NCBI GenBank assembly: GCA_047972845.1
Contig: JBKEBB010000092.1
Span: forward strand, 1-34,772
DNA: 34,772 nucleotides
Source of the DNA: Bacteroidales bacterium
Lineage (GTDB): Bacteria; Bacteroidota; Bacteroidia; Bacteroidales; JBKEBB01
Reading direction: 5' to 3'
The position numbers and the translations under genes are program-made. The notes under the pieces are model-generated. The model was given only the letters and a program-made list of their open reading frames with translations. It had not been told where the DNA came from and made no database searches. Positions within the stretch are counted from its first letter, which is position 1, and the number at the start of each line of letters is the position of its first letter. Shown here piece by piece: positions 1 through 34,772 of the stretch.

Positions 1-153
1 AATTCAACAGGCGATATTTTGGCGAAAAACAGTTTGACAGATTATTAATCGCCGCTGTCAGATATCCGCCTGACTTCAAATCAAGAATTTACAATAGGAA
101 GAATTGCGGATAATCATTTAATTTAATTCGAATATTGATTCAATGGATTGTAG

Positions 154-161
154 TACCTTTG
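154..161 (+). promoter_or_regulatory. Bacteroidetes sigma -7 element (TACCTTTG) for the glycosylase gene
   Basis: Exact TAnnTTTG match upstream of ATGs at 171 and 210; suggests the ORF-track start at 135 is too early. Confidence 0.55.
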
Positions 162-209
162 CTGCAAACGATGGCGCATTCAAATGTATATTCACAAGCA
201 AATACAAGC

Positions 210-710
210 ATGAATGATAATCCCGACCTCAATTTAAAGAGATCATTTGATCCGATCATCCCTCTGAACAGCAAAATATTAATTCTCGGAACCCTTCCCG
301 GCGATGAGTCTCTCAGACAGTCGCAGTACTACGCCCATCCACGAAATAGATTCTGGCAAGTGATTGCAGCCGTCACCCGAAGCCCTTTTCCTATCAACTA
401 TGAGGAATGTATCGCAATGCTGCATCGAAATGAAATCGCACTTTGGGATGTTGCCCATCGGGCACTGCGGAAAGGAAGCCTTGACAGCGAGATCAAATTA
501 GAAGGACCCAATGATATTGCCTCACTCATCGAGGCACATGGGAATTCACTCCATCGGATTGTCTTTAATGGAAAAGGGGCGGAAAAGCTCTACTCTCGCT
601 ATTTCCCACGCTATCCGCGGATCGACTATTTGTCGATGCCAAGCACAAGTCCCGCCAACGCGGCATTCTCCCTCGAACGGCTATGTGAGCAATGGAGAAC
701 CATTCTCTGA
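210..710 (+). CDS. Uracil-DNA glycosylase superfamily protein, DNA-deoxyinosine glycosylase / Mug-like
   Basis: Motifs ILILGTLPG, YYAHPRNRFW, LWDV, FNG and MPSTSPANA are typical of this UDG family; start placed at ATG 210 (alternatives 171, 135). Confidence 0.85.
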   Translation: MNDNPDLNLKRSFDPIIPLNSKILILGTLPGDESLRQSQYYAHPRNRFWQVIAAVTRSPFPINYEECIAMLHRNEIALWDVAHRALRKGSLDSEIKLEGPNDIASLIEAHGNSLHRIVFNGKGAEKLYSRYFPRYPRIDYLSMPSTSPANAAFSLERLCEQWRTIL

Positions 711-861
711 CTTAAATAGATATTTCTCATCAATTAACTCTTTTACAAACTGACGTAATCATCCGGATTCATCGATATTTCTTCATCCATTTCCAAGAAG
801 GAATAAATTGATTGGAATAGATGACGAGAGTGATTGCTCTTTTCAACGGTATGTATTGGAG

Positions 862-949
862 TTGCGGTGTACACCGGAGCGTTTCGCGGTGTACACCGCG
901 ATCTGTTATCCTGTACACGGGAATGAACTCCCCTGTACACCGCGACACA
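862..949. repeat. Array of four TGTACAC cores with exact 22-bp period (array 1)
   Basis: TGTACAC starts at 868, 890, 912 and 934; unit 2 is a perfect 18-bp palindrome TCGCGGTGTACACCGCGA (884-901). Confidence 0.85.
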
Positions 950-1069
950 AACAAATGCGTACCCATAGACTAATACTATACGTTGAAACAGTTATTGTTG
1001 GCTGACAGATTCGGAAAAAGGAGACTAAACAATCACGTACCCGCGTCTTCATTCGAAAATCGAGAAATT

Positions 1070-1105
1070 AAAAAAGGCTGCTCAACCACGGGTCGAACAG
1101 CCTTT
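1070..1105 (-). terminator. Intrinsic terminator for the minus-strand beta-propeller gene
   Basis: Minus strand AAAGGCTGTTCGACC-CGT-GGTTGAGCAGCC-TTTTTT, a stem with G-U pairs and U-tract about 20 bp past the stop at 1125. Confidence 0.75.
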
Positions 1106-1124
1106 ATATTATATACTATCTCTA

Positions 1125-2390
1125 TTATTTTAAACTAAATGCCATTAACGCCGATCCGTGACGCACATAAAGCACTCCCTTGTGTACCGTAGGATGTGCC
1201 CAATGGGGACCATCGCCTTTAGTAACACGGAAACTGCTTATTAAATCAAATTTCTCAGGAGTAGGGTTCATCAAAGCCAATTCTCCTCGACGCTCTTCGT
1301 ATGCGATTATCTTATCTCCTACCAAAATCACATTCCCTTTGATATGACCGGGCCATTGGGTATTGTAGAGGGTTTTTCCCGTTTTCCAATCAACAGCTAC
1401 CCAGTTTCCGTTGTTGTTTCCAATCCAACTGGCACCATAGAGTGTTCCCTTATGCAGCACGACATGTCCGATATGGGTGTCGAGGTCTTCGTTTTTCCAA
1501 AGAAGTTTCACCGCCGAGGCATCGTTGTTGAGTTCTACCAAACAAGCTCCGAGATCATATCCTTGAGACATGAATATCTTTCCATTGTGATAAATCGGGG
1601 TATTACACGGATTGCGTCTGTCGCTCGCGGGATCGATCAACCAATCGGTAAAAGTCCATGCCAGTTTTCCGGTCTCGAGATCCACTCCTACCATATGAAC
1701 AGCGGTACATGTAACAATCTGCTTCTTTCCGTTGTGGTTAATCAGCAATGGATTTACAAATGCTCCCTTCTCTCCTTCGATCGGAGGAGTTGTCCAAACC
1801 GTTTTTCCTGTAGCGGCATCAAGTGCGACCATATAGGCTTTTTTTCCGGTTGGAGTATAGATCACCTTTCCATCGGCAACAATGGGAGATTCGGAAGTTC
1901 CCCATGTGCCTTGCACCATTTCATACTCTTTTCCGGCATCTCTAAACCATACAATTTTCCCATCAGTGGTATTGATACACACCACTTCACCCATTCCGGT
2001 AATCACATAGGCTTTATCTCCTACGATGGTGGGAGTGGTACGAGCGAATTCAAACGAGGCTTTCCAATTGTTTCCATACTCAACCTGATACAATCGTTTT
2101 CCATCCATCGTGAAAGCGGAGAATACCTCTTTATCTCCTGCCTCATTGAGGCCTGTAATATAGATATGGTTGTTGGCAACAACAGGACTTGAATATCCTT
2201 TTCCCGCGTTGTCAGCCGACCAGAGCTCGGTCAATCCCGCCTCAGGCCATTTTTGCAACATTCCATCTCCGGGGTACACGCCATCACGGTTAGCGCCTCG
2301 CCATCCTTGTTGATTCGGTTGGGCATTCATCGAAACCGGTGCGGCCATCAACAAGGCCGACACAAAAAGAACAAGACTTTTTTTCTTCAT
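1125..2390 (-). CDS. Secreted PQQ-binding-like beta-propeller repeat protein (BamB-like fold), paralog A
   Basis: 421 aa; Sec signal MKKKSLVLFVSALLMAAPVSMNA; WRGANRDG, GYSSPVV, repeated ALD/TGK..W blades, C-terminal GPHWAHP. Confidence 0.85.
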   Translation of the reverse strand: MKKKSLVLFVSALLMAAPVSMNAQPNQQGWRGANRDGVYPGDGMLQKWPEAGLTELWSADNAGKGYSSPVVANNHIYITGLNEAGDKEVFSAFTMDGKRLYQVEYGNNWKASFEFARTTPTIVGDKAYVITGMGEVVCINTTDGKIVWFRDAGKEYEMVQGTWGTSESPIVADGKVIYTPTGKKAYMVALDAATGKTVWTTPPIEGEKGAFVNPLLINHNGKKQIVTCTAVHMVGVDLETGKLAWTFTDWLIDPASDRRNPCNTPIYHNGKIFMSQGYDLGACLVELNNDASAVKLLWKNEDLDTHIGHVVLHKGTLYGASWIGNNNGNWVAVDWKTGKTLYNTQWPGHIKGNVILVGDKIIAYEERRGELALMNPTPEKFDLISSFRVTKGDGPHWAHPTVHKGVLYVRHGSALMAFSLK

Positions 2391-2442
2391 TGTGGTTAAA
2401 TTATTGTTAGTAATTTGTTTCAGATAAGATCGAATTGAATTA

Positions 2443-2450
2443 CAAAAGTA
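2443..2450 (-). promoter_or_regulatory. -7 promoter element TACTTTTG for the 2390 gene
   Basis: CAAAAGTA on + strand equals TAnnTTTG on - strand, about 50 bp upstream of the start codon. Confidence 0.55.
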
Positions 2451-2499
2451 GAGGAATCATATTATTCCCAAATGTACACTTATCTGTTTTCTCAAAATA

Positions 2500-3771
2500 T
2501 CATTTCTTAATATTGAAAGCCATCAACGCCTCACCATGCCGTATATACATGATCCCCTTATGTACAATCGGGTGTGCCCAATGGGGACCATCGCCTTTGG
2601 TGATCCGAAATTGACTAACTATATCGAATTTCTCCCGGCTGGGACGAACCAATGCGACGGTTCCTCTCCTCTCTTCATAGGCGATAAGGTGGTTGCCAGC
2701 TGAAATAATGCAGCCCTTACCTCGTCCTTCCCATGGGGTTTCATACAACGTTTTTCCTGTATTCCAATCCACTGCCATCCAGTTTCCGCCTGTGTTGGTG
2801 GTCCAGTTTGATCCGTACAACGTTTCGTTGACTAAAACATATCCACCGTGATGCACATCGAACTCTTTATTCTTCCAGATCTGTTTGGCAGAAGAGGAGG
2901 ACTCATCGAGGGAATACTTCCATCCTCCACCATCATAGCCGTCAGAAAAAAACAAACTTCCATTCTCATAAATAGGCGAATTACATAATGCGATATCACG
3001 GGTGACATCCTCGGTGAGCCATTCGTTGGTTCTCCACATTATTATTCCTGTTTTTATATCAATGCCCAACAAATCAAAAAATACAACGGCTACAATCTGT
3101 ACCTTTCCCTTATGTTCAATCAAAGCAGGCGACGTAAAGGAGCATTTCGCATCATCAATCGGAGGTGTAGTCCAAATCTCCTTCCCTGTCAGCGCATCAA
3201 GCGCTACCATTGTTGCTTTTTCACCTACCGGAGTAACGATTACTTTATTGTCATACACAATAGGAGCCTCGGAAGTCCCAAAAGGGGCTTGACGAGTTTG
3301 ATACACCTTGCCCACACGTACACTCCATTCGATGGTTCCGGTCGCAACATTGATACATGCCACATCGCAATTTCCACTCACAACATACGCCCTTCCGTTA
3401 GCGATGGTAGGACAACAGCGGGCATGTGTATAGTTCTTACTCCAAGGTTCACCATATTCCACAGCCCATCTCTTTTTTCCGTCGAGTGTGTATGCGGATA
3501 GCTTCTCTTTATCTCCGACTTCGTTAAGTCCCGTTACAAAAACCATATTTTCGGCAACTGTAGGACTGGAATATCCCTTACCCGCGTCGTCGATACTCCA
3601 CAATTCAACCGGCCCTTCGGCAGGCCACTCATCGAGTAATCCCTTCTCGTTAAAGATACCGTTTCTGAATGCTCCTCGAAATCCGTTTTGGGGTGGAAGC
3701 GCTTGAATAGAGACAAAGGATGATATAAGACTGAGCATAATACATACGCTCAGATAACGAAGTGTTTTCAT
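2500..3771 (-). CDS. Secreted PQQ-binding-like beta-propeller repeat protein, paralog B
   Basis: Collinear with paralog A (GKGYSSP, GTSE.PI, AYEERRG, TKGDGPHWAHP); ATG at 3771 gives a signal peptide MKTLRYLSVCIMLSLISSFVSIQA, preferred over TTG at 3819. Confidence 0.85.
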   Translation of the reverse strand: MKTLRYLSVCIMLSLISSFVSIQALPPQNGFRGAFRNGIFNEKGLLDEWPAEGPVELWSIDDAGKGYSSPTVAENMVFVTGLNEVGDKEKLSAYTLDGKKRWAVEYGEPWSKNYTHARCCPTIANGRAYVVSGNCDVACINVATGTIEWSVRVGKVYQTRQAPFGTSEAPIVYDNKVIVTPVGEKATMVALDALTGKEIWTTPPIDDAKCSFTSPALIEHKGKVQIVAVVFFDLLGIDIKTGIIMWRTNEWLTEDVTRDIALCNSPIYENGSLFFSDGYDGGGWKYSLDESSSSAKQIWKNKEFDVHHGGYVLVNETLYGSNWTTNTGGNWMAVDWNTGKTLYETPWEGRGKGCIISAGNHLIAYEERRGTVALVRPSREKFDIVSQFRITKGDGPHWAHPIVHKGIMYIRHGEALMAFNIKK

Positions 3772-3882
3772 TAATGGAGTATTAATAGTTGCTTGTATAG
3801 AACTGGTTTCAGTATGCAAATAAACAAAATAATCTGATAATTCCTATCAATATGATCGAATTTAATATCAACTGTCGTCAGA

Positions 3883-5145
3883 TTATAACAAAGATTGATA
3901 CAAATCGAGGAGTTGCTTTGTCGTAAGCTCATCATTGTATCGTTTCTCGGAGAGTTCGCGGGCATTCTGCCGGCATTGCTCCATCAATGCGTCGTCGGCA
4001 AAAAATCGTTGAATTGCATCGGTCAACGCGTCAACTGAATTCGGACTATAGAGAATGCCGGCATTCTCAATCATTTCGGGGAACGACCCCGTTGCCGGTT
4101 CGATTGCCGGAACTCCCGCGGCAAAGGCTTCACACAAATAGAATCCGGCCGCCTCATCGAACGTTACCGGAACGGCCAAAACCGAAATCCTTTTATAAAA
4201 CGAGACATGGATGGAGGGATGATATTTGGTCTCGATAGTTACATCATCGGCAAAATCGGATAACCGTTCAGCCATCTCTTCAACAAAGCGAATATCGCTT
4301 TTCGAGTATCCTCCGGCAGCAAGAAGTTTTAGGTTGGGAATTGAGCCTTCCCTTTTCACTTTCAAGAATGCCTCAACCAACAAATCAAATCCGTCGAGAC
4401 TGTTCATTCGATAGAAGAAACCGATGGTGGGCGCGTCAGGTAATACGTCCGAAGAATAATCAGATAGATGAACTCCGGGGTATATTACATCGATGGAATC
4501 GGCTATTTTCAACTTCTGAGTCATATAGTCACTATAAAAATGACTAAAAGTGGTAAGCTTGCTCACATAACTCAAATTCCGACGAATTCCATCCCACGCC
4601 TTCTCTTTATAACCCGACTGCATGGTATCTATCCACACGTGCTCATCTTGCAGGGTACAGACAACGGGAATATTCAATTCTTCTCGGATTGAACGGGCAA
4701 TTCCAATCAACAATGCATTGGAAAGGTGAACCACATCGGGCAGACCATCAGTACGAATAAAGTCGATAAGCTTGCGTGCCTCGGATTGAAAAAGAGGATC
4801 ATCACCATAGATCATCGAAAGGGTAATATCTTCGAGTCCGACAGACGAGGTGGTGCCTGAAAGTGAAGAGGCTTGTTTAAGAATGGATTTATGATTCAAC
4901 ATACGATTGAGCCAATTCGGGAGTTTCCGCTTGCCAAACCATTTGGTCGCGATATAATAAGAGACGGCTCCAAAGAATGTAGGGATGTTATTCGAATCGC
5001 AATACGAATCAACAGGAAGATAAAGCGGCATGAAAACCACTTCGTGGCCATGTCGGCGCAATGCTTGTGCGTGAAGGTTGTCGCGAAAGCAGTTGCAGCA
5101 ATAGAATGCGTCGCCTGATCCGGCAGCTATGAAAAGTATCTTCAT
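3883..5145 (-). CDS. Glycosyltransferase family 4 (GT-B fold)
   Basis: MKILFI start, PDVVHLSN, YPGV, C-terminal EAAGFYLCEAFAAGVP (E-x7-E) motif. Confidence 0.85.
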   Translation of the reverse strand: MKILFIAAGSGDAFYCCNCFRDNLHAQALRRHGHEVVFMPLYLPVDSYCDSNNIPTFFGAVSYYIATKWFGKRKLPNWLNRMLNHKSILKQASSLSGTTSSVGLEDITLSMIYGDDPLFQSEARKLIDFIRTDGLPDVVHLSNALLIGIARSIREELNIPVVCTLQDEHVWIDTMQSGYKEKAWDGIRRNLSYVSKLTTFSHFYSDYMTQKLKIADSIDVIYPGVHLSDYSSDVLPDAPTIGFFYRMNSLDGFDLLVEAFLKVKREGSIPNLKLLAAGGYSKSDIRFVEEMAERLSDFADDVTIETKYHPSIHVSFYKRISVLAVPVTFDEAAGFYLCEAFAAGVPAIEPATGSFPEMIENAGILYSPNSVDALTDAIQRFFADDALMEQCRQNARELSEKRYNDELTTKQLLDLYQSLL

Positions 5146-5182
5146 ACAATGAACTTTCTTATTACGGATTGCACTATTGTTC

Positions 5183-8100
5183 TTAATTATTCAAACTCTT
5201 TCTTATCTCCTCCTTAATATAGTAGATCAACAATACCACGAAGATTAATCCAAGCCCCACCGCAAGACCCCACAATCCGGAGTCCACATTCTTTATTCCC
5301 GCTCCAAGAGATAGGATTGAGAGAAGAATACCTGATAGAATAGCATACAGAGGAATGATTATGTTTTGACGATAGAGCAGCGAGGTGATGCGTTGATCAG
5401 AATAGCCCAACGATCGATAAAGAGTGATCTCAGCTTGTCGCATCACCAGATTCTTACGAACCACCACCACAAAGGCGATGATTCCTATCAACAGTCCCAA
5501 TCCGCCAAGAGTCATAAATATTGACAAATAGGTATCAGTTACACTATTGAATGCAGCCAACCGCTCAACCGTAGGCTGTACCGTGATGCCATAGTTATAG
5601 AGGGATGTTTCGAGTAGTCGCACCGTCTCTGCAGAGTCCTCAGAGGGAGTCTTCAGAAGAAAAAGGGTACTCCCGGTGGTTTCAGGGAACAATTTACGGA
5701 AAGAATCGATGGGCATGAGCATATTCCCTTGAAAGATACTGTTGGAAAGGGAGGCCACAATCAGTATAACCACCTTCTTGTCCTCTGAAATGGAATAATG
5801 AATGGTATCACCAACTTGTTTGAAAAGACTCCATTGTAAAACCGTTTGATCCACAACCACAGGTAAATAGGTCGAGTCTCTCCGTATTGCCAAGGAGATC
5901 TCCTCTTTTACCTCCATATCATCGGTTGCAGGATGAAGAACAAAGGGATTATTGAAGAGCACATCATAATCGATTCCAATTATAGACGGATGCTGGGGCT
6001 TATTTAGATTCAAACAACTGGCATCGTCCGCTTGATGACGCAACAACTGAACAATTGATGTACTCGCCTCCAACTCCTTTAATCCTAACTTTTCTCGTCC
6101 TTCCAAAGTAGTGAGAGAGTGATACACCGGAACAGTGGTTTCGCACCAATGGGTGAATGATCCTGTTGCGACTGTATGTTTTCCGGCAGTTGAATAATCC
6201 GAGCGATGCAAACCAACCATAAACACAACCATCACTCCCAGAAGAAGAGTTATAAACGAGGTTATAGCTCCTGTTTTATCAAATAAGATGGTTTGTTTGA
6301 TAAGAGTCGACAATGTAAATTCTGACTTCTTATTGGAGATCCGAAATACATTCGGTTTGGAATGTTTGATCTTTTCGGGGGAACGAAGAGAGAACCATTG
6401 CACCGCGACTGAAACAACAAGAGAGATTCCCCCTCCCAATACTAAAGCCTGAGGAGAAAACGACAACGTCAGGTTGTCGGCATGAGTAGCTCCCTGCCAA
6501 AGAGAACCAAGCAGCCAAAGGATTAATTGGGTATAAACAACCCCTCCAACCACTCCCAATCCAACACCCAAAAGAAGTGTGGGAATCGACTCTCGGAAAA
6601 GAAGCTTACGAATGCAGGCATTAGTAAATCCAACGGATTGTAGCAATTCAAACTCCTTTTTTCTGCGAAGCATCATCTCTTTAATCGGCAATGCCATCAA
6701 TAACAAAGCGGCAAGAATAATAAAAAAGCCCAATGAGAGAAACAGCGAGGAGAAATCTACCCCATCGCGTGCTGCACTGAAAGCGGCATCACGGGGATAA
6801 ACCACCTGAAGACCGAACATATCAAAGGCAGCTTGCTGTTCGATGGTCCGTTCAACCTCTTCAGCCGATTGGGTTGGAATTCGCACCGAAGTGGCCGATC
6901 CATATATATTGCTCCAAAGCGAATCCACTGCACTGTACGCGATCAATGCCTTAGGTGTAGTTCGGTAGAGATCCCAATAACGTTCGTCTTCCTTCGTTAT
7001 CCGTTTCATATTGATGGGAAGATCACTATTCCAATCGGTACAACTCTCTACATCCGATAATCCGGGAAATTGAGCACTGAGAGCAGTATCGCGTTGTAAA
7101 GTGGCAAGCGGAATAATTCCTCCTACTACCAAATCGATTTTCTCTTCTTTGAGTACCTTCATCGCCTCCGAAACGAAGAACGTGATGGTGACAGTATCGC
7201 CCACACATGCTTTCATTCGTTGGGCGGAATAGTCGGACAGAAGAATTTCATTGGAGCGAAGTGTAGTGCCGTTATACCGATCGAGAGCCGTTGCGAAAGA
7301 GTAGGGAATATGAGTGAGTGAATCTCCAGAAACATTCGATTTCAACGATAGATTGTTTACCAAATAAGAGAATAAACGATTGGCATTCGATTCGCTACGA
7401 AGTGCAAGATCAACTAAGGGTTTGGAAAGAAAAACACGATCTGAATGTATGGAAGTCTCCTCTCCTTCGGGCAGCCTCGAATAGTGCAATCCCATCGTCT
7501 TGGGAGACCACACCGAACGGATTGAATCAATAGGCAGAAGACGCGGATGAAGAATCAGATTGATCTTACCGGGTACTTCCAATGCCTCTTCGAGATCTTT
7601 TCTATTAACAAACAGATTAAGGGGAGTTGTTTGTTGGTTGGCAAGCAGTAGGTTTCCGCCCTCCTTCCGATCCAATGTACGTCGAAAAGTCAAACGGAGC
7701 GAGGTGGTATATACATCGGTAACAAAAAGTGAGCCGGAAGGAACCAATCCGTTTGCAGGAAGTCGAAGAACAATCTCAGCTCCTTCATTGGCCGAGAGTT
7801 CGTCAGACAATCGTTCGTTCATGACCACTTCTCCACGAGGAATATCCATATCGTCAAAACCCCATACCATTACCGGGATCATCCGTCCGTTGTTGGGAAC
7901 AAACCCTTGACTCAACAGCACCCCTCTACCCTCTCCTCCAAAAAGGGGATTATTGAGAAAATCACTATTCATCATTGGACCCGAAGCGACAATCACCGTT
8001 TCGGTATCACCCAACCGTTCGTGTGCTTTTCGTTCGAGTGTTCCTCTCACCGAATCTCCAATCAGAAGACTCCCTGTAAGCACAGAGGTTACTATAACGG

Positions 8101-8203
8101 CTGCGATGAGAATCAACCGATGAAAAGGGCGATAATATTGTTTTGAGGCAAGGTTTAACTTCCCACGGGTAAATAGTCTCTCTTTCATCTCTACTATGTT
8201 CAA
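5183..8203 (-). CDS. Large ABC transporter permease, FtsX/MacB-type, duplicated architecture
   Basis: 1006 aa; N-terminal TM followed by GSLLIGDSVR; two FtsX-like TM clusters followed by RRKKEFELLQSVGF and RQAEITLYRSLGY. Confidence 0.85.
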   Translation of the reverse strand: MNIVEMKERLFTRGKLNLASKQYYRPFHRLILIAAVIVTSVLTGSLLIGDSVRGTLERKAHERLGDTETVIVASGPMMNSDFLNNPLFGGEGRGVLLSQGFVPNNGRMIPVMVWGFDDMDIPRGEVVMNERLSDELSANEGAEIVLRLPANGLVPSGSLFVTDVYTTSLRLTFRRTLDRKEGGNLLLANQQTTPLNLFVNRKDLEEALEVPGKINLILHPRLLPIDSIRSVWSPKTMGLHYSRLPEGEETSIHSDRVFLSKPLVDLALRSESNANRLFSYLVNNLSLKSNVSGDSLTHIPYSFATALDRYNGTTLRSNEILLSDYSAQRMKACVGDTVTITFFVSEAMKVLKEEKIDLVVGGIIPLATLQRDTALSAQFPGLSDVESCTDWNSDLPINMKRITKEDERYWDLYRTTPKALIAYSAVDSLWSNIYGSATSVRIPTQSAEEVERTIEQQAAFDMFGLQVVYPRDAAFSAARDGVDFSSLFLSLGFFIILAALLLMALPIKEMMLRRKKEFELLQSVGFTNACIRKLLFRESIPTLLLGVGLGVVGGVVYTQLILWLLGSLWQGATHADNLTLSFSPQALVLGGGISLVVSVAVQWFSLRSPEKIKHSKPNVFRISNKKSEFTLSTLIKQTILFDKTGAITSFITLLLGVMVVFMVGLHRSDYSTAGKHTVATGSFTHWCETTVPVYHSLTTLEGREKLGLKELEASTSIVQLLRHQADDASCLNLNKPQHPSIIGIDYDVLFNNPFVLHPATDDMEVKEEISLAIRRDSTYLPVVVDQTVLQWSLFKQVGDTIHYSISEDKKVVILIVASLSNSIFQGNMLMPIDSFRKLFPETTGSTLFLLKTPSEDSAETVRLLETSLYNYGITVQPTVERLAAFNSVTDTYLSIFMTLGGLGLLIGIIAFVVVVRKNLVMRQAEITLYRSLGYSDQRITSLLYRQNIIIPLYAILSGILLSILSLGAGIKNVDSGLWGLAVGLGLIFVVLLIYYIKEEIRKSLNN

Positions 8204-8208
8204 TCCAA

Positions 8209-8874
8209 TTATTTCAAAACTCCATCTGCCAAGTTATATATCCGATCCGCCACTGAAGACACCTCATCGGAGTGACTAACCATCACAATGGCCACATGCT
8301 CTTCCTTCGACATCTGATGCAACAATCGTGCAATGATAAGCGCATTCTCCCGATCAAGTTGTCCAGTCGGTTCATCGGCGAGTACCGCCTTAGGCTTCAT
8401 AATTAACGCTCTGCACAATGCCACCCGTTGCGACTCACCCCCCGAAAGGGTCGAAGGCATTCGTGAAGAATCAACTGCTAATCCTACACGCTGAAGCAGA
8501 GAATGAGCTCGAATGACCTCCTCATCGGTAGATCGGTCCGAAAAAGCCAATGTGGGCAAAAGAATATTTTGGAGAATCGGTAACTGAGGAAGCAACCGAT
8601 GATCTTGAAACACAAAACCGATGGATTGATTGCGAAAACGGGAATAGTCAACACCCGGAATATCGATCTCCTTTTCATCGAACAGATAACGCCCCTTGTC
8701 CGGATATAATTGCGTTCCGAGAATATTCAGTAGAGTGGATTTGCCACTTCCCGAAGGACCTTTAATCGCCACCATCTCTCCCCTCTCAACATGAAGATCT
8801 ACTCCTCGTAAGACTTTATTCACTCTCTCCTCACCATCTGAGAATTGTTTGGTAATACCCGATAACCGTATCAT
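8209..8874 (-). CDS. ABC transporter ATP-binding protein (LolD/MacB-like)
   Basis: Walker A GPSGSGKST, GFVFQ Q-loop, LSGGE signature, Walker B LADEPTG, H-switch VSH. Confidence 0.95.
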   Translation of the reverse strand: MIRLSGITKQFSDGEERVNKVLRGVDLHVERGEMVAIKGPSGSGKSTLLNILGTQLYPDKGRYLFDEKEIDIPGVDYSRFRNQSIGFVFQDHRLLPQLPILQNILLPTLAFSDRSTDEEVIRAHSLLQRVGLAVDSSRMPSTLSGGESQRVALCRALIMKPKAVLADEPTGQLDRENALIIARLLHQMSKEEHVAIVMVSHSDEVSSVADRIYNLADGVLK

Positions 8875-9261
8875 AGATTTGAGATTAATTGAACATATTC
8901 ATTCAGGTGTAAAGATAGTAAGTAATTGGTTATTTGAAGGCTACTCTACCAAACAATTAGTTAAATTGTTAACCATACAGAAGGGCAAGTAATGTTTGGG
9001 CAGATGTTTTTCAACACTTTTTAGAGGTTAATGATTCTCGACAAAGAGTTGTTTTGTTTATTTAACTACAATCTTTCTAAACGTTGAGGCATCGCATGCG
9101 ATTAATTTGCTATATTTCGGCACTAATAGATCGCGATTCCTCGAAAGAAACGATATCATTACCCCTCTTTCATTTCATAAATCATCCGGAAAGAATGAGG
9201 GCATTGTTTCGTTTCATATTGTCATTTCTTGAAATTTATTAACCGTTCAGCCGATTTTGAT

Positions 9262-11199
9262 ATGAGCTACCTGAAATTCGATAAAAACCTACTTATCAAT
9301 CTTGATCAGTCTCTCAAACTGGAGGTACTGCGAACCAATAAGTCGGGAGCATACCATTGCACCTCGGTGGTCGATTGCAATACGCGAAAATACCATGGAC
9401 TGTTGGTAATGCCCGTTCCTGAGCTCGACGATGACAACCACGTACTGCTTTCCACCTTGCATGAAACAGTTATCCAGCATGGTGCCGAGTTCAACTTAGG
9501 TATCAATAAATACGATGGAGACAACTTCAGTCCCAGAGGACATAAGTATATCCGTGAGTTCGATTTCGAGTCGGTTCCAAAAACAGTGTATCGTGTGGGG
9601 GGAGTTGTTCTCTCCAAAGAGAAGTTGTTCGTATCCCATGAAAACCGAGTATTGATCAAATACACATTGGTCGATGCCCATTCGCCGACGATCCTACGTT
9701 TCAAACCCTTTCTTGCCTTTCGGAATGTCAACATGCTCACGTATGAAAACAATCATTACCTGAGCGACTTTACCAATATTGAAAATGGAATAGCCACTAA
9801 ATTATACCCGAGCTATCCTTTATTGAACATGCAATTCAATAAACCGATCTCCTTCAACTTCAATCCGGCGTGGCATAAAGGCATTGAATACCTAAAGGAG
9901 ATGGAACGCGGATATGACTATAAAGAGGATCTCTATACGCCCGGCTATTTCGAACTTCCAATTAAGAAGGGTGAAAGCATCTATTTCTCCGCCGGAGATA
10001 CCCCCATTACTCCTCGAAGTATTAAACGACTCTATGACAAAGAGTGGAAAAGTCGGACATTCCGCAATAGTTTTACCAATTGTCTGATAAACTCCGCGCA
10101 GCAATTCCATCACAAAGTTGGCAACGATCTCTATCTGTTGGCCGGCTATCCGTGGTTTAAGGTCAGAGCCCGCGATATGTTTATCGCCTTACCCGGATGC
10201 ACGCTGAGCATGGGGTGTCAAGATTCGTTTGAACAAATCATGACTGCCGGAATAAGAGCCATGCGCGGCTTTATGCAACGTGGCGAACACGACACCATCA
10301 TCAAAGAGATTGAACAACCCGACACTCTGCTCTGGGCCATGTGGGCAATTCAACAATTCGCCAAAGATATCTCTGAAGAGGAGTGTATTGCCAAATATGG
10401 TGATTTCATCGATGAAACAGTTGATTATATCTCAAAATCATCACATCCCAACCTGAAACACGAAAGCAATGGATTGCTCTATTCCGATGGTACCCACGGT
10501 CCTATCAGCTGGATGAATTCTACTCTTAATGGGTTGTCAATTGTTCCTCGAACGGGATATTTGGTTGAATTCAATGCATTATGGTACAACATTCTTATGT
10601 TTAGCGGAACCCTTTCCGAAAAAAGAGGCAACAAAGAGCGTGCCGAAAAACTCTTCGCAAAGGCGCAACGTACCGGCGAATCATTCCGAGCCACCTTTAT
10701 GAACGAACACGGCTATCTGTTCGACTATGTCCACAGATACCCCCGCGACTACAGTGTTCGCCCCAACATGGTGTTCGCCGTATCTCTGCCATACTCTCCT
10801 CTCGAACGCCCCGAACGCAAACGCATTCTCGACTATATCACCAAGGAGTTGGTTACCCCCAAAGGACTCCGCACCCTTAGCCCCAAAAGCGAAGGATACA
10901 ATCCCTATTGCGAAGGTAATTTTTTACAACGCGACCAAGCCTATCACCAAGGAACGGCCTGGCCATGGCTTTTCGGCCCCTATCTCGAAGCCTACCTTAA
11001 AATATTCGGACAGTCGGGAGTGATGTTTGTAGAGCGGATGTTAATCGGGTTTGATGAAGAGATGGCCAACCACTGCATAGGAACGATTGCCGAACTGTTC
11101 GATGGCAATCCTCCCTATCAGGCTCGCGGAGCAATCTCCTATGCGATGAATGTAGCCAGCATTCTCCGGATAAAGAAACTACTGGCTACCTACTTATAG
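9262..11199 (+). CDS. Glycogen debranching enzyme (amylo-alpha-1,6-glucosidase family, N-terminal plus catalytic domains)
   Basis: CNTRKYHGLL, AGYPWF, VEFNALWYN, RPN, GLRTLSP, AYHQGTAWPW, AELFDG; start at ATG 9262 (MSYLKFDK) rather than TTG 9229. Confidence 0.9.
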   Translation: MSYLKFDKNLLINLDQSLKLEVLRTNKSGAYHCTSVVDCNTRKYHGLLVMPVPELDDDNHVLLSTLHETVIQHGAEFNLGINKYDGDNFSPRGHKYIREFDFESVPKTVYRVGGVVLSKEKLFVSHENRVLIKYTLVDAHSPTILRFKPFLAFRNVNMLTYENNHYLSDFTNIENGIATKLYPSYPLLNMQFNKPISFNFNPAWHKGIEYLKEMERGYDYKEDLYTPGYFELPIKKGESIYFSAGDTPITPRSIKRLYDKEWKSRTFRNSFTNCLINSAQQFHHKVGNDLYLLAGYPWFKVRARDMFIALPGCTLSMGCQDSFEQIMTAGIRAMRGFMQRGEHDTIIKEIEQPDTLLWAMWAIQQFAKDISEEECIAKYGDFIDETVDYISKSSHPNLKHESNGLLYSDGTHGPISWMNSTLNGLSIVPRTGYLVEFNALWYNILMFSGTLSEKRGNKERAEKLFAKAQRTGESFRATFMNEHGYLFDYVHRYPRDYSVRPNMVFAVSLPYSPLERPERKRILDYITKELVTPKGLRTLSPKSEGYNPYCEGNFLQRDQAYHQGTAWPWLFGPYLEAYLKIFGQSGVMFVERMLIGFDEEMANHCIGTIAELFDGNPPYQARGAISYAMNVASILRIKKLLATYL

Positions 11200-11390
11200 A
11201 TTTAAAAAGTGCGAATAGGCGAACTCACTCGACCCCACTTTAGGGTGGACAAGATAAGAAACAAATAATATTTCAAATACCCCACAATATGAAACCAACA
11301 TCTAAGTCAATTAGCTACCGACATTCCAAGTCGATGACGAATTGATTTTTTTGAAAGTTCCATACTTCTCAATAAAGAATAAACTACTGT

Positions 11391-12656
11391 ATGAAAGTAC
11401 TCATGTTTGGATGGGAGTTTCCTCCCCACATATTAGGTGGATTAGGCACCGCAAGCTATGGGTTGACTAGAGGAATGCACCAGTGCGGCGACATGGATAT
11501 CACGTTTGTGATACCCAAGCCTTGGGGCGACGAAGATAAAAGTTTTCTGCACATCATCGGGGCAAACAGCACTCCGATTGTGTGGAAAGACGTACCGTTC
11601 GATCTGGTGACCCAACGCATCGGAAAGGTAATGCACCCCGACGAATATTTTCACTTGCGTAACCATATTTATGCTGATTTCAACTACAAACATACCAACG
11701 AGCTTGGATGCATTGAGTTTTCGGGACGCTATCCCGATAATCTTCTCGAAGAGATAAACAACTATTCGATCATAGCTGGTGTCATCGCGCGTGCAAGAGA
11801 GTTCGACGTGATCCATTCCCACGATTGGCTTACCTATCCCGCCGGCATTCATGCTAAACATGTATCGGGCAAACCGTTGATCATCCATGTTCACGCCACC
11901 GATTTCGATCGAAGTAGAGGCAAGGTCAATCCGACGGTCTTCAACATCGAACGCGACGGCATGCTCAACGCCGATCATATCATCTGTGTAAGCAACCTTA
12001 CTCGCAACACCGTAATCACTAAATACAACATTGATCCCGCCAAGGTTACCACCGTACACAACGCCGTGGAACCCATCAGTAAGGAAATCGAAGCCATCGT
12101 TCCCATGAAGGGAAACGAAAAAGTAGTCACCTTCCTCGGACGCATTACCATGCAGAAAGGTCCTGAATATTTTGTAGAGGCGGCAGCCATGGTGCTTACG
12201 CGTACGAAGAATGTTCGATTCGTAATGGCAGGCAGCGGTGACATGATGCAGGCGATGATCCGACTTGCCGCCCGAAGGGGTATAGCCGACCATTTTCATT
12301 TCACCGGATTCCTCAAAGGCAAAGAGGTGTACGAAATGCTCAAGGCAAGCGATGTATATGTGATGCCATCCGTTTCGGAGCCGTTTGGAATCTCTCCCCT
12401 TGAAGCCATGCAGGTGGGTGTTCCCTCTATCATCTCGAAACAGTCCGGTTGTGCCGAAATCCTGTTTAACGTGATTAAAACAGACTACTGGGATGTTCAT
12501 GCCATGGCAGACGCAATCTACTCCATCATTCAATATCCCGCCATGTACGATCATCTCAGGGTGGAAGGGAAAAACGAAGTGGATCAAATTGTCTGGGAGA
12601 AAGCCGGACAAAAGGTAATCGACCTCTACAACAAAACCATCGCCAAACGTTACTAA
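11391..12656 (+). CDS. Glycosyltransferase family 4, putative glycogen/alpha-glucan synthase
   Basis: MKVLMFGWEFPP..GGLG, HSHDWLT, GRITMQKG, SEPFGISPLEAM; lies between debranching enzyme and GH57. Confidence 0.9.
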   Translation: MKVLMFGWEFPPHILGGLGTASYGLTRGMHQCGDMDITFVIPKPWGDEDKSFLHIIGANSTPIVWKDVPFDLVTQRIGKVMHPDEYFHLRNHIYADFNYKHTNELGCIEFSGRYPDNLLEEINNYSIIAGVIARAREFDVIHSHDWLTYPAGIHAKHVSGKPLIIHVHATDFDRSRGKVNPTVFNIERDGMLNADHIICVSNLTRNTVITKYNIDPAKVTTVHNAVEPISKEIEAIVPMKGNEKVVTFLGRITMQKGPEYFVEAAAMVLTRTKNVRFVMAGSGDMMQAMIRLAARRGIADHFHFTGFLKGKEVYEMLKASDVYVMPSVSEPFGISPLEAMQVGVPSIISKQSGCAEILFNVIKTDYWDVHAMADAIYSIIQYPAMYDHLRVEGKNEVDQIVWEKAGQKVIDLYNKTIAKRY

Positions 12657-12781
12657 CAAAGATACAAGCAGTAATATTAACCGCATAAAACATACATGCA
12701 AATAAAATAGATCCGAAGTGATCCTCCGATTTGCATATCAAAGTCTCGCAACACCTGACAACAAACAATAATAATTGAGTT

Positions 12782-14122
12782 ATGAAAACGATATGTTTCT
12801 ATTTTCAAATTCACCAACCATTCCGGTTGAAGAGATATCGCTTCTTCGACATAGGTCGTGATCACTACTATTATGACGACTACAACAACGAAGAGATCAT
12901 CAGCAACATTGCACGAAAGGCCTATATTCCGGCCAATCAACTGATGTTGGAGATGATCAAGAGTTCCGACTATAAATTCAAGGTGGCATACTCCATTTCA
13001 GGCATGGCCCTGGAACAGATCGAGATATATTGTCCCGAATTTATCGACGGAATGAAGGAATTGCTCAAAACCGGATGTGTGGAACTTCTTTCAGAAACAT
13101 ACGCCCACTCGCTCTCCTCACTCTCCGATCCTGTCGAATTCACCCGTCAGGTAAAACAGCACAGCGACAAAATCCATACGGTATTTGGAGTCAAACCCAA
13201 AATTTTCCGCAACACCGAGTTGATATACTCCGATGAAATAGGTTCATTGGTAGCATCGCTCGGCTACAAAGGAATGATTACCGAAGGAGCCAAGCATGTG
13301 CTCGGATGGAAAAGTCCCAACTATGTGTATAGCTGCTCCACGGCTCCGAAACTGAAGCTTCTTCTCAAAAATTTCAAACTAAGCGATGATATCTCCTTCC
13401 GATTCGGCAACTACACATGGAACAAATACCCGCTGACTGCCGATAAACTGATGGGATGGATTGAGGCCATGCCCGAAAGCGAACAGGTGGTTAATCTATT
13501 TATGGGATATGATGTGCTCGGCAACCTGCAACCCAAAGAGACTGGCATCTTTGAATTCTTCAAGGCGCTACCCGCCTATGCCGAATCCAAAGGCATCACC
13601 TTCTCTACTCCGGGCGAAGCGATTAAAAACATCAGCGCCGTTGATCAGATCCATGTGCCCTACCCCATCTCGTGGGCCGATGAAGAGCGCGACACCAGCG
13701 CATGGCTCGGAAACGTATTGCAAAACGAAGCCTTCAAATCGCTCTACTCGGTTAGCGAACGGGTACGCTTGTGTGGCAACCGCCGACTGATGCAGGATTG
13801 GAACTACCTGCAAACGAGTGATCACTTCTACTATATGAGTACAAAACGGTTTTCAGACGGTGCGGTCCATAGCTTCTTCAGCCCCTACGAAACCCCCTTC
13901 GAAGCATTTACCAACTACATGAATATCCTCAGCGACTTCATCATGCGGGTAAACGAACAATACCCTACCAGCATCGAAAACGAAGAGTTGAACGCGCTGT
14001 TGACCACTATCCATAATCAGGCGGAAGAGATTGAGGTCCTCAAAGCCCAACTTAAAAGGGTCAAAGCAACAAAAAAACCGACAACCGCCACTGCTGAAAA
14101 CAAAAAGAGTAAGAACCAATAG
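12782..14122 (+). CDS. Glycoside hydrolase family 57 (alpha-amylase-like)
   Basis: FQIHQP (GH57 CSR-1), SETYAHSL, FRNTELIY (catalytic nucleophile region), LQTSDHFYYM. Confidence 0.9.
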   Translation: MKTICFYFQIHQPFRLKRYRFFDIGRDHYYYDDYNNEEIISNIARKAYIPANQLMLEMIKSSDYKFKVAYSISGMALEQIEIYCPEFIDGMKELLKTGCVELLSETYAHSLSSLSDPVEFTRQVKQHSDKIHTVFGVKPKIFRNTELIYSDEIGSLVASLGYKGMITEGAKHVLGWKSPNYVYSCSTAPKLKLLLKNFKLSDDISFRFGNYTWNKYPLTADKLMGWIEAMPESEQVVNLFMGYDVLGNLQPKETGIFEFFKALPAYAESKGITFSTPGEAIKNISAVDQIHVPYPISWADEERDTSAWLGNVLQNEAFKSLYSVSERVRLCGNRRLMQDWNYLQTSDHFYYMSTKRFSDGAVHSFFSPYETPFEAFTNYMNILSDFIMRVNEQYPTSIENEELNALLTTIHNQAEEIEVLKAQLKRVKATKKPTTATAENKKSKNQ

Positions 14123-14160
14123 CCACACATCTTCTTATTCTCTCACATTATAATCCTGAT

Positions 14161-14211
14161 TATACCCGTGCGATCTGATTTCTTACATCAAGGCTCAATC
14201 GCACGGGTATA
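14161..14211 (+). terminator. Stem-loop after the GH57 gene, probable terminator
   Basis: Perfect 14-bp inverted repeat TATACCCGTGCGAT / ATCGCACGGGTATA, about 40 bp after the stop; weak U-tract and long loop. Confidence 0.55.
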
Positions 14212-14443
14212 TTCTATTTGTTTCACATGTCCTCACTTCTCCTTCCAATAATCTAAAAAGAGAATCTCCTCCATATAGGTCTTTAATAGGATCTCCTCAC
14301 AACCAATCAACGAAACATCCCCCATACTCATTCACTCGACAGATTCTGCCAACACTGTAAAAACAGAGTTTTAAGTCAAGTCAAAAGGTGTATTATTTCG
14401 GAAAAAGAGAAAGTCAAAAACGCGTCACAAAGGGAATAAGTTT

Positions 14444-14451
14444 TACCTTTG
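14444..14451 (+). promoter_or_regulatory. -7 promoter element TACCTTTG for the patatin gene
   Basis: Exact TAnnTTTG match 25 bp before ATG 14477. Confidence 0.6.
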
Positions 14452-14476
14452 TCCTACTAATAAATGGAAAGTAATT

Positions 14477-15340
14477 ATGGATCAGTTTCGGATCGATCAA
14501 ACCGCTCTTGTCCTTGAAGGGGGCGGTATGCGTGGGGCATTTACAGCCGGTGTTCTCGATCTTTTTATGGATAAGGGTCTCCTTTTCCCCTACTCGATAG
14601 GAGTATCCGGAGGCACAAACAACGGCCTCTCCTATTTTTCGCGACAGCGAGGACGTTCATACTACGCTCACGTCACCTTGATGAAGGAACAACCCTATAT
14701 CGGAATCCGTCCATGGCTGAAGAAAAAGATGGTCATCGACCTGGATCTGCTCTATGAAGAGTTGGTTCACACCCTCTATCCCTACGACTTTGCCGCGGCA
14801 TTTTCCAACCCCGGTCGCTTTGAGGTGGTTGCCACACATTGCATCACCGGAGAGGCTCATTAAGTGGAAGAGCGTGCCGACCCGAAACGGTTGCTCACAA
14901 TCGGCCGCGCCTCTTGCAGCCTACCCATCCTCTCGCCCGAAGTATGGGTGGATGGACAACCTATGACCGATGGAGGACTTGCCGACTCCATTCCCCTAAA
15001 AAGGGCATTCGGGCAAGGATTCTCAAAGGCCGTAGTTGTATTGACTCAAAACGAAGGATTTCGTAAACCACCTTCTAAATTCAAAGTCCCCTCATTCATC
15101 CTCCCCCGCTATCCGAAAGTTCGAGAAATGCTCTACAATCGCCCCGCTCGCTACAATGAGCAATTGGAGTGGGTGGAACAGATGGAGCGCGAAGGAGCGG
15201 TGGATATCATTCGCCCCCTCAAACCTCTTGAGGTGGGTCGATTGACCACCGACTATCGACGACTACAACGGCTCTACGATGAGGGGTACGAAAACGCCCT
15301 GACATGGTATAACAGATACCATCCGGTAAAAGGGGAGTAA
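14477..15340 (+). pseudogene. Patatin-like phospholipase (DUF6363-type C-terminus) interrupted by one in-frame TAA at 14861-14863
   Basis: ORFs 14477..14863 and 14864..15340 are in the same frame; GGGMRG and GVSGG nucleophile elbow precede the stop, the DGG motif follows it; may be a true nonsense allele or a sequencing error. Confidence 0.8.
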
Positions 15341-15505
15341 GGTACGTGAAGCAAGCCGCAGGTCTTTCCGATGATTACCCACACAATGATTCTTCCATGG
15401 GAAAATTCGATCATCAGTGCGCAACCTGACACAAAAGAGAAACACACCTGTAACTTGAATCGATCCAAGCGGTTCGGTTGTCCCGATCGAGCCTTCGGAT
15501 TGCAG

Positions 15506-15593
15506 TCCCGCTGTACACCATAGCCAATTCCGCTGTACACGGCACGTAAGCAGGGTGTACACCGCGATGCACTACCCTGTACACCGAAGTAAG
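15506..15593. repeat. Array of four TGTACAC cores with exact 22-bp period (array 2)
   Basis: TGTACAC starts at 15512, 15534, 15556 and 15578; shares GGTGTACACCGCGAT and CCCTGTACACCG with array 1. Confidence 0.85.
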
Positions 15594-15657
15594 AATACGA
15601 ATAGTAGGATACTATAATATGAATGCTCATTCGAGTTAAACATTCTAAATTGATCGA

Positions 15658-15900
15658 TCATTCGGTTTCGTTCTCTCCGCGGACAGACTTCTGCATGTAT
15701 TCCCACTGATTCGCGCGCACGCGATACATTATTTCAAACAGCATCTCCTGTACCGCGATGATGTAATCATACACCGAGCCCGAACGAAGATATTTCACTT
15801 GAATACAGTGCGGAGCGAAGACACCATATTGTATATGAAAGCCACAGAGAGTATCGCTAAACCAACATCTCCATAGTATGATGGAATGGTTGTCTTTCAT
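15658..15900 (-). CDS. Small hypothetical protein (80 aa), uncertain
   Basis: ATG-start ORF filling an otherwise empty gap, divergent from GH92; no recognisable motif. Confidence 0.25.
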   Translation of the reverse strand: MKDNHSIILWRCWFSDTLCGFHIQYGVFAPHCIQVKYLRSGSVYDYIIAVQEMLFEIMYRVRANQWEYMQKSVRGENETE

Positions 15901-16095
15901 ATTCAGTCATTATAAAATCATCCAAATAAGACATCAAAGTTGACAAAAAAACGGAAGATACAGAGCCATTCAATCAACTTCAGATGAAAAGGATTGTAGT
16001 CCGATTCATTTTATTTATTGGTTAAATGTTTGTTTCTTTGCTGACTGGAAAATTCTTAATTTTCAAAACAACACTATTTTTAATCACTTATACAC

Positions 16096-18354
16096 ATGAA
16101 GAAATTCTTTTTTCTCGTTGCAGCGGCAGCATCACTGATGACCATGCCATCATGCGCCCCCGACACCGCGGTGGCCGAAGTGACCGGATTGGCGGCTTTC
16201 GTTGATCCATACATCGGATCAGGGGGTCACGGACACGTGTTTGTAGGGGCTTCCGTTCCTTTTGGAGCCATTCAAGCCGGTCCGCAAAACATCCACAAAG
16301 GATGGGACTGGTGCTCCGGATACCACTATTCGGACAGTATTATCATCGGATTCAGTCACACTCACCTCAGTGGAACAGGTTGTGCCGATCTTGGCGACAT
16401 CCTTATCATGCCCTACTCTGGGGAGATGCGCACAAAACGTGGTACTCAGGAAAACATCGAAGGAGCTGCCTCTTCGTACTACAAACATGAAAACGAACAG
16501 GTATCTCCGGGATACTATTCGTTGCTGATGGACAATGGAGTGAAAGCCGAAATGACCACCACCGAACGTGTGGCCTTGCACCGCATCACCTACTCTGCAG
16601 AAAGCGAAAACCGCCTGTTGATTAATCTCTTGGAAGGCAACGGAGACCGTCCGGTTGAGACCTTCATTCGCAAAGTGGACGAATACACATTCGAGGGATA
16701 CCGCGTCTCTCGCGGATGGAGTCCTCTGCACAAAGTATTCTTTACGCTGGTGACCGACACCCCCGTTGAATCGTTTAATGTGTTTGACAACGACGAGCCC
16801 GCCGAAGGCGCTGAATTAAAAGCAAAAGGGGTAAAAGCAGTTCTCACCTTCAAAAAGGGAGCCAAACAGGTAAAAACGAAAGTGGCCATCTCATCGGTAA
16901 GTACCGAGAACGCCATGGCAAACCTCAAAGCCGAAATGCCCGCGTGGGATTTCAAGAATGTGCAAGCTACAGCCATCAACAAATGGAACGAGCAACTGGC
17001 AAGTGTTACGATCGACACCAAAGATGAGCGTGCCAAACGCATTTTCTACACCGCGATGTTCCACTCATTCATCGCGCCCACTTTGTATTGCGATGTAAAC
17101 GGACAATTCCGCGGAGCCAACGACTCAATCATCACAGCCGACTGGGACAACTATTCTACATTCTCTTTGTGGGATACCTATCGCACACTCAACCCTCTCT
17201 TCACCATCCTCAAAACAGACAAAGTAGCCGACTTCGTAAATTCTAAGTTGTCGATATTCGATCAGCAGGGAAAACTTCCGATCTGGCACCTGCTCGGGGG
17301 AGAAACCAACTGCATGCCCGGTTACAGCGCGATACCCATCATTGCCGATGCATACTTGAAAGGAATCGGTGGTTTTGATCCCGAACGCGCGTTCAACTAC
17401 ATGAAAGCGTCCGCTACCTACGAAAAACAGGTCGGAGTGCCCTACGTGATGGAACGTGGATTTATTCCTGCCGACAAAGTATGGGAGGCTACATCCATTG
17501 CTATGGAATATGCCGTAGGCGACTGGGGTATTGCTCAGATGGCTAAGAAAATGGGAAAGAACGAAGAGTACGACGAATTCCTCAAACGAGGCAAATACTA
17601 CGCGCGTTATTTCGATAAAAGCATCAACTTCATTCGTCCGGTAATGGAAAACGGTAAATTCCTCACTCCGTATGATCCTTTCCAATCGATCCACGGAAAA
17701 GGATATTTCTGCGAAGGAAACGGTTGGCAATATACCTTCTTCGCCCCACAAGATCCGGAGGGATTGATCAGCCTGTTTGGCGGGGACGCTCAATTCACCA
17801 CCAAACTCGATTCGTTCTTTGTTGCTGAAGGCGACATGGGAGCCGAAGCATCAGCCGACATCAGCGGACTGATCGGTATGTACGCGCACGGCAACGAACC
17901 CAGCCACCACATCGCATACCTCTATCCATACGCCGGAGAGCAATGGAAAACAGCGGAGAAGGTTCGTTTTGTGCAGAAAGAGTTCTACACAGACCAACAT
18001 GACGGTATAATCGGAAACGAAGACTGCGGTCAGATGTCGGCATGGCACATCATGTCCGCGCTCGGATTCTATCAAGTGAATCCGTCAAACGGAATCTTTG
18101 TATTTGGTAGCCCTCTCTTCGAGAAAGCGACGATTAATCTCCCCGGAGGAAAGACATTTGTGGTAGAAGCACCCGGTAACTCCGATGAAAACATCTATAT
18201 CCAATCGGCGACACTGAACGGACAACCCTACACCAAATCGTTCATCACCTACAGCGATATCATGAACGGCGGTACTCTCTCCTTTGTAATGGGCAACGCC
18301 CCCAACAAAGAGTTTGGAACGGCCCCCGAGAATCGCCCAAAGACTGAGATATAA
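16096..18354 (+). CDS. Glycoside hydrolase family 92 (alpha-mannosidase), lipoprotein
   Basis: Lipobox-like MPSC; VDPYIGSGGHGHVFVGA, GFSHTHLSGTG, FSLWDTYR, EGNGWQY, HGNEPSHH, GNEDCGQMSAW are GH92 motifs. Confidence 0.95.
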   Translation: MKKFFFLVAAAASLMTMPSCAPDTAVAEVTGLAAFVDPYIGSGGHGHVFVGASVPFGAIQAGPQNIHKGWDWCSGYHYSDSIIIGFSHTHLSGTGCADLGDILIMPYSGEMRTKRGTQENIEGAASSYYKHENEQVSPGYYSLLMDNGVKAEMTTTERVALHRITYSAESENRLLINLLEGNGDRPVETFIRKVDEYTFEGYRVSRGWSPLHKVFFTLVTDTPVESFNVFDNDEPAEGAELKAKGVKAVLTFKKGAKQVKTKVAISSVSTENAMANLKAEMPAWDFKNVQATAINKWNEQLASVTIDTKDERAKRIFYTAMFHSFIAPTLYCDVNGQFRGANDSIITADWDNYSTFSLWDTYRTLNPLFTILKTDKVADFVNSKLSIFDQQGKLPIWHLLGGETNCMPGYSAIPIIADAYLKGIGGFDPERAFNYMKASATYEKQVGVPYVMERGFIPADKVWEATSIAMEYAVGDWGIAQMAKKMGKNEEYDEFLKRGKYYARYFDKSINFIRPVMENGKFLTPYDPFQSIHGKGYFCEGNGWQYTFFAPQDPEGLISLFGGDAQFTTKLDSFFVAEGDMGAEASADISGLIGMYAHGNEPSHHIAYLYPYAGEQWKTAEKVRFVQKEFYTDQHDGIIGNEDCGQMSAWHIMSALGFYQVNPSNGIFVFGSPLFEKATINLPGGKTFVVEAPGNSDENIYIQSATLNGQPYTKSFITYSDIMNGGTLSFVMGNAPNKEFGTAPENRPKTEI

Positions 18355-18389
18355 TAGAAGAGCATAAGCTCATTCTCTGAACAATTATA

Positions 18390-18429
18390 AAGGGACTGTC
18401 CTCCTCGCATGGGACAGTCCCTTCTCTTT
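18390..18429 (+). terminator. Intrinsic terminator after GH92
   Basis: AAGGGACTGTCC...GGACAGTCCCTT 12-bp stem followed by a pyrimidine-rich tract. Confidence 0.75.
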
Positions 18430-18556
18430 ATATACAAATCACTCAGGTCCTAATTTAACGAGATTATCAGCGTTTGATTCATCCCTTATATCTAACACAC
18501 GACAGAACCCACTCTTTGTCCGCTAAGATAACGAGCTCCTATCATTGCAGTTAAGA

Positions 18557-19135
18557 AGACCGGATGCTCTTCTTTATTCACAATTATTCTACCAATAATC
18601 GAACATCGCGTGACAAGAAACTCACCTAGTATCAGAGACACATACAAAATAAACTCTTTATCCTCATAATGAATCGATTGATTATCCCTCTCTAAATTCT
18701 CTAAAAGAGAGTTTAAGGAATCGACACCCTCTGATTTTTGCCCTTTTACTTGCTTTCAATGACGTTTAAGACTATATTCACAGAAACTTTGTGTTCATAC
18801 AATGTTAAAGTTTCGTTGTTAAAAGGAGATGCTATTCACAATTTCGATTTTAGATGCTTTTTATGTCAATACGATTGGATTTAGGAACATTCCACTTCAA
18901 AAAGCGCCCTATTTAACGCATTTTGATAACTCGTGTACTATTTTTTTGATTTTATAAGAACATTATTCGAACCTTACAACCCCACTTGAAACACTTTTCA
19001 TTGTATTAAATTTCTCGACTAAGTTTCAAAACACTACCAACGCCCTCCGATATACATGTCATAGAACATGTTTTGGGTATTAGGTTGTTAGATAAAACCG
19101 TTTTAGATTTGCATGTTCAAAAGAGCATCCGGTCT
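18557..19135. promoter_or_regulatory. Candidate invertible promoter segment bounded by a perfect 15-bp inverted repeat
   Basis: AGACCGGATGCTCTT at 18557-18571 and its reverse complement AAGAGCATCCGGTCT at 19121-19135; TAGATTTG -7 element at 19104-19111 just inside the right repeat, pointing at susC. Confidence 0.6.
19104..19111 (+). promoter_or_regulatory. -7 promoter element TAGATTTG, probable susC/susD promoter
   Basis: Exact TAnnTTTG followed by CA; implies a leader of about 320 nt before ATG 19439. Confidence 0.55.
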
Positions 19136-19173
19136 GTTCATATCAGATAAACAGGGAAAGAAAGGGGTGCCAT

Positions 19174-19195
19174 AAAAAACCGGAATGGAATTCGG
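19174..19195 (-). terminator. Antisense terminator-like hairpin inside the susC leader
   Basis: Minus strand CCGAAT-TCC-ATTCCGG-TTTTTT, imperfect stem with U6. Confidence 0.4.
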
Positions 19196-19438
19196 CATAT
19201 AAAAGATCCCCTACGAATGTTGCGAGACAACATCAGGCCTCCCCACTTAAACGAGGAGTTTTTTTGAGACTTAAGCGTAAAATTATGACTACAAAAGTTT
19301 TAATACATTGTTTAACCACTTAAAACTGAATTGCCTATGGTGAAATGAAGGAAAGATCTATATCTCGTTACATTTTTATCGCTAATAAAATGATTCTTTA
19401 TTTTTTTATAAACAAACTTTGAAAAACAATCAAACAAA

Positions 19439-22400
19439 ATGAATGTAAAATCTTGGAGTAAAGCTTTGACTCTTCTTCTTGTTGCTTCTGTTTGTACATT
19501 TTCTGTAAATGCAGCAGATGCCAACGATGCTGCCATTGCAATGATGCAACAGCAAACGAAGAAAATCAGTGGTACTGTTACAGACAATGCGGGTGAGCCG
19601 ATTATCGGAGCCAACATTGTGCTGAAAAGTAACAGAAGCGTTGGTGCAATCACCGACATCGACGGAAAGTACACACTGGATGTACCTGCCGGCGCAGTTG
19701 TAGTGGTTTCTTATGTAGGTTACACTACTAAAGAAGTTGCTGTAGGTTCTCAAAATGTAGTAAACGTTACCCTCGTTGAAGACAGCGAACAGCTGGATGA
19801 GGTAGTGGTAGTAGGTTATGGTGTTCAGCGTAAGTCTGACGTAACCGGTTCTATCGCCATTGCCGACGCGAAAGACCTTCTTCGTACCCCATCGTTCAGT
19901 GCGATTCAGGGTCTTAAAGGTATCGCTCCCGGTGTAAACGTATTTATCAACTCAGGTATGCCTGGTGGAGGTACTCGCGTTGTTATCCGCGGTCGCTCTT
20001 CAATCCAAGCAGCTGGTGAGCCTCTTTACGTGGTGGACGGAGTAGTAATGGAAGACTTCCAGTTTGTTAACCCGAATGACATCGAGCGTATGGAGGTATT
20101 GAAAGATGCTTCTGCAACTGCTATCTACGGTGCTCGTGGTGCAAACGGCGTGATCATGGTTACTACCAAACGTGGTGGAACTCAAGAAGGAAAAGCGACT
20201 GTTTCTTATAGCGGTTGGGTTTCAGCTTCTATGATGGCTCGCAAAATGAGAACATTGACCGGTGACGAGTGGATGAAAGCCTATCGTATCGGTATGCAGA
20301 ACGCCGAGCGTTTCGGTGGCAAATCTGCTTCTGAATTGAATGCTCGCTGGACAAACATCTCTATGAACAACCCTGCGAATCCTCAGTTCCAACCTCTTTT
20401 CCGCATCGACGGCGCGTTCAATCCTGAAGGATGGAGAAACGCTGACGACAAAAACTTGGTGAACCTGTACAACACAGACTGGCAAAAGGAATCAACTCGT
20501 ACAGCTATTTCTCATAACCACCAGTTGAACATCCAACAAGGTGGTAAAAACTCTTCTGTAGGTGCGTTCTTGAACTATACCGACCAACAAGGTATCGTTA
20601 ACAACACATACATGAAGCGTTTGAACGCTAAATTGACTTACGACGCGAAACCAACGCCTTGGTTGTCAACAGGTATCAACTTGATGGTGAACCACACATG
20701 GCAGCGTGAGACTCAAATTGGATCAGGAGGTATGGACGCTATCCGTATGATTATCGAGATGCCTAGCATCATTCCTGTGAAATATCCTGACGGAGGTTGG
20801 TCATCAACTTCTTCTTCAGTCGGTTCAAGCCGTTCAATCAACGGTTTCGGATTCGAGGCGGCTCCTAACCCTGTTCACTTCCTTGACCAACGTAACTTCA
20901 TGGCCTACCGTACACAAATCTTCGGTAACGCCGCGTTGACTTTCCACTTGATGGATGGTTTGGATCTGAAAACACAATTTGGTGTGGATGCTCAAATGCG
21001 TCGTTGGAGACAACATCAACCATTCGGTTTGGTTAACCAGGACAACGGTGGTAAAGGATATGTTAGCCTTTCATTCGACGACATCCTCTACTGGCAGGAA
21101 GAGACCTTCTTAACTTACAACAAAGCATTTGGCAAACACCGTGTAAACGGAGTATTGGGTCTTTCATGGACTGAGCGTGTAAACCGTAACATGAGTTCAA
21201 ACTCAGGTAACTTCACTACCAACGCGTTTGGTTTTGACAACATTGGTGCAGGTTCTGAACCAGGTACTCCGGGATCAAGCTACGGCCGTTGGGCGATGAA
21301 CTCATACTTCTTCCGTGGAGGTTACACCTACGACGATAAGTATATGGCTACAGTGACTGCTCGTGTGGACGGATCTTCACGATTCGGTGCCAACAACAAA
21401 TACGCGTTGTTCCCATCACTTGGTTTGGGATGGATGATCTCGAACGAAGAGTTCATGAAAGACATTACTTGGATTGACCAGTTGAAACTGCACACCTCGT
21501 ATGGTGTTACCGGTAACTCTGAAATTGGACAATTCAACTCATTGTCAACTTATAGCTTCGGTACTACATTGATCGGTGGCGCACGCGTGCCTTCAGCATC
21601 TCCAACTCGTCTTTCTAACCCTGACTTGAAATGGGAGAAAACTGCGCAGTTTGACGTTGGTTTCAACTTGAACATGTTTAAAAACCGTTTGAATTTTGAC
21701 CTTTCTTACTACTACAAATACACAGACGATTTGTTGTTGAGCGCTCCAATTCCTGCTTCTTCTGGTTACAACTCAATCATGAGAAACATTGGTGCGGTAT
21801 CTAACCAAGGTATTGACGTGATGGTAACATTTGTTCCTGTTCAAACAAAAGATTTCGAATGGAACTCAACTCTGAACTTCAACTACAACTCGAATAAAGT
21901 AGAGAAATTGGCTAACAACAACGCTGACTTAACAACTGACAGCTGGTTGGGTGGTGACGTGATCATGCGCGTAGGCGAACCTTTAGGCTCTATCTACATC
22001 CTTGACCGTGTTGGTATCAAAGGAGAAGCATTTGTTGCTCAGTATGGTGGCCGTGTAGGTACCGCTCTCCGTAACAACAACTTGCCAAGATTAGATGGTG
22101 AAAGCGATGATTCATTCAAAAAACGTACAGGAAAACAGCTTCAAGGACCATCAGTTCCTCCTGTTCAAGGATCATGGATCAACAAATTCTACTACAAAAA
22201 CTTTGACTTGACCATTGACCTTCAATTTACTTTGGGTGGAAAGATCAACCAACGTTACTATCACTCAGGTGAAGACCGTTTCGGTTTGACAGGTGGTTTG
22301 GCTTCAATCTTACTTGACGCATGGAGCCCGGGCAAACCAACAGATGTTCCTAACCAAGTACAAGCAGTTCGTTTGGCCTCTTTCGACGGACAAGATTCAA

Positions 22401-22675
22401 CAATGGATAGCCGTTGGTTGTCAAGCGCTTCTTACCTCCGTGGTAACTTGTTCCAATTGGGTTACAACTTCGACAAAGGGGTTACCAATGCTCTTCGTTT
22501 GAGCGCATTACGTGCCTATGTAAGTGTTGAGAACGCTTTCTCGATCTATTCAAGCAAGTTCCAAGGTTATGATGGTGAGGGTACTACAACAGGTAACGTA
22601 TTCTCTCAAAACCAATCATTCTTCCAATACCCACGTCCTATCGTGTTCACTTTGGGAGCTAACGTAACATTCTAA
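19439..22675 (+). CDS. susC: SusC/RagA family TonB-dependent outer membrane transporter
   Basis: Signal peptide; N-terminal extension ISGTVTDNAGEPIIGANI; LDEVVVVGYG; plug motif EVLKDASATAIYGARGANGVIMVTTK; RVDGSSRFG; LKWEKT; C-terminal F. Confidence 0.97.
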   Translation: MNVKSWSKALTLLLVASVCTFSVNAADANDAAIAMMQQQTKKISGTVTDNAGEPIIGANIVLKSNRSVGAITDIDGKYTLDVPAGAVVVVSYVGYTTKEVAVGSQNVVNVTLVEDSEQLDEVVVVGYGVQRKSDVTGSIAIADAKDLLRTPSFSAIQGLKGIAPGVNVFINSGMPGGGTRVVIRGRSSIQAAGEPLYVVDGVVMEDFQFVNPNDIERMEVLKDASATAIYGARGANGVIMVTTKRGGTQEGKATVSYSGWVSASMMARKMRTLTGDEWMKAYRIGMQNAERFGGKSASELNARWTNISMNNPANPQFQPLFRIDGAFNPEGWRNADDKNLVNLYNTDWQKESTRTAISHNHQLNIQQGGKNSSVGAFLNYTDQQGIVNNTYMKRLNAKLTYDAKPTPWLSTGINLMVNHTWQRETQIGSGGMDAIRMIIEMPSIIPVKYPDGGWSSTSSSVGSSRSINGFGFEAAPNPVHFLDQRNFMAYRTQIFGNAALTFHLMDGLDLKTQFGVDAQMRRWRQHQPFGLVNQDNGGKGYVSLSFDDILYWQEETFLTYNKAFGKHRVNGVLGLSWTERVNRNMSSNSGNFTTNAFGFDNIGAGSEPGTPGSSYGRWAMNSYFFRGGYTYDDKYMATVTARVDGSSRFGANNKYALFPSLGLGWMISNEEFMKDITWIDQLKLHTSYGVTGNSEIGQFNSLSTYSFGTTLIGGARVPSASPTRLSNPDLKWEKTAQFDVGFNLNMFKNRLNFDLSYYYKYTDDLLLSAPIPASSGYNSIMRNIGAVSNQGIDVMVTFVPVQTKDFEWNSTLNFNYNSNKVEKLANNNADLTTDSWLGGDVIMRVGEPLGSIYILDRVGIKGEAFVAQYGGRVGTALRNNNLPRLDGESDDSFKKRTGKQLQGPSVPPVQGSWINKFYYKNFDLTIDLQFTLGGKINQRYYHSGEDRFGLTGGLASILLDAWSPGKPTDVPNQVQAVRLASFDGQDSTMDSRWLSSASYLRGNLFQLGYNFDKGVTNALRLSALRAYVSVENAFSIYSSKFQGYDGEGTTTGNVFSQNQSFFQYPRPIVFTLGANVTF

Positions 22676-22692
22676 ACAATCAAAGCAAGAAA

Positions 22693-24504
22693 ATGAAAAT
22701 GAATAAAATAATTTTAGGATTTGCATGTGTTAGCCTACTGGCTTTCACATCATGTGCCGATTCATTCCTGAAAGAAGAGCCGAAGAGTGAACTTGCAGGC
22801 GCAGGTTTCTTCACTTCAGCTAAGAATGTTCAGGCCTCGGTGAACAACCTGTATCGTTCAGGCGCCAACAGCTGGTACAATACCGGTGTGTACAACGGAT
22901 CAAACCACATGTTCGGAGGTTGGAGAGCCGGTCTGTTCTTGAACAACGAATATGGTGAAATGTCTCACTCATTGTCAAAACCATTGGCTCGCTTGGATCC
23001 TCAATCAAACGCGCACGACAACTGGTTGGCTCCATTGTTTAACGATCCATACATTTATATTCAACGTGCGAACGCGATCATCAAGTTCGTTCCTGACATG
23101 GACCCCAAGACAACCGGTATTACCGATGCTGAGAAAGCTCAATTTGTAGCTGAAGCAAAAGTGCTCCGTGCACAAAACTACATGTGGTTGGTTCGCTACT
23201 TTGGCGATGTACCCTTGGTACTGGAAAACCAATCAGCAGCTGACGACCTCGAAGTTGAAAGAACTTCAAAAGATTTGGTTTGGAAACAGATCATTACTGA
23301 CCTTGAAGAGGCTGTTCCAGGATTTGGTACCCCTAAATCAATGTACGACAACAACATGCGTATCACTGCTACTGTTGCTTCTGCAACTTTGATCGATGCA
23401 TACATGTCTGCAGCCGGTATCACAGGTGACGCTACATTGTACACCAAAGCGGCCGCTGAAGCGAAGAAATTCCTTCCCGGAGGTGCATACGCGGGTATTC
23501 ACGAATTGGAGCAACACACAATCGATGCAACCTTTGACATCGCTGATGTGGACACTACAATCGCTAACTACGTGGTTAACGGTGCTAACATCAACATCTT
23601 CAACCCAGGTGAAGGTAGTGCATACAACAAACTTCGCAACGTGAACGCGGCTGGCCCTACAGCAAGAGGTTACAACAAATGGGCTCCAGAAGCTCAGGCT
23701 GGTCAAGCTCCTAAGTCTTCTAAGGAGTACATCTACGCGATTGAGTTCTTTATCGGTATCAGCAACAATGGTATCAACCAAAGTGCATGGCCAACTACTG
23801 TGGAAGGTTTGGGTTCAGGAGAAACCAAAACAACACTGTTGAACAACTCATATCGTCCGGAGCGTCGTCTGTTGGCTATCTATGACTCAGCTAATGACTT
23901 ACGTGCATGGGAACGTCAGTACTATGCTAACTTCTTCATCAGAAAGAATCTTGATCCGGTTAACAACCCAGAATCAAATACTCCTTCTCCTTACTTCTTC
24001 TATGACTTCCAAGCATTGAAAGAGACTAACTCTTCAGGTCGTCACTGGGCTGTTTATCGCCTTGCTGAAATGTACTTGTTCGCTGCTGAAGCCATTGCTC
24101 AAGCTGAAGGTGTAACTGCTCAAGCTGTTGACGCGTTGGTTGCTGTTAAGAAACGTGCTTACATTACCAAAACTGAAGCTCAAATCCGCGCTTCTATTCC
24201 TTCCGCTAAACAAGCGTTTATTGAAGAGGTATGGCGTGAGCGTTATCGTGAGCTTCCTACTGAGTACAAAGCATGGTGGGATATCCTCCGTACCGGCAAA
24301 TACCCAAAAACAAGAGAGTATAGCCAATACACTCCTGCTGACAACCCAGCAATTGATCGTGGTGACTGTATCTTCGTTGACGCGTCAACTGTTTACAACG
24401 AGGTTCGCGGCGAGTCTGGAAGCAAATACCCATGGGCAGGTAAATCAATGTATCTACCATTCGCTGAATCTGTAATGCAGAAAAACCCAAAACTTAGAAA
24501 CTAA
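22693..24504 (+). CDS. susD: SusD/RagB family surface lipoprotein
   Basis: Lipobox LAFTSC; AEAKVLRA..Y..LVRYFGDVPL, YRLAEMYLFAAEA, ERYRELPTEYKAWWDILR; starts 17 bp after susC. Confidence 0.95.
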   Translation: MKMNKIILGFACVSLLAFTSCADSFLKEEPKSELAGAGFFTSAKNVQASVNNLYRSGANSWYNTGVYNGSNHMFGGWRAGLFLNNEYGEMSHSLSKPLARLDPQSNAHDNWLAPLFNDPYIYIQRANAIIKFVPDMDPKTTGITDAEKAQFVAEAKVLRAQNYMWLVRYFGDVPLVLENQSAADDLEVERTSKDLVWKQIITDLEEAVPGFGTPKSMYDNNMRITATVASATLIDAYMSAAGITGDATLYTKAAAEAKKFLPGGAYAGIHELEQHTIDATFDIADVDTTIANYVVNGANINIFNPGEGSAYNKLRNVNAAGPTARGYNKWAPEAQAGQAPKSSKEYIYAIEFFIGISNNGINQSAWPTTVEGLGSGETKTTLLNNSYRPERRLLAIYDSANDLRAWERQYYANFFIRKNLDPVNNPESNTPSPYFFYDFQALKETNSSGRHWAVYRLAEMYLFAAEAIAQAEGVTAQAVDALVAVKKRAYITKTEAQIRASIPSAKQAFIEEVWRERYRELPTEYKAWWDILRTGKYPKTREYSQYTPADNPAIDRGDCIFVDASTVYNEVRGESGSKYPWAGKSMYLPFAESVMQKNPKLRN

Positions 24505-24529
24505 TTTTCGGTTCTGCTGAAATGAATAG

Positions 24530-24572
24530 GAGAGGCTGTCTAACAATGTTAGGCAGCCTCTCTGCCTTTTTA
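24530..24572 (+). terminator. Terminator after susD (GAGGCTG...CAGCCTC hairpin family)
   Basis: GAGAGGCTGTCTAACA-A-TGTTAGGCAGCCTCTC stem with a T-run shortly after. Confidence 0.8.
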
Positions 24573-24962
24573 TTTATATGATACGATGCAACAAAATATG
24601 AAAAAATTGATTCCTAAATTCGTTGAATGTCTGTATGAAATATTGACGGGAGTAAACATGCCAATGCTATCTAATATAATCCACACGAGATTCGAATAAT
24701 CTGACATAGATTGTAGAATTAACAAACAAGATGAAACAACCAAATGATTGAGGAAATACTGAAAAAAACAAAACAGAAATGATCTCACACAACAAGCACT
24801 CGTAACCTGCTCATCGCCAAATAAAGTAATATATGGAAGATCATTGAGGTTGATTTAAATGAAGTGACAGAAAGTTGAACCAGAAAGCGATAAATCGGCC
24901 ATTTCACGTAATGGCTTTGTAATTATTAACACGCTGACTCCTTTTATTTACTGAACTATATC

Positions 24963-24970
24963 TATATTTG
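24963..24970 (+). promoter_or_regulatory. -7 promoter element TATATTTG for the oxidoreductase operon
   Basis: Exact TAnnTTTG about 150 bp before ATG 25119. Confidence 0.5.
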
Positions 24971-25118
24971 TTGCGAGGAAAAAGTGGATGTTTCGAAAAT
25001 CCACTGAAATTGCCGAAAGAAGAGGAAAATAGAGAGGATGTGATGAAAAATAATATCTGACTCTTGCTTCTCAAAGAGAACAATAACCACTGACACTTTA
25101 ACAATTAAATATAATATC

Positions 25119-26597
25119 ATGTCAGAGTCAATTTCAAGAAGATCATTTCTGCGCAGAGGTGCCTTGGCTGCCGCAGGTATCACAATAGCACCCAGTGCTA
25201 TTTTGGGAAAACAGTGGGGACATACCGCTCCGACTGACAAATTGAATATTGCCGGAATAGGTGTCGGCGGAATGGGCTTCGGTAACCTGAAAAACATGGA
25301 AACCGAAAATATTGTTGCTCTTTGTGACGTAGATTTCGACTATGCAAAAAAAGCATTCGATCGTTATCCCAATGCTAAACGCTACTGGGACTATCGCAAG
25401 ATGTGGGACGAAATGGGAAAAGGAAGCATCGATGCTGTAATGGTGGCAACAGCTGACCATACACATGCCATATCGTGTGCAGAGGCAATGACCATGGGAA
25501 TACATGCGTACGTTCAAAAGCCATTAACCCACACTGTATATGAATCAAGACTTCTGACCAAATTAGCCGATAAGCATAAGGTTGCAACTCAGATGGGTAA
25601 CCAAGGATCTTCAGGAGAAGGTGTTCGCTTGATCTGCGACTGGATCTGGAATGGTGAAATTGGAGAAGTAACGAAAGTAGAAGCCTTTACCGATCGCCCG
25701 TTATGGCCTCAAGGTCTTTCTCTACCTGATCCCAAAGGTGCAAAACCAAAGAAAAACTTTAATTGGGATCTCTTCCTAGGTCCTTGCCAACAAAAAGATT
25801 ACAATCCCGTTTACCATCCTTGGAACTGGCGTGGCTGGTGGGACTTTGGGACCGGTGCCCTTGGAGATATGGCTTGCCACATCCTTCATCCGGTTTTCAA
25901 AGGATTAAAACTTGGATATCCAACAAAAGTACAGGGAAGCTCAACCTTACTGCTTGCTGACTGCGCTCCGCATGCCCAGACCGTAAAATTGACATTCCCA
26001 CAAAGAGATAACATGCCGAAGGTTTCTATGCCTGAGGTGGAAGTATTCTGGTATGACGGAGGATTGAAACCTCCCCGCCCAGAAGGAGTTCCTGTAGGAA
26101 AAAATCTAAACGATGATGGCGGTTGCGTTATATTCCACGGAACAAAAGATACATTGATCTGCGGTTGCTACGGTGTCCGTCCTTGGTTAGTATCAGGTCG
26201 CATACCCAACGCTCCTAAAACACAACGAGAAATTACCGTATCACACGAACAGGATTGGATCCGTGCATGTAAAGAATCTCCGGCAAGCCGCGTAAAAACA
26301 GCCTCTGACTTCTCTGAAGCAGGACCATTCAACGAAATGGTTGTGATGGGAGTATTGGCAGTACGCTTGCAAGCACTAAACCGTATCCTATATTGGGATG
26401 GACCGAAAATGGAGTTCACAAACATCAGCGATAACGACGTAATGCGTTTCGTGTTAGACGATGGCTTGAAGGTGGTTGACGGACATCCGACCTATAACAA
26501 GAAATACACACAACCAGTATCAGCTAAAGAATTCGCTCGCGAACTGATTTGTCACAAATACCGTGACGGTTTCCGTTTGCCAGAAATGCCTAAATAA
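25119..26597 (+). CDS. Tat-exported Gfo/Idh/MocA family oxidoreductase, paralog 1
   Basis: Twin-arginine SRRSFLRR signal; Rossmann IGVGGMG; QKPL; GALGDMACH. Confidence 0.93.
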   Translation: MSESISRRSFLRRGALAAAGITIAPSAILGKQWGHTAPTDKLNIAGIGVGGMGFGNLKNMETENIVALCDVDFDYAKKAFDRYPNAKRYWDYRKMWDEMGKGSIDAVMVATADHTHAISCAEAMTMGIHAYVQKPLTHTVYESRLLTKLADKHKVATQMGNQGSSGEGVRLICDWIWNGEIGEVTKVEAFTDRPLWPQGLSLPDPKGAKPKKNFNWDLFLGPCQQKDYNPVYHPWNWRGWWDFGTGALGDMACHILHPVFKGLKLGYPTKVQGSSTLLLADCAPHAQTVKLTFPQRDNMPKVSMPEVEVFWYDGGLKPPRPEGVPVGKNLNDDGGCVIFHGTKDTLICGCYGVRPWLVSGRIPNAPKTQREITVSHEQDWIRACKESPASRVKTASDFSEAGPFNEMVVMGVLAVRLQALNRILYWDGPKMEFTNISDNDVMRFVLDDGLKVVDGHPTYNKKYTQPVSAKEFARELICHKYRDGFRLPEMPK

Positions 26598-26631
26598 TTT
26601 TTTCATTCACTCTTAATTAAAAACTTATATC

Positions 26632-28110
26632 ATGTCTGAATCTATTTCAAGAAGAGATTTCTTGCGCAGAGGTGCTATTGCAGCAGCAGGAATAACTGTT
26701 GCCCCAAGCACAATTTTGGGTAAAAAGTGGGGACACACCGCTCCTACTGACAAACTGAATATCGCCGGTATTGGTGTCGGAGGTATGGGTAACTCTAACC
26801 TTACCCAGATGAGAACCGAGAACATTGTTGCACTTTGCGACGTGGACTGGAAATATTCTGCAAAGGTGTTTGAAAGATATCCTGATGCTAAGAAATATTG
26901 GGATTATCGTAAGTTGTTCGACGAAATGGGTAAATCAATTGACGCCATCATGTGTGCGACAGCTGACCATACTCACGCCATCATCACTGCTGATGCCATT
27001 ACAATGGGCAAACACGCCTATACTCAAAAGCCTTTGACTCACTCGGTATATGAGTCTCGACTTTTAACAAAATTGGCTGACAAGTATCAAGTAGCTACTC
27101 AAATGGGTAACCAAGGATCATCTGGCGAAGGCGTTCGCAAGATCTGCGATTGGATCTGGACTGGTGAGATTGGAGAAATCAAGAAAGTTGAAGCTGCTAC
27201 AAACCGTCCTATTTGGCCACAAGGTTTGATGACTCCCGCTAAAGGTGACTGGGTTCCCGAAACATTGAACTGGGATCTATTTACTGGTCCGGCTAACATG
27301 CGTCCATACAACGAAGTATATCACCCATGGAACTGGCGCGGTTGGTGGGATTATGGTACAGGTGCTTTGGGTGATATGGCTTGCCACATCCTGCATCCAG
27401 TATTTAAAGCGTTGAAATTGGGATACCCAACAAAAGCTCAAGGTTCTTCAACTATGTTGCTACGTGACTGTGCTCCTCAAGCTCAACGCGTGAAATTGAC
27501 TTTCCCAGCTCGTCCAAAACATGGCAAATTGAACATGCCTGAGGTTGAGGTTTATTGGTATGACGGAGGTATGATGCCTGACCGTCCAGCAGGTTACCCT
27601 GATGGAAAACCTTTGATGCTCGAAGGTGGTGGTTTGGTTATTTTCCACGGAACAAAAGACACTCTTCTTTGCGGTTGCTATGGACAAAATCCTTGGTTAT
27701 TGTCAGGTCGTGTACCTACTAATGTTCCTAAAACTCAACGTGAAATTACAGTATCACACGAACAAGACTGGATCCGTGCTTGTAAAGAGCCTGCTGCTAC
27801 TCGCGTGAAAACAGCGTCTGACTTCTCTGAAGCAGTACCATTCAACGAAATGGTTGTGATGGGTGTATTGGCCGTTCGTCTGCAAGAATTGAACAAAGAG
27901 TTACTTTGGGATGGTCAAAACATGCGCTTTACCAACATTACTGATGACGACAAACTCAGAATCATCATTAAAGACGGATTTAGTGTGAAAGACGGACATC
28001 CTTCATTTAACAAAGAAATGACAGATCCTATCAATGCTAAGGCATTTGCTGAAGGATTGATCAAGCACAACTATCGCCAAGGCTGGAAATTGGTTGATAT
28101 GCCTAAATAA
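26632..28110 (+). CDS. Tat-exported Gfo/Idh/MocA family oxidoreductase, paralog 2
   Basis: SRRDFLRR signal; same motifs and same 492-aa length as paralog 1. Confidence 0.93.
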   Translation: MSESISRRDFLRRGAIAAAGITVAPSTILGKKWGHTAPTDKLNIAGIGVGGMGNSNLTQMRTENIVALCDVDWKYSAKVFERYPDAKKYWDYRKLFDEMGKSIDAIMCATADHTHAIITADAITMGKHAYTQKPLTHSVYESRLLTKLADKYQVATQMGNQGSSGEGVRKICDWIWTGEIGEIKKVEAATNRPIWPQGLMTPAKGDWVPETLNWDLFTGPANMRPYNEVYHPWNWRGWWDYGTGALGDMACHILHPVFKALKLGYPTKAQGSSTMLLRDCAPQAQRVKLTFPARPKHGKLNMPEVEVYWYDGGMMPDRPAGYPDGKPLMLEGGGLVIFHGTKDTLLCGCYGQNPWLLSGRVPTNVPKTQREITVSHEQDWIRACKEPAATRVKTASDFSEAVPFNEMVVMGVLAVRLQELNKELLWDGQNMRFTNITDDDKLRIIIKDGFSVKDGHPSFNKEMTDPINAKAFAEGLIKHNYRQGWKLVDMPK

Positions 28111-28144
28111 TAGGATTGAAATTAATACTTATAATTGAACAAAA

Positions 28145-28182
28145 CAAAGCTCCACGCCTTCGTATGAAGGTGAGGGGCTTTG
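28145..28182 (+). other. Intercistronic stem-loop (mRNA stability element or partial terminator)
   Basis: CAAAGCTCC-ACGCCTTC-GTAT-GAAGGTG-A-GGGGCTTTG long hairpin between oxidoreductase 2 and the DUF1080 gene. Confidence 0.5.
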
Positions 28183-28234
28183 GTGTTTCAAAACTAAAAT
28201 CGAATTATTTACTAATCTCATAGTTGTAAACAGT

Positions 28235-29014
28235 ATGAAAAAAATGTTCTACATGGTCGCAACAGTAGCAATGGCGACTCTAATGTCAGCTTGTGGCGGT
28301 GGCCAAAAACCAAGTGAAACGGCTGCACCTGAAACAAAGGCAGAAGATGAAAACGTAATTGTTTTATTCGATGGCACAACATTCAATGGATGGAGAGGAT
28401 ACAATCGTCAGGATGTTCCTGCTCGTTGGACCATTGAAGATGGAGCTATCAAGTTCAACGGAACTGGTAAAGGAGAAGGACAAAACACAGATGGTGGAGA
28501 CCTCATCTTTGATCGTAAATTCAAAAACTTTGAACTGGAACTCGAATGGAAAGTATCAAAAGGAGGTAACTCTGGTATTTTCTATCTTGCTCAAGAGGTG
28601 CCCGATAAGCCTATCTACATCTCAGCTCCTGAATGTCAAGTATTGGATAATGAGAACCACCCAGATGCTAAACTTGGTAAAGATGGAAACCGTATGTCAT
28701 CTTCATTGTACGACATGATTCCTGCTAAACCACAAAACGCAAAGCCTTTCGGTGAGTGGAATAAAGTGAAAATCTTGTGTTACAAAGGAACAATTGTACA
28801 CTATCAAAATGACGAACCAGTTGTTGAGTACCACTTGTGGACCGATCAATGGAAAGAAATGCTAGATAAGAGCAAATTCAGCAAAGAAAAATGGCCAGAA
28901 GCATACGAACTATTACTTAACTGCGGTGGTGAAAACCAAGAAGGATACATTGGCTTCCAAGACCACGGTGACGATGTATGGTTCCGCAACATTAAGGTAA
29001 AGATTCTTGAGTAA
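28235..29014 (+). CDS. DUF1080 / 3-keto-disaccharide hydrolase family lipoprotein
   Basis: Lipobox LMSAC; LFDG..FNGWRG, NFELELEWK, GGNSGIFY, ECQVLDN, GEWN, GYIGFQDHG..VWFRNIK. Confidence 0.92.
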   Translation: MKKMFYMVATVAMATLMSACGGGQKPSETAAPETKAEDENVIVLFDGTTFNGWRGYNRQDVPARWTIEDGAIKFNGTGKGEGQNTDGGDLIFDRKFKNFELELEWKVSKGGNSGIFYLAQEVPDKPIYISAPECQVLDNENHPDAKLGKDGNRMSSSLYDMIPAKPQNAKPFGEWNKVKILCYKGTIVHYQNDEPVVEYHLWTDQWKEMLDKSKFSKEKWPEAYELLLNCGGENQEGYIGFQDHGDDVWFRNIKVKILE

Positions 29015-29075
29015 TATCCCTGAATTCTACACATACTCTCCCCCCTTTCCTATATGGAGGAGAAATATGATTACA

Positions 29076-29109
29076 GAGGCTGCTTAAATCAATTTAGGCA
29101 GCCTCCTTT
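29076..29109 (+). terminator. Terminator after the DUF1080 gene (GAGGCTG...CAGCCTC family)
   Basis: GAGGCTGCTTAAAT-CA-ATTTAGGCAGCCTC stem followed by CTTT. Confidence 0.7.
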
Positions 29110-29289
29110 CATTATTATGAGGAAAATAAAAATAAGCGTCACCAAACAAGAATACAATACCTATATATAGAGATCTAAATAACCGAACCTATCGAACAAA
29201 CTCAAAACGGAAGAACGGAAAATCCGAATAAGAAGAATTATTCGTAAATTTACATGCAAGAACCAATATACTCATTCACTAAAACTGCA

Positions 29290-29757
29290 ATGATGGAAAA
29301 GAAATATATGGATTTAGCCATAGAATTGTCAATTACGAACATTCAACATGGAGGTGGTCCTTTCGGTGCCGTTATTGTTAAAGAGGGAGAAATAATAGCG
29401 GCAAGCGCCAATTCGGTCGTTCCATCCAATGATCCAACCGCGCACGCCGAAGTCAACGCGATACGTGACGCCTGTCGAAAATTAGGCACACACGACTTAA
29501 GCGGATGCGACTTATACGCCTCTTGTGAGCCATGTCCAATGTGTCTTGGGGCTATTTATTGGGCAAGGATCTCACGACTATATTACGCCAATACCAAAGA
29601 TGACGCCGGCAATATTGGGTTTGCTGACTCTTTCATCTATTCTGAGTTTGCATTGCCCTATAAAGAAAGAAAGCTTCCAACCATTCGAATGATTAACACA
29701 AAAGCAATAGAGGCATTTCAAATCTGGGAGAAGAAAGAGGATAAAACTAAATATTGA
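29290..29757 (+). CDS. guaD: Zinc-dependent nucleoside/nucleobase deaminase, guanine deaminase type
   Basis: GGPFGAVIV, NDPTAHAEVNAIR, SCEPCPMCLGAIYWA, C-terminal Tyr; start at ATG 29290/29293 (ORF track 29254). Confidence 0.85.
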   Translation: MMEKKYMDLAIELSITNIQHGGGPFGAVIVKEGEIIAASANSVVPSNDPTAHAEVNAIRDACRKLGTHDLSGCDLYASCEPCPMCLGAIYWARISRLYYANTKDDAGNIGFADSFIYSEFALPYKERKLPTIRMINTKAIEAFQIWEKKEDKTKY

Positions 29758-29810
29758 CTATCTGAACTATTTAAACATGGATAAAAGAAACTAAACCTAT
29801 TGGAACAATG

Positions 29811-29847
29811 AAAAAGGACCGTCTGAACAACGTCAAACAGCCCTTTT
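29811..29847 (-). terminator. Terminator between the convergent deaminase and regulator genes
   Basis: Minus strand AAAAGGGCTGTTTGA-CGTTGT-TCAGACGGTCC-TTTTT; pairs best on the minus strand through G-U pairs. Confidence 0.65.
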
Positions 29848-29974
29848 ATATTGGAGAAACCTACAAATCTAAATCTCAAGATAGAGGGATAAATAAGAAA
29901 TAAAACGCTATTTATAACTAAAATCGCCTCAATACCTATCGCATGACAGAAACATCATAAGAAGATAAAAGACA

Positions 29975-31189
29975 TTATTCTTCTTGTTTATTTCGAATGT
30001 CTCCTTCCACATAGAAGAAATACTCATCCGCGGAAGAAGAGGACAAGCCTGCTCCGGGAATTTTCTCCAGAGATTTATTCAAACGCAATATTGCCTGACG
30101 AATTGTTCCTTCAGAGACATACACATTCCAAACCTTCTTGATAAGTTGATCTTTGGGAAGTCTAAAATCCTTAGACAACAACAACGCCTCAAGAATTCTG
30201 AGAGATTGAGGGGTAAGATGAAGAAGGGAGTCCTTATAGAACAGTTGGCGACTTCGTTTATGGTAATAGGCATCGAATGTAAGAACAATATAATCTTCAC
30301 TATCTAACCCTTGCTCATACAGTTTCTTCAATTTCACACGCTCTGCTTCGTTCCGCTGATATTCATCTTCGATCGATCTCAACTGAGTAAGATCAGCGGC
30401 TCTTCGTTCCATTTGCTCTTTTTGCTTCTGCAATTGAACACTCTTCGCCTCCAGACTCATAAGTTGCTGCTCGGTCTTACTCAACGAAGCCATCAATCTA
30501 TTTTTATCCGCTACAATCTGATCAACCTTTTTTTTTGTACGGCTCTTCAGATAAATCAATCCAAGGAATATACAGAGAGCGATAAAGCTACCAAGAGAGA
30601 AGAATACCGGAGGTGACGAAATACGCATCCGATTGACAATCTCAAGAAATGGAATAGAGTACAACAAGCGCACATTCATTTGATCATCAACTCCTAATGG
30701 ATAATACACCTCACGTGAGTTTGGGAACATAAATCGGAGGGTATCACCTATAACTTCCGTAGTTTTATCAATCTTAGCATGTATTAACGCATAGTCAATA
30801 CTAATATTTTTATCGGCTAAATTTTGTTGTACAAGACTATCTACAACTTGAAACTTCAAAGGAAAAAATAATGATCCAACAGACTGCGTTACTAATCTGT
30901 CCTTTTCTGCGGCAGAGGCAGATTTAAATCGTCCTGATTTGACGAAATTAAAAATACCAGTTGGAATTGCAATGGGTATAGTGTCAGAATTATGATTGGC
31001 CATCATCCCGTCTGTAAAGAATGGCATTCCCTGCAATCGGATCCGCTCTTCCTCTCTTAAAGATTTATCCAATATTTCTGACACAAGCGGGGAAATCCCA
31101 CTTTTTGAACTCTGGAAACCGATGTACCCAGAGATCGAACAAAGAGCAAGAAGCACCGTTGAAACCGCAATATTTCGTAGCCAGATCAT
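29975..31189 (-). CDS. Membrane-anchored one-component regulator: periplasmic domain, TM helix, coiled coil, OmpR/PhoB-type winged HTH
   Basis: Hydrophobic N-terminus; second TM FFSLGSFIALCIFLGLIYL; about 70-aa heptad-rich region; LTPQSLRILEALL...KDQLIKKVW...TIRQAILRLNKSL resembling Trans_reg_C; no receiver domain. Confidence 0.8.
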   Translation of the reverse strand: MIWLRNIAVSTVLLALCSISGYIGFQSSKSGISPLVSEILDKSLREEERIRLQGMPFFTDGMMANHNSDTIPIAIPTGIFNFVKSGRFKSASAAEKDRLVTQSVGSLFFPLKFQVVDSLVQQNLADKNISIDYALIHAKIDKTTEVIGDTLRFMFPNSREVYYPLGVDDQMNVRLLYSIPFLEIVNRMRISSPPVFFSLGSFIALCIFLGLIYLKSRTKKKVDQIVADKNRLMASLSKTEQQLMSLEAKSVQLQKQKEQMERRAADLTQLRSIEDEYQRNEAERVKLKKLYEQGLDSEDYIVLTFDAYYHKRSRQLFYKDSLLHLTPQSLRILEALLLSKDFRLPKDQLIKKVWNVYVSEGTIRQAILRLNKSLEKIPGAGLSSSSADEYFFYVEGDIRNKQEE

Positions 31190-31223
31190 AAGAAAGAGGT
31201 GTTATTAACATTATTTTCGTAAA

Positions 31224-31281
31224 GTCACCAAAAATGTAACGGCAAAAGTAGTATGTTTTCTCGAATAATCCACGTAATTTG
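31224..31281 (+). promoter_or_regulatory. Divergent promoter region with candidate regulator box
   Basis: GTCACCAAAAATGTAACG (31224-31241); minus-strand TACTTTTG at 31243-31250 for the regulator; plus-strand non-canonical GTAATTTG at 31274-31281 for the NVEALA gene. Confidence 0.55.
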
Positions 31282-31311
31282 CAAGTAATAATTTAAACTC
31301 AAAAAACAACT

Positions 31312-31626
31312 ATGAAGAAGGTGAAAAAGTCAATTCGAAGCATGGTGTTGGTTGCGGGGATCGCAATCATCGCCGGAGCGGCATCCTATTTGGTTACCCC
31401 CAAGATGAACCCGTCCAATCTATTGCTTGACAACGTGGAGGCTTTGGCTAATGACGAAAGTGGGCCAGGATATATGTGCTTTGCATGGGGCCCACTTGAT
31501 TGTCCCGCAGGACCCAAAGTGTATGCTATTGTGGGAGGACAATATTCAAGTTCAAGCTATAGCACAACCAGTTTCAGCACAACCAGCACAAGCTTAACTA
31601 CTACCAATCTAAAATTGACTAAATGA
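31312..31626 (+). CDS. NVEALA-domain peptide with Ser/Thr-rich tail
   Basis: Basic-hydrophobic N-terminus, LLLDNVEALANDE motif, two Cys (CFAWGPLDCP); stop overlaps the next start (ATGA). Confidence 0.9.
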   Translation: MKKVKKSIRSMVLVAGIAIIAGAASYLVTPKMNPSNLLLDNVEALANDESGPGYMCFAWGPLDCPAGPKVYAIVGGQYSSSSYSTTSFSTTSTSLTTTNLKLTK

Positions 31627-32675
31627 GATTTTTCTGGCTACTGCTCGTATTAACCGGATGCGTCATGAGTCCCAAAGAAAATGGCGCATCCGATAATACT
31701 ATCGAAAATCAACATGCTATCCAAGGGGGAAAAATAGGATCTGCCGATTCTATTATGATGCGTTACCCCTTTCGCATTCGTATTCTTGATTCAATCGCTT
31801 TAATACACGACCTGCACAACGAGGAGAATTATCTTCATGCCTTCACCTATCCAGAGATGAGGCCTATTGTTTCATTTGGGAAACGAGGAAACGGGCCGGG
31901 AGAGCTACTTATTGTTGAAAACATCCGATTCTTTTCACTGGATTCCATTTGGGTGCTCGATTCAAACAAAAATGAGATTACCCGTTGGAGTCTTTCAGTT
32001 GAGAATCACACTGCCACTTTAGAACAAAAAATTTCCATCGACAAACAGGTAAGTAGAGCGCTTGATTTTGCAGTAACCGATGAAGGATTTATCATCCCCG
32101 GCTATTTAGGAGAGTATCGCTTGCACCATTTGAATTTCGACGGAAAAGTGACATCCTCCGAAGGGGAGATTCCATGTAATAACCCGGAGCAATTCAAAGA
32201 TTACAAACCGGCGCTGGCGCAAGCATGGAGAAGTTTCATCGATTACAATCCGGTAAACAGACAAATCGTACTCGCCACACAACTTGGGGAGGTGCTCGAA
32301 CTGATTGGTCCCGACCAGCAGCATGTAGTTATTAAGGGAAAAGGGGGAGACCCCGTGTTTAATGTATCACAACAATGGGCCATTCCAGCCGGCATCATGG
32401 GATACTGGGATATACAACTCACTCAAAACCGCATATACGCGATTTTTCAAGGAGAGAAAATGAGTGATGTTCAAGCAAAAATAGAACAAAATATAACTCA
32501 ACAGAATGGGGGGCAACAACTATACGTATTTGACACCGAAGGAAACTCCCTTGCTAAGTACATACTTGACACTCCGATTTCGGGGTTCACCGTAAACGAA
32601 GAAACAAATACATTGGTAGGACTGGATGTAAACAGCAATACGCCTGTTACAACCTTTCACCTTCCAAAATTATAG
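31623..32675 (+). CDS. BF3164-like / TolB-like 6-bladed beta-propeller lipoprotein
   Basis: Lipobox VLTGC; MRYPFRIR, FGKRGNGPGE, ALAQAWRSFIDYNP, ATQLGEVLE; translationally coupled to NVEALA. Confidence 0.85.
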   Translation: MRFFWLLLVLTGCVMSPKENGASDNTIENQHAIQGGKIGSADSIMMRYPFRIRILDSIALIHDLHNEENYLHAFTYPEMRPIVSFGKRGNGPGELLIVENIRFFSLDSIWVLDSNKNEITRWSLSVENHTATLEQKISIDKQVSRALDFAVTDEGFIIPGYLGEYRLHHLNFDGKVTSSEGEIPCNNPEQFKDYKPALAQAWRSFIDYNPVNRQIVLATQLGEVLELIGPDQQHVVIKGKGGDPVFNVSQQWAIPAGIMGYWDIQLTQNRIYAIFQGEKMSDVQAKIEQNITQQNGGQQLYVFDTEGNSLAKYILDTPISGFTVNEETNTLVGLDVNSNTPVTTFHLPKL

Positions 32676-32812
32676 TATATGAGATACCAGTTTTTTTAAT
32701 CATTACTAAACATACACCTTAAAATATAAGTCTATAGAGATCTACAATTAAACAAAGAATAGACTCATTTCATGTAAAAATAGAAATGAGGGAGGATCCA
32801 AATTATGCTATG

Positions 32813-32919
32813 AAAAAACCGGAAATAGTTTTTCCGTTTTGTTTGGTGGGTGGGGTCCGGACGTTGCTTTAATCGGGTTTTGTGTTTGCACCCGAAGCAT
32901 ATGCCGGACCCCTTGCCCA
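32813..32919 (-). ncRNA. Candidate structured small RNA (long hairpin plus terminator)
   Basis: GGGGTCCGG (32852-32860) / CCGGACCCC (32904-32912) with inner TGCT/AGCA and TCGGGT/ACCCGA stems; followed on the minus strand by CGGAAA-AACTA-TTTCCG-G-TTTTTT. Confidence 0.4.
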
Positions 32920-33511
32920 TTAATAGAGCTCAATTAAACAACATATTATATTCAATCCATTAATTCCCAATTGATATCAAGATTGGATTAATAACAGGAT
33001 ACTATTATTCCCAACTCAATTCCATTAGTGCATCAAAGGTTTTCCGTCAGAGTATTATGCCGGATGGTCAGTCATCATACCAGCGTACATAAGAACCAAC
33101 ACCTAGTACCATACAAATTCCATTTGCATATAGAGTAAGAATCACTCCTCTTGAATGCAGACCACAACTACAAAACCATAGACATCTCTTAAAATCCCTG
33201 TTTTGGTCGGTACATTCCACAAGCACCCTCTATTAAGTCCTGGAAAAAGAAGAATCATATTCATCGTACAAATGGGACTAAAACAACCCTACGGATTCGC
33301 TATCCCTGAAGACAACAAAAGGTCAAAGGTAACTACACAAAAGAATAGGTCGTGTCTAAAACGAAATGAAACATTCGACAAAGCAAAATCATCTACCAGA
33401 CAAGAAAAATCACAAAAGGGCTTAAAAGGCAAGAAAACAGCAAAAAGAGGGGAAGAATAGCCGATGGAACCGATAGATACAACCATAATAAAAAATCTCA
33501 CGTTAGAAATT

Positions 33512-33611
33512 ATGACAAAAAAAGTAACAAAAGTTTCTACAGAAAATCAGGTTACGACAGAAAATGTAACGCGAAATATTGCATACCCCTCAAATTTTGT
33601 TTATTTCTTTG
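33512..33611 (+). promoter_or_regulatory. Promoter with two candidate regulator boxes
   Basis: ATGACAAAAAAAGTAAC (33512-33528) and ACGACAGAAAATGTAACG (33554-33571), 42 bp apart; non-canonical -7 TTTCTTTG at 33604-33611. Confidence 0.5.
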
Positions 33612-33842
33612 CACATAAATGATGACATTCATACCATCGGCAACTTCTCTCTCTTTATCGAGAATATTCGATCTACAAACTGAAATGTCGCGATGCAATG
33701 AATAAATTCTAAGGAAAACAGATTACTTCAGAAGAAAATACACTCATTATTTAGATACAGTGAAAGGTCTATTCTACTAAAAAGAGAGAAAAATTGTGGT
33801 TTAACTCAATTATACACGTTTAAAACTATCATCACCCTACGA

Positions 33843-34772
33843 ATGAAACCAACCAAGCTCTTATTACTACTATTAGTAATTACCTCCTGCACGAGTAAAT
33901 CCTCGAGGCTGGATACGGCGTTGCAATTGGCTGGTGAGAATCGTCCAGAACTCGAAAAGGTGTTATCTCACTACCATTCCGATCCTAATGACAGTTTAAA
34001 GTATCAAGCTGCCTGTTTTCTTATCGAAAACATGCCGTACCATTACTACTATGAAGGAAAACTATTGGATCAATTCAGTACTGTTTACGAAGCCCTAAAA
34101 CGGGTGAAAGATGCTTCAGCCGTGTTGGATTCATTGACCTTACGCTTTGGGAACTTCTCTCTTAGCAGTGTTCAGCTGAAACACGACATCACCTCTCTAC
34201 AATCCTCTTATCTCATCGAAAACATCGATTTAGCGTTCCGCGTATGGGAAGAGCAACCTTGGTGCAAACACATCCCTTTCGATCAATTCTGTCGATTTAT
34301 TCTTCCCTACAGGGTAAACAATGAACAGCCCGACAGCACTCGGCGCATTCTATACGAAAAATACAATCCACTACTTGACAGCCTCCGTCAAACCGGGAAT
34401 GCGGAAGATCCTCTTACGGCGGCGCAAGTATTAATCTCGACCCTCGCAAAAGTAGTCAACTTCTTTACCGCCCAAGCCTCACGCATTCCTCTTGCCTCTC
34501 CTCTTCTGATGGATAAATACAGAGCAGGCTCCTGTCGGGATATGGCTGACCTGACCGTTTCTATTTTCAGGGCGGTAGGGATTCCTTCCGGTATTGAATT
34601 TATACCCATACATGGATGTTTGAATACATCACACTGCTGGACATTTATTCTCGACAAAAAAGGAGACACCTACACTTCAGACTATTTGGCCGACAAGATT
34701 CTTCCTACAACAGAAACACTCCACCAAACCGCGAAGATATTTAGAGAACTCTTTGAAGTAAACCAATCTCTT
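33843..34772 (+). CDS. Transglutaminase-like domain lipoprotein, truncated by the window end (not in the ORF track)
   Basis: Manually translated open frame of 310 codons with no stop: MKPTKLLLLLLVITSC lipobox, ALQLAGENRPELEKVLSHY, AACFLIENM, ILPYRV, GSCRDMA..IFRAVGIP, SHCW (Cys/His of a transglutaminase/papain-like core). Confidence 0.85.
   Translation, partial: MKPTKLLLLLLVITSCTSKSSRLDTALQLAGENRPELEKVLSHYHSDPNDSLKYQAACFLIENMPYHYYYEGKLLDQFSTVYEALKRVKDASAVLDSLTLRFGNFSLSSVQLKHDITSLQSSYLIENIDLAFRVWEEQPWCKHIPFDQFCRFILPYRVNNEQPDSTRRILYEKYNPLLDSLRQTGNAEDPLTAAQVLISTLAKVVNFFTAQASRIPLASPLLMDKYRAGSCRDMADLTVSIFRAVGIPSGIEFIPIHGCLNTSHCWTFILDKKGDTYTSDYLADKILPTTETLHQTAKIFRELFEVNQSL

Follow-up and report, generated by a model that had tools for sequence, protein, structure and literature searches.

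A dispersed family of TGTACA arrays with a 22-bp period and an iteron-like layout in a Bacteroidales genome

Introduction

The closest described counterparts of the arrays examined here are the origins of Rep_3-type theta replicons (RepB, pCI305/pWV02-type), in which three to four iterons, each joining an 8-10-bp word to a free spacer, recur at a 22-bp period and present their sites for docking on the same face of the helix. True iterons are asymmetric direct repeats, and a Rep_3 origin occupies one locus per replicon. In Rep_3 biology, inverted-repeat operators bind Rep dimers, and extra iterons supplied in trans lower plasmid copy number. Plasmid centromeres, namely F sopC and R1/pSK41 parC, also consist of protein-binding units repeated in tandem and in helical phase; they lie at one locus per replicon beside the par genes, and the sopC units carry a dyad.

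Chromosomal repeats offer further comparisons. BrickBuilt of P. gingivalis, a member of the same order, is described (PMC4596501) as 19 intergenic copies of a 23-nt unit repeated without spacers in 1 to 22.8 copies, with (i) a nonrepetitive leader and tail and (ii) IS5-like terminal inverted repeats. REP and BIME elements are high-copy extragenic palindromes set in regular mosaics, and Bacteroidetes-specific REP forms with "atypical" structures have been reported (PMC6006769). CRISPR arrays, finally, alternate a conserved palindromic repeat with variable sequence at a fixed period.

Here, we analyzed a stretch of 34,772 nucleotides from a Bacteroidales bacterium (the window) that holds two arrays of G/C-flanked TGTACA palindromes, together with the genome from which it comes. 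The arrays share with Rep_3 replicons the 22-bp period, the number of units, the short word, the free spacer, and the predicted same-face docking; three or more tandem copies, as expected of such an origin (units of 17-22 bp repeated about every 22 bp), are present, and TGTACACC serves as an iteron word next to Rep_3 genes. Unlike a Rep_3 origin, however, they occupy about 60 dispersed loci rather than one, lack a rep gene nearby or elsewhere in the assembly, show no enrichment of DnaA-box words, and are built of symmetric units without polarity, all of which speaks against an origin. The tandem helical phasing and the dyad recall sopC and parC, whereas the 60 loci and the lack of a recurrent neighbor do not. 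With BrickBuilt, the arrays have in common the order, the intergenic and dispersed placement, the head-to-tail units of about two helical turns, and the variable unit number; they differ from it in their 22-bp period, palindromic core, two to five units, unique flanks of the window arrays, and lack of enrichment for its terminal repeat words. The 23-nt units, the leader and tail, and the IS5-type ends of BrickBuilt rule out that the arrays are copies of it. The high-copy extragenic palindromes in regular mosaics resemble REP and BIME elements, from which they depart in showing no stem covariation and in keeping all units in one register rather than in alternating orientation. The resemblance to CRISPR ends at the overall design. 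CRISPR repeats measure 24-48 bp, their spacers are about as long, and they occupy one locus or a few, whereas a whole unit here spans 22 bp, of which the palindrome takes up no more than 18 bp and about four bases are free; in addition, the arrays have two to five units, lie at 60 loci, and are common to orthologous sites. The preliminary description of this DNA likewise called the units too short for CRISPR.

Results

Two arrays in the window

Array 1 lies in a gap between convergent genes, the next gene being encoded on the minus strand (Table 1). A fresh reading of the plus strand placed TGTACAC at 868, 890, 912, and 934, exactly where the preliminary description had put it, and recovered both the 12-bp palindrome of unit 1, CGGTGTACACCG, at 865-876 and the perfect 18-bp palindrome of unit 2. 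Two earlier statements needed adjustment: (i) the distance from the glycosylase stop, given as about 160 bp, amounts to about 152 bp from the end of the open reading frame (ORF) at 710 to the start of the array, and (ii) the unit is not the one-strand 7-mer TGTACAC, its conserved core being the palindrome TGTACA with G/C-rich flanks. The window contains 15 matches to TGTACAC on both strands, eight of them in array 2, as compared with a mean of 2.58 in shuffled sequences (sd 1.51; largest value 6; n = 100), a count that none of the 100 shuffles reached. When array 1 and its surroundings were compared with the whole genome by BLAST, only positions 861-948 recurred elsewhere, and the flanks of the array were unique.

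The window genes at 1125-2390 and 2500-3819 are adjacent, are both on the minus strand, and both encode PQQ/BamB-like beta-propellers. A further paralogue, with 39% identity, adjoins another TGTACA array, on contig C364.

Table 1. Coordinates of the arrays, their parts, and neighboring features (positions in the window unless a contig is named)
Feature	Position	Strand	Basis or remark
Uracil-DNA glycosylase superfamily gene, upstream of array 1	135-710	+	PF03167, E 2.4e-11
Array 1: four units of 22 bp (TGTACA core with G/C flanks, variable linker)	862-949		Whole-genome BLAST
Core 1, TGTACA, within the 12-bp palindrome 865-876	868-873		
Unit 2, centered on core 2 (890-895), a perfect palindrome of 18 bp	884-901		Also a weak hairpin-like site
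Core 3; flanks CC left and CG right, noncomplementary	912-917		
Core 4; flanks CC left and CC right, noncomplementary	934-939		
Terminator-like hairpin of the beta-propeller gene, outside array 1	1073-1105	-	15 pairs, then a T-run
PQQ/BamB-like beta-propeller gene, convergent, downstream of array 1	1125-2390	-	PF13360, E 8.5e-27
Patatin-like/DUF6363 fragment gene, upstream of array 2	14864-15340	+	
Array 2: four more TGTACA units in a convergent gap, cores at 15512, 15534, 15556, and 15578	15504-15591		
80-aa ORF downstream of array 2, without a family match	15658-15900	-	
Family B examples	C261:2263-2350, C227:1606-1690, C312:654-675		Contigs outside the window

A genome-wide family with a 22-bp period

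The genome is a 2.99-Mb draft in 392 contigs (43.2% G+C), assembled from a metagenome and 94% complete. Array 1 is one copy of a dispersed repeat family in it: whereas the preliminary description covered two arrays, the genome holds about 60 intergenic arrays, with two to five cores exactly 22 bp apart. The enrichment of 22-bp spacing that had been predicted is pronounced, as same-strand TGTACAC sites no more than 100 bp apart were spaced, across the whole genome, only by 22 bp (51 on the plus and 48 on the minus strand), 44 bp (11 and 6), 23 bp (one case), and 66 bp (one case). TGTACA itself occurs at 736 sites, with 106 successive pairs 22 bp apart, and its arrays occupy 60 loci; allowing one mismatch in the outward cores, seven of these have two units, 32 have three, 20 have four, and one has five. 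An unbiased lag scan (threshold 0.66) returned 53 regions of self-identity at lag 22, as compared with 0-9 at each other lag from 8 to 39, and a looser scan returned 125 at lag 22, as compared with 5, 19, 0, and 15 at lags 20, 21, 23, and 24, respectively. The three-core pattern matched 49 times in this genome, and its reversal had no match in any genome searched.

Words of the TGTACA arrays, and of a second family described below (family B), are some of the commonest 10-mers in the genome. TGTACA is not avoided as a site in the genome (ratio 1.05). Two other palindromes are strongly avoided genome-wide, namely GTATAC (52 seen and 495 expected) and GTCGAC (67 seen and 407 expected), which suggests restriction-modification systems of these specificities. 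Our literature searches returned no description of the TGTACA family, and the dispersed family is apparently undescribed.

Conserved cores, drifting linkers, and independent half-sites

From a matrix of 175 units, the unit emerged as an 18-bp palindrome, degenerate and centered on TGTACA, with about four free bases after it. Among the internal slots, which lie between two perfect cores and were therefore not selected for their own sequence, 53 of 60 carried a perfect core and the remaining seven had a single mismatch. The ends of the arrays are sharp, with at least three mismatches in 101 of the 118 slots directly outside. Linkers, by comparison, vary freely: adjacent units have an identity of 0.25-0.42 at the outer linker positions, and between arrays of this genome the mean linker identity is 46%, the closest pair agreeing at 26/32 positions. 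That the core is conserved while the linkers drift indicates that something reads these sites.

The two bases on each side of the core are GG or CC, and each side is chosen independently. Consistent with this, base-pair covariation was absent from the units, the Watson-Crick counts at the eight mirrored positions being in every case those that column composition predicts, and the self-complementarity of the linkers lay below that of shuffled sequences (188 as compared with 218 +/- 9). Neither did the arrays have a preferred strand: TGTACAC was uniform on one strand in 22 of 42 arrays, as compared with 20.6 expected from shuffled half-sites (P = 0.35), and seven arrays were co-oriented and four anti-oriented relative to flanking transcription, which is no bias. 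The unit consensus contained neither a GTAG nor a CGTC tag.

These properties bear on whether the arrays work as single strands, that is, as hairpins in RNA or ssDNA serving as a REP-like mRNA stabilizer, a terminator, or the substrate of a REP-associated transposase. Both strands of the array do form stable folds (-49.9 and -55.8 kcal/mol; z -4.2 and -4.9), and the phage iterons discussed below have a gene for a 137-aa Y1 transposase beside them; the strong folds, however, arise because neighboring palindromic units pair, as any tandem palindrome would. Compensatory variation was found neither within units nor across linkers, noncomplementary units are common, and 16 arrays lie between divergent genes. 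In the window, Rfam gave no match at the gathering threshold; at an E-value threshold over the array, it gave only chance-level hits to microRNA models, the best scoring 19 bits as compared with a gathering score of 101. This genome has no Y1_Tnp gene, and the Y1 gene of P. goldsteinii is flanked by an unrelated 41-nt inverted repeat. Taken together, the lack of covariation, polarity, and transcriptional bias argues against a hairpin or RNA element and for a symmetric reader of duplex DNA; we regard the single-strand reading as very improbable and already weakly refuted.

The P. goldsteinii gene is a single Y1 gene of the REP-associated type (L183:1278-2185), bracketed by 98% complementary copies of the 41-nt inverted repeat; this hairpin-type REP family is distinct from the TGTACA arrays of the same genome. 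REP elements as the identity of the arrays were rejected on the missing stem covariation, the missing Y1_Tnp in this genome, and the different repeat of the P. goldsteinii gene.

Genomic context and a second brick family

Array placement was assessed on a crude, ORF-based gene map (110-aa minimum) on which 45 arrays could be placed, 12 lay at contig edges, and three fell inside ORFs. The placeable arrays comprised 25 in tandem, 16 in divergent, and four in convergent gaps, for which 148, 67, and 30 kb of intergenic DNA, respectively, are available, so that placement is roughly proportional to the available DNA; an 80-aa ORF map gave a similar picture. The median distance of the TGTACA arrays from stop codons is 166 bp. 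No small gene recurs beside the 60 arrays. Four genes representing three of the four recurring groups of neighbors proved to be Gfo/Idh/MocA, GH2, and GH38 paralogues, and the fourth group is the PQQ-like propeller; apart from such members of large metabolic paralogue families, there were no recurrent neighbors. A regulon was likewise considered and rejected, as the neighbors of eight P. goldsteinii arrays are functionally unrelated and no small gene recurs in the present genome.

The looser lag scan also revealed family B, whose 22-bp unit consists of an A-run, S, G, six free bases, C, S, and a T-run, plus a 4-base linker. Its 83 arrays in the genome have mostly three to four units and often abut TGTACA arrays, sharing their 22-bp register. 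Family B is enriched in convergent gaps (16/55) and lies at a median of 84 bp after stop codons. As in the TGTACA units, its half-sites vary without compensation, the pairable double change CG/CG being seen 22 times, as compared with 22.1 expected under independence.

Strain variation and the origin of unit number

Contigs from public sequencing runs span the whole 300-1500 stretch at about 94-95% likeness, and further contigs from these runs have matches confined to 861-900, the repeat family as it occurs in those relatives. In one related strain (X1), a single unit of array 1 is missing, a difference of exactly 22 bases at 864, and unit number therefore changes by whole units; with this loss and the two to five units per array, the number is not fixed, which speaks against a docking platform. 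A run labeled RNA-Seq, which is probably DNA (X17), has contigs over 832-1000 and none over 710-832 or about 1000-1120. X1 differs at no fewer than two positions within array 1, at least three in the 151 bp to its left, and at least 16 in the approximately 97 bp to its right (950-1046).

The exact one-unit difference indicates that slippage or unequal exchange acts on the array. As a full explanation, however, an ordinary slippage minisatellite, a chance pattern, or a coding repeat has next to no credibility and is refuted by the following: (i) the linkers of one array bear no relation to each other, a pattern that simple slippage would not generate, as had been argued before on array 1 and is now seen alongside 60 loci with a common core; (ii) neither shuffled sequences nor reversed-pattern controls gave such arrays, which speaks against chance; and (iii) a coding repeat, the outcome that the preliminary description had named as fatal to its own reading, is contradicted by a period of 22, which is not a multiple of 3, and by the six short ORFs crossing arrays 1 and 2, none of which (0/6) had a Pfam match at E 0.1.

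Distribution in other lineages

No other genome in the comparison belongs to the taxonomic family of the genome under study. The relatives to which the preliminary description had pointed gave a divided result: the three-core pattern was absent from all 30 genomes of the same order (0/30), and it was present in Colivivens, in Parabacteroides, and in one Paraprevotella. Triple matches numbered 174 in Ca. Colivivens caballi, 16 in Parabacteroides goldsteinii, 11 in P. gordonii, 16 in P. segnis, and three in the Paraprevotella genome, with no match to the reversed pattern in these five genomes. Within a sample of 400 other Bacteroidales genomes, seven had one to four triple matches each; among the matches listed, from five of those seven genomes, all were simple tandem repeats of near-identical units. 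Four-core arrays are typical of the array-bearing lineages, P. goldsteinii having eight such arrays, and the bases that adjoin the core vary between lineages. In Colivivens and Parabacteroides, the arrays are flanked on both sides by inverted, lineage-specific 22-bp units of a second type. The 47 Colivivens copies analyzed have stereotyped linkers, with 74% identity.

Five pairs of Parabacteroides arrays are orthologous, and they differed at 0/120 positions in the cores, 26/240 in the linkers, and 66/600 in the flanks, a comparison biased toward conserved cores, as perfect cores were the criterion by which both arrays of each pair had been picked out. In one such pair (L103 and L134), the middle linkers match by eye at 13/16 positions as reverse complements and at 8/16 directly, which hints at an inversion or a template switch between neighboring palindromic cores.

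This distribution is in part what would be expected of a selfish, nonautonomous mosaic repeat of the BrickBuilt, MITE, or BIME kind, in which the bricks would be recognition sites of the copying enzyme and have no host function. Such a repeat would account for (i) dispersed, intergenic copies placed in near proportion to intergenic DNA, (ii) a patchy occurrence with strongly different copy numbers, (iii) the 47 stereotyped Colivivens copies with their inverted arms of a second 22-bp unit, and (iv) the co-occurrence of a second brick family in this genome; moreover, BrickBuilt (PMC4596501) provides a precedent in the same order. Points (ii) and (iii) also count against a docking function. On the other hand, the selfish reading sits poorly with cores that are perfect although the genome has no recent, near-identical copies (the best linkers match at 26/32), such copies being evident in Colivivens (74% on average); with the unique flanks of the window arrays, in which terminal inverted repeats were not seen; with one BrickBuilt-type terminal repeat word near the arrays, as compared with 2.1 expected; with the absence of a Y1 transposase from this genome; and with the stability implied by Parabacteroides arrays at orthologous sites in different species. 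We consider a selfish mosaic repeat possible though rather unlikely, and a version in which the mobilizing enzyme keeps the cores intact, held with the same reserve, ranks second after a docking platform.

The same word and period beside Rep_3 genes

A scan of viral contigs for four cores at 22 bp returned eight stretches, three of which belong to related contigs of 136-177 kb; a Prevotella genome carries the repeat of these contigs as well, at either end of a contig of 196 kb. The region retrieved from one viral contig contains 20 + 7 units of 22 bp with TGTACACC, situated in a 1.3-kb gap beside a Rep_3 gene (PF01051, E 7.9e-16; PF21205, E 1.2e-13) and followed by primase-like genes, and the gene layout of a second retrieved contig is the same. 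The family B unit had no match in viral contigs. In the first of these regions (L203:4608-8169; layout repeated in L204), the Rep_3 gene, the gene for a 137-aa IS200-like Y1 transposase 26 bp away, the 27 iterons, and AT-rich 13-mer repeats lie together. The Y1 gene leaves no room for the usual IS200 end on the Rep side and may be part of the origin module.

At least five TGTACACC units at 22 bp were found in eight stretches of species genomes, and a Rep_3 gene lies within about 1 kb of such arrays in a Streptococcus oralis contig and in an Oscillospiraceae contig. In metagenome contigs, eight of 77 loci had a Rep_3-like ORF within 2 kb and added three iteron types, and most of the remaining loci were long satellites, unrelated tandem repeats, or short contigs, without a Rep within 2 kb, so that the word and the period alone do not signify an iteron. 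The Rep proteins of the six unrelated replicons have pairwise identities of 21-36%. The phage Rep resembles most closely RepB from lactococcal theta plasmids, and in one such plasmid, pA12-3, 3.7 copies of a 22-bp unit precede repB. Judged by the Rep_3-adjacent arrays and pA12-3, the chromosomal arrays have the word, the period, and the number of units that mark a Rep_3 iteron block. The link is founded on an 8-10-bp word plus the period in searches anchored on that word, and of the 14/18 positions at which the consensus and the phage iteron match by eye, six were fixed by the search.

The chromosomal arrays themselves are orphans, with no initiator gene nearby or elsewhere in the assembly. 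Rep_3 (PF01051) was found in 0/5 array-bearing genomes, namely this genome, Ca. Colivivens, P. goldsteinii, P. segnis, and the Paraprevotella; of these, the present genome is metagenome-assembled and 94% complete, such that a plasmid may be unbinned, and P. goldsteinii is an isolate genome. Relatives of the phage Rep or of its 234-aa neighbor were likewise absent from the five genomes. DnaA-box-like words near the arrays numbered 11, as compared with 12.5 expected, and the array flanks are 62% A+T, slightly above the genome value of 56.8%. BLAST with the array gave one weak match among plasmids (E 0.2) and none among phages.

Orphan arrays with iteron-like words could also be decoys that titrate or "handcuff" the Rep of incoming Rep_3 plasmids and phage-plasmids, a defense by incompatibility. 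They share core word, period, and unit number with Rep_3 iterons, including those of the Prevotella-tied phage-like replicons; their cores are kept although a resident Rep gene was not found; and their dyad-symmetric units resemble the inverted-repeat operators that bind Rep dimers. However, Rep binding to these units is purely inferential, their flank sequences are unlike those of every true iteron found, and family B lacks an iteron counterpart in viral contigs. We therefore hold a decoy function to be improbable. If it were true, the arrays would constitute a DNA-only defense under which invading Rep_3 plasmids and phage-plasmids could not establish, and the lineage-specific flanks of TGTACA would track the specificities of the locally circulating Reps.

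Discussion

The reading that we favor, with about even confidence, is that these are orphan, dyad-symmetric, iteron- or operator-like arrays on which a putative dimeric DNA-binding protein would dock and which have spread in the manner of a mosaic "brick" repeat. It derives from four observations: the cores and their spacing are kept, the linkers drift, the half-sites vary without compensation, and the word and period are those of true iterons beside Rep_3 genes. The preliminary description had already proposed an iteron-like docking array for a phased dimeric protein, which stands as the best-supported mechanism, given the conserved cores and spacing, the independent half-sites, and the Rep_3-adjacent iterons elsewhere; it had missed the dispersed family, and its iteron-like side is weakened by the lack of Rep_3 in five genomes.

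In the docking reading, a period of 22 bp, or about two helical turns, would place all sites of an array on one side of the duplex. Each G/C-flanked TGTACA site would most likely be occupied by a sequence-specific DNA-binding protein in dimeric form, and owing to the phasing, three to four dimers would assemble cooperatively into a single nucleoprotein complex, which would resemble the iteron and operator block of a Rep_3-type replication origin. Protein binding, the dimeric state, and the role of the complex are what we infer from the pattern of the sites. The arrays have evidently been multiplied and dispersed within a mosaic of 22-bp bricks.

The family thus combines the grammar of plasmid iterons with a REP- or MITE-like dispersal. 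Possible readers of its sites include a host DNA-binding protein that would organize or regulate the chromosome, the enzyme that would spread the repeat, and the initiators of incoming plasmids. Bacteroidales are among the best-studied bacteria of the gut and the environment, yet we did not find this repeat family described in the literature. Three cultured Parabacteroides species carry the arrays, and direct tests at the bench are therefore possible.

Follow-up and report, generated by a model that had tools for sequence, protein, structure and literature searches.

Two arrays of a 22-bp unit in the window

The DNA analysed here, hereafter the window, comprises 34,772 nucleotides and is contig C13 in the assembly of a Bacteroidales bacterium that we label G000 (2.99 Mb in 392 contigs, 94.4% complete). 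It carries two arrays in which TGTACAC recurs four times on the + strand with an exact 22-bp period, array 1 at 868, 890, 912 and 934, and array 2 at 15512, 15534, 15556 and 15578. Array 1 has a uracil-DNA-glycosylase-family gene and a BamB-like gene as neighbours and starts 154 bp after the stop codon of the ORF at 135-710. The neighbours of array 2 are a split patatin-like gene and a GH92 mannosidase gene, followed by SusC/SusD, and the array starts 168 bp after the stop codon of the ORF at 14864-15340. A preliminary description made from the letters of the window had given the cores, copy number and period of array 2, their equality with array 1 and a distance of about 170 bp from a + strand stop codon, and the exact positions bear this out; the linker strings that it reported as common to both arrays, GGTGTACACCGCGAT and CCCTGTACACCG, are indeed present in both. 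Its remark that the arrays share an orientation has little meaning, since TGTACA and the unit consensus are palindromic, and the C at the seventh position is merely the commoner arm (121 of 173 units).

The core of array 2 consists of four 22-bp units, which we call type 1, at 15508-15595, with palindrome-like 14-bp sites centred on TGTACA at 15508-15521, 15530-15543, 15552-15565 and 15574-15587. The core of array 1 is built likewise from four type-1 units at 864-951, with palindromes at 864-877, 886-899, 908-921 and 930-943. The window holds 15 matches to TGTACAC on both strands, against a mean of 2.58 and a maximum of 6 in 100 dinucleotide-preserving shuffles. Neither array was reported by Tandem Repeats Finder, because the units are too dissimilar outside the motif columns.

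Two further features lie close to the arrays. At 14477-15340, two abutting ORFs of 128 and 158 aa both match Patatin, the first covering profile positions 1-118 and the second positions 148-190 followed by DUF6363; a frameshift or an assembly error seems to have split a single patatin-like gene here. The gap from array 1 to the 3' end of the BamB-like gene contains, at 1062-1105, a GC-rich hairpin (AAAAAAGGCTGCTC...GAACAGCCTTT) that follows an A-run and precedes a T-run and is probably a bidirectional terminator.

A dispersed family with phased flanks

Across the G000 genome, pairs of TGTACA occur 106 times at a distance of 22 bp, 56 times at 44 bp and 11 times at 66 bp, and only 0-2 times at each other spacing up to 120 bp. 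Chaining these cores gave 60 loci, of which 32 have three units, 20 four, 7 two and 1 five. The preliminary description had proposed a dispersed repeat family and a profile search as its check, and the 60 intergenic loci far exceed the two copies from which it started. None lies inside a convincing gene, and 4 overlap only short ORFs of about 105-120 aa. From the 173 units with a perfect core, the type-1 consensus is the 14-16 bp palindrome yGCGGTGTACACCGCr followed by a spacer near AATCGATT, and dyad centres therefore fall every 11 bp within the unit; position 15 is a purine in 171 of the 173. The 22-bp period also emerged from a core-blind scan for any three phased palindromes at periods of 14-33 bp, which found 33-43 loci at 22 bp in G000 compared to 0-1 in shuffled sequence, and 0-3 at the other periods except 33 bp. 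At 33 bp, which is 1.5 times the main period, there was a small secondary signal (3-11 loci vs 0-1 shuffled).

The periodicity extends beyond the TGTACA cores. We pooled the 118 flanks of the type-1 cores, reading each outward from the core; the resulting consensus, AA W n s G A nnnn T C s n T T, repeats every 22 bp and continues for four further units per side in the register of the core. The corresponding type-2 unit is an 18-bp quasi-palindrome, AAAAsG...CsTTTT, plus 4 bp, again with a 22-bp period, and scoring each locus with a type-2 matrix gave positive values for slots 1-4 outward and negative values for slots 5-6. The type-1 element is thus composed of about 4 + 3-4 + 4 units, or some 12 sites over roughly 264 bp. 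This phased element around the core, together with the second and commoner unit type, had escaped the preliminary description.

At array 2, the right flank consists of four in-register type-2-like units at 15594-15681, scoring 9, 11, 4 and 4 bits, and the next two slots drop to -10 and -6. The left flank, four slots in register with the core at 15414-15501, scores 11 and 10 bits in its inner slots (15458-15501) and 2 and -6 further outward. The whole element would thus span about 15414-15681, the right flank and the two inner left units being its clear parts. The flanks of array 1 are weaker by the same matrix, with five in-register type-2-like units on the left at 748-857 (7, 4, 6, 5 and 5 bits outward) and two on the right at 950-993 (5 bits each), beyond which the slots score 2 bits or less.

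Type-2 units also form arrays of their own. Three-unit type-2 scores above 18 bits were found at 745 positions in G000 and at 1 in a shuffled genome; the 745 fall into 172 clusters, 111 of them away from type-1 arrays (for example C328:21854-21989, C19:5496-5627 and C333:10208-10339), and 85 of these 111 have exactly four units. In some, units i and i+2 form perfect inverted repeats of 21 bp, and the family as a whole has an excess of inverted repeats (z 4.5 for i/i+2 and 5.5 for i/i+3). A separate observation concerns TCAGGACGGGAC and its reverse complement GTCCCGTCCTGA, found directly beside type-2 arrays and often about 100-250 bp from contig starts (C258:110, C260:107, C65:254, C231:20135, C351:8050); this motif may be a further repeat that breaks the assembly.

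Conservation is confined to the motif columns

Among the type-1 elements, conservation is restricted to the motif columns. Mean pairwise identity over the whole element is 0.438, against 0.435 in column-shuffled controls, and the best pair reaches 0.61, which gives no indication that copies were recently duplicated or transposed. An overall identity at the null combined with sharp motif columns needs selection, in agreement with the selection on core and spacing that had been suggested from the two arrays of the window. The half-sites come in two flavours, GCGG... and CCCC/GCCC..., which are freely combined. No position-specific arm types were found along the type-1 arrays, and, compared either directly or as reverse complements, units from within one array are no closer to one another than those from separate arrays. 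Nor do the arms covary as in a hairpin: over the 173 units, Watson-Crick pairs number 99 at arm positions 3/12 (97.8 expected) and 87 at positions 4/11 (91.2 expected). Sharp motif columns without maintenance of a hairpin are the signature of double-stranded sites read by a symmetric protein.

Genomic setting

Type-1 arrays occupy 45 of the 1767 ORF-to-ORF gaps in G000 (about 3%). The flanking genes are co-directional at 25 of these loci, divergent at 16 and convergent at 4, compared to 1383, 200 and 184 gaps overall; with divergent gaps enriched over convergent ones, type-1 arrays therefore favour promoter-bearing gaps. Putative -7 boxes (TAnnTTTG) lie 111-514 bp beyond the core edge, only 2 of 55 being closer than 88 bp, and show no phase preference modulo 22. 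With distances this variable, the geometry is not that of a classical operator at most loci.

The neighbouring genes share no theme. The largest BLAST cluster among the 107 array-flanking proteins has 4 members, and no recurrent family was seen among them. The 71 genes with their 5' end toward an array are of mixed function, including dnaX, ftsA, ssb, thrS, purL, purD, prs, leuA and ribF as well as glycoside hydrolases, peptidases, transporters, an ECF sigma factor and a Cas12a fragment. These unrelated flanking and array-facing genes rule out a regulon of related genes. The Cas12a (Cpf1) fragment, at C312:1115-2884, covers REC1/REC2 and is cut off by the contig end; a type-1 array lies 378 bp upstream of it.

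Two RNA runs were available as assembled contigs and are uninformative either way with respect to array 2: in the 15217-15850 bin the contigs listed include only one from X16, at 15827-16046, which stops short of the array, and the depths in that bin are 0.7 and 0.09.

Distribution across strains and lineages

Metagenomes from groundwater, bioreactors, sludge and aquatic sites contain the DNA of the window (20 rows of holders; 24 matches listed, from 11 study codes). The nearest strains, 96-98% identical, hold both arrays, array 2 being spanned by contigs from two other studies, and in a strain of about 96% identity from another metagenome array 1 is shorter by exactly 22 bp, that is, by one unit. 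No close relative without the arrays was found. A metagenome search with the GH92 protein beside array 2 gave a best homologue of 72% identity, and the 80 GH92 loci (572 kb) from metagenomes contained no 22-bp phased palindromes.

G000 is the sole member of its family among the genomes compared, and the pattern is absent from the members of 30 other families of the order. Searching relatives, as the preliminary description had advised, gave a divided answer: both arrays are held by contigs of related strains, whereas in the order only 8 of 401 sampled genomes have three-unit TGTACA matches. G000 has 49 of these and the other seven genomes 1-4 each, mostly plain tandem repeats; the reversed pattern ACATGT gave 0 in the same 401 genomes.

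In a scan of one genome per species, the matches listed place three-unit TGTACA arrays in many other Bacteroidota, with 11-174 three-unit matches per genome in these other lineages and with palindromic arms that are each lineage's own, among them AAGATGTACATCTT, AAGGTGTACACCTT, AAGTTGTACAACTT, CTTyTGTACArAAG and TTTCTGTACAGAAA. That the TGTACA core is common to them holds partly by construction, because the scan pattern required it. Three-unit matches number 174 in a MAG of Ca. Colivivens caballi and 125 in Bacteroides luti DSM 26991. The TGTACA family of B. luti has four units and no phased flanks, with a spacer, AATnnATT, that resembles that of G000. We also observed many near-identical three-unit arrays in uncultured Porphyromonas MAGs (L009, L023, L046 and others), where GTGTACAC alternates with GTATAC every 11 bp; the high likeness of these copies, unlike the G000 family, is as expected of a young or mobile repeat.

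Phased palindromes upstream of HU-HIG genes

G000 has one gene for an HU-HIG protein (PF18291, C71:11029-11427) and four classical HU/IHF genes. A four-unit type-1 array lies 139 bp upstream of the HU-HIG gene and none lies upstream of the four classical genes. For a single HU-HIG gene to stand beside a single array in G000 is an event of roughly 3% chance, and a PDB sequence search with the protein returned only HU proteins (E about 1e-4 to 1e-2).

The association recurs in other genomes. In B. luti, the closest homologues (39-40% identity) each have a TGTACA triplet with 22-bp steps, located 40-90 bp ahead of the start codon. Ten homologues of the G000 protein come from three Bacteroidaceae MAGs, six with TGTACA at 22-bp steps from -89 (four full triplets at or near -89/-67/-45, and two with two cores and a decayed third). 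Of the remaining four, one has a fully decayed array, and the other three belong to a sister clade and show palindromes of the GGTCGCGACC type instead, at about 22 bp. A tree of 48 HU-HIG proteins places the G000 protein in a group (98/84) with nine from Bacteroidaceae; TGTACA recurs at 22-bp steps upstream in eight of these nine, as full triplets in six and, in five of the six, at -89/-67/-45. The sister of this clade is a TCGCGA clade (100/99), in which each of the four proteins has a GGTCGCGACC-type array. Over the whole tree the array type requires 13 changes, against 23.2 with shuffled labels, a clustering that near-copies inflate.

A threshold of at least 14 of 18 palindrome pairs at 22 or 23 bp is reached by 6 of the 18 windows upstream of HU-HIG genes in B. 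luti and Ca. Colivivens, compared to 1 of 403 and 1 of 2351 controls, and by 6 of 28 HU-HIG genes in five further array-bearing genomes. In B. luti the palindrome varies by paralogue (TGTACA, TGCGCA, CCCGGG or TCGCGA), and this cultured strain, DSM 26991, has at least three dispersed families of phased palindromes that each also occur directly upstream of an HU-HIG paralogue: CTTyTGTACArAAG four times at 22 bp, AACATGTACATG three times at 22 bp, and yACCCGGGTr at 23 bp (examples at C21:217759, C27:160765 and C28:338518 of its genome, G404). The CCCGGG type, searched as ACCCGGGT at 23 bp, has 15 matches at about nine loci, two of which are HU-HIG genes. G412, G413 and G415 each have an HU-HIG gene with their own dispersed TGTACA-type palindrome in front of it.

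In all, phased palindromes precede HU-HIG genes in G000, B. luti, G408-410, G412, G413, G414 and G415, and were not seen in G405 or G411. The preliminary description had proposed looking for co-occurrence with a family of DNA-binding proteins, and this was found in part: the genes stand behind phased palindromes in several genomes, although not in those two, and with a single-protein query no orthologue of the G000 protein was found in 7 of 10 other TGTACA-array genomes, neither in the two Porphyromonas MAGs nor in any of the five genomes G411-G415. A TGTACA array was likewise found upstream of 0 of 6 PF18291 hits (HU-HIG or HU-like) in Ca. Colivivens and 0 of 7 HU-HIG genes in G411. The recurrent association of HU-HIG genes with phased palindromes is, at the level of sequence, established by these cases, and makes the HU-HIG protein the leading candidate as reader of the TGTACA arrays, an assignment that we hold tentatively and at less than even odds. 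One HU-HIG protein leaves the commoner type-2 units unexplained, and these are without a candidate reader.

A proposed role for the arrays

The type-1 arrays have dyad-symmetric sites spaced by whole helical turns, with conservation limited to columns of the kind that a protein would contact, as is seen in docking arrays. We propose, with a probability of roughly 0.5, that they are phased platforms on which a dimeric DNA-binding protein docks. Array 2 is one copy of a lineage-specific, dispersed, non-coding element with 2-5, usually 3-4, dyad sites of 14-16 bp centred on TGTACA and placed 22 bp, or two helical turns, apart, flanked on each side by about four weaker palindromic sites in register, giving about 12 sites over about 264 bp. 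One protein dimer would occupy each site, and the 22-bp phasing would place all dimers on a single face of the helix, where they could contact each other and form a fixed nucleoprotein block between genes. Such a block would be architectural or insulating in nature, marking the gap instead of switching individual genes. Of the candidates for reading TGTACA, the single HU-HIG protein of G000 (C71:11029-11427) is the best; it might limit its own synthesis via the array that precedes its gene. A point against this candidate is that a classical HU/IHF dimer, in bending DNA, takes up more than 22 bp of it.

One could also speculate, more tentatively still, that Bacteroidales HU-HIG proteins in general are sequence-specific architectural proteins, each paralogue having its own palindrome (TGTACA, TCGCGA, CCCGGG or TGCGCA) and scattered arrays phased at 22 or 23 bp that include its own gene, and that proteins and palindromes co-diversify by lineage; in G000, arrays and weaker flanks would then form positioned nucleoprotein particles of about 264 bp that mark intergenic gaps.

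The arrays might instead be a selfish repeat in the manner of REP/BIME or MITE elements, that is, tolerated intergenic remnants of a mobile or recombination-spread element with no host function. Such a repeat could explain why copies abound in one lineage and are patchily distributed elsewhere (49 matches against 1-4, in 8 of 401 genomes), why other lineages have their own arm sequences and, among the matches listed, 11-174 three-unit matches, why unit number varies between strains, and why the elements, which are mosaics of two kinds of palindromic unit, lie strictly between genes. The link to HU-HIG genes would then reflect the targeting of invasive DNA, which the passages of Burroughs et al. 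2017 (PMC5499826) drawn on here propose that these proteins deal with, or array and gene would travel together as RAYT genes do with REPs. What makes us consider this account unlikely is that the copies stand at the column-shuffled null (0.438 vs 0.435) and yet have sharp motif columns, that no Y1/RAYT transposase was found in the 94%-complete G000, and that the consensus has no GTAG or CGTC tag and the copies no terminal sequence in common.

It is also conceivable, and to our mind decidedly unlikely, that the arrays dock another protein, such as a nucleoid protein or a dimer of the Xre, GntR/HutC or ribbon-helix-helix type, and that the HU-HIG gene is a mere target. All evidence for protein docking applies equally to such a reader, and GTnTAnAC is presumably similar to the GntR/HutC consensus; the type-2 units require a reader as well, and the orthologue of the G000 HU-HIG protein was missing from 7 of 10 array genomes under the single-protein query. 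Against this, phased palindromes recur before HU-HIG genes in several unrelated genomes and their type tracks the protein clade, which would be unexpected of a mere target gene.

Hairpins or cruciforms in single-stranded RNA or DNA, ending or stabilising transcripts or absorbing supercoils as proposed for REPs, are an improbable explanation of the family, despite arrays that fold far below dinucleotide shuffles (median z -3.8 for type 1, with 85% below -2, and -4.9 for type 2), since type-1 units have no compensatory pattern within or between units, type-1 arrays lie in divergent more than in convergent gaps (16 vs 4), and an exact 22-bp register over 12 units is not needed for folding. Array 2 itself folds at -24.4 kcal/mol, against -23.9 for shuffled sequence (z -0.14), and with Rfam at gathering thresholds, as with ARAGORN, there was no match anywhere in the window. 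A hairpin role is more plausible for type 2 than for type 1, given the inverted repeats in some type-2 arrays, perfect over 21 bp between units i and i+2, and the preference of type-2-only arrays for convergent gaps (19 of 184) over divergent ones (12 of 200).

Should the docking platform be the correct reading, about 170 intergenic regions of a 3-Mb genome would bear precisely phased protein-docking sites of a kind that we did not find described. HU-HIG proteins, which are among the largest unexplained expansions of DNA-binding proteins in the Bacteroidales, including major gut bacteria, would gain a testable function and DNA targets, and B. luti DSM 26991, which is cultured and has three array families that each also precede an HU-HIG gene, would make this directly testable. 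The arrays probably also break short-read assemblies, several being located at contig ends, and they generate spurious small ORFs.

Relation to known elements

Of the three options that the preliminary description had offered, a protein-binding array fits best, REP/BIME serves as an analogy only, and a MITE origin is unsupported. Its view that the element is uncharacterised agrees with the literature, where a search of main texts returned no description of 22-bp phased palindrome arrays in Bacteroidetes; an occurrence of TGTACA in a P. gingivalis paper proved to be a primer.

The nearest named analogy is REP/BIME of Enterobacteria and Pseudomonas, which like the arrays here are high-copy, extragenic and lineage-specific mosaics of more than one palindromic unit type with the capacity for single-strand folding. 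IHF and gyrase bind to some BIMEs, and the RAYT gene flanked by its cognate REPs is perhaps mirrored in the HU-HIG gene with its array. The G000 elements differ in their exact 22-bp register over about 12 units, in their fixed unit number, and in the preference of type-1 arrays for promoter-bearing gaps over gene ends. REPs are defined, in the passages of PMC3733652 drawn on here, as imperfect palindromes of 20-40 bp with an unpaired GTAG or CGTC tag and an association with RAYT. High-copy and extragenic the G000 family is, but the arms do not covary, the column frequencies of the 173 type-1 units contain no GTAG/CGTC tag, and PF01797, the Y1 (RAYT) transposase, has 0 matches in the 94.4%-complete G000, whereas the control was positive in 6 of 14 known genomes; we therefore do not place the family among REP/BIME.

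Membership among MITEs was rejected on the lack of terminal inverted repeats of common sequence and on the identity at the null (0.438 vs 0.435). A described case within the order is BrickBuilt of P. gingivalis (Klein et al. 2015, PMC4596501). According to the portions of that paper considered here, it is a MITE that has promoter activity and consists of 23-nt units in 1 to 22.8 copies per locus between a leader and a tail with small inverted ends. In the same portions it resembles the arrays here in being a Bacteroidales element of head-to-tail units of about 22-23 nt, always intergenic, in tens of copies and 49-591 nt from the neighbouring genes. The period of 22 bp instead of 23 and the 2-5 units instead of 1-22.8 set the G000 family apart, as do its palindromic units, the phased weaker palindromic flanks and the fact that nothing is common to the copies outside the motif columns.

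The HU-HIG clade of the HU/IHF superfamily is described in PMC5499826, as far as its passages drawn on here go, as Bacteroidetes-specific, expanded and fast-evolving, encoded by standalone genes and of unknown function. Those passages hold HU-HIG proteins unlikely to be sequence-specific transcription factors; they predict no sequence-specific role and describe no cognate DNA sites, and the link to palindromes is one that we infer here. Direct repeats spaced by about 21 bp are predicted in PMC3878776, in its parts considered here, for hybrid two-component regulators of Bacteroides; these predicted sites resemble the arrays in spacing, while the arrays are dispersed beside unrelated genes.

Plasmid and phage iterons can be set aside, as the units here are palindromic and stand at 60 chromosomal loci beside housekeeping genes, not at one or a few near a rep gene or origin. 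Comparable in principle are cooperative operator and centromere arrays, such as the lambdoid OR/OL triplets, the ARG boxes of ArgR, the met boxes of MetJ and the ParR-parC centromeres. In these, as in the type-1 arrays, dyad or repeated sites are spaced by whole helical turns on one face of the DNA, and the operator arrays share with them a number of 3-4 sites and possibly an autoregulatory copy at the gene of the binder. Such operators serve one or a few operons at a fixed promoter distance, whereas the elements in G000 occupy 60 loci, with another 111 of type 2 only, beside unrelated genes and at variable distances.

Follow-up and report, generated by a model that had tools for sequence, protein, structure and literature searches.

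A candidate invertible promoter between a GH92 gene and a susC/susD pair in a Bacteroidales genome from outside the gut

The intergenic region between a GH92 glycoside hydrolase gene and a susC/susD pair in a Bacteroidales genome contains a 579-bp segment that is bounded by a perfect 15-bp inverted repeat and that carries, just inside one of the two arms and facing susC, the sole match of the whole region to the -7 promoter motif of Bacteroidota. The locus has the cis anatomy of invertible promoters; it fits neither the arrangement with an adjacent recombinase nor that of the master invertases. An initial annotation, made from the sequence alone, had proposed that the segment is a phase-variable promoter assembled in its ON orientation. 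The anatomical part of that proposal gained support, namely from the sole promoter box, from a terminator upstream and from a dyad at the left arm, and the part that calls for two orientations did not, with none of five assemblies (0/5) being inverted. Our reading of the segment as a real, ON-biased invertible promoter for susC/susD is accordingly a tentative one, held with appreciable doubt, and in what follows we set out the evidence for it together with the alternatives that have to be weighed.

Genomic context

The window, by which we mean the whole stretch of 34,772 nucleotides that was analysed, is the entire contig C13 of an assembly of 2.99 Mb in 392 contigs that is 94% complete. Its genome is the sole member of its family among the species representatives searched, and the 60 relatives used for comparison come from other families of the same order. 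Near-identical DNA is found in the sequencing runs of 14 studies. The runs with the stretch are recorded as wastewater, sludge, groundwater, drinking-water, bioreactor, digester and compost, and none as gut; RNA runs (X12 and X15-X20) contain part of the stretch.

The GH92 gene (16096-18354, + strand; Pfam Glyco_hydro_92 with E = 1.5e-172, and Glyco_hydro_92N) is followed on the same strand by an intrinsic terminator, a hairpin of 13 pairs with a T-rich tail at 18390-18423. Where this hairpin differs from the window, in the related metagenomic contig L026 and in run X4, the changes lie in the loop and the stem is spared. Since GH92 ends in its own terminator, susC needs a promoter of its own. 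The susC gene (19439-22675, + strand) encodes a TonB-dependent transporter of 1078 aa with the Pfam domains Plug, TonB_dep_Rec_b-barrel and CarbopepD_reg_2; its score against TIGR04056, 821 bits, is over the cut-off, as is that of eight SusC genes in the genome overall. Behind it comes susD (22693-24504, + strand; 603 aa, SusD_RagB and SusD-like_3). Among the 20 larger ORFs scanned in the window, no hybrid two-component, ECF-sigma or SusR-type regulator was found.

Downstream of susD lie two GFO/IDH/MocA oxidoreductases and a protein with a 3-keto-disaccharide-hydrolase domain, which complete a cluster that runs from GH92 through SusC/SusD (16096-29014). The susC orthologue at another locus, L027, sits among GH38 mannosidases and hints at a mannoside substrate for the cluster. 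Between susD and the first GFO/IDH/MocA gene there are 614 bp (24505-25118) with no ORF of at least 80 aa on the + strand, and a second promoter, or a regulatory region, may lie here within the cluster. On the other side of GH92, a patatin-like phospholipase gene (14477-15340) consists of two ORFs in one frame, split by an in-frame TAA at 14861-14863, and is either a pseudogene or the product of an assembly error.

The inverted repeat

The left arm of the repeat, AGACCGGATGCTCTT (18557-18571, + strand), and the right arm, AAGAGCATCCGGTCT (19121-19135, - strand), are exact reverse complements that pair at 15 of 15 positions, as the initial annotation had it, and they enclose an interior of 549 nt (18572-19120) within an element of 579 bp in total. 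The match between them stops sharply at both ends and has no imperfect extension. When up to two mismatches were allowed, the 15-mer had two matches in the window, which are the two arms only; the same search in shuffled windows (n = 100) gave a mean of 0.09 matches, and not one of the 100 gave two. With 8/15 G+C, the arms also stand out from the 1084-bp spacer between GH92 and susC (18355-19438), in which G+C amounts to 35%.

The odds of finding such a repeat by chance depend on where it is sought. Among 20,000 mononucleotide shuffles of the spacer (18355-19438), 26 contained a perfect inverted repeat of at least 15 bp with a gap of at least 50 nt between the arms (p = 0.0013), and a repeat of at least 14 bp with equally G+C-rich arms (8/15) did not appear in any of the 20,000. 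Genome-wide, we counted 34 maximal perfect inverted repeats of at least 15 bp at a spacing of 50-1500 nt, many of which are repeat families or IS-like elements with internal ORFs; six local-composition shuffles of the genome yielded 2, 4, 0, 5, 4 and 7 such repeats (mean 3.7). Given 34 such pairs, the presence of a repeat like this one somewhere in the genome is unremarkable, and its presence in this particular spacer is remarkable. As the genome has eight susC genes, pure chance is a poor explanation, and the 15-bp repeat is very probably not accidental.

A dyad at the left site

The left arm is enclosed by a perfect dyad with two 7-bp arms around 8 bp, AAGAAGA-CCGGATGC-TCTTCTT (18553-18574), which is a candidate core site for a recombinase. 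Its motif is unique in the genome, in which dyads of the 7-N8-7 type number 386 overall (0.13 per kb). At the right site the 8-bp asymmetric centre CCGGATGC is identical, together with 3-4 bp on each side, and the outer half-arms, CAAAAGA and, on the other strand, GAACAGA, are merely similar to those on the left, with an arm match of 5/7. Inverted arms around a shared asymmetric overlap of 6-8 bp are what the core sites of tyrosine recombinases look like, a sequence pattern that we noticed post hoc. The combination of a shared asymmetric centre and loosely kept, purine-rich arms would point to the crossover site of a tyrosine recombinase and not to operators.

The promoter box and the segment interior

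The canonical -7 element that had been described as facing susC is present: TAGATTTG, followed by a C, occupies 19104-19111 on the + strand and is separated from the right arm by 9 bp of the interior (19112-19120). The -7 consensus of Bacteroidota is TANNTTTGY (PMC8748976), and the C that follows TAGATTTG fits the Y. No other TAnnTTTG exists on either strand between GH92 and susC (18355-19438), and the motif occurs 20 times in the whole window, both strands together (0.29 per kb per strand). The closest TTTG upstream of the box is 28 nt off, which leaves it with no well-spaced -33 element. Its distance to susC, 335 nt, is not odd, since the nearest TAnnTTTG of the other seven susC genes lies 234-871 nt upstream, where there is one within 1.2 kb at all. 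With a single box in the spacer and a terminator behind GH92, TAGATTTG is the only promoter for susC that can be recognised by motif.

The near-match claimed for the opposite strand was likewise recovered, 7 bp inside the left arm: TAATTGTG (18579-18586, - strand) would face susC after an inversion, has a G for a T in its TTTG core and fails TAnnTTTG. Judged by motif alone, a promoter thus reads out of the segment in one orientation only.

If transcription begins at the box, the right arm would cover about +1 to +15 of the transcript. The presumed 5' leader of susC (19136-19438, + strand) contains no canonical promoter box, and the fold of the presumed leader (328 nt) is no better than that of shuffled sequences (z = -0.11). 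A weak hairpin within it, CCTC...GAGG followed by seven T (19238-19266), falls under the thresholds of the terminator scan and could be an attenuator.

The interior of the segment (18572-19120, 549 bp) is single copy and, in keeping with the earlier description as AT-rich and free of long ORFs, has 33% G+C and no reading frame of at least 100 aa, the longest ORF that touches the segment being one of 51 aa. We considered a 42-aa ORF in this block as coding and rejected it, as the differences in L026 show no codon-position pattern. An Rfam search of the segment returned nothing at the gathering score, the best result being rivX, whose 16.6 bits fall short of the required 100. The sequence TATTCACA occurs three times in the segment (18575-18585, 18775-18782 and 18833-18843), twice as the 11-mer TATTCACAATT; these copies could be a protein-binding motif or due to chance.

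Recombinases and other copies of the repeat

The initial annotation had found no recombinase in the window and had concluded that one would act in trans. The first of these statements agrees with our results: six-frame searches with PF00589 and PF00239 found no place on C13 (34.8 kb), and the scan of the 20 larger ORFs in the window revealed no recombinase. The second did not find support, as the genome shows no convincing enzyme and has this repeat at a single locus, unlike the repeats of the master invertases. The recombinase inventory, taken from a 94%-complete genome in 392 contigs and hence from an assembly in which further enzymes may be missing, consists of a XerC-like gene (C340), a XerD-like gene cut by the contig end (C178), two integrase-like genes (C223, 367 aa; C249, 442 aa), a C-terminal fragment (C218) and a large serine recombinase of 489 aa (C143). 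None of these genes is linked to the site or lies beside a comparable repeat, and the short contigs C218, C223 and C178 hold no inverted repeats of note.

The suggestion that the genome might contain other copies of the 15-mer, or a recombinase neighbouring such a repeat, came to nothing: neither the 15-mer nor its 12-mer core was found elsewhere in the genome. At one mismatch the 15-mer has two isolated sites there, and pairs at 3-4 mismatches look like noise. Isolated single sites at up to one mismatch turned up in 73 of 400 further genomes of the order, and an inverted pair of 15-mers close together on one contig was seen in none (0/400). Because the 15-mer is unique in the genome, an enzyme acting in trans would have a single target.

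The segment as a whole is no more widespread. There is no copy of it elsewhere in the genome (G000), and the 60 relatives match its coding flanks only. Searches of the 400 genomes of the order returned only AT-rich matches of 20-64 nt, the best with an E-value of 4.8e-5; five of them, on inspection, lie in unrelated and partly coding contexts, and we rejected these matches as copies of the segment and ascribe them to low-complexity similarity. The nearest susC orthologues are L025 (55% identity), which lies behind a fragment of a beta-lactamase-fold gene, and L027 (51% identity), which is preceded by a GH38 mannosidase. Neither locus has a recombinase or a comparable repeat, and both are too distant to inform.

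Orientation in other assemblies

Inversion among strains, which an active switch would lead one to expect, was not seen. Five assemblies span the region, namely the window, L026 and contigs of the runs X2, X4 and X5, and all five share the same (ON) orientation, as far as contigs tell. A metagenome scan with the SusC protein as query returned 80 loci, with one close contig over the region, L026, which is 97.1% identical to the window and collinear with it; L028 covers only the 3' half of the gene. From four runs (X1, X2, X4 and X5), Logan contigs were aligned to 17300-20400. The spanning contigs of X2 (record 9, 34.0 kb), X4 (record 18, 3.0 kb) and X5 (record 25, 13.9 kb, word depth 277) are collinear with the window, and in the alignment as a whole neither of the two joints listed changes strand. 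Stretches without cover and the short additional pieces of X4, at 18699 and 18969, do not enter this evidence.

None of the 39 aligned pieces of the fourth run, X1, spans the region. One of them, a 2.6-kb contig that comes from the GH92 side, covers just two bases of the left arm and stops at 18558, not after 18571, where the branch point of an inversion would lie. The contigs of this run break at 18558, within the block between the arms and also all along susC, and two strains are present; we considered the breaks as a sign of inversion and, given the two strains and the breaks throughout susC, read them as strain variation. This end suggests a variant at 18559, whose partner in the pairing, 19133, is the position changed in L026.

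Ten differences from the window inside the segment are common to the four runs and to L026, which means that the dominant strain in each differs from the strain of the window. The evidence on orientation consists of assembled contigs, and since contigs drop minority forms, a switch with a small OFF fraction is compatible with these data.

Sequence divergence around the arms

The repeat pair is conserved in a relative, a point on which the proposal of a switch had been made to depend: L026 keeps 14 of the 15 pairs, 12 of them contiguous. L026 does not differ from the window in the left arm or in the 7 bp outside that arm; the right arm has a T>C change at 19133, and the outer half-site there is not kept.

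Divergence from L026 is uneven along the locus. It amounts to 2.9% at the 3' end of GH92 (18250-18354) and to 5.3% in the terminator region (18355-18449), and reaches 18% in a hypervariable patch just outside the left arm (18450-18549; 18 differences in 100 bp). It is 2.7% across the block that includes most of both arms (18550-19132) and 30% in a second hypervariable patch on the right (19133-19175; 13 differences in 43 bp), which also varies among the runs X1, X2 and X4. In the leader (19176-19438) and in the part of susC compared (19439-20723), it is 0.8% (2 differences in 263 bp) and 1.2%, with 13 of the 16 changes in susC at third codon positions. The block at 18550-19132 is therefore not unusually conserved; it is the short patches outside the arms that are unusually variable. 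In favour of a switch, the limits of the well-kept block agree with the outer ends of the two arms to within a few bases.

Discussion

As an invertible promoter, the segment would be a cassette that carries a promoter between two sites for site-specific recombination. An unlinked tyrosine recombinase would bind the purine-rich arms AAGAAGA, AAGAAGA, CAAAAGA and GAACAGA around the core CCGGATGC, and strand exchange within this 8-bp core would invert the interior. In the ON orientation, the box at 19104-19111 would start transcription at about 19118-19122, and after a leader of about 320 nt the transcript would enter susC/susD. In the inverted orientation, the box would point at the GH92 terminator and only the defective TAATTGTG would face susC, with the OFF state as the predicted outcome. 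Given that all strains seen are ON, such a switch would have to be strongly ON-biased or rarely flipping. A more specific version, in which the locus is an orphan single-site inverton of a non-gut member of the Bacteroidota, served by an unlinked recombinase without any other target, and in which the junction flanks are mutation hot spots, strikes us as a long shot. The enzyme for such an orphan inverton could even be the XerC/XerD-like pair, a housekeeping one, these being the only small Xer-type tyrosine recombinases found.

The alternative that survives best, although we consider it rather unlikely, is a fixed promoter cassette, be it a relic of the terminal repeats of a mobile element or an inverton that has lost its recombinase, in which the box at 19104 simply drives susC. 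The single orientation in 5/5 spanning assemblies, the lack of an invertase candidate and the decaying right arm of L026 are all in its favour, and so is the length of the spacer: the 1084 bp minus the segment leave about 505 bp, to be compared with 438 bp at L027 and 576 bp at L025, which is compatible with an insertion. Elements derived from MITEs or insertion sequences and equipped with outward promoters look similar: non-coding, a few hundred bp long, closed off by perfect inverted repeats and with the promoter close to one of these. The segment, however, has no target-site duplication (its flanks are TTAAGA and GTTCAT) and no second copy in its own genome or in the 400 genomes of the order, and is thus without the marks of a MITE or IS. 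A fixed cassette would also leave the left dyad and the perfect arms unexplained, and arms that are not under selection should decay, which is a weak test at a strain divergence of 3%.

Another way to account for two related sites is repression by DNA looping, with the right 15-mer as an operator over the predicted start and the left one, 564 bp upstream, as an auxiliary operator; this we regard as unlikely. The right arm follows close on the -7 box, the left site has the dyad symmetry seen in many operators, and with no usual regulator among the 20 ORFs scanned some other control would be needed. On the other hand, a conserved asymmetric centre between varying arms would be the reverse of what dimeric operators present, no regulator gene is adjacent, the motif is nowhere else in the genome, and binding does not need an inverted identity as exact as 15/15. 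Finally, that the repeat arose by chance, in an AT-rich promoter region of the ordinary kind, is quite improbable: about 3.7 perfect repeats of at least 15 bp (spacing 50-1500 nt) are expected per genome, very many windows were read, the match breaks off abruptly after 15 bp and no inversion came to light, but the shuffles of this spacer (p = 0.0013, and 0/20,000 with arms this G+C-rich) and the mere eight true susC genes in the genome speak against it, and the coincidence with the sole -7 box, the dyad and the conservation boundaries multiplies the improbability.

The invertible promoter can be set beside several known systems. In Escherichia coli, the fimS switch places a promoter on about 300 bp between short inverted repeats, and FimB and FimE turn it to switch a surface structure ON or OFF. 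The half-sites of its recombinases flank and overlap the repeats, the recombinases are encoded next to the switch, and it has known accessory proteins. Within the order, gut Bacteroides are described as using repeat-flanked invertible promoters for capsules, S-layers, restriction systems and SusC/SusD (PMC12632263). The proven switches of B. thetaiotaomicron have imperfect palindromic flanking repeats of 17-18 nt (bioRxiv 10.1101/521070), and in the examples from gut Bacteroidales considered here, the invertase gene is directly upstream of the switch (PMC8748976; 10.1101/521070).

One group for comparison is that of the gut tyrosine-recombinase switches, namely the S-layer/BT1927-type, restriction-enzyme and lipoprotein switches of B. 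thetaiotaomicron and the Tsr switches of B. fragilis. As described for the gut Bacteroides switches (bioRxiv 10.1101/521070), the segment is non-coding, measures a few hundred bp and is enclosed by inverted repeats, and a near-consensus -7 box inside it faces outward, towards surface or transport genes. In the same descriptions, those switches have an adjacent tyrosine recombinase and both of their orientations were observed by PCR and sequencing, and we see neither of these here; the repeat itself is unrelated to gut Bacteroides repeats, as far as the texts show.

A recombinase far from its site would in itself not be unusual. The invertases Mpi, Tsr0667 and Tsr19 act on distant promoters or gene segments, with 13, 12 and 2 regions, respectively, that share a repeat consensus (PMC4747536). 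Our locus resembles these B. fragilis systems in that the site would be far from the recombinase, and Tsr0667 serves SusC/SusD clusters. It differs from the master invertases in that the repeat is unique in the genome, where theirs is a consensus shared by many sites, and a regulon of such sites is not found. Ordinary promoters flanked by inverted repeats ('IRP') that do not invert are reported as well (PMC11602134); what sets the present repeat apart from these is its length, its improbability in this spacer and its core-site-like symmetry.

These comparisons bear on what the segment would mean. If the switch works, the phase-variable SusC/SusD strategy would extend outside the gut, to a lineage whose sequence occurs in runs recorded as wastewater, sludge and digester. 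Phase-variable SusC/SusD expression is known from Bacteroides of the human gut, in connection with the pressure that phages and the immune system exert. The lineage studied here has a small genome with eight SusC genes and hardly any recombinases, and a working switch would raise the question of which enzyme flips a lone site. If the segment does not flip, an improbable perfect repeat around a consensus promoter is insufficient to call an inverton.

Other repeats in the genome

Our counts of inverted repeats also brought up elements at a distance from the susC locus. A family of hairpins with arms of 16-19 nt, AAAAAGGAATATAC(G/C)TTT, around 48-50 nt is present on at least five contigs (C201, C216, C279, C332 and C373). 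Perfect 18-bp inverted repeats around a non-coding interior of 184 bp are located at C176:3092-3311, on a contig that is crowded with other long inverted repeats. Contigs C82 and C244 end in some of the C176 arm sequences as well, and the C176 repeat is probably a repeated mobile element.

Follow-up and report, generated by a model that had tools for sequence, protein, structure and literature searches.

The window, i.e. the whole stretch of DNA that was analysed (34,772 nucleotides from a Bacteroidales bacterium, GCA_047972845.1), ends in four genes. The first of them lies on the minus strand (29975-31189) and encodes a regulator of 404 amino acids, here called REG, with a Trans_reg_C domain at residues 323-378. 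A divergent control region (31190-31311) with an imperfect triple AAAGT-type repeat separates it from a plus-strand gene (31312-31626) for an NVEALA pre-peptide of 104 amino acids (PF14055). The following plus-strand gene (31623-32675) codes for a propeller lipoprotein of 350 amino acids (TolB_like, PF15869), and its ATG overlaps the TGA of the peptide gene as ATGA. Finally, a plus-strand gene for a transglutaminase-like lipoprotein (33843-34772; PF01841) is open at its 3' end and covers the N-terminal 310 amino acids, because the window is an entire contig and the gene is truncated at the contig end. All four open reading frames are present where an earlier sequence-only reading of this DNA had placed them, and the overlapping codons bear out the translational coupling that it had proposed for peptide and propeller. 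The transglutaminase-like gene does exist, but it does not follow the propeller gene directly, as had been claimed, since 1,167 bp without an ORF of at least 90 amino acids (32676-33842) and a terminator-like hairpin with a T run intervene. The hairpin (32820-32836, plus strand), located 145 nt past the propeller stop codon, is a weak call because such sites are about as many in this region as in shuffled sequences. The ORF-free stretch contains no remnant of any island family (HMM scores all near 0 bits) and no Rfam family, the single match being at chance level (E 0.88). At this position, related loci carry a thioredoxin-like/DUF1573 gene and additional peptide-propeller cassettes. The thioredoxin-like gene, which is missing from the window, is found on another contig of the same genome (C353). 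RNA-library contigs from two studies map to REG, to the peptide and propeller genes and to the beginning of the transglutaminase-like gene, a match that consists of contigs only and for which DNA carry-over is possible.

REG had been described as a kinase-free transmembrane regulator, and the domain searches agree: Trans_reg_C was detected (29.1 bits, cut-off 26.2, Pfam HMM), and neither a receiver (Response_reg) nor a kinase domain was matched. Two hydrophobic segments (about residues 6-24 and 193-214, read from the sequence) enclose an outer domain of about 170 residues, so that the topology is that of a histidine-kinase sensor and not that of ToxR. From the N-terminus, the protein consists of a first membrane segment, the outer sensor domain, a second membrane segment, a long cytoplasmic helix and a C-terminal winged helix of the OmpR/PhoB type. 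The AF2 model (pLDDT 84.8) shows the same order, with two membrane helices, the outer domain and the long helix in the N-terminal 300 residues (helices 2-52 and 193-294) and the winged helix at residues 300-394. The modelled C-terminal domain superposes on the effector domains of SaeR and PhoB (TMt 0.74-0.80) and fits onto PhoB bound to pho-box DNA. Assignment to the OmpR/PhoB-type response regulators was rejected, as the effector domain is there and the receiver with its phospho-accepting Asp is not. ToxR and CadC are transmembrane transcription regulators (PMC5430869), and Rsp of Neisseria gonorrhoeae is a chimera in which the PilS receptor is fused to the DNA-binding domain of PilR (PMC10269533). 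Like these proteins, a single REG protein would sense outside the cell and is predicted to bind DNA from the membrane. Moreover, like Rsp, it looks like the input of a sensor kinase joined to the output of a response regulator with the phosphorelay removed, although the DNA-binding domain of Rsp is of the PilR type and that of REG of the OmpR type. Membership in the ToxR-like family was also rejected: ToxR and CadC have an N-terminal winged helix and one membrane span, whereas REG has the inverted order, with a C-terminal winged helix, and two spans. REG would work like a ToxR-type regulator without belonging to that family. PMC10269533 reports an enrichment of transmembrane regulators of this kind in the Bacteroidota; the REG family may already be counted in its supplementary data.

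The sensor of REG appears to be homologous to the sensor of histidine kinases that occupy the equivalent position in other loci. The N-terminus of the REG family aligns with the sensors of NVEALA-adjacent histidine kinases over 180 columns (hhalign probability 98.1, E 9.4e-14), and an HMM of the REG N-terminus matches the kinases of loci L042 (75 bits) and L025 (52 bits). This homology is based on profiles: pairwise BLASTP between REG and the kinase sensors was not significant (E 2-3), and REG was not recovered at E values up to 10 by an HMM built solely from the kinase N-termini. The same type of sensor occurs in a REG paralogue on contig C315 of the same genome, in a REG-like gene (G525:C77) and in kinase/response regulator pairs of two further genomes (G543, G546), in each case outside the islands and with no NVEALA or propeller gene nearby. 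Such sensors are hence not confined to the islands.

The pre-peptide of the window matches PF14055 with 36.3 bits (cut-off 27). It consists of a basic N-terminus, a hydrophobic stretch, the motif LLLDNVEALANDE (with DNVEALA at residues 40-46, downstream of the hydrophobic stretch), a loop C56-x7-C64 and a Ser/Thr-rich tail that was not found in the other proximal peptides compared. The proposed combination of a conserved leader and a variable Cys-containing core is supported by alignments and by leader statistics over 178 peptides, in which N (98%), E (97%), A (100%), L (97%) and A (98%) of the motif are conserved. The conserved A-L-A places Ala at positions -3 (100%) and -1 (98%) of a putative cleavage site. 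In the same peptides, a median of about 20 residues separates the end of a 16-residue uncharged stretch from that of the motif, so that A-L-A lies farther from the hydrophobic stretch than in ordinary signal peptides. Furthermore, Glu at position +3 is 93% conserved, which the specificity of signal peptidase I does not explain.

Two sets of loci were compared, a first one of 27 loci and a second one of 80 loci for which the propeller, rather than the regulator, served as the anchor; the counts overstate independence because the sets share at least two loci and hold many close relatives. Exactly two cysteines spaced 6-7 apart are present in all 10 regulator-adjacent peptides of the first set and in none of the 28 other motif-bearing peptides. 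Within the second set, 57 of the 65 regulator-adjacent peptides have exactly two cysteines with a seven-residue loop; seven of the remainder have a third cysteine and one lacks the motif. Among the other 84 peptides of this set, 17 have two cysteines and 40 have four. The pattern C-x-G-x-G-S-x-D/E-C recurs in 57/65 proximal peptides and across genera. Judged by sequence, the regulator-proximal peptide is a distinct conserved class, C-x7-C, and the peptides further downstream in the islands have hypervariable Cys-rich cores.

The propeller protein matches PF15869 with 228.9 bits (cut-off 29.2), and its AF2 model is all-beta (pLDDT 92.3, pTM 0.89). The fold is six-bladed and of the NHL type: Foldseek matched it to the NHL propellers of Thin, TRIM71/Lin41 and Brat and to BF0058 of Bacteroides fragilis (PDB 4raa) with E values of 2e-10 to 7e-10 and TMq of 0.56-0.59. 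The window protein shares with the NHL propellers the six-bladed fold and a ligand on the central face, which is here a modelled one, but sequence identity to them and to BF0058 is only 11-16%. The eukaryotic NHL propellers are cytoplasmic binders of RNA or proteins, and BF0058 has no described function. That the propeller may bind the peptide core, as had been suggested, is predicted by a complex model with a score of 0.84, the best of three controls reaching 0.05. In a benchmark, 58 of the 80 solved complexes and 2 of the 110 mismatched pairs attained the mark for this score; this calibration holds only roughly because the alignments were built in this analysis. The model runs have at least 68% of their contacts in common, with a partner pLDDT of at least 55, and the modelled interface comprises peptide residues 53-76, i.e. 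the Cys loop and the next strand, and not the leader. Across 32 sequences of the propeller family, one column is invariant and three are nearly so. A family almost without invariant residues fits a binder and does not fit an enzyme.

What ties the regulator to the promoter of the peptide gene is its location and, in relatives, the presence of phased direct repeats. Upstream of the regulator-proximal peptide gene, a tandem 9-mer repeat (at least 8/9 matches) was found in 47 of 61 regions, with a period of 11 bp in 30 of these 47. Such repeats occurred in 11/129 other intergenic regions, in 10/75 regions that precede other NVEALA genes and in 120/1,220 shuffles. In the control region of the window itself, the best repeat has only 7/9 matches and does not exceed the control level; loci L099 and L106 contain one 9-mer of the window in their repeat unit, and that of L104 is one base off. 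Across the relatives, the repeat unit and the recognition helix of REG change together.

The co-conservation of regulator, peptide and propeller was likewise upheld. The NVEALA gene is directly followed by a propeller gene on the same strand in 34 of 39 cases in the first set, and by a propeller gene in 125 of 152 in the second. A sensor-regulator lies directly upstream and in divergent orientation in 10 of the 27 loci, four being of the REG type and six consisting of a histidine kinase and a response regulator. Within the 80 propeller-anchored loci, the REG family is present in 63 and adjoins an NVEALA gene in 60, and 51 have regulator, peptide and propeller in an uninterrupted row; loci bearing the triad come from at least eight genera. 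REG is divergent in 27/29 loci of Parabacteroides, and it is on the same strand in 16/29 loci of Bacteroides. The island is carried by many gut and sludge Bacteroidales, and cultivable human gut Parabacteroides and Bacteroides often contain it several times per genome. The pairwise identities of peptide core, sensor, winged helix and propeller correlate equally weakly (Spearman 0.33-0.49); these values do not discriminate between pairs and give no link from the peptide to the REG sensor. The window is a minimal form of this conserved Bacteroidales island, with a single peptide-propeller cassette and no thioredoxin-like gene. Apart from the window, the proximal peptide stands alone in two islands (L086 and L126).

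The last genes of the islands encode the transglutaminase-like protein, a signal peptidase of the S26 type and a Wzy_C/TPR protein. The latter two and the thioredoxin-like/DUF1573 lipoprotein are island members too, which the sequence-only reading did not contain. The transglutaminase-like protein matches PF01841 with 26 bits (cut-off 23); its Cys and His are invariant in 10/10 family members, and the third residue, Asp, is not. Complete family members have 633-705 amino acids and a C-terminal discoidin/CBM-like domain, and the C-terminal part matches PDB 2yb7 (E 8e-23). The C-terminal 357 residues of the window's protein open another contig of the same genome (C306), where an S26 signal peptidase gene follows directly; no joining sequence overlap was found between the two contigs. 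Among 301 genomes of the same order, the transglutaminase-like family occurs in 48 and NVEALA in 12, the transglutaminase-like gene being present in 10 of the 12 genomes with NVEALA and in 38 of the 289 without. A propeller or NVEALA gene lies nearby in only 3 of 20 loci around members of the family, which makes the role of this protein as a part of the system weaker than had been claimed. The gene is tied to the system only loosely. Taken together, the quorum-sensing-like or RiPP-like circuit that the sequence-only reading had proposed is supported in part.

We favour the tentative explanation that the locus is a REG-controlled peptide-propeller signalling module within a conserved cell-envelope island, and give it as a whole not quite an even chance. 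It builds on the gene order, the co-conservation, the domain homologies, the repeats in relatives and the modelled interface. REG would read a signal through its histidine-kinase-type outer domain and, held in the membrane, would bind the phased direct repeats ahead of the divergent peptide gene, which would form a two-gene operon with the coupled propeller gene. The signal-like N-terminus would export the pre-peptide, and a dedicated S26 signal peptidase would free the peptide, presumably by cutting after A-L-A of NVEALA. The two cysteines may then join and close the seven-residue loop, and the central face of the propeller, on the periplasmic side, would take in the Cys loop and the strand behind it. 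Because the class of the proximal peptide is conserved and the downstream peptides are hypervariable, the proximal pair is read as the signalling module of the island, which would feed back on the sensor domain of REG; of all these steps, including DNA binding by REG, the cleavage and the disulfide, it is above all this feedback that we infer. The transglutaminase-like, S26 and Wzy_C/TPR genes would provide a shared finishing machinery. A bolder version, which we hold to be possible yet doubtful, sees here a Bacteroidales peptide-signalling circuit of a kind undescribed in two-membrane bacteria: a conserved disulfide-loop peptide, which a private signal peptidase would cut from its signal-like NVEALA leader and which its own propeller lipoprotein would present, would act on a kinase-free receptor-transcription factor, and this switch would govern swappable arsenals of hypervariable Cys-rich peptides.

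The same genes could encode a bacteriocin and its immunity protein, with an antimicrobial peptide, a propeller that protects the producer and a REG protein that responds to an unrelated external stimulus, for example competitors or nutrients, while the peptide has no role in signalling. This alternative, which we rate as rather improbable, would account for the conserved leader, the hypervariable Cys-rich cores and the arrays with one cognate partner gene per peptide; moreover, the modelled hold of the propeller on the core is what one would expect of an immunity protein, and the scarcity of invariant residues in the propeller is binder-like rather than enzyme-like. However, the core of a toxin should show the variability of the downstream peptides, and the proximal peptide is conserved across genera (57/65) and is the only one in the window, L086 and L126. 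Furthermore, no outer-membrane export system recurs in the neighbourhoods, and neither does any transporter family, an ABC ATPase-like cluster appearing in two loci only. An acidic stretch behind the lipobox Cys is a surface-export signal in the Bacteroidota, and the propellers have no such stretch.

This lack of a surface-export motif in the lipoprotein partner suits a periplasmic surveillance or feedback role, in which a confined or tethered peptide informs REG about the state of disulfides or of processing in the envelope and no signalling between cells takes place. The small membrane protein MgrB with PhoQ and the lipoprotein NlpE with CpxA would be parallels. A small protein that has a hydrophobic segment at its N-terminus and two periplasmic cysteines, and that is encoded beside a sensor, would fit such a role, as would the thioredoxin-like partners in the islands and the barrier of the outer membrane, which peptides of about 30 residues or more do not readily cross. 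The invariant Ala at -3/-1 and the dedicated S26 peptidases argue, however, that the peptide is cut free, and the same leader occurs on hypervariable multi-Cys peptides that do not resemble sensors; we regard surveillance as unlikely.

Quite unlikely, in our view, is a RiPP-like product whose core is modified by the propeller, the transglutaminase-like or the Wzy_C/TPR protein (by cross-linking, glycosylation or amidation) before release. The leader-core architecture, the invariant Cys and His of the transglutaminase-like family, a Wzy_C+TPR+S26 fusion protein in L025 and the resemblance of the propeller model to peptidyl-alpha-hydroxyglycine alpha-amidating lyase (TMq 0.59) are in keeping with it, and the Ser/Thr-rich tail of the window peptide could take glycans. 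However, that tail is missing from the other proximal peptides compared, the propeller has no conserved catalytic residues, and the transglutaminase-like family is found mostly away from NVEALA genes. Moreover, no known RiPP or other modifying enzyme family recurs in the island neighbourhoods, and a term search of the text of a Bacteroidales RiPP-mining paper gave 0 occurrences of these components. A chance neighbourhood of four unrelated genes, for which the hairpin and 1.17 kb before the transglutaminase-like gene and the REG paralogue in an unrelated context on C315 might be cited, is highly improbable, as it is already contradicted for regulator, peptide and propeller by the triad in 51/80 loci from at least eight genera and is opposed by the enrichment of the transglutaminase-like gene in genomes with NVEALA.

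The favoured signalling module recalls the three-component regulation of class II bacteriocins in Gram-positive bacteria such as Carnobacterium, which consists of an inducer peptide, a histidine kinase and a response regulator (PMC1634752). As in those loci, the islands have a peptide next to the sensor-regulator that carries the leader of the variable peptides, a partner gene of its own for each further peptide gene, a putative dedicated leader peptidase and an own regulator with candidate direct-repeat operators. However, the leader in the islands is signal-like and ends in NVEALA, whereas that of the class II peptides is of the double-glycine type; an S26 signal peptidase stands in place of a C39 peptidase ABC transporter, and a 350-residue propeller lipoprotein in place of a small membrane immunity protein. 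REG contains neither kinase nor receiver, the host has two membranes, and no component is homologous to those described there. As for inducer-type sensing of the peptide by its own regulator, which marks the class II systems, the position and the conserved peptide class alone speak for it. Also related are the database-annotated cassettes of NVEALA, propeller and thioredoxin-like genes (PF14055, PF15869, PF17170), which have the same peptide family, the coupling, the conserved leader and variable Cys-rich cores; they differ from the window in that the latter has a single cassette and no thioredoxin-like gene. The literature searched yielded no study of what NVEALA proteins or their propeller partners do, the word NVEALA was absent from it, and PF15869, PF17170 and DUF5128 were not named in an NVEALA or propeller context.

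To these cassettes, the present analysis adds a kinase-free regulator, a C-x7-C peptide class, 11-bp repeats and an end module of transglutaminase-like, S26 and Wzy_C/TPR genes. An anonymous gene pair becomes a testable circuit with a regulator family, a candidate operator, a predicted binding pocket and a candidate processing enzyme, and the candidate ligand of about 30 residues is within reach of synthesis. REG would be a clear natural case of a two-component system that has collapsed into one membrane protein. If it is true that the proximal peptide is the signal of REG, this would mean peptide sensing in Gram-negative gut commensals, and it would provide a handle on the control of large, variable sets of secreted peptides in these bacteria.

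Co-conservation, which the sequence-only reading had named as the test for a peptide-centred circuit of four genes, was found for the regulator, the peptide and the propeller, which form a contiguous triad in 51 of the 80 loci that were collected with the propeller as anchor. The four genes themselves were confirmed in the window by ORF calling and Pfam searches. The kinase-free membrane regulator REG (29975-31189, minus strand; 404 aa) carries a Trans_reg_C domain (29.1 bits; cut-off 26.2). The NVEALA peptide (31312-31626, plus strand; 104 aa) scores 36.3 bits against its Pfam family (cut-off 27), and the stop codon of its gene overlaps with the start codon of the propeller gene in the sequence ATGA. 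The propeller lipoprotein (31623-32675, plus strand; 350 aa) matches TolB_like with 228.9 bits. The transglutaminase-like lipoprotein starts at 33843 on the plus strand and runs to the end of the contig (310 aa, 3' end open); it matches Transglut_core with 26 bits (cut-off 23). None of the four proteins reached the cut-off of an NCBIfam family.

PF14055 was detected above cut-off in 9 of 301 sampled genomes of the same order (12 of 301 at E values up to 0.001) and in 2 of 401 genomes of a phylum sample, whereby a six-frame search may miss copies of a family as short as NVEALA. For a first set of loci, 26 neighbourhoods were fetched around all NVEALA matches, ORFs were called and clustered, and HMMs were built. 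A propeller gene follows directly 3' on the same strand in 34 of 39 mapped NVEALA genes, the window included, and belongs to the TolB_like type in 19 and to the DUF5128 type in 15 cases. Among the 27 loci, the recurrent neighbours are a thioredoxin-like lipoprotein that ends in DUF1573 (14/27), the transglutaminase-like protein (10/27) and a cluster (10/27) that according to Pfam consists of two families, the S26 signal peptidases and the Wzy_C (O-antigen-ligase-like) proteins with TPR. Both families were joined by a single protein of 901 aa (L025:5181-7886, minus strand), which contains Wzy_C, TPR and Peptidase_S26; in other islands these are encoded by separate neighbouring genes. Such a fusion is a hint at joint action of the signal peptidase and the ligase-like protein. 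In 10 loci of the first set, a sensor-regulator is located directly upstream of and divergent from the NVEALA gene, and it is either of the REG type (4) or a histidine kinase with an OmpR-type response regulator (6).

A search for related loci with a single propeller sequence yielded no relative. With an alignment of six window-type propellers, the second set of 80 loci was obtained from named genomes of Parabacteroides (29), Bacteroides (29) and, for the remainder, Tannerellaceae and others; at least two of them represent DNA that was already in the first set. The genes of an island are usually arranged as REG, NVEALA, propeller, thioredoxin-like/DUF1573 protein, more NVEALA-propeller cassettes, transglutaminase-like protein, and S26 and Wzy_C/TPR proteins. 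The REG family is present in 63 of the 80 loci and adjoins an NVEALA gene in 60. Since flanks of 6 kb were used and the island is often cut by a contig end, the numbers of loci with a thioredoxin-like gene (at least 64), a transglutaminase-like gene (at least 37) and an S26 or Wzy_C/TPR gene (at least 36) are lower bounds. The closest relative of the window's propeller (49% identity) lies in a typical island on a 3.9-kb contig (L063) of a bin labelled Clostridiales, and this contig may be misbinned.

Several islands can occur in one genome (L064, L067, L068 and L116 in one; L071, L078 and L081 in another), and the islands within each of these genomes differ in their regulators, recognition helices and repeat units. 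Regulators of different triads have a mean identity of 26-27% and propellers one of 56%, so that divergence is much faster in the regulator. Going by these comparisons, the divergence of the regulators and the genomes with multiple islands would fit with insulation between parallel circuits. Correlations between the identities of peptide core, sensor, winged helix and propeller across the triads did not discriminate.

The genome of the window (2.99 Mb, 392 contigs, estimated to be 94% complete) holds further parts of the island, the window being one whole contig. Contig C306 opens with the 357 C-terminal residues that the window's transglutaminase-like protein lacks, followed by an S26 signal peptidase of 304 aa with Ser and Lys boxes and by a sugar kinase. 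No sequence overlap joins the two contigs; they are linked because the two halves match consecutive parts of full-length transglutaminase-like relatives. A short contig (C353) carries a truncated Wzy_C/TPR gene, a thioredoxin-like/DUF1573 gene and a second S26 gene. Moreover, about 25 further propeller paralogues of the TolB_like or DUF5128 type are spread over about 24 contigs (e.g. C252, C296, C244, C215, C117 and C140). Many of them lie on contigs of 2-3 kb, and the assembly seems to break around these paralogues. The window's NVEALA gene is the only one in the genome, and neither a peptide gene nor a small ORF containing Cys was found upstream of the other propeller genes. Islands that have the regulator-proximal peptide alone were also observed elsewhere (L086 and L126).

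The REG family only appears to be rare. A word-based protein search with REG returned one relative (93% identity) and an exhaustive search of 1.84 billion representatives 22 relatives (E values up to 0.001), whereas a profile detected the family in the 63 island loci. The relatives are uniformly built and about 330-490 aa long. A profile of the N-terminal parts of the family aligns with the sensors of the NVEALA-adjacent kinases (probability 98.1, E 9.4e-14) over 180 columns that span both membrane helices, and the N-terminal HMM of REG matches two of these kinases with 75 and 52 bits. Pairwise BLASTP between REG and the kinase sensors was not significant, and an HMM built from the N-termini of the kinases alone did not recover REG. 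Judged by the profile matches, REG is predicted to combine the sensor of a kinase with the output domain of a response regulator. In the AF2 model (pLDDT 84.8), a long first helix precedes a mixed alpha/beta outer domain (residues 70-186), and the second membrane helix extends into a cytoplasmic helix of roughly 100 residues that leads to the winged helix. The latter superposes on the effector domains of SaeR and PhoB. Foldseek with the whole model gave matches for the winged helix only and none for the sensor domain, for which the ESM Atlas returned only unnamed Bacteroidota clusters. ToxR and CadC differ from REG by the opposite order of domains. The nearest described case that we found is the gonococcal PilS-PilR chimera Rsp, as presented in the introduction of PMC10269533. 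The REG-type sensor domain is not private to the NVEALA-propeller islands: four of nine examined proteins with this domain have no NVEALA or propeller gene nearby. One of these four is a REG paralogue in the window's own genome (C315:4196-5392, plus strand; 398 aa, scoring 298 bits against the family profile), which has unrelated neighbours, so the family has other targets too.

A candidate operator was found upstream of the regulator-proximal peptide genes. In 47 of 61 such regions there is a tandem direct 9-mer repeat (at least 8/9 matches, period of 9-12 bp), which is perfect in 22 regions, has a period of 11 bp in 30 and mostly lies 72-110 nt before the ATG. Such a repeat is present in 11 of 129 further intergenic regions from these loci, in 10 of 75 regions that precede other NVEALA genes and in 120 of 1,220 shuffled sequences. 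OmpR/PhoB-type domains bind tandem repeats that are one helical turn apart, and the structural matches of the REG winged helix include PhoB with pho-box DNA. The repeat unit depends on the locus and varies in step with the recognition helix of the regulator; kinship alone could be behind part of this covariation. The control region of the window contains an imperfect triple repeat (best 7/9), which is no better than the controls. A scan for sigma-70 promoters, which is ill-suited to Bacteroidota, gave a chance result (12 sites versus 11.8 expected).

By their Cys pattern, the regulator-adjacent peptides form a class of their own. In the first set, exactly two Cys residues spaced 6-7 residues apart are present in all 10 regulator-adjacent peptides and in none of the 28 other peptides with a recognisable motif. 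Of the 65 regulator-adjacent peptides in the second set, 57 contain exactly two Cys, which enclose a loop of 7 residues, usually in the pattern C-x-G-x-G-S-[VIL]-[DE]-C, seven have the loop and a third Cys, and one lacks the motif. The 84 peptides located elsewhere in the islands contain four (40), six (13) or two (17) Cys; seven have three, five or seven, and seven are without a recognisable motif. The window's peptide belongs to the regulator-adjacent class (C56-F-A-W-G-P-L-D-C64); its Ser/Thr-rich tail (residues 79-104; 31546-31623) was not seen in other regulator-proximal peptides. Among 178 peptides, the N-terminus contains three Lys/Arg at the median and an uncharged stretch of 16 residues, and about 20 residues further on follows the motif L-S-D-L-x-L-x-N-[VI]-E-A-L-A-x-G-E (N 98%, E 97%, A 100%, L 97%, A 98%, last E 93%). 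Ala at -3 and -1 follows the rule for signal peptidase I sites. From the Ala residues at these positions and the S26 genes of the islands, we infer that the pre-peptide would be cleaved after NVEALA. Such cleavage would account neither for the site's unusual separation from the hydrophobic core nor for the conservation of Glu at +3.

The model of the propeller (pLDDT 92.3, pTM 0.89) is similar to NHL propellers and to B. fragilis BF0058 and, less specifically, to peptide amidating lyase. An alignment of 32 family members has one invariant column and three nearly invariant ones, the lipobox Cys being among these three, and this conservation would fit a binding scaffold better than an enzyme. 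In Bacteroidota, an acidic run after the lipobox Cys is the surface-export motif; the propeller has no such run and would thus face the periplasm. In a FastTree phylogeny with many long branches, the regulator-proximal propellers are clustered (13 label changes versus 38.6 in shuffles), yet they form more than one clade. The modelled complex of peptide and propeller scored 0.84 and the best of three controls 0.05; 58 of 80 solved complexes attain the mark set for this score, as do 2 of 110 mismatched pairs, a calibration that is only rough because our own alignments were used. At least 68% of the contacts were shared between runs, and the partner pLDDT was at least 55. The confident contacts of the peptide involve residues 53-76, i.e. 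the Cys loop and the following strand, and exclude the NVEALA leader; on the propeller they run all around (e.g. residues 64-65, 147, 200, 203, 220-221 and 247-255). Residues that are invariant among the six closest propellers are slightly enriched in the interface (8/27 versus 59/350 overall). The model supports binding of the peptide to the propeller.

The lipobox Cys, the catalytic Cys and the His are invariant in 10 of 10 transglutaminase-like proteins, and the C-terminal part matches the carbohydrate-binding module 2yb7 (E 8e-23). The family occurs in 48 of 301 genomes of the order, namely 10 of the 12 in which NVEALA was matched and 38 of the remaining 289. Among 20 copies from other places, 9 are near an S26 or Wzy_C/TPR gene and 3 near a propeller or NVEALA gene. 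Thus, the transglutaminase-like protein is a frequent companion of the island, especially with the S26 gene, yet it is not specific. Away from the NVEALA islands (L050, L056, L058 and L059), the gene is often located beside gene pairs encoding proteins of about 1,000 and 500 aa, sizes that are typical of SusC/SusD pairs. Such neighbours may indicate a glycan-related role for the family.

In the window, 1,167 bp without an ORF separate the propeller gene from the transglutaminase-like gene. This stretch contains a terminator-like hairpin (32820-32836) and, directly 3' of it, a long GC-rich hairpin (32846-32920). The 285 nt from 32676 to 32960 fold with -71.5 kcal/mol (z -3.5 versus shuffles; 1 of 200 shuffles equally good), and Rfam gave a single chance-level match (E 0.88) between 31100 and 33900. 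That the stretch is the remnant of a decayed thioredoxin gene or cassette is unsupported, all island families scoring near 0 bits. A segment of 62 bp (33030-33091) shares 82% identity with 27559-27619, read on the reverse strand, inside an oxidoreductase-like ORF (26632-28110), and this similarity may be due to chance or to a small fragment.

Contigs from three RNA libraries of two studies match, with 93-99% identity, the genes of REG, the peptide (31362-31542) and the propeller as well as the start of the transglutaminase-like gene; they give neither ends, strand nor level, and carry-over of DNA is possible. None of the matched contigs covers the ORF-free stretch, which is no evidence of absence. 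The DNA is present in data sets from wastewater, sludge and digesters. The word NVEALA does not occur in the searched literature, and searches by Pfam and DUF names gave nothing relevant. Likewise, we found no report of a Cys-rich peptide or bacteriocin of Bacteroidales with a propeller lipoprotein, and a term search of a paper on RiPP mining in Bacteroidales for propeller, transglutaminase, signal peptidase, thioredoxin, DUF1573 and winged had no hit.

Taken together, the island most likely represents a regulated system for the production of an exported disulfide-loop peptide that has a propeller of its own to hold it. Feedback, the position of cleavage and the peptide's biological role are what we infer beyond this, and the regulator-proximal pair of peptide and propeller would be the signalling module.
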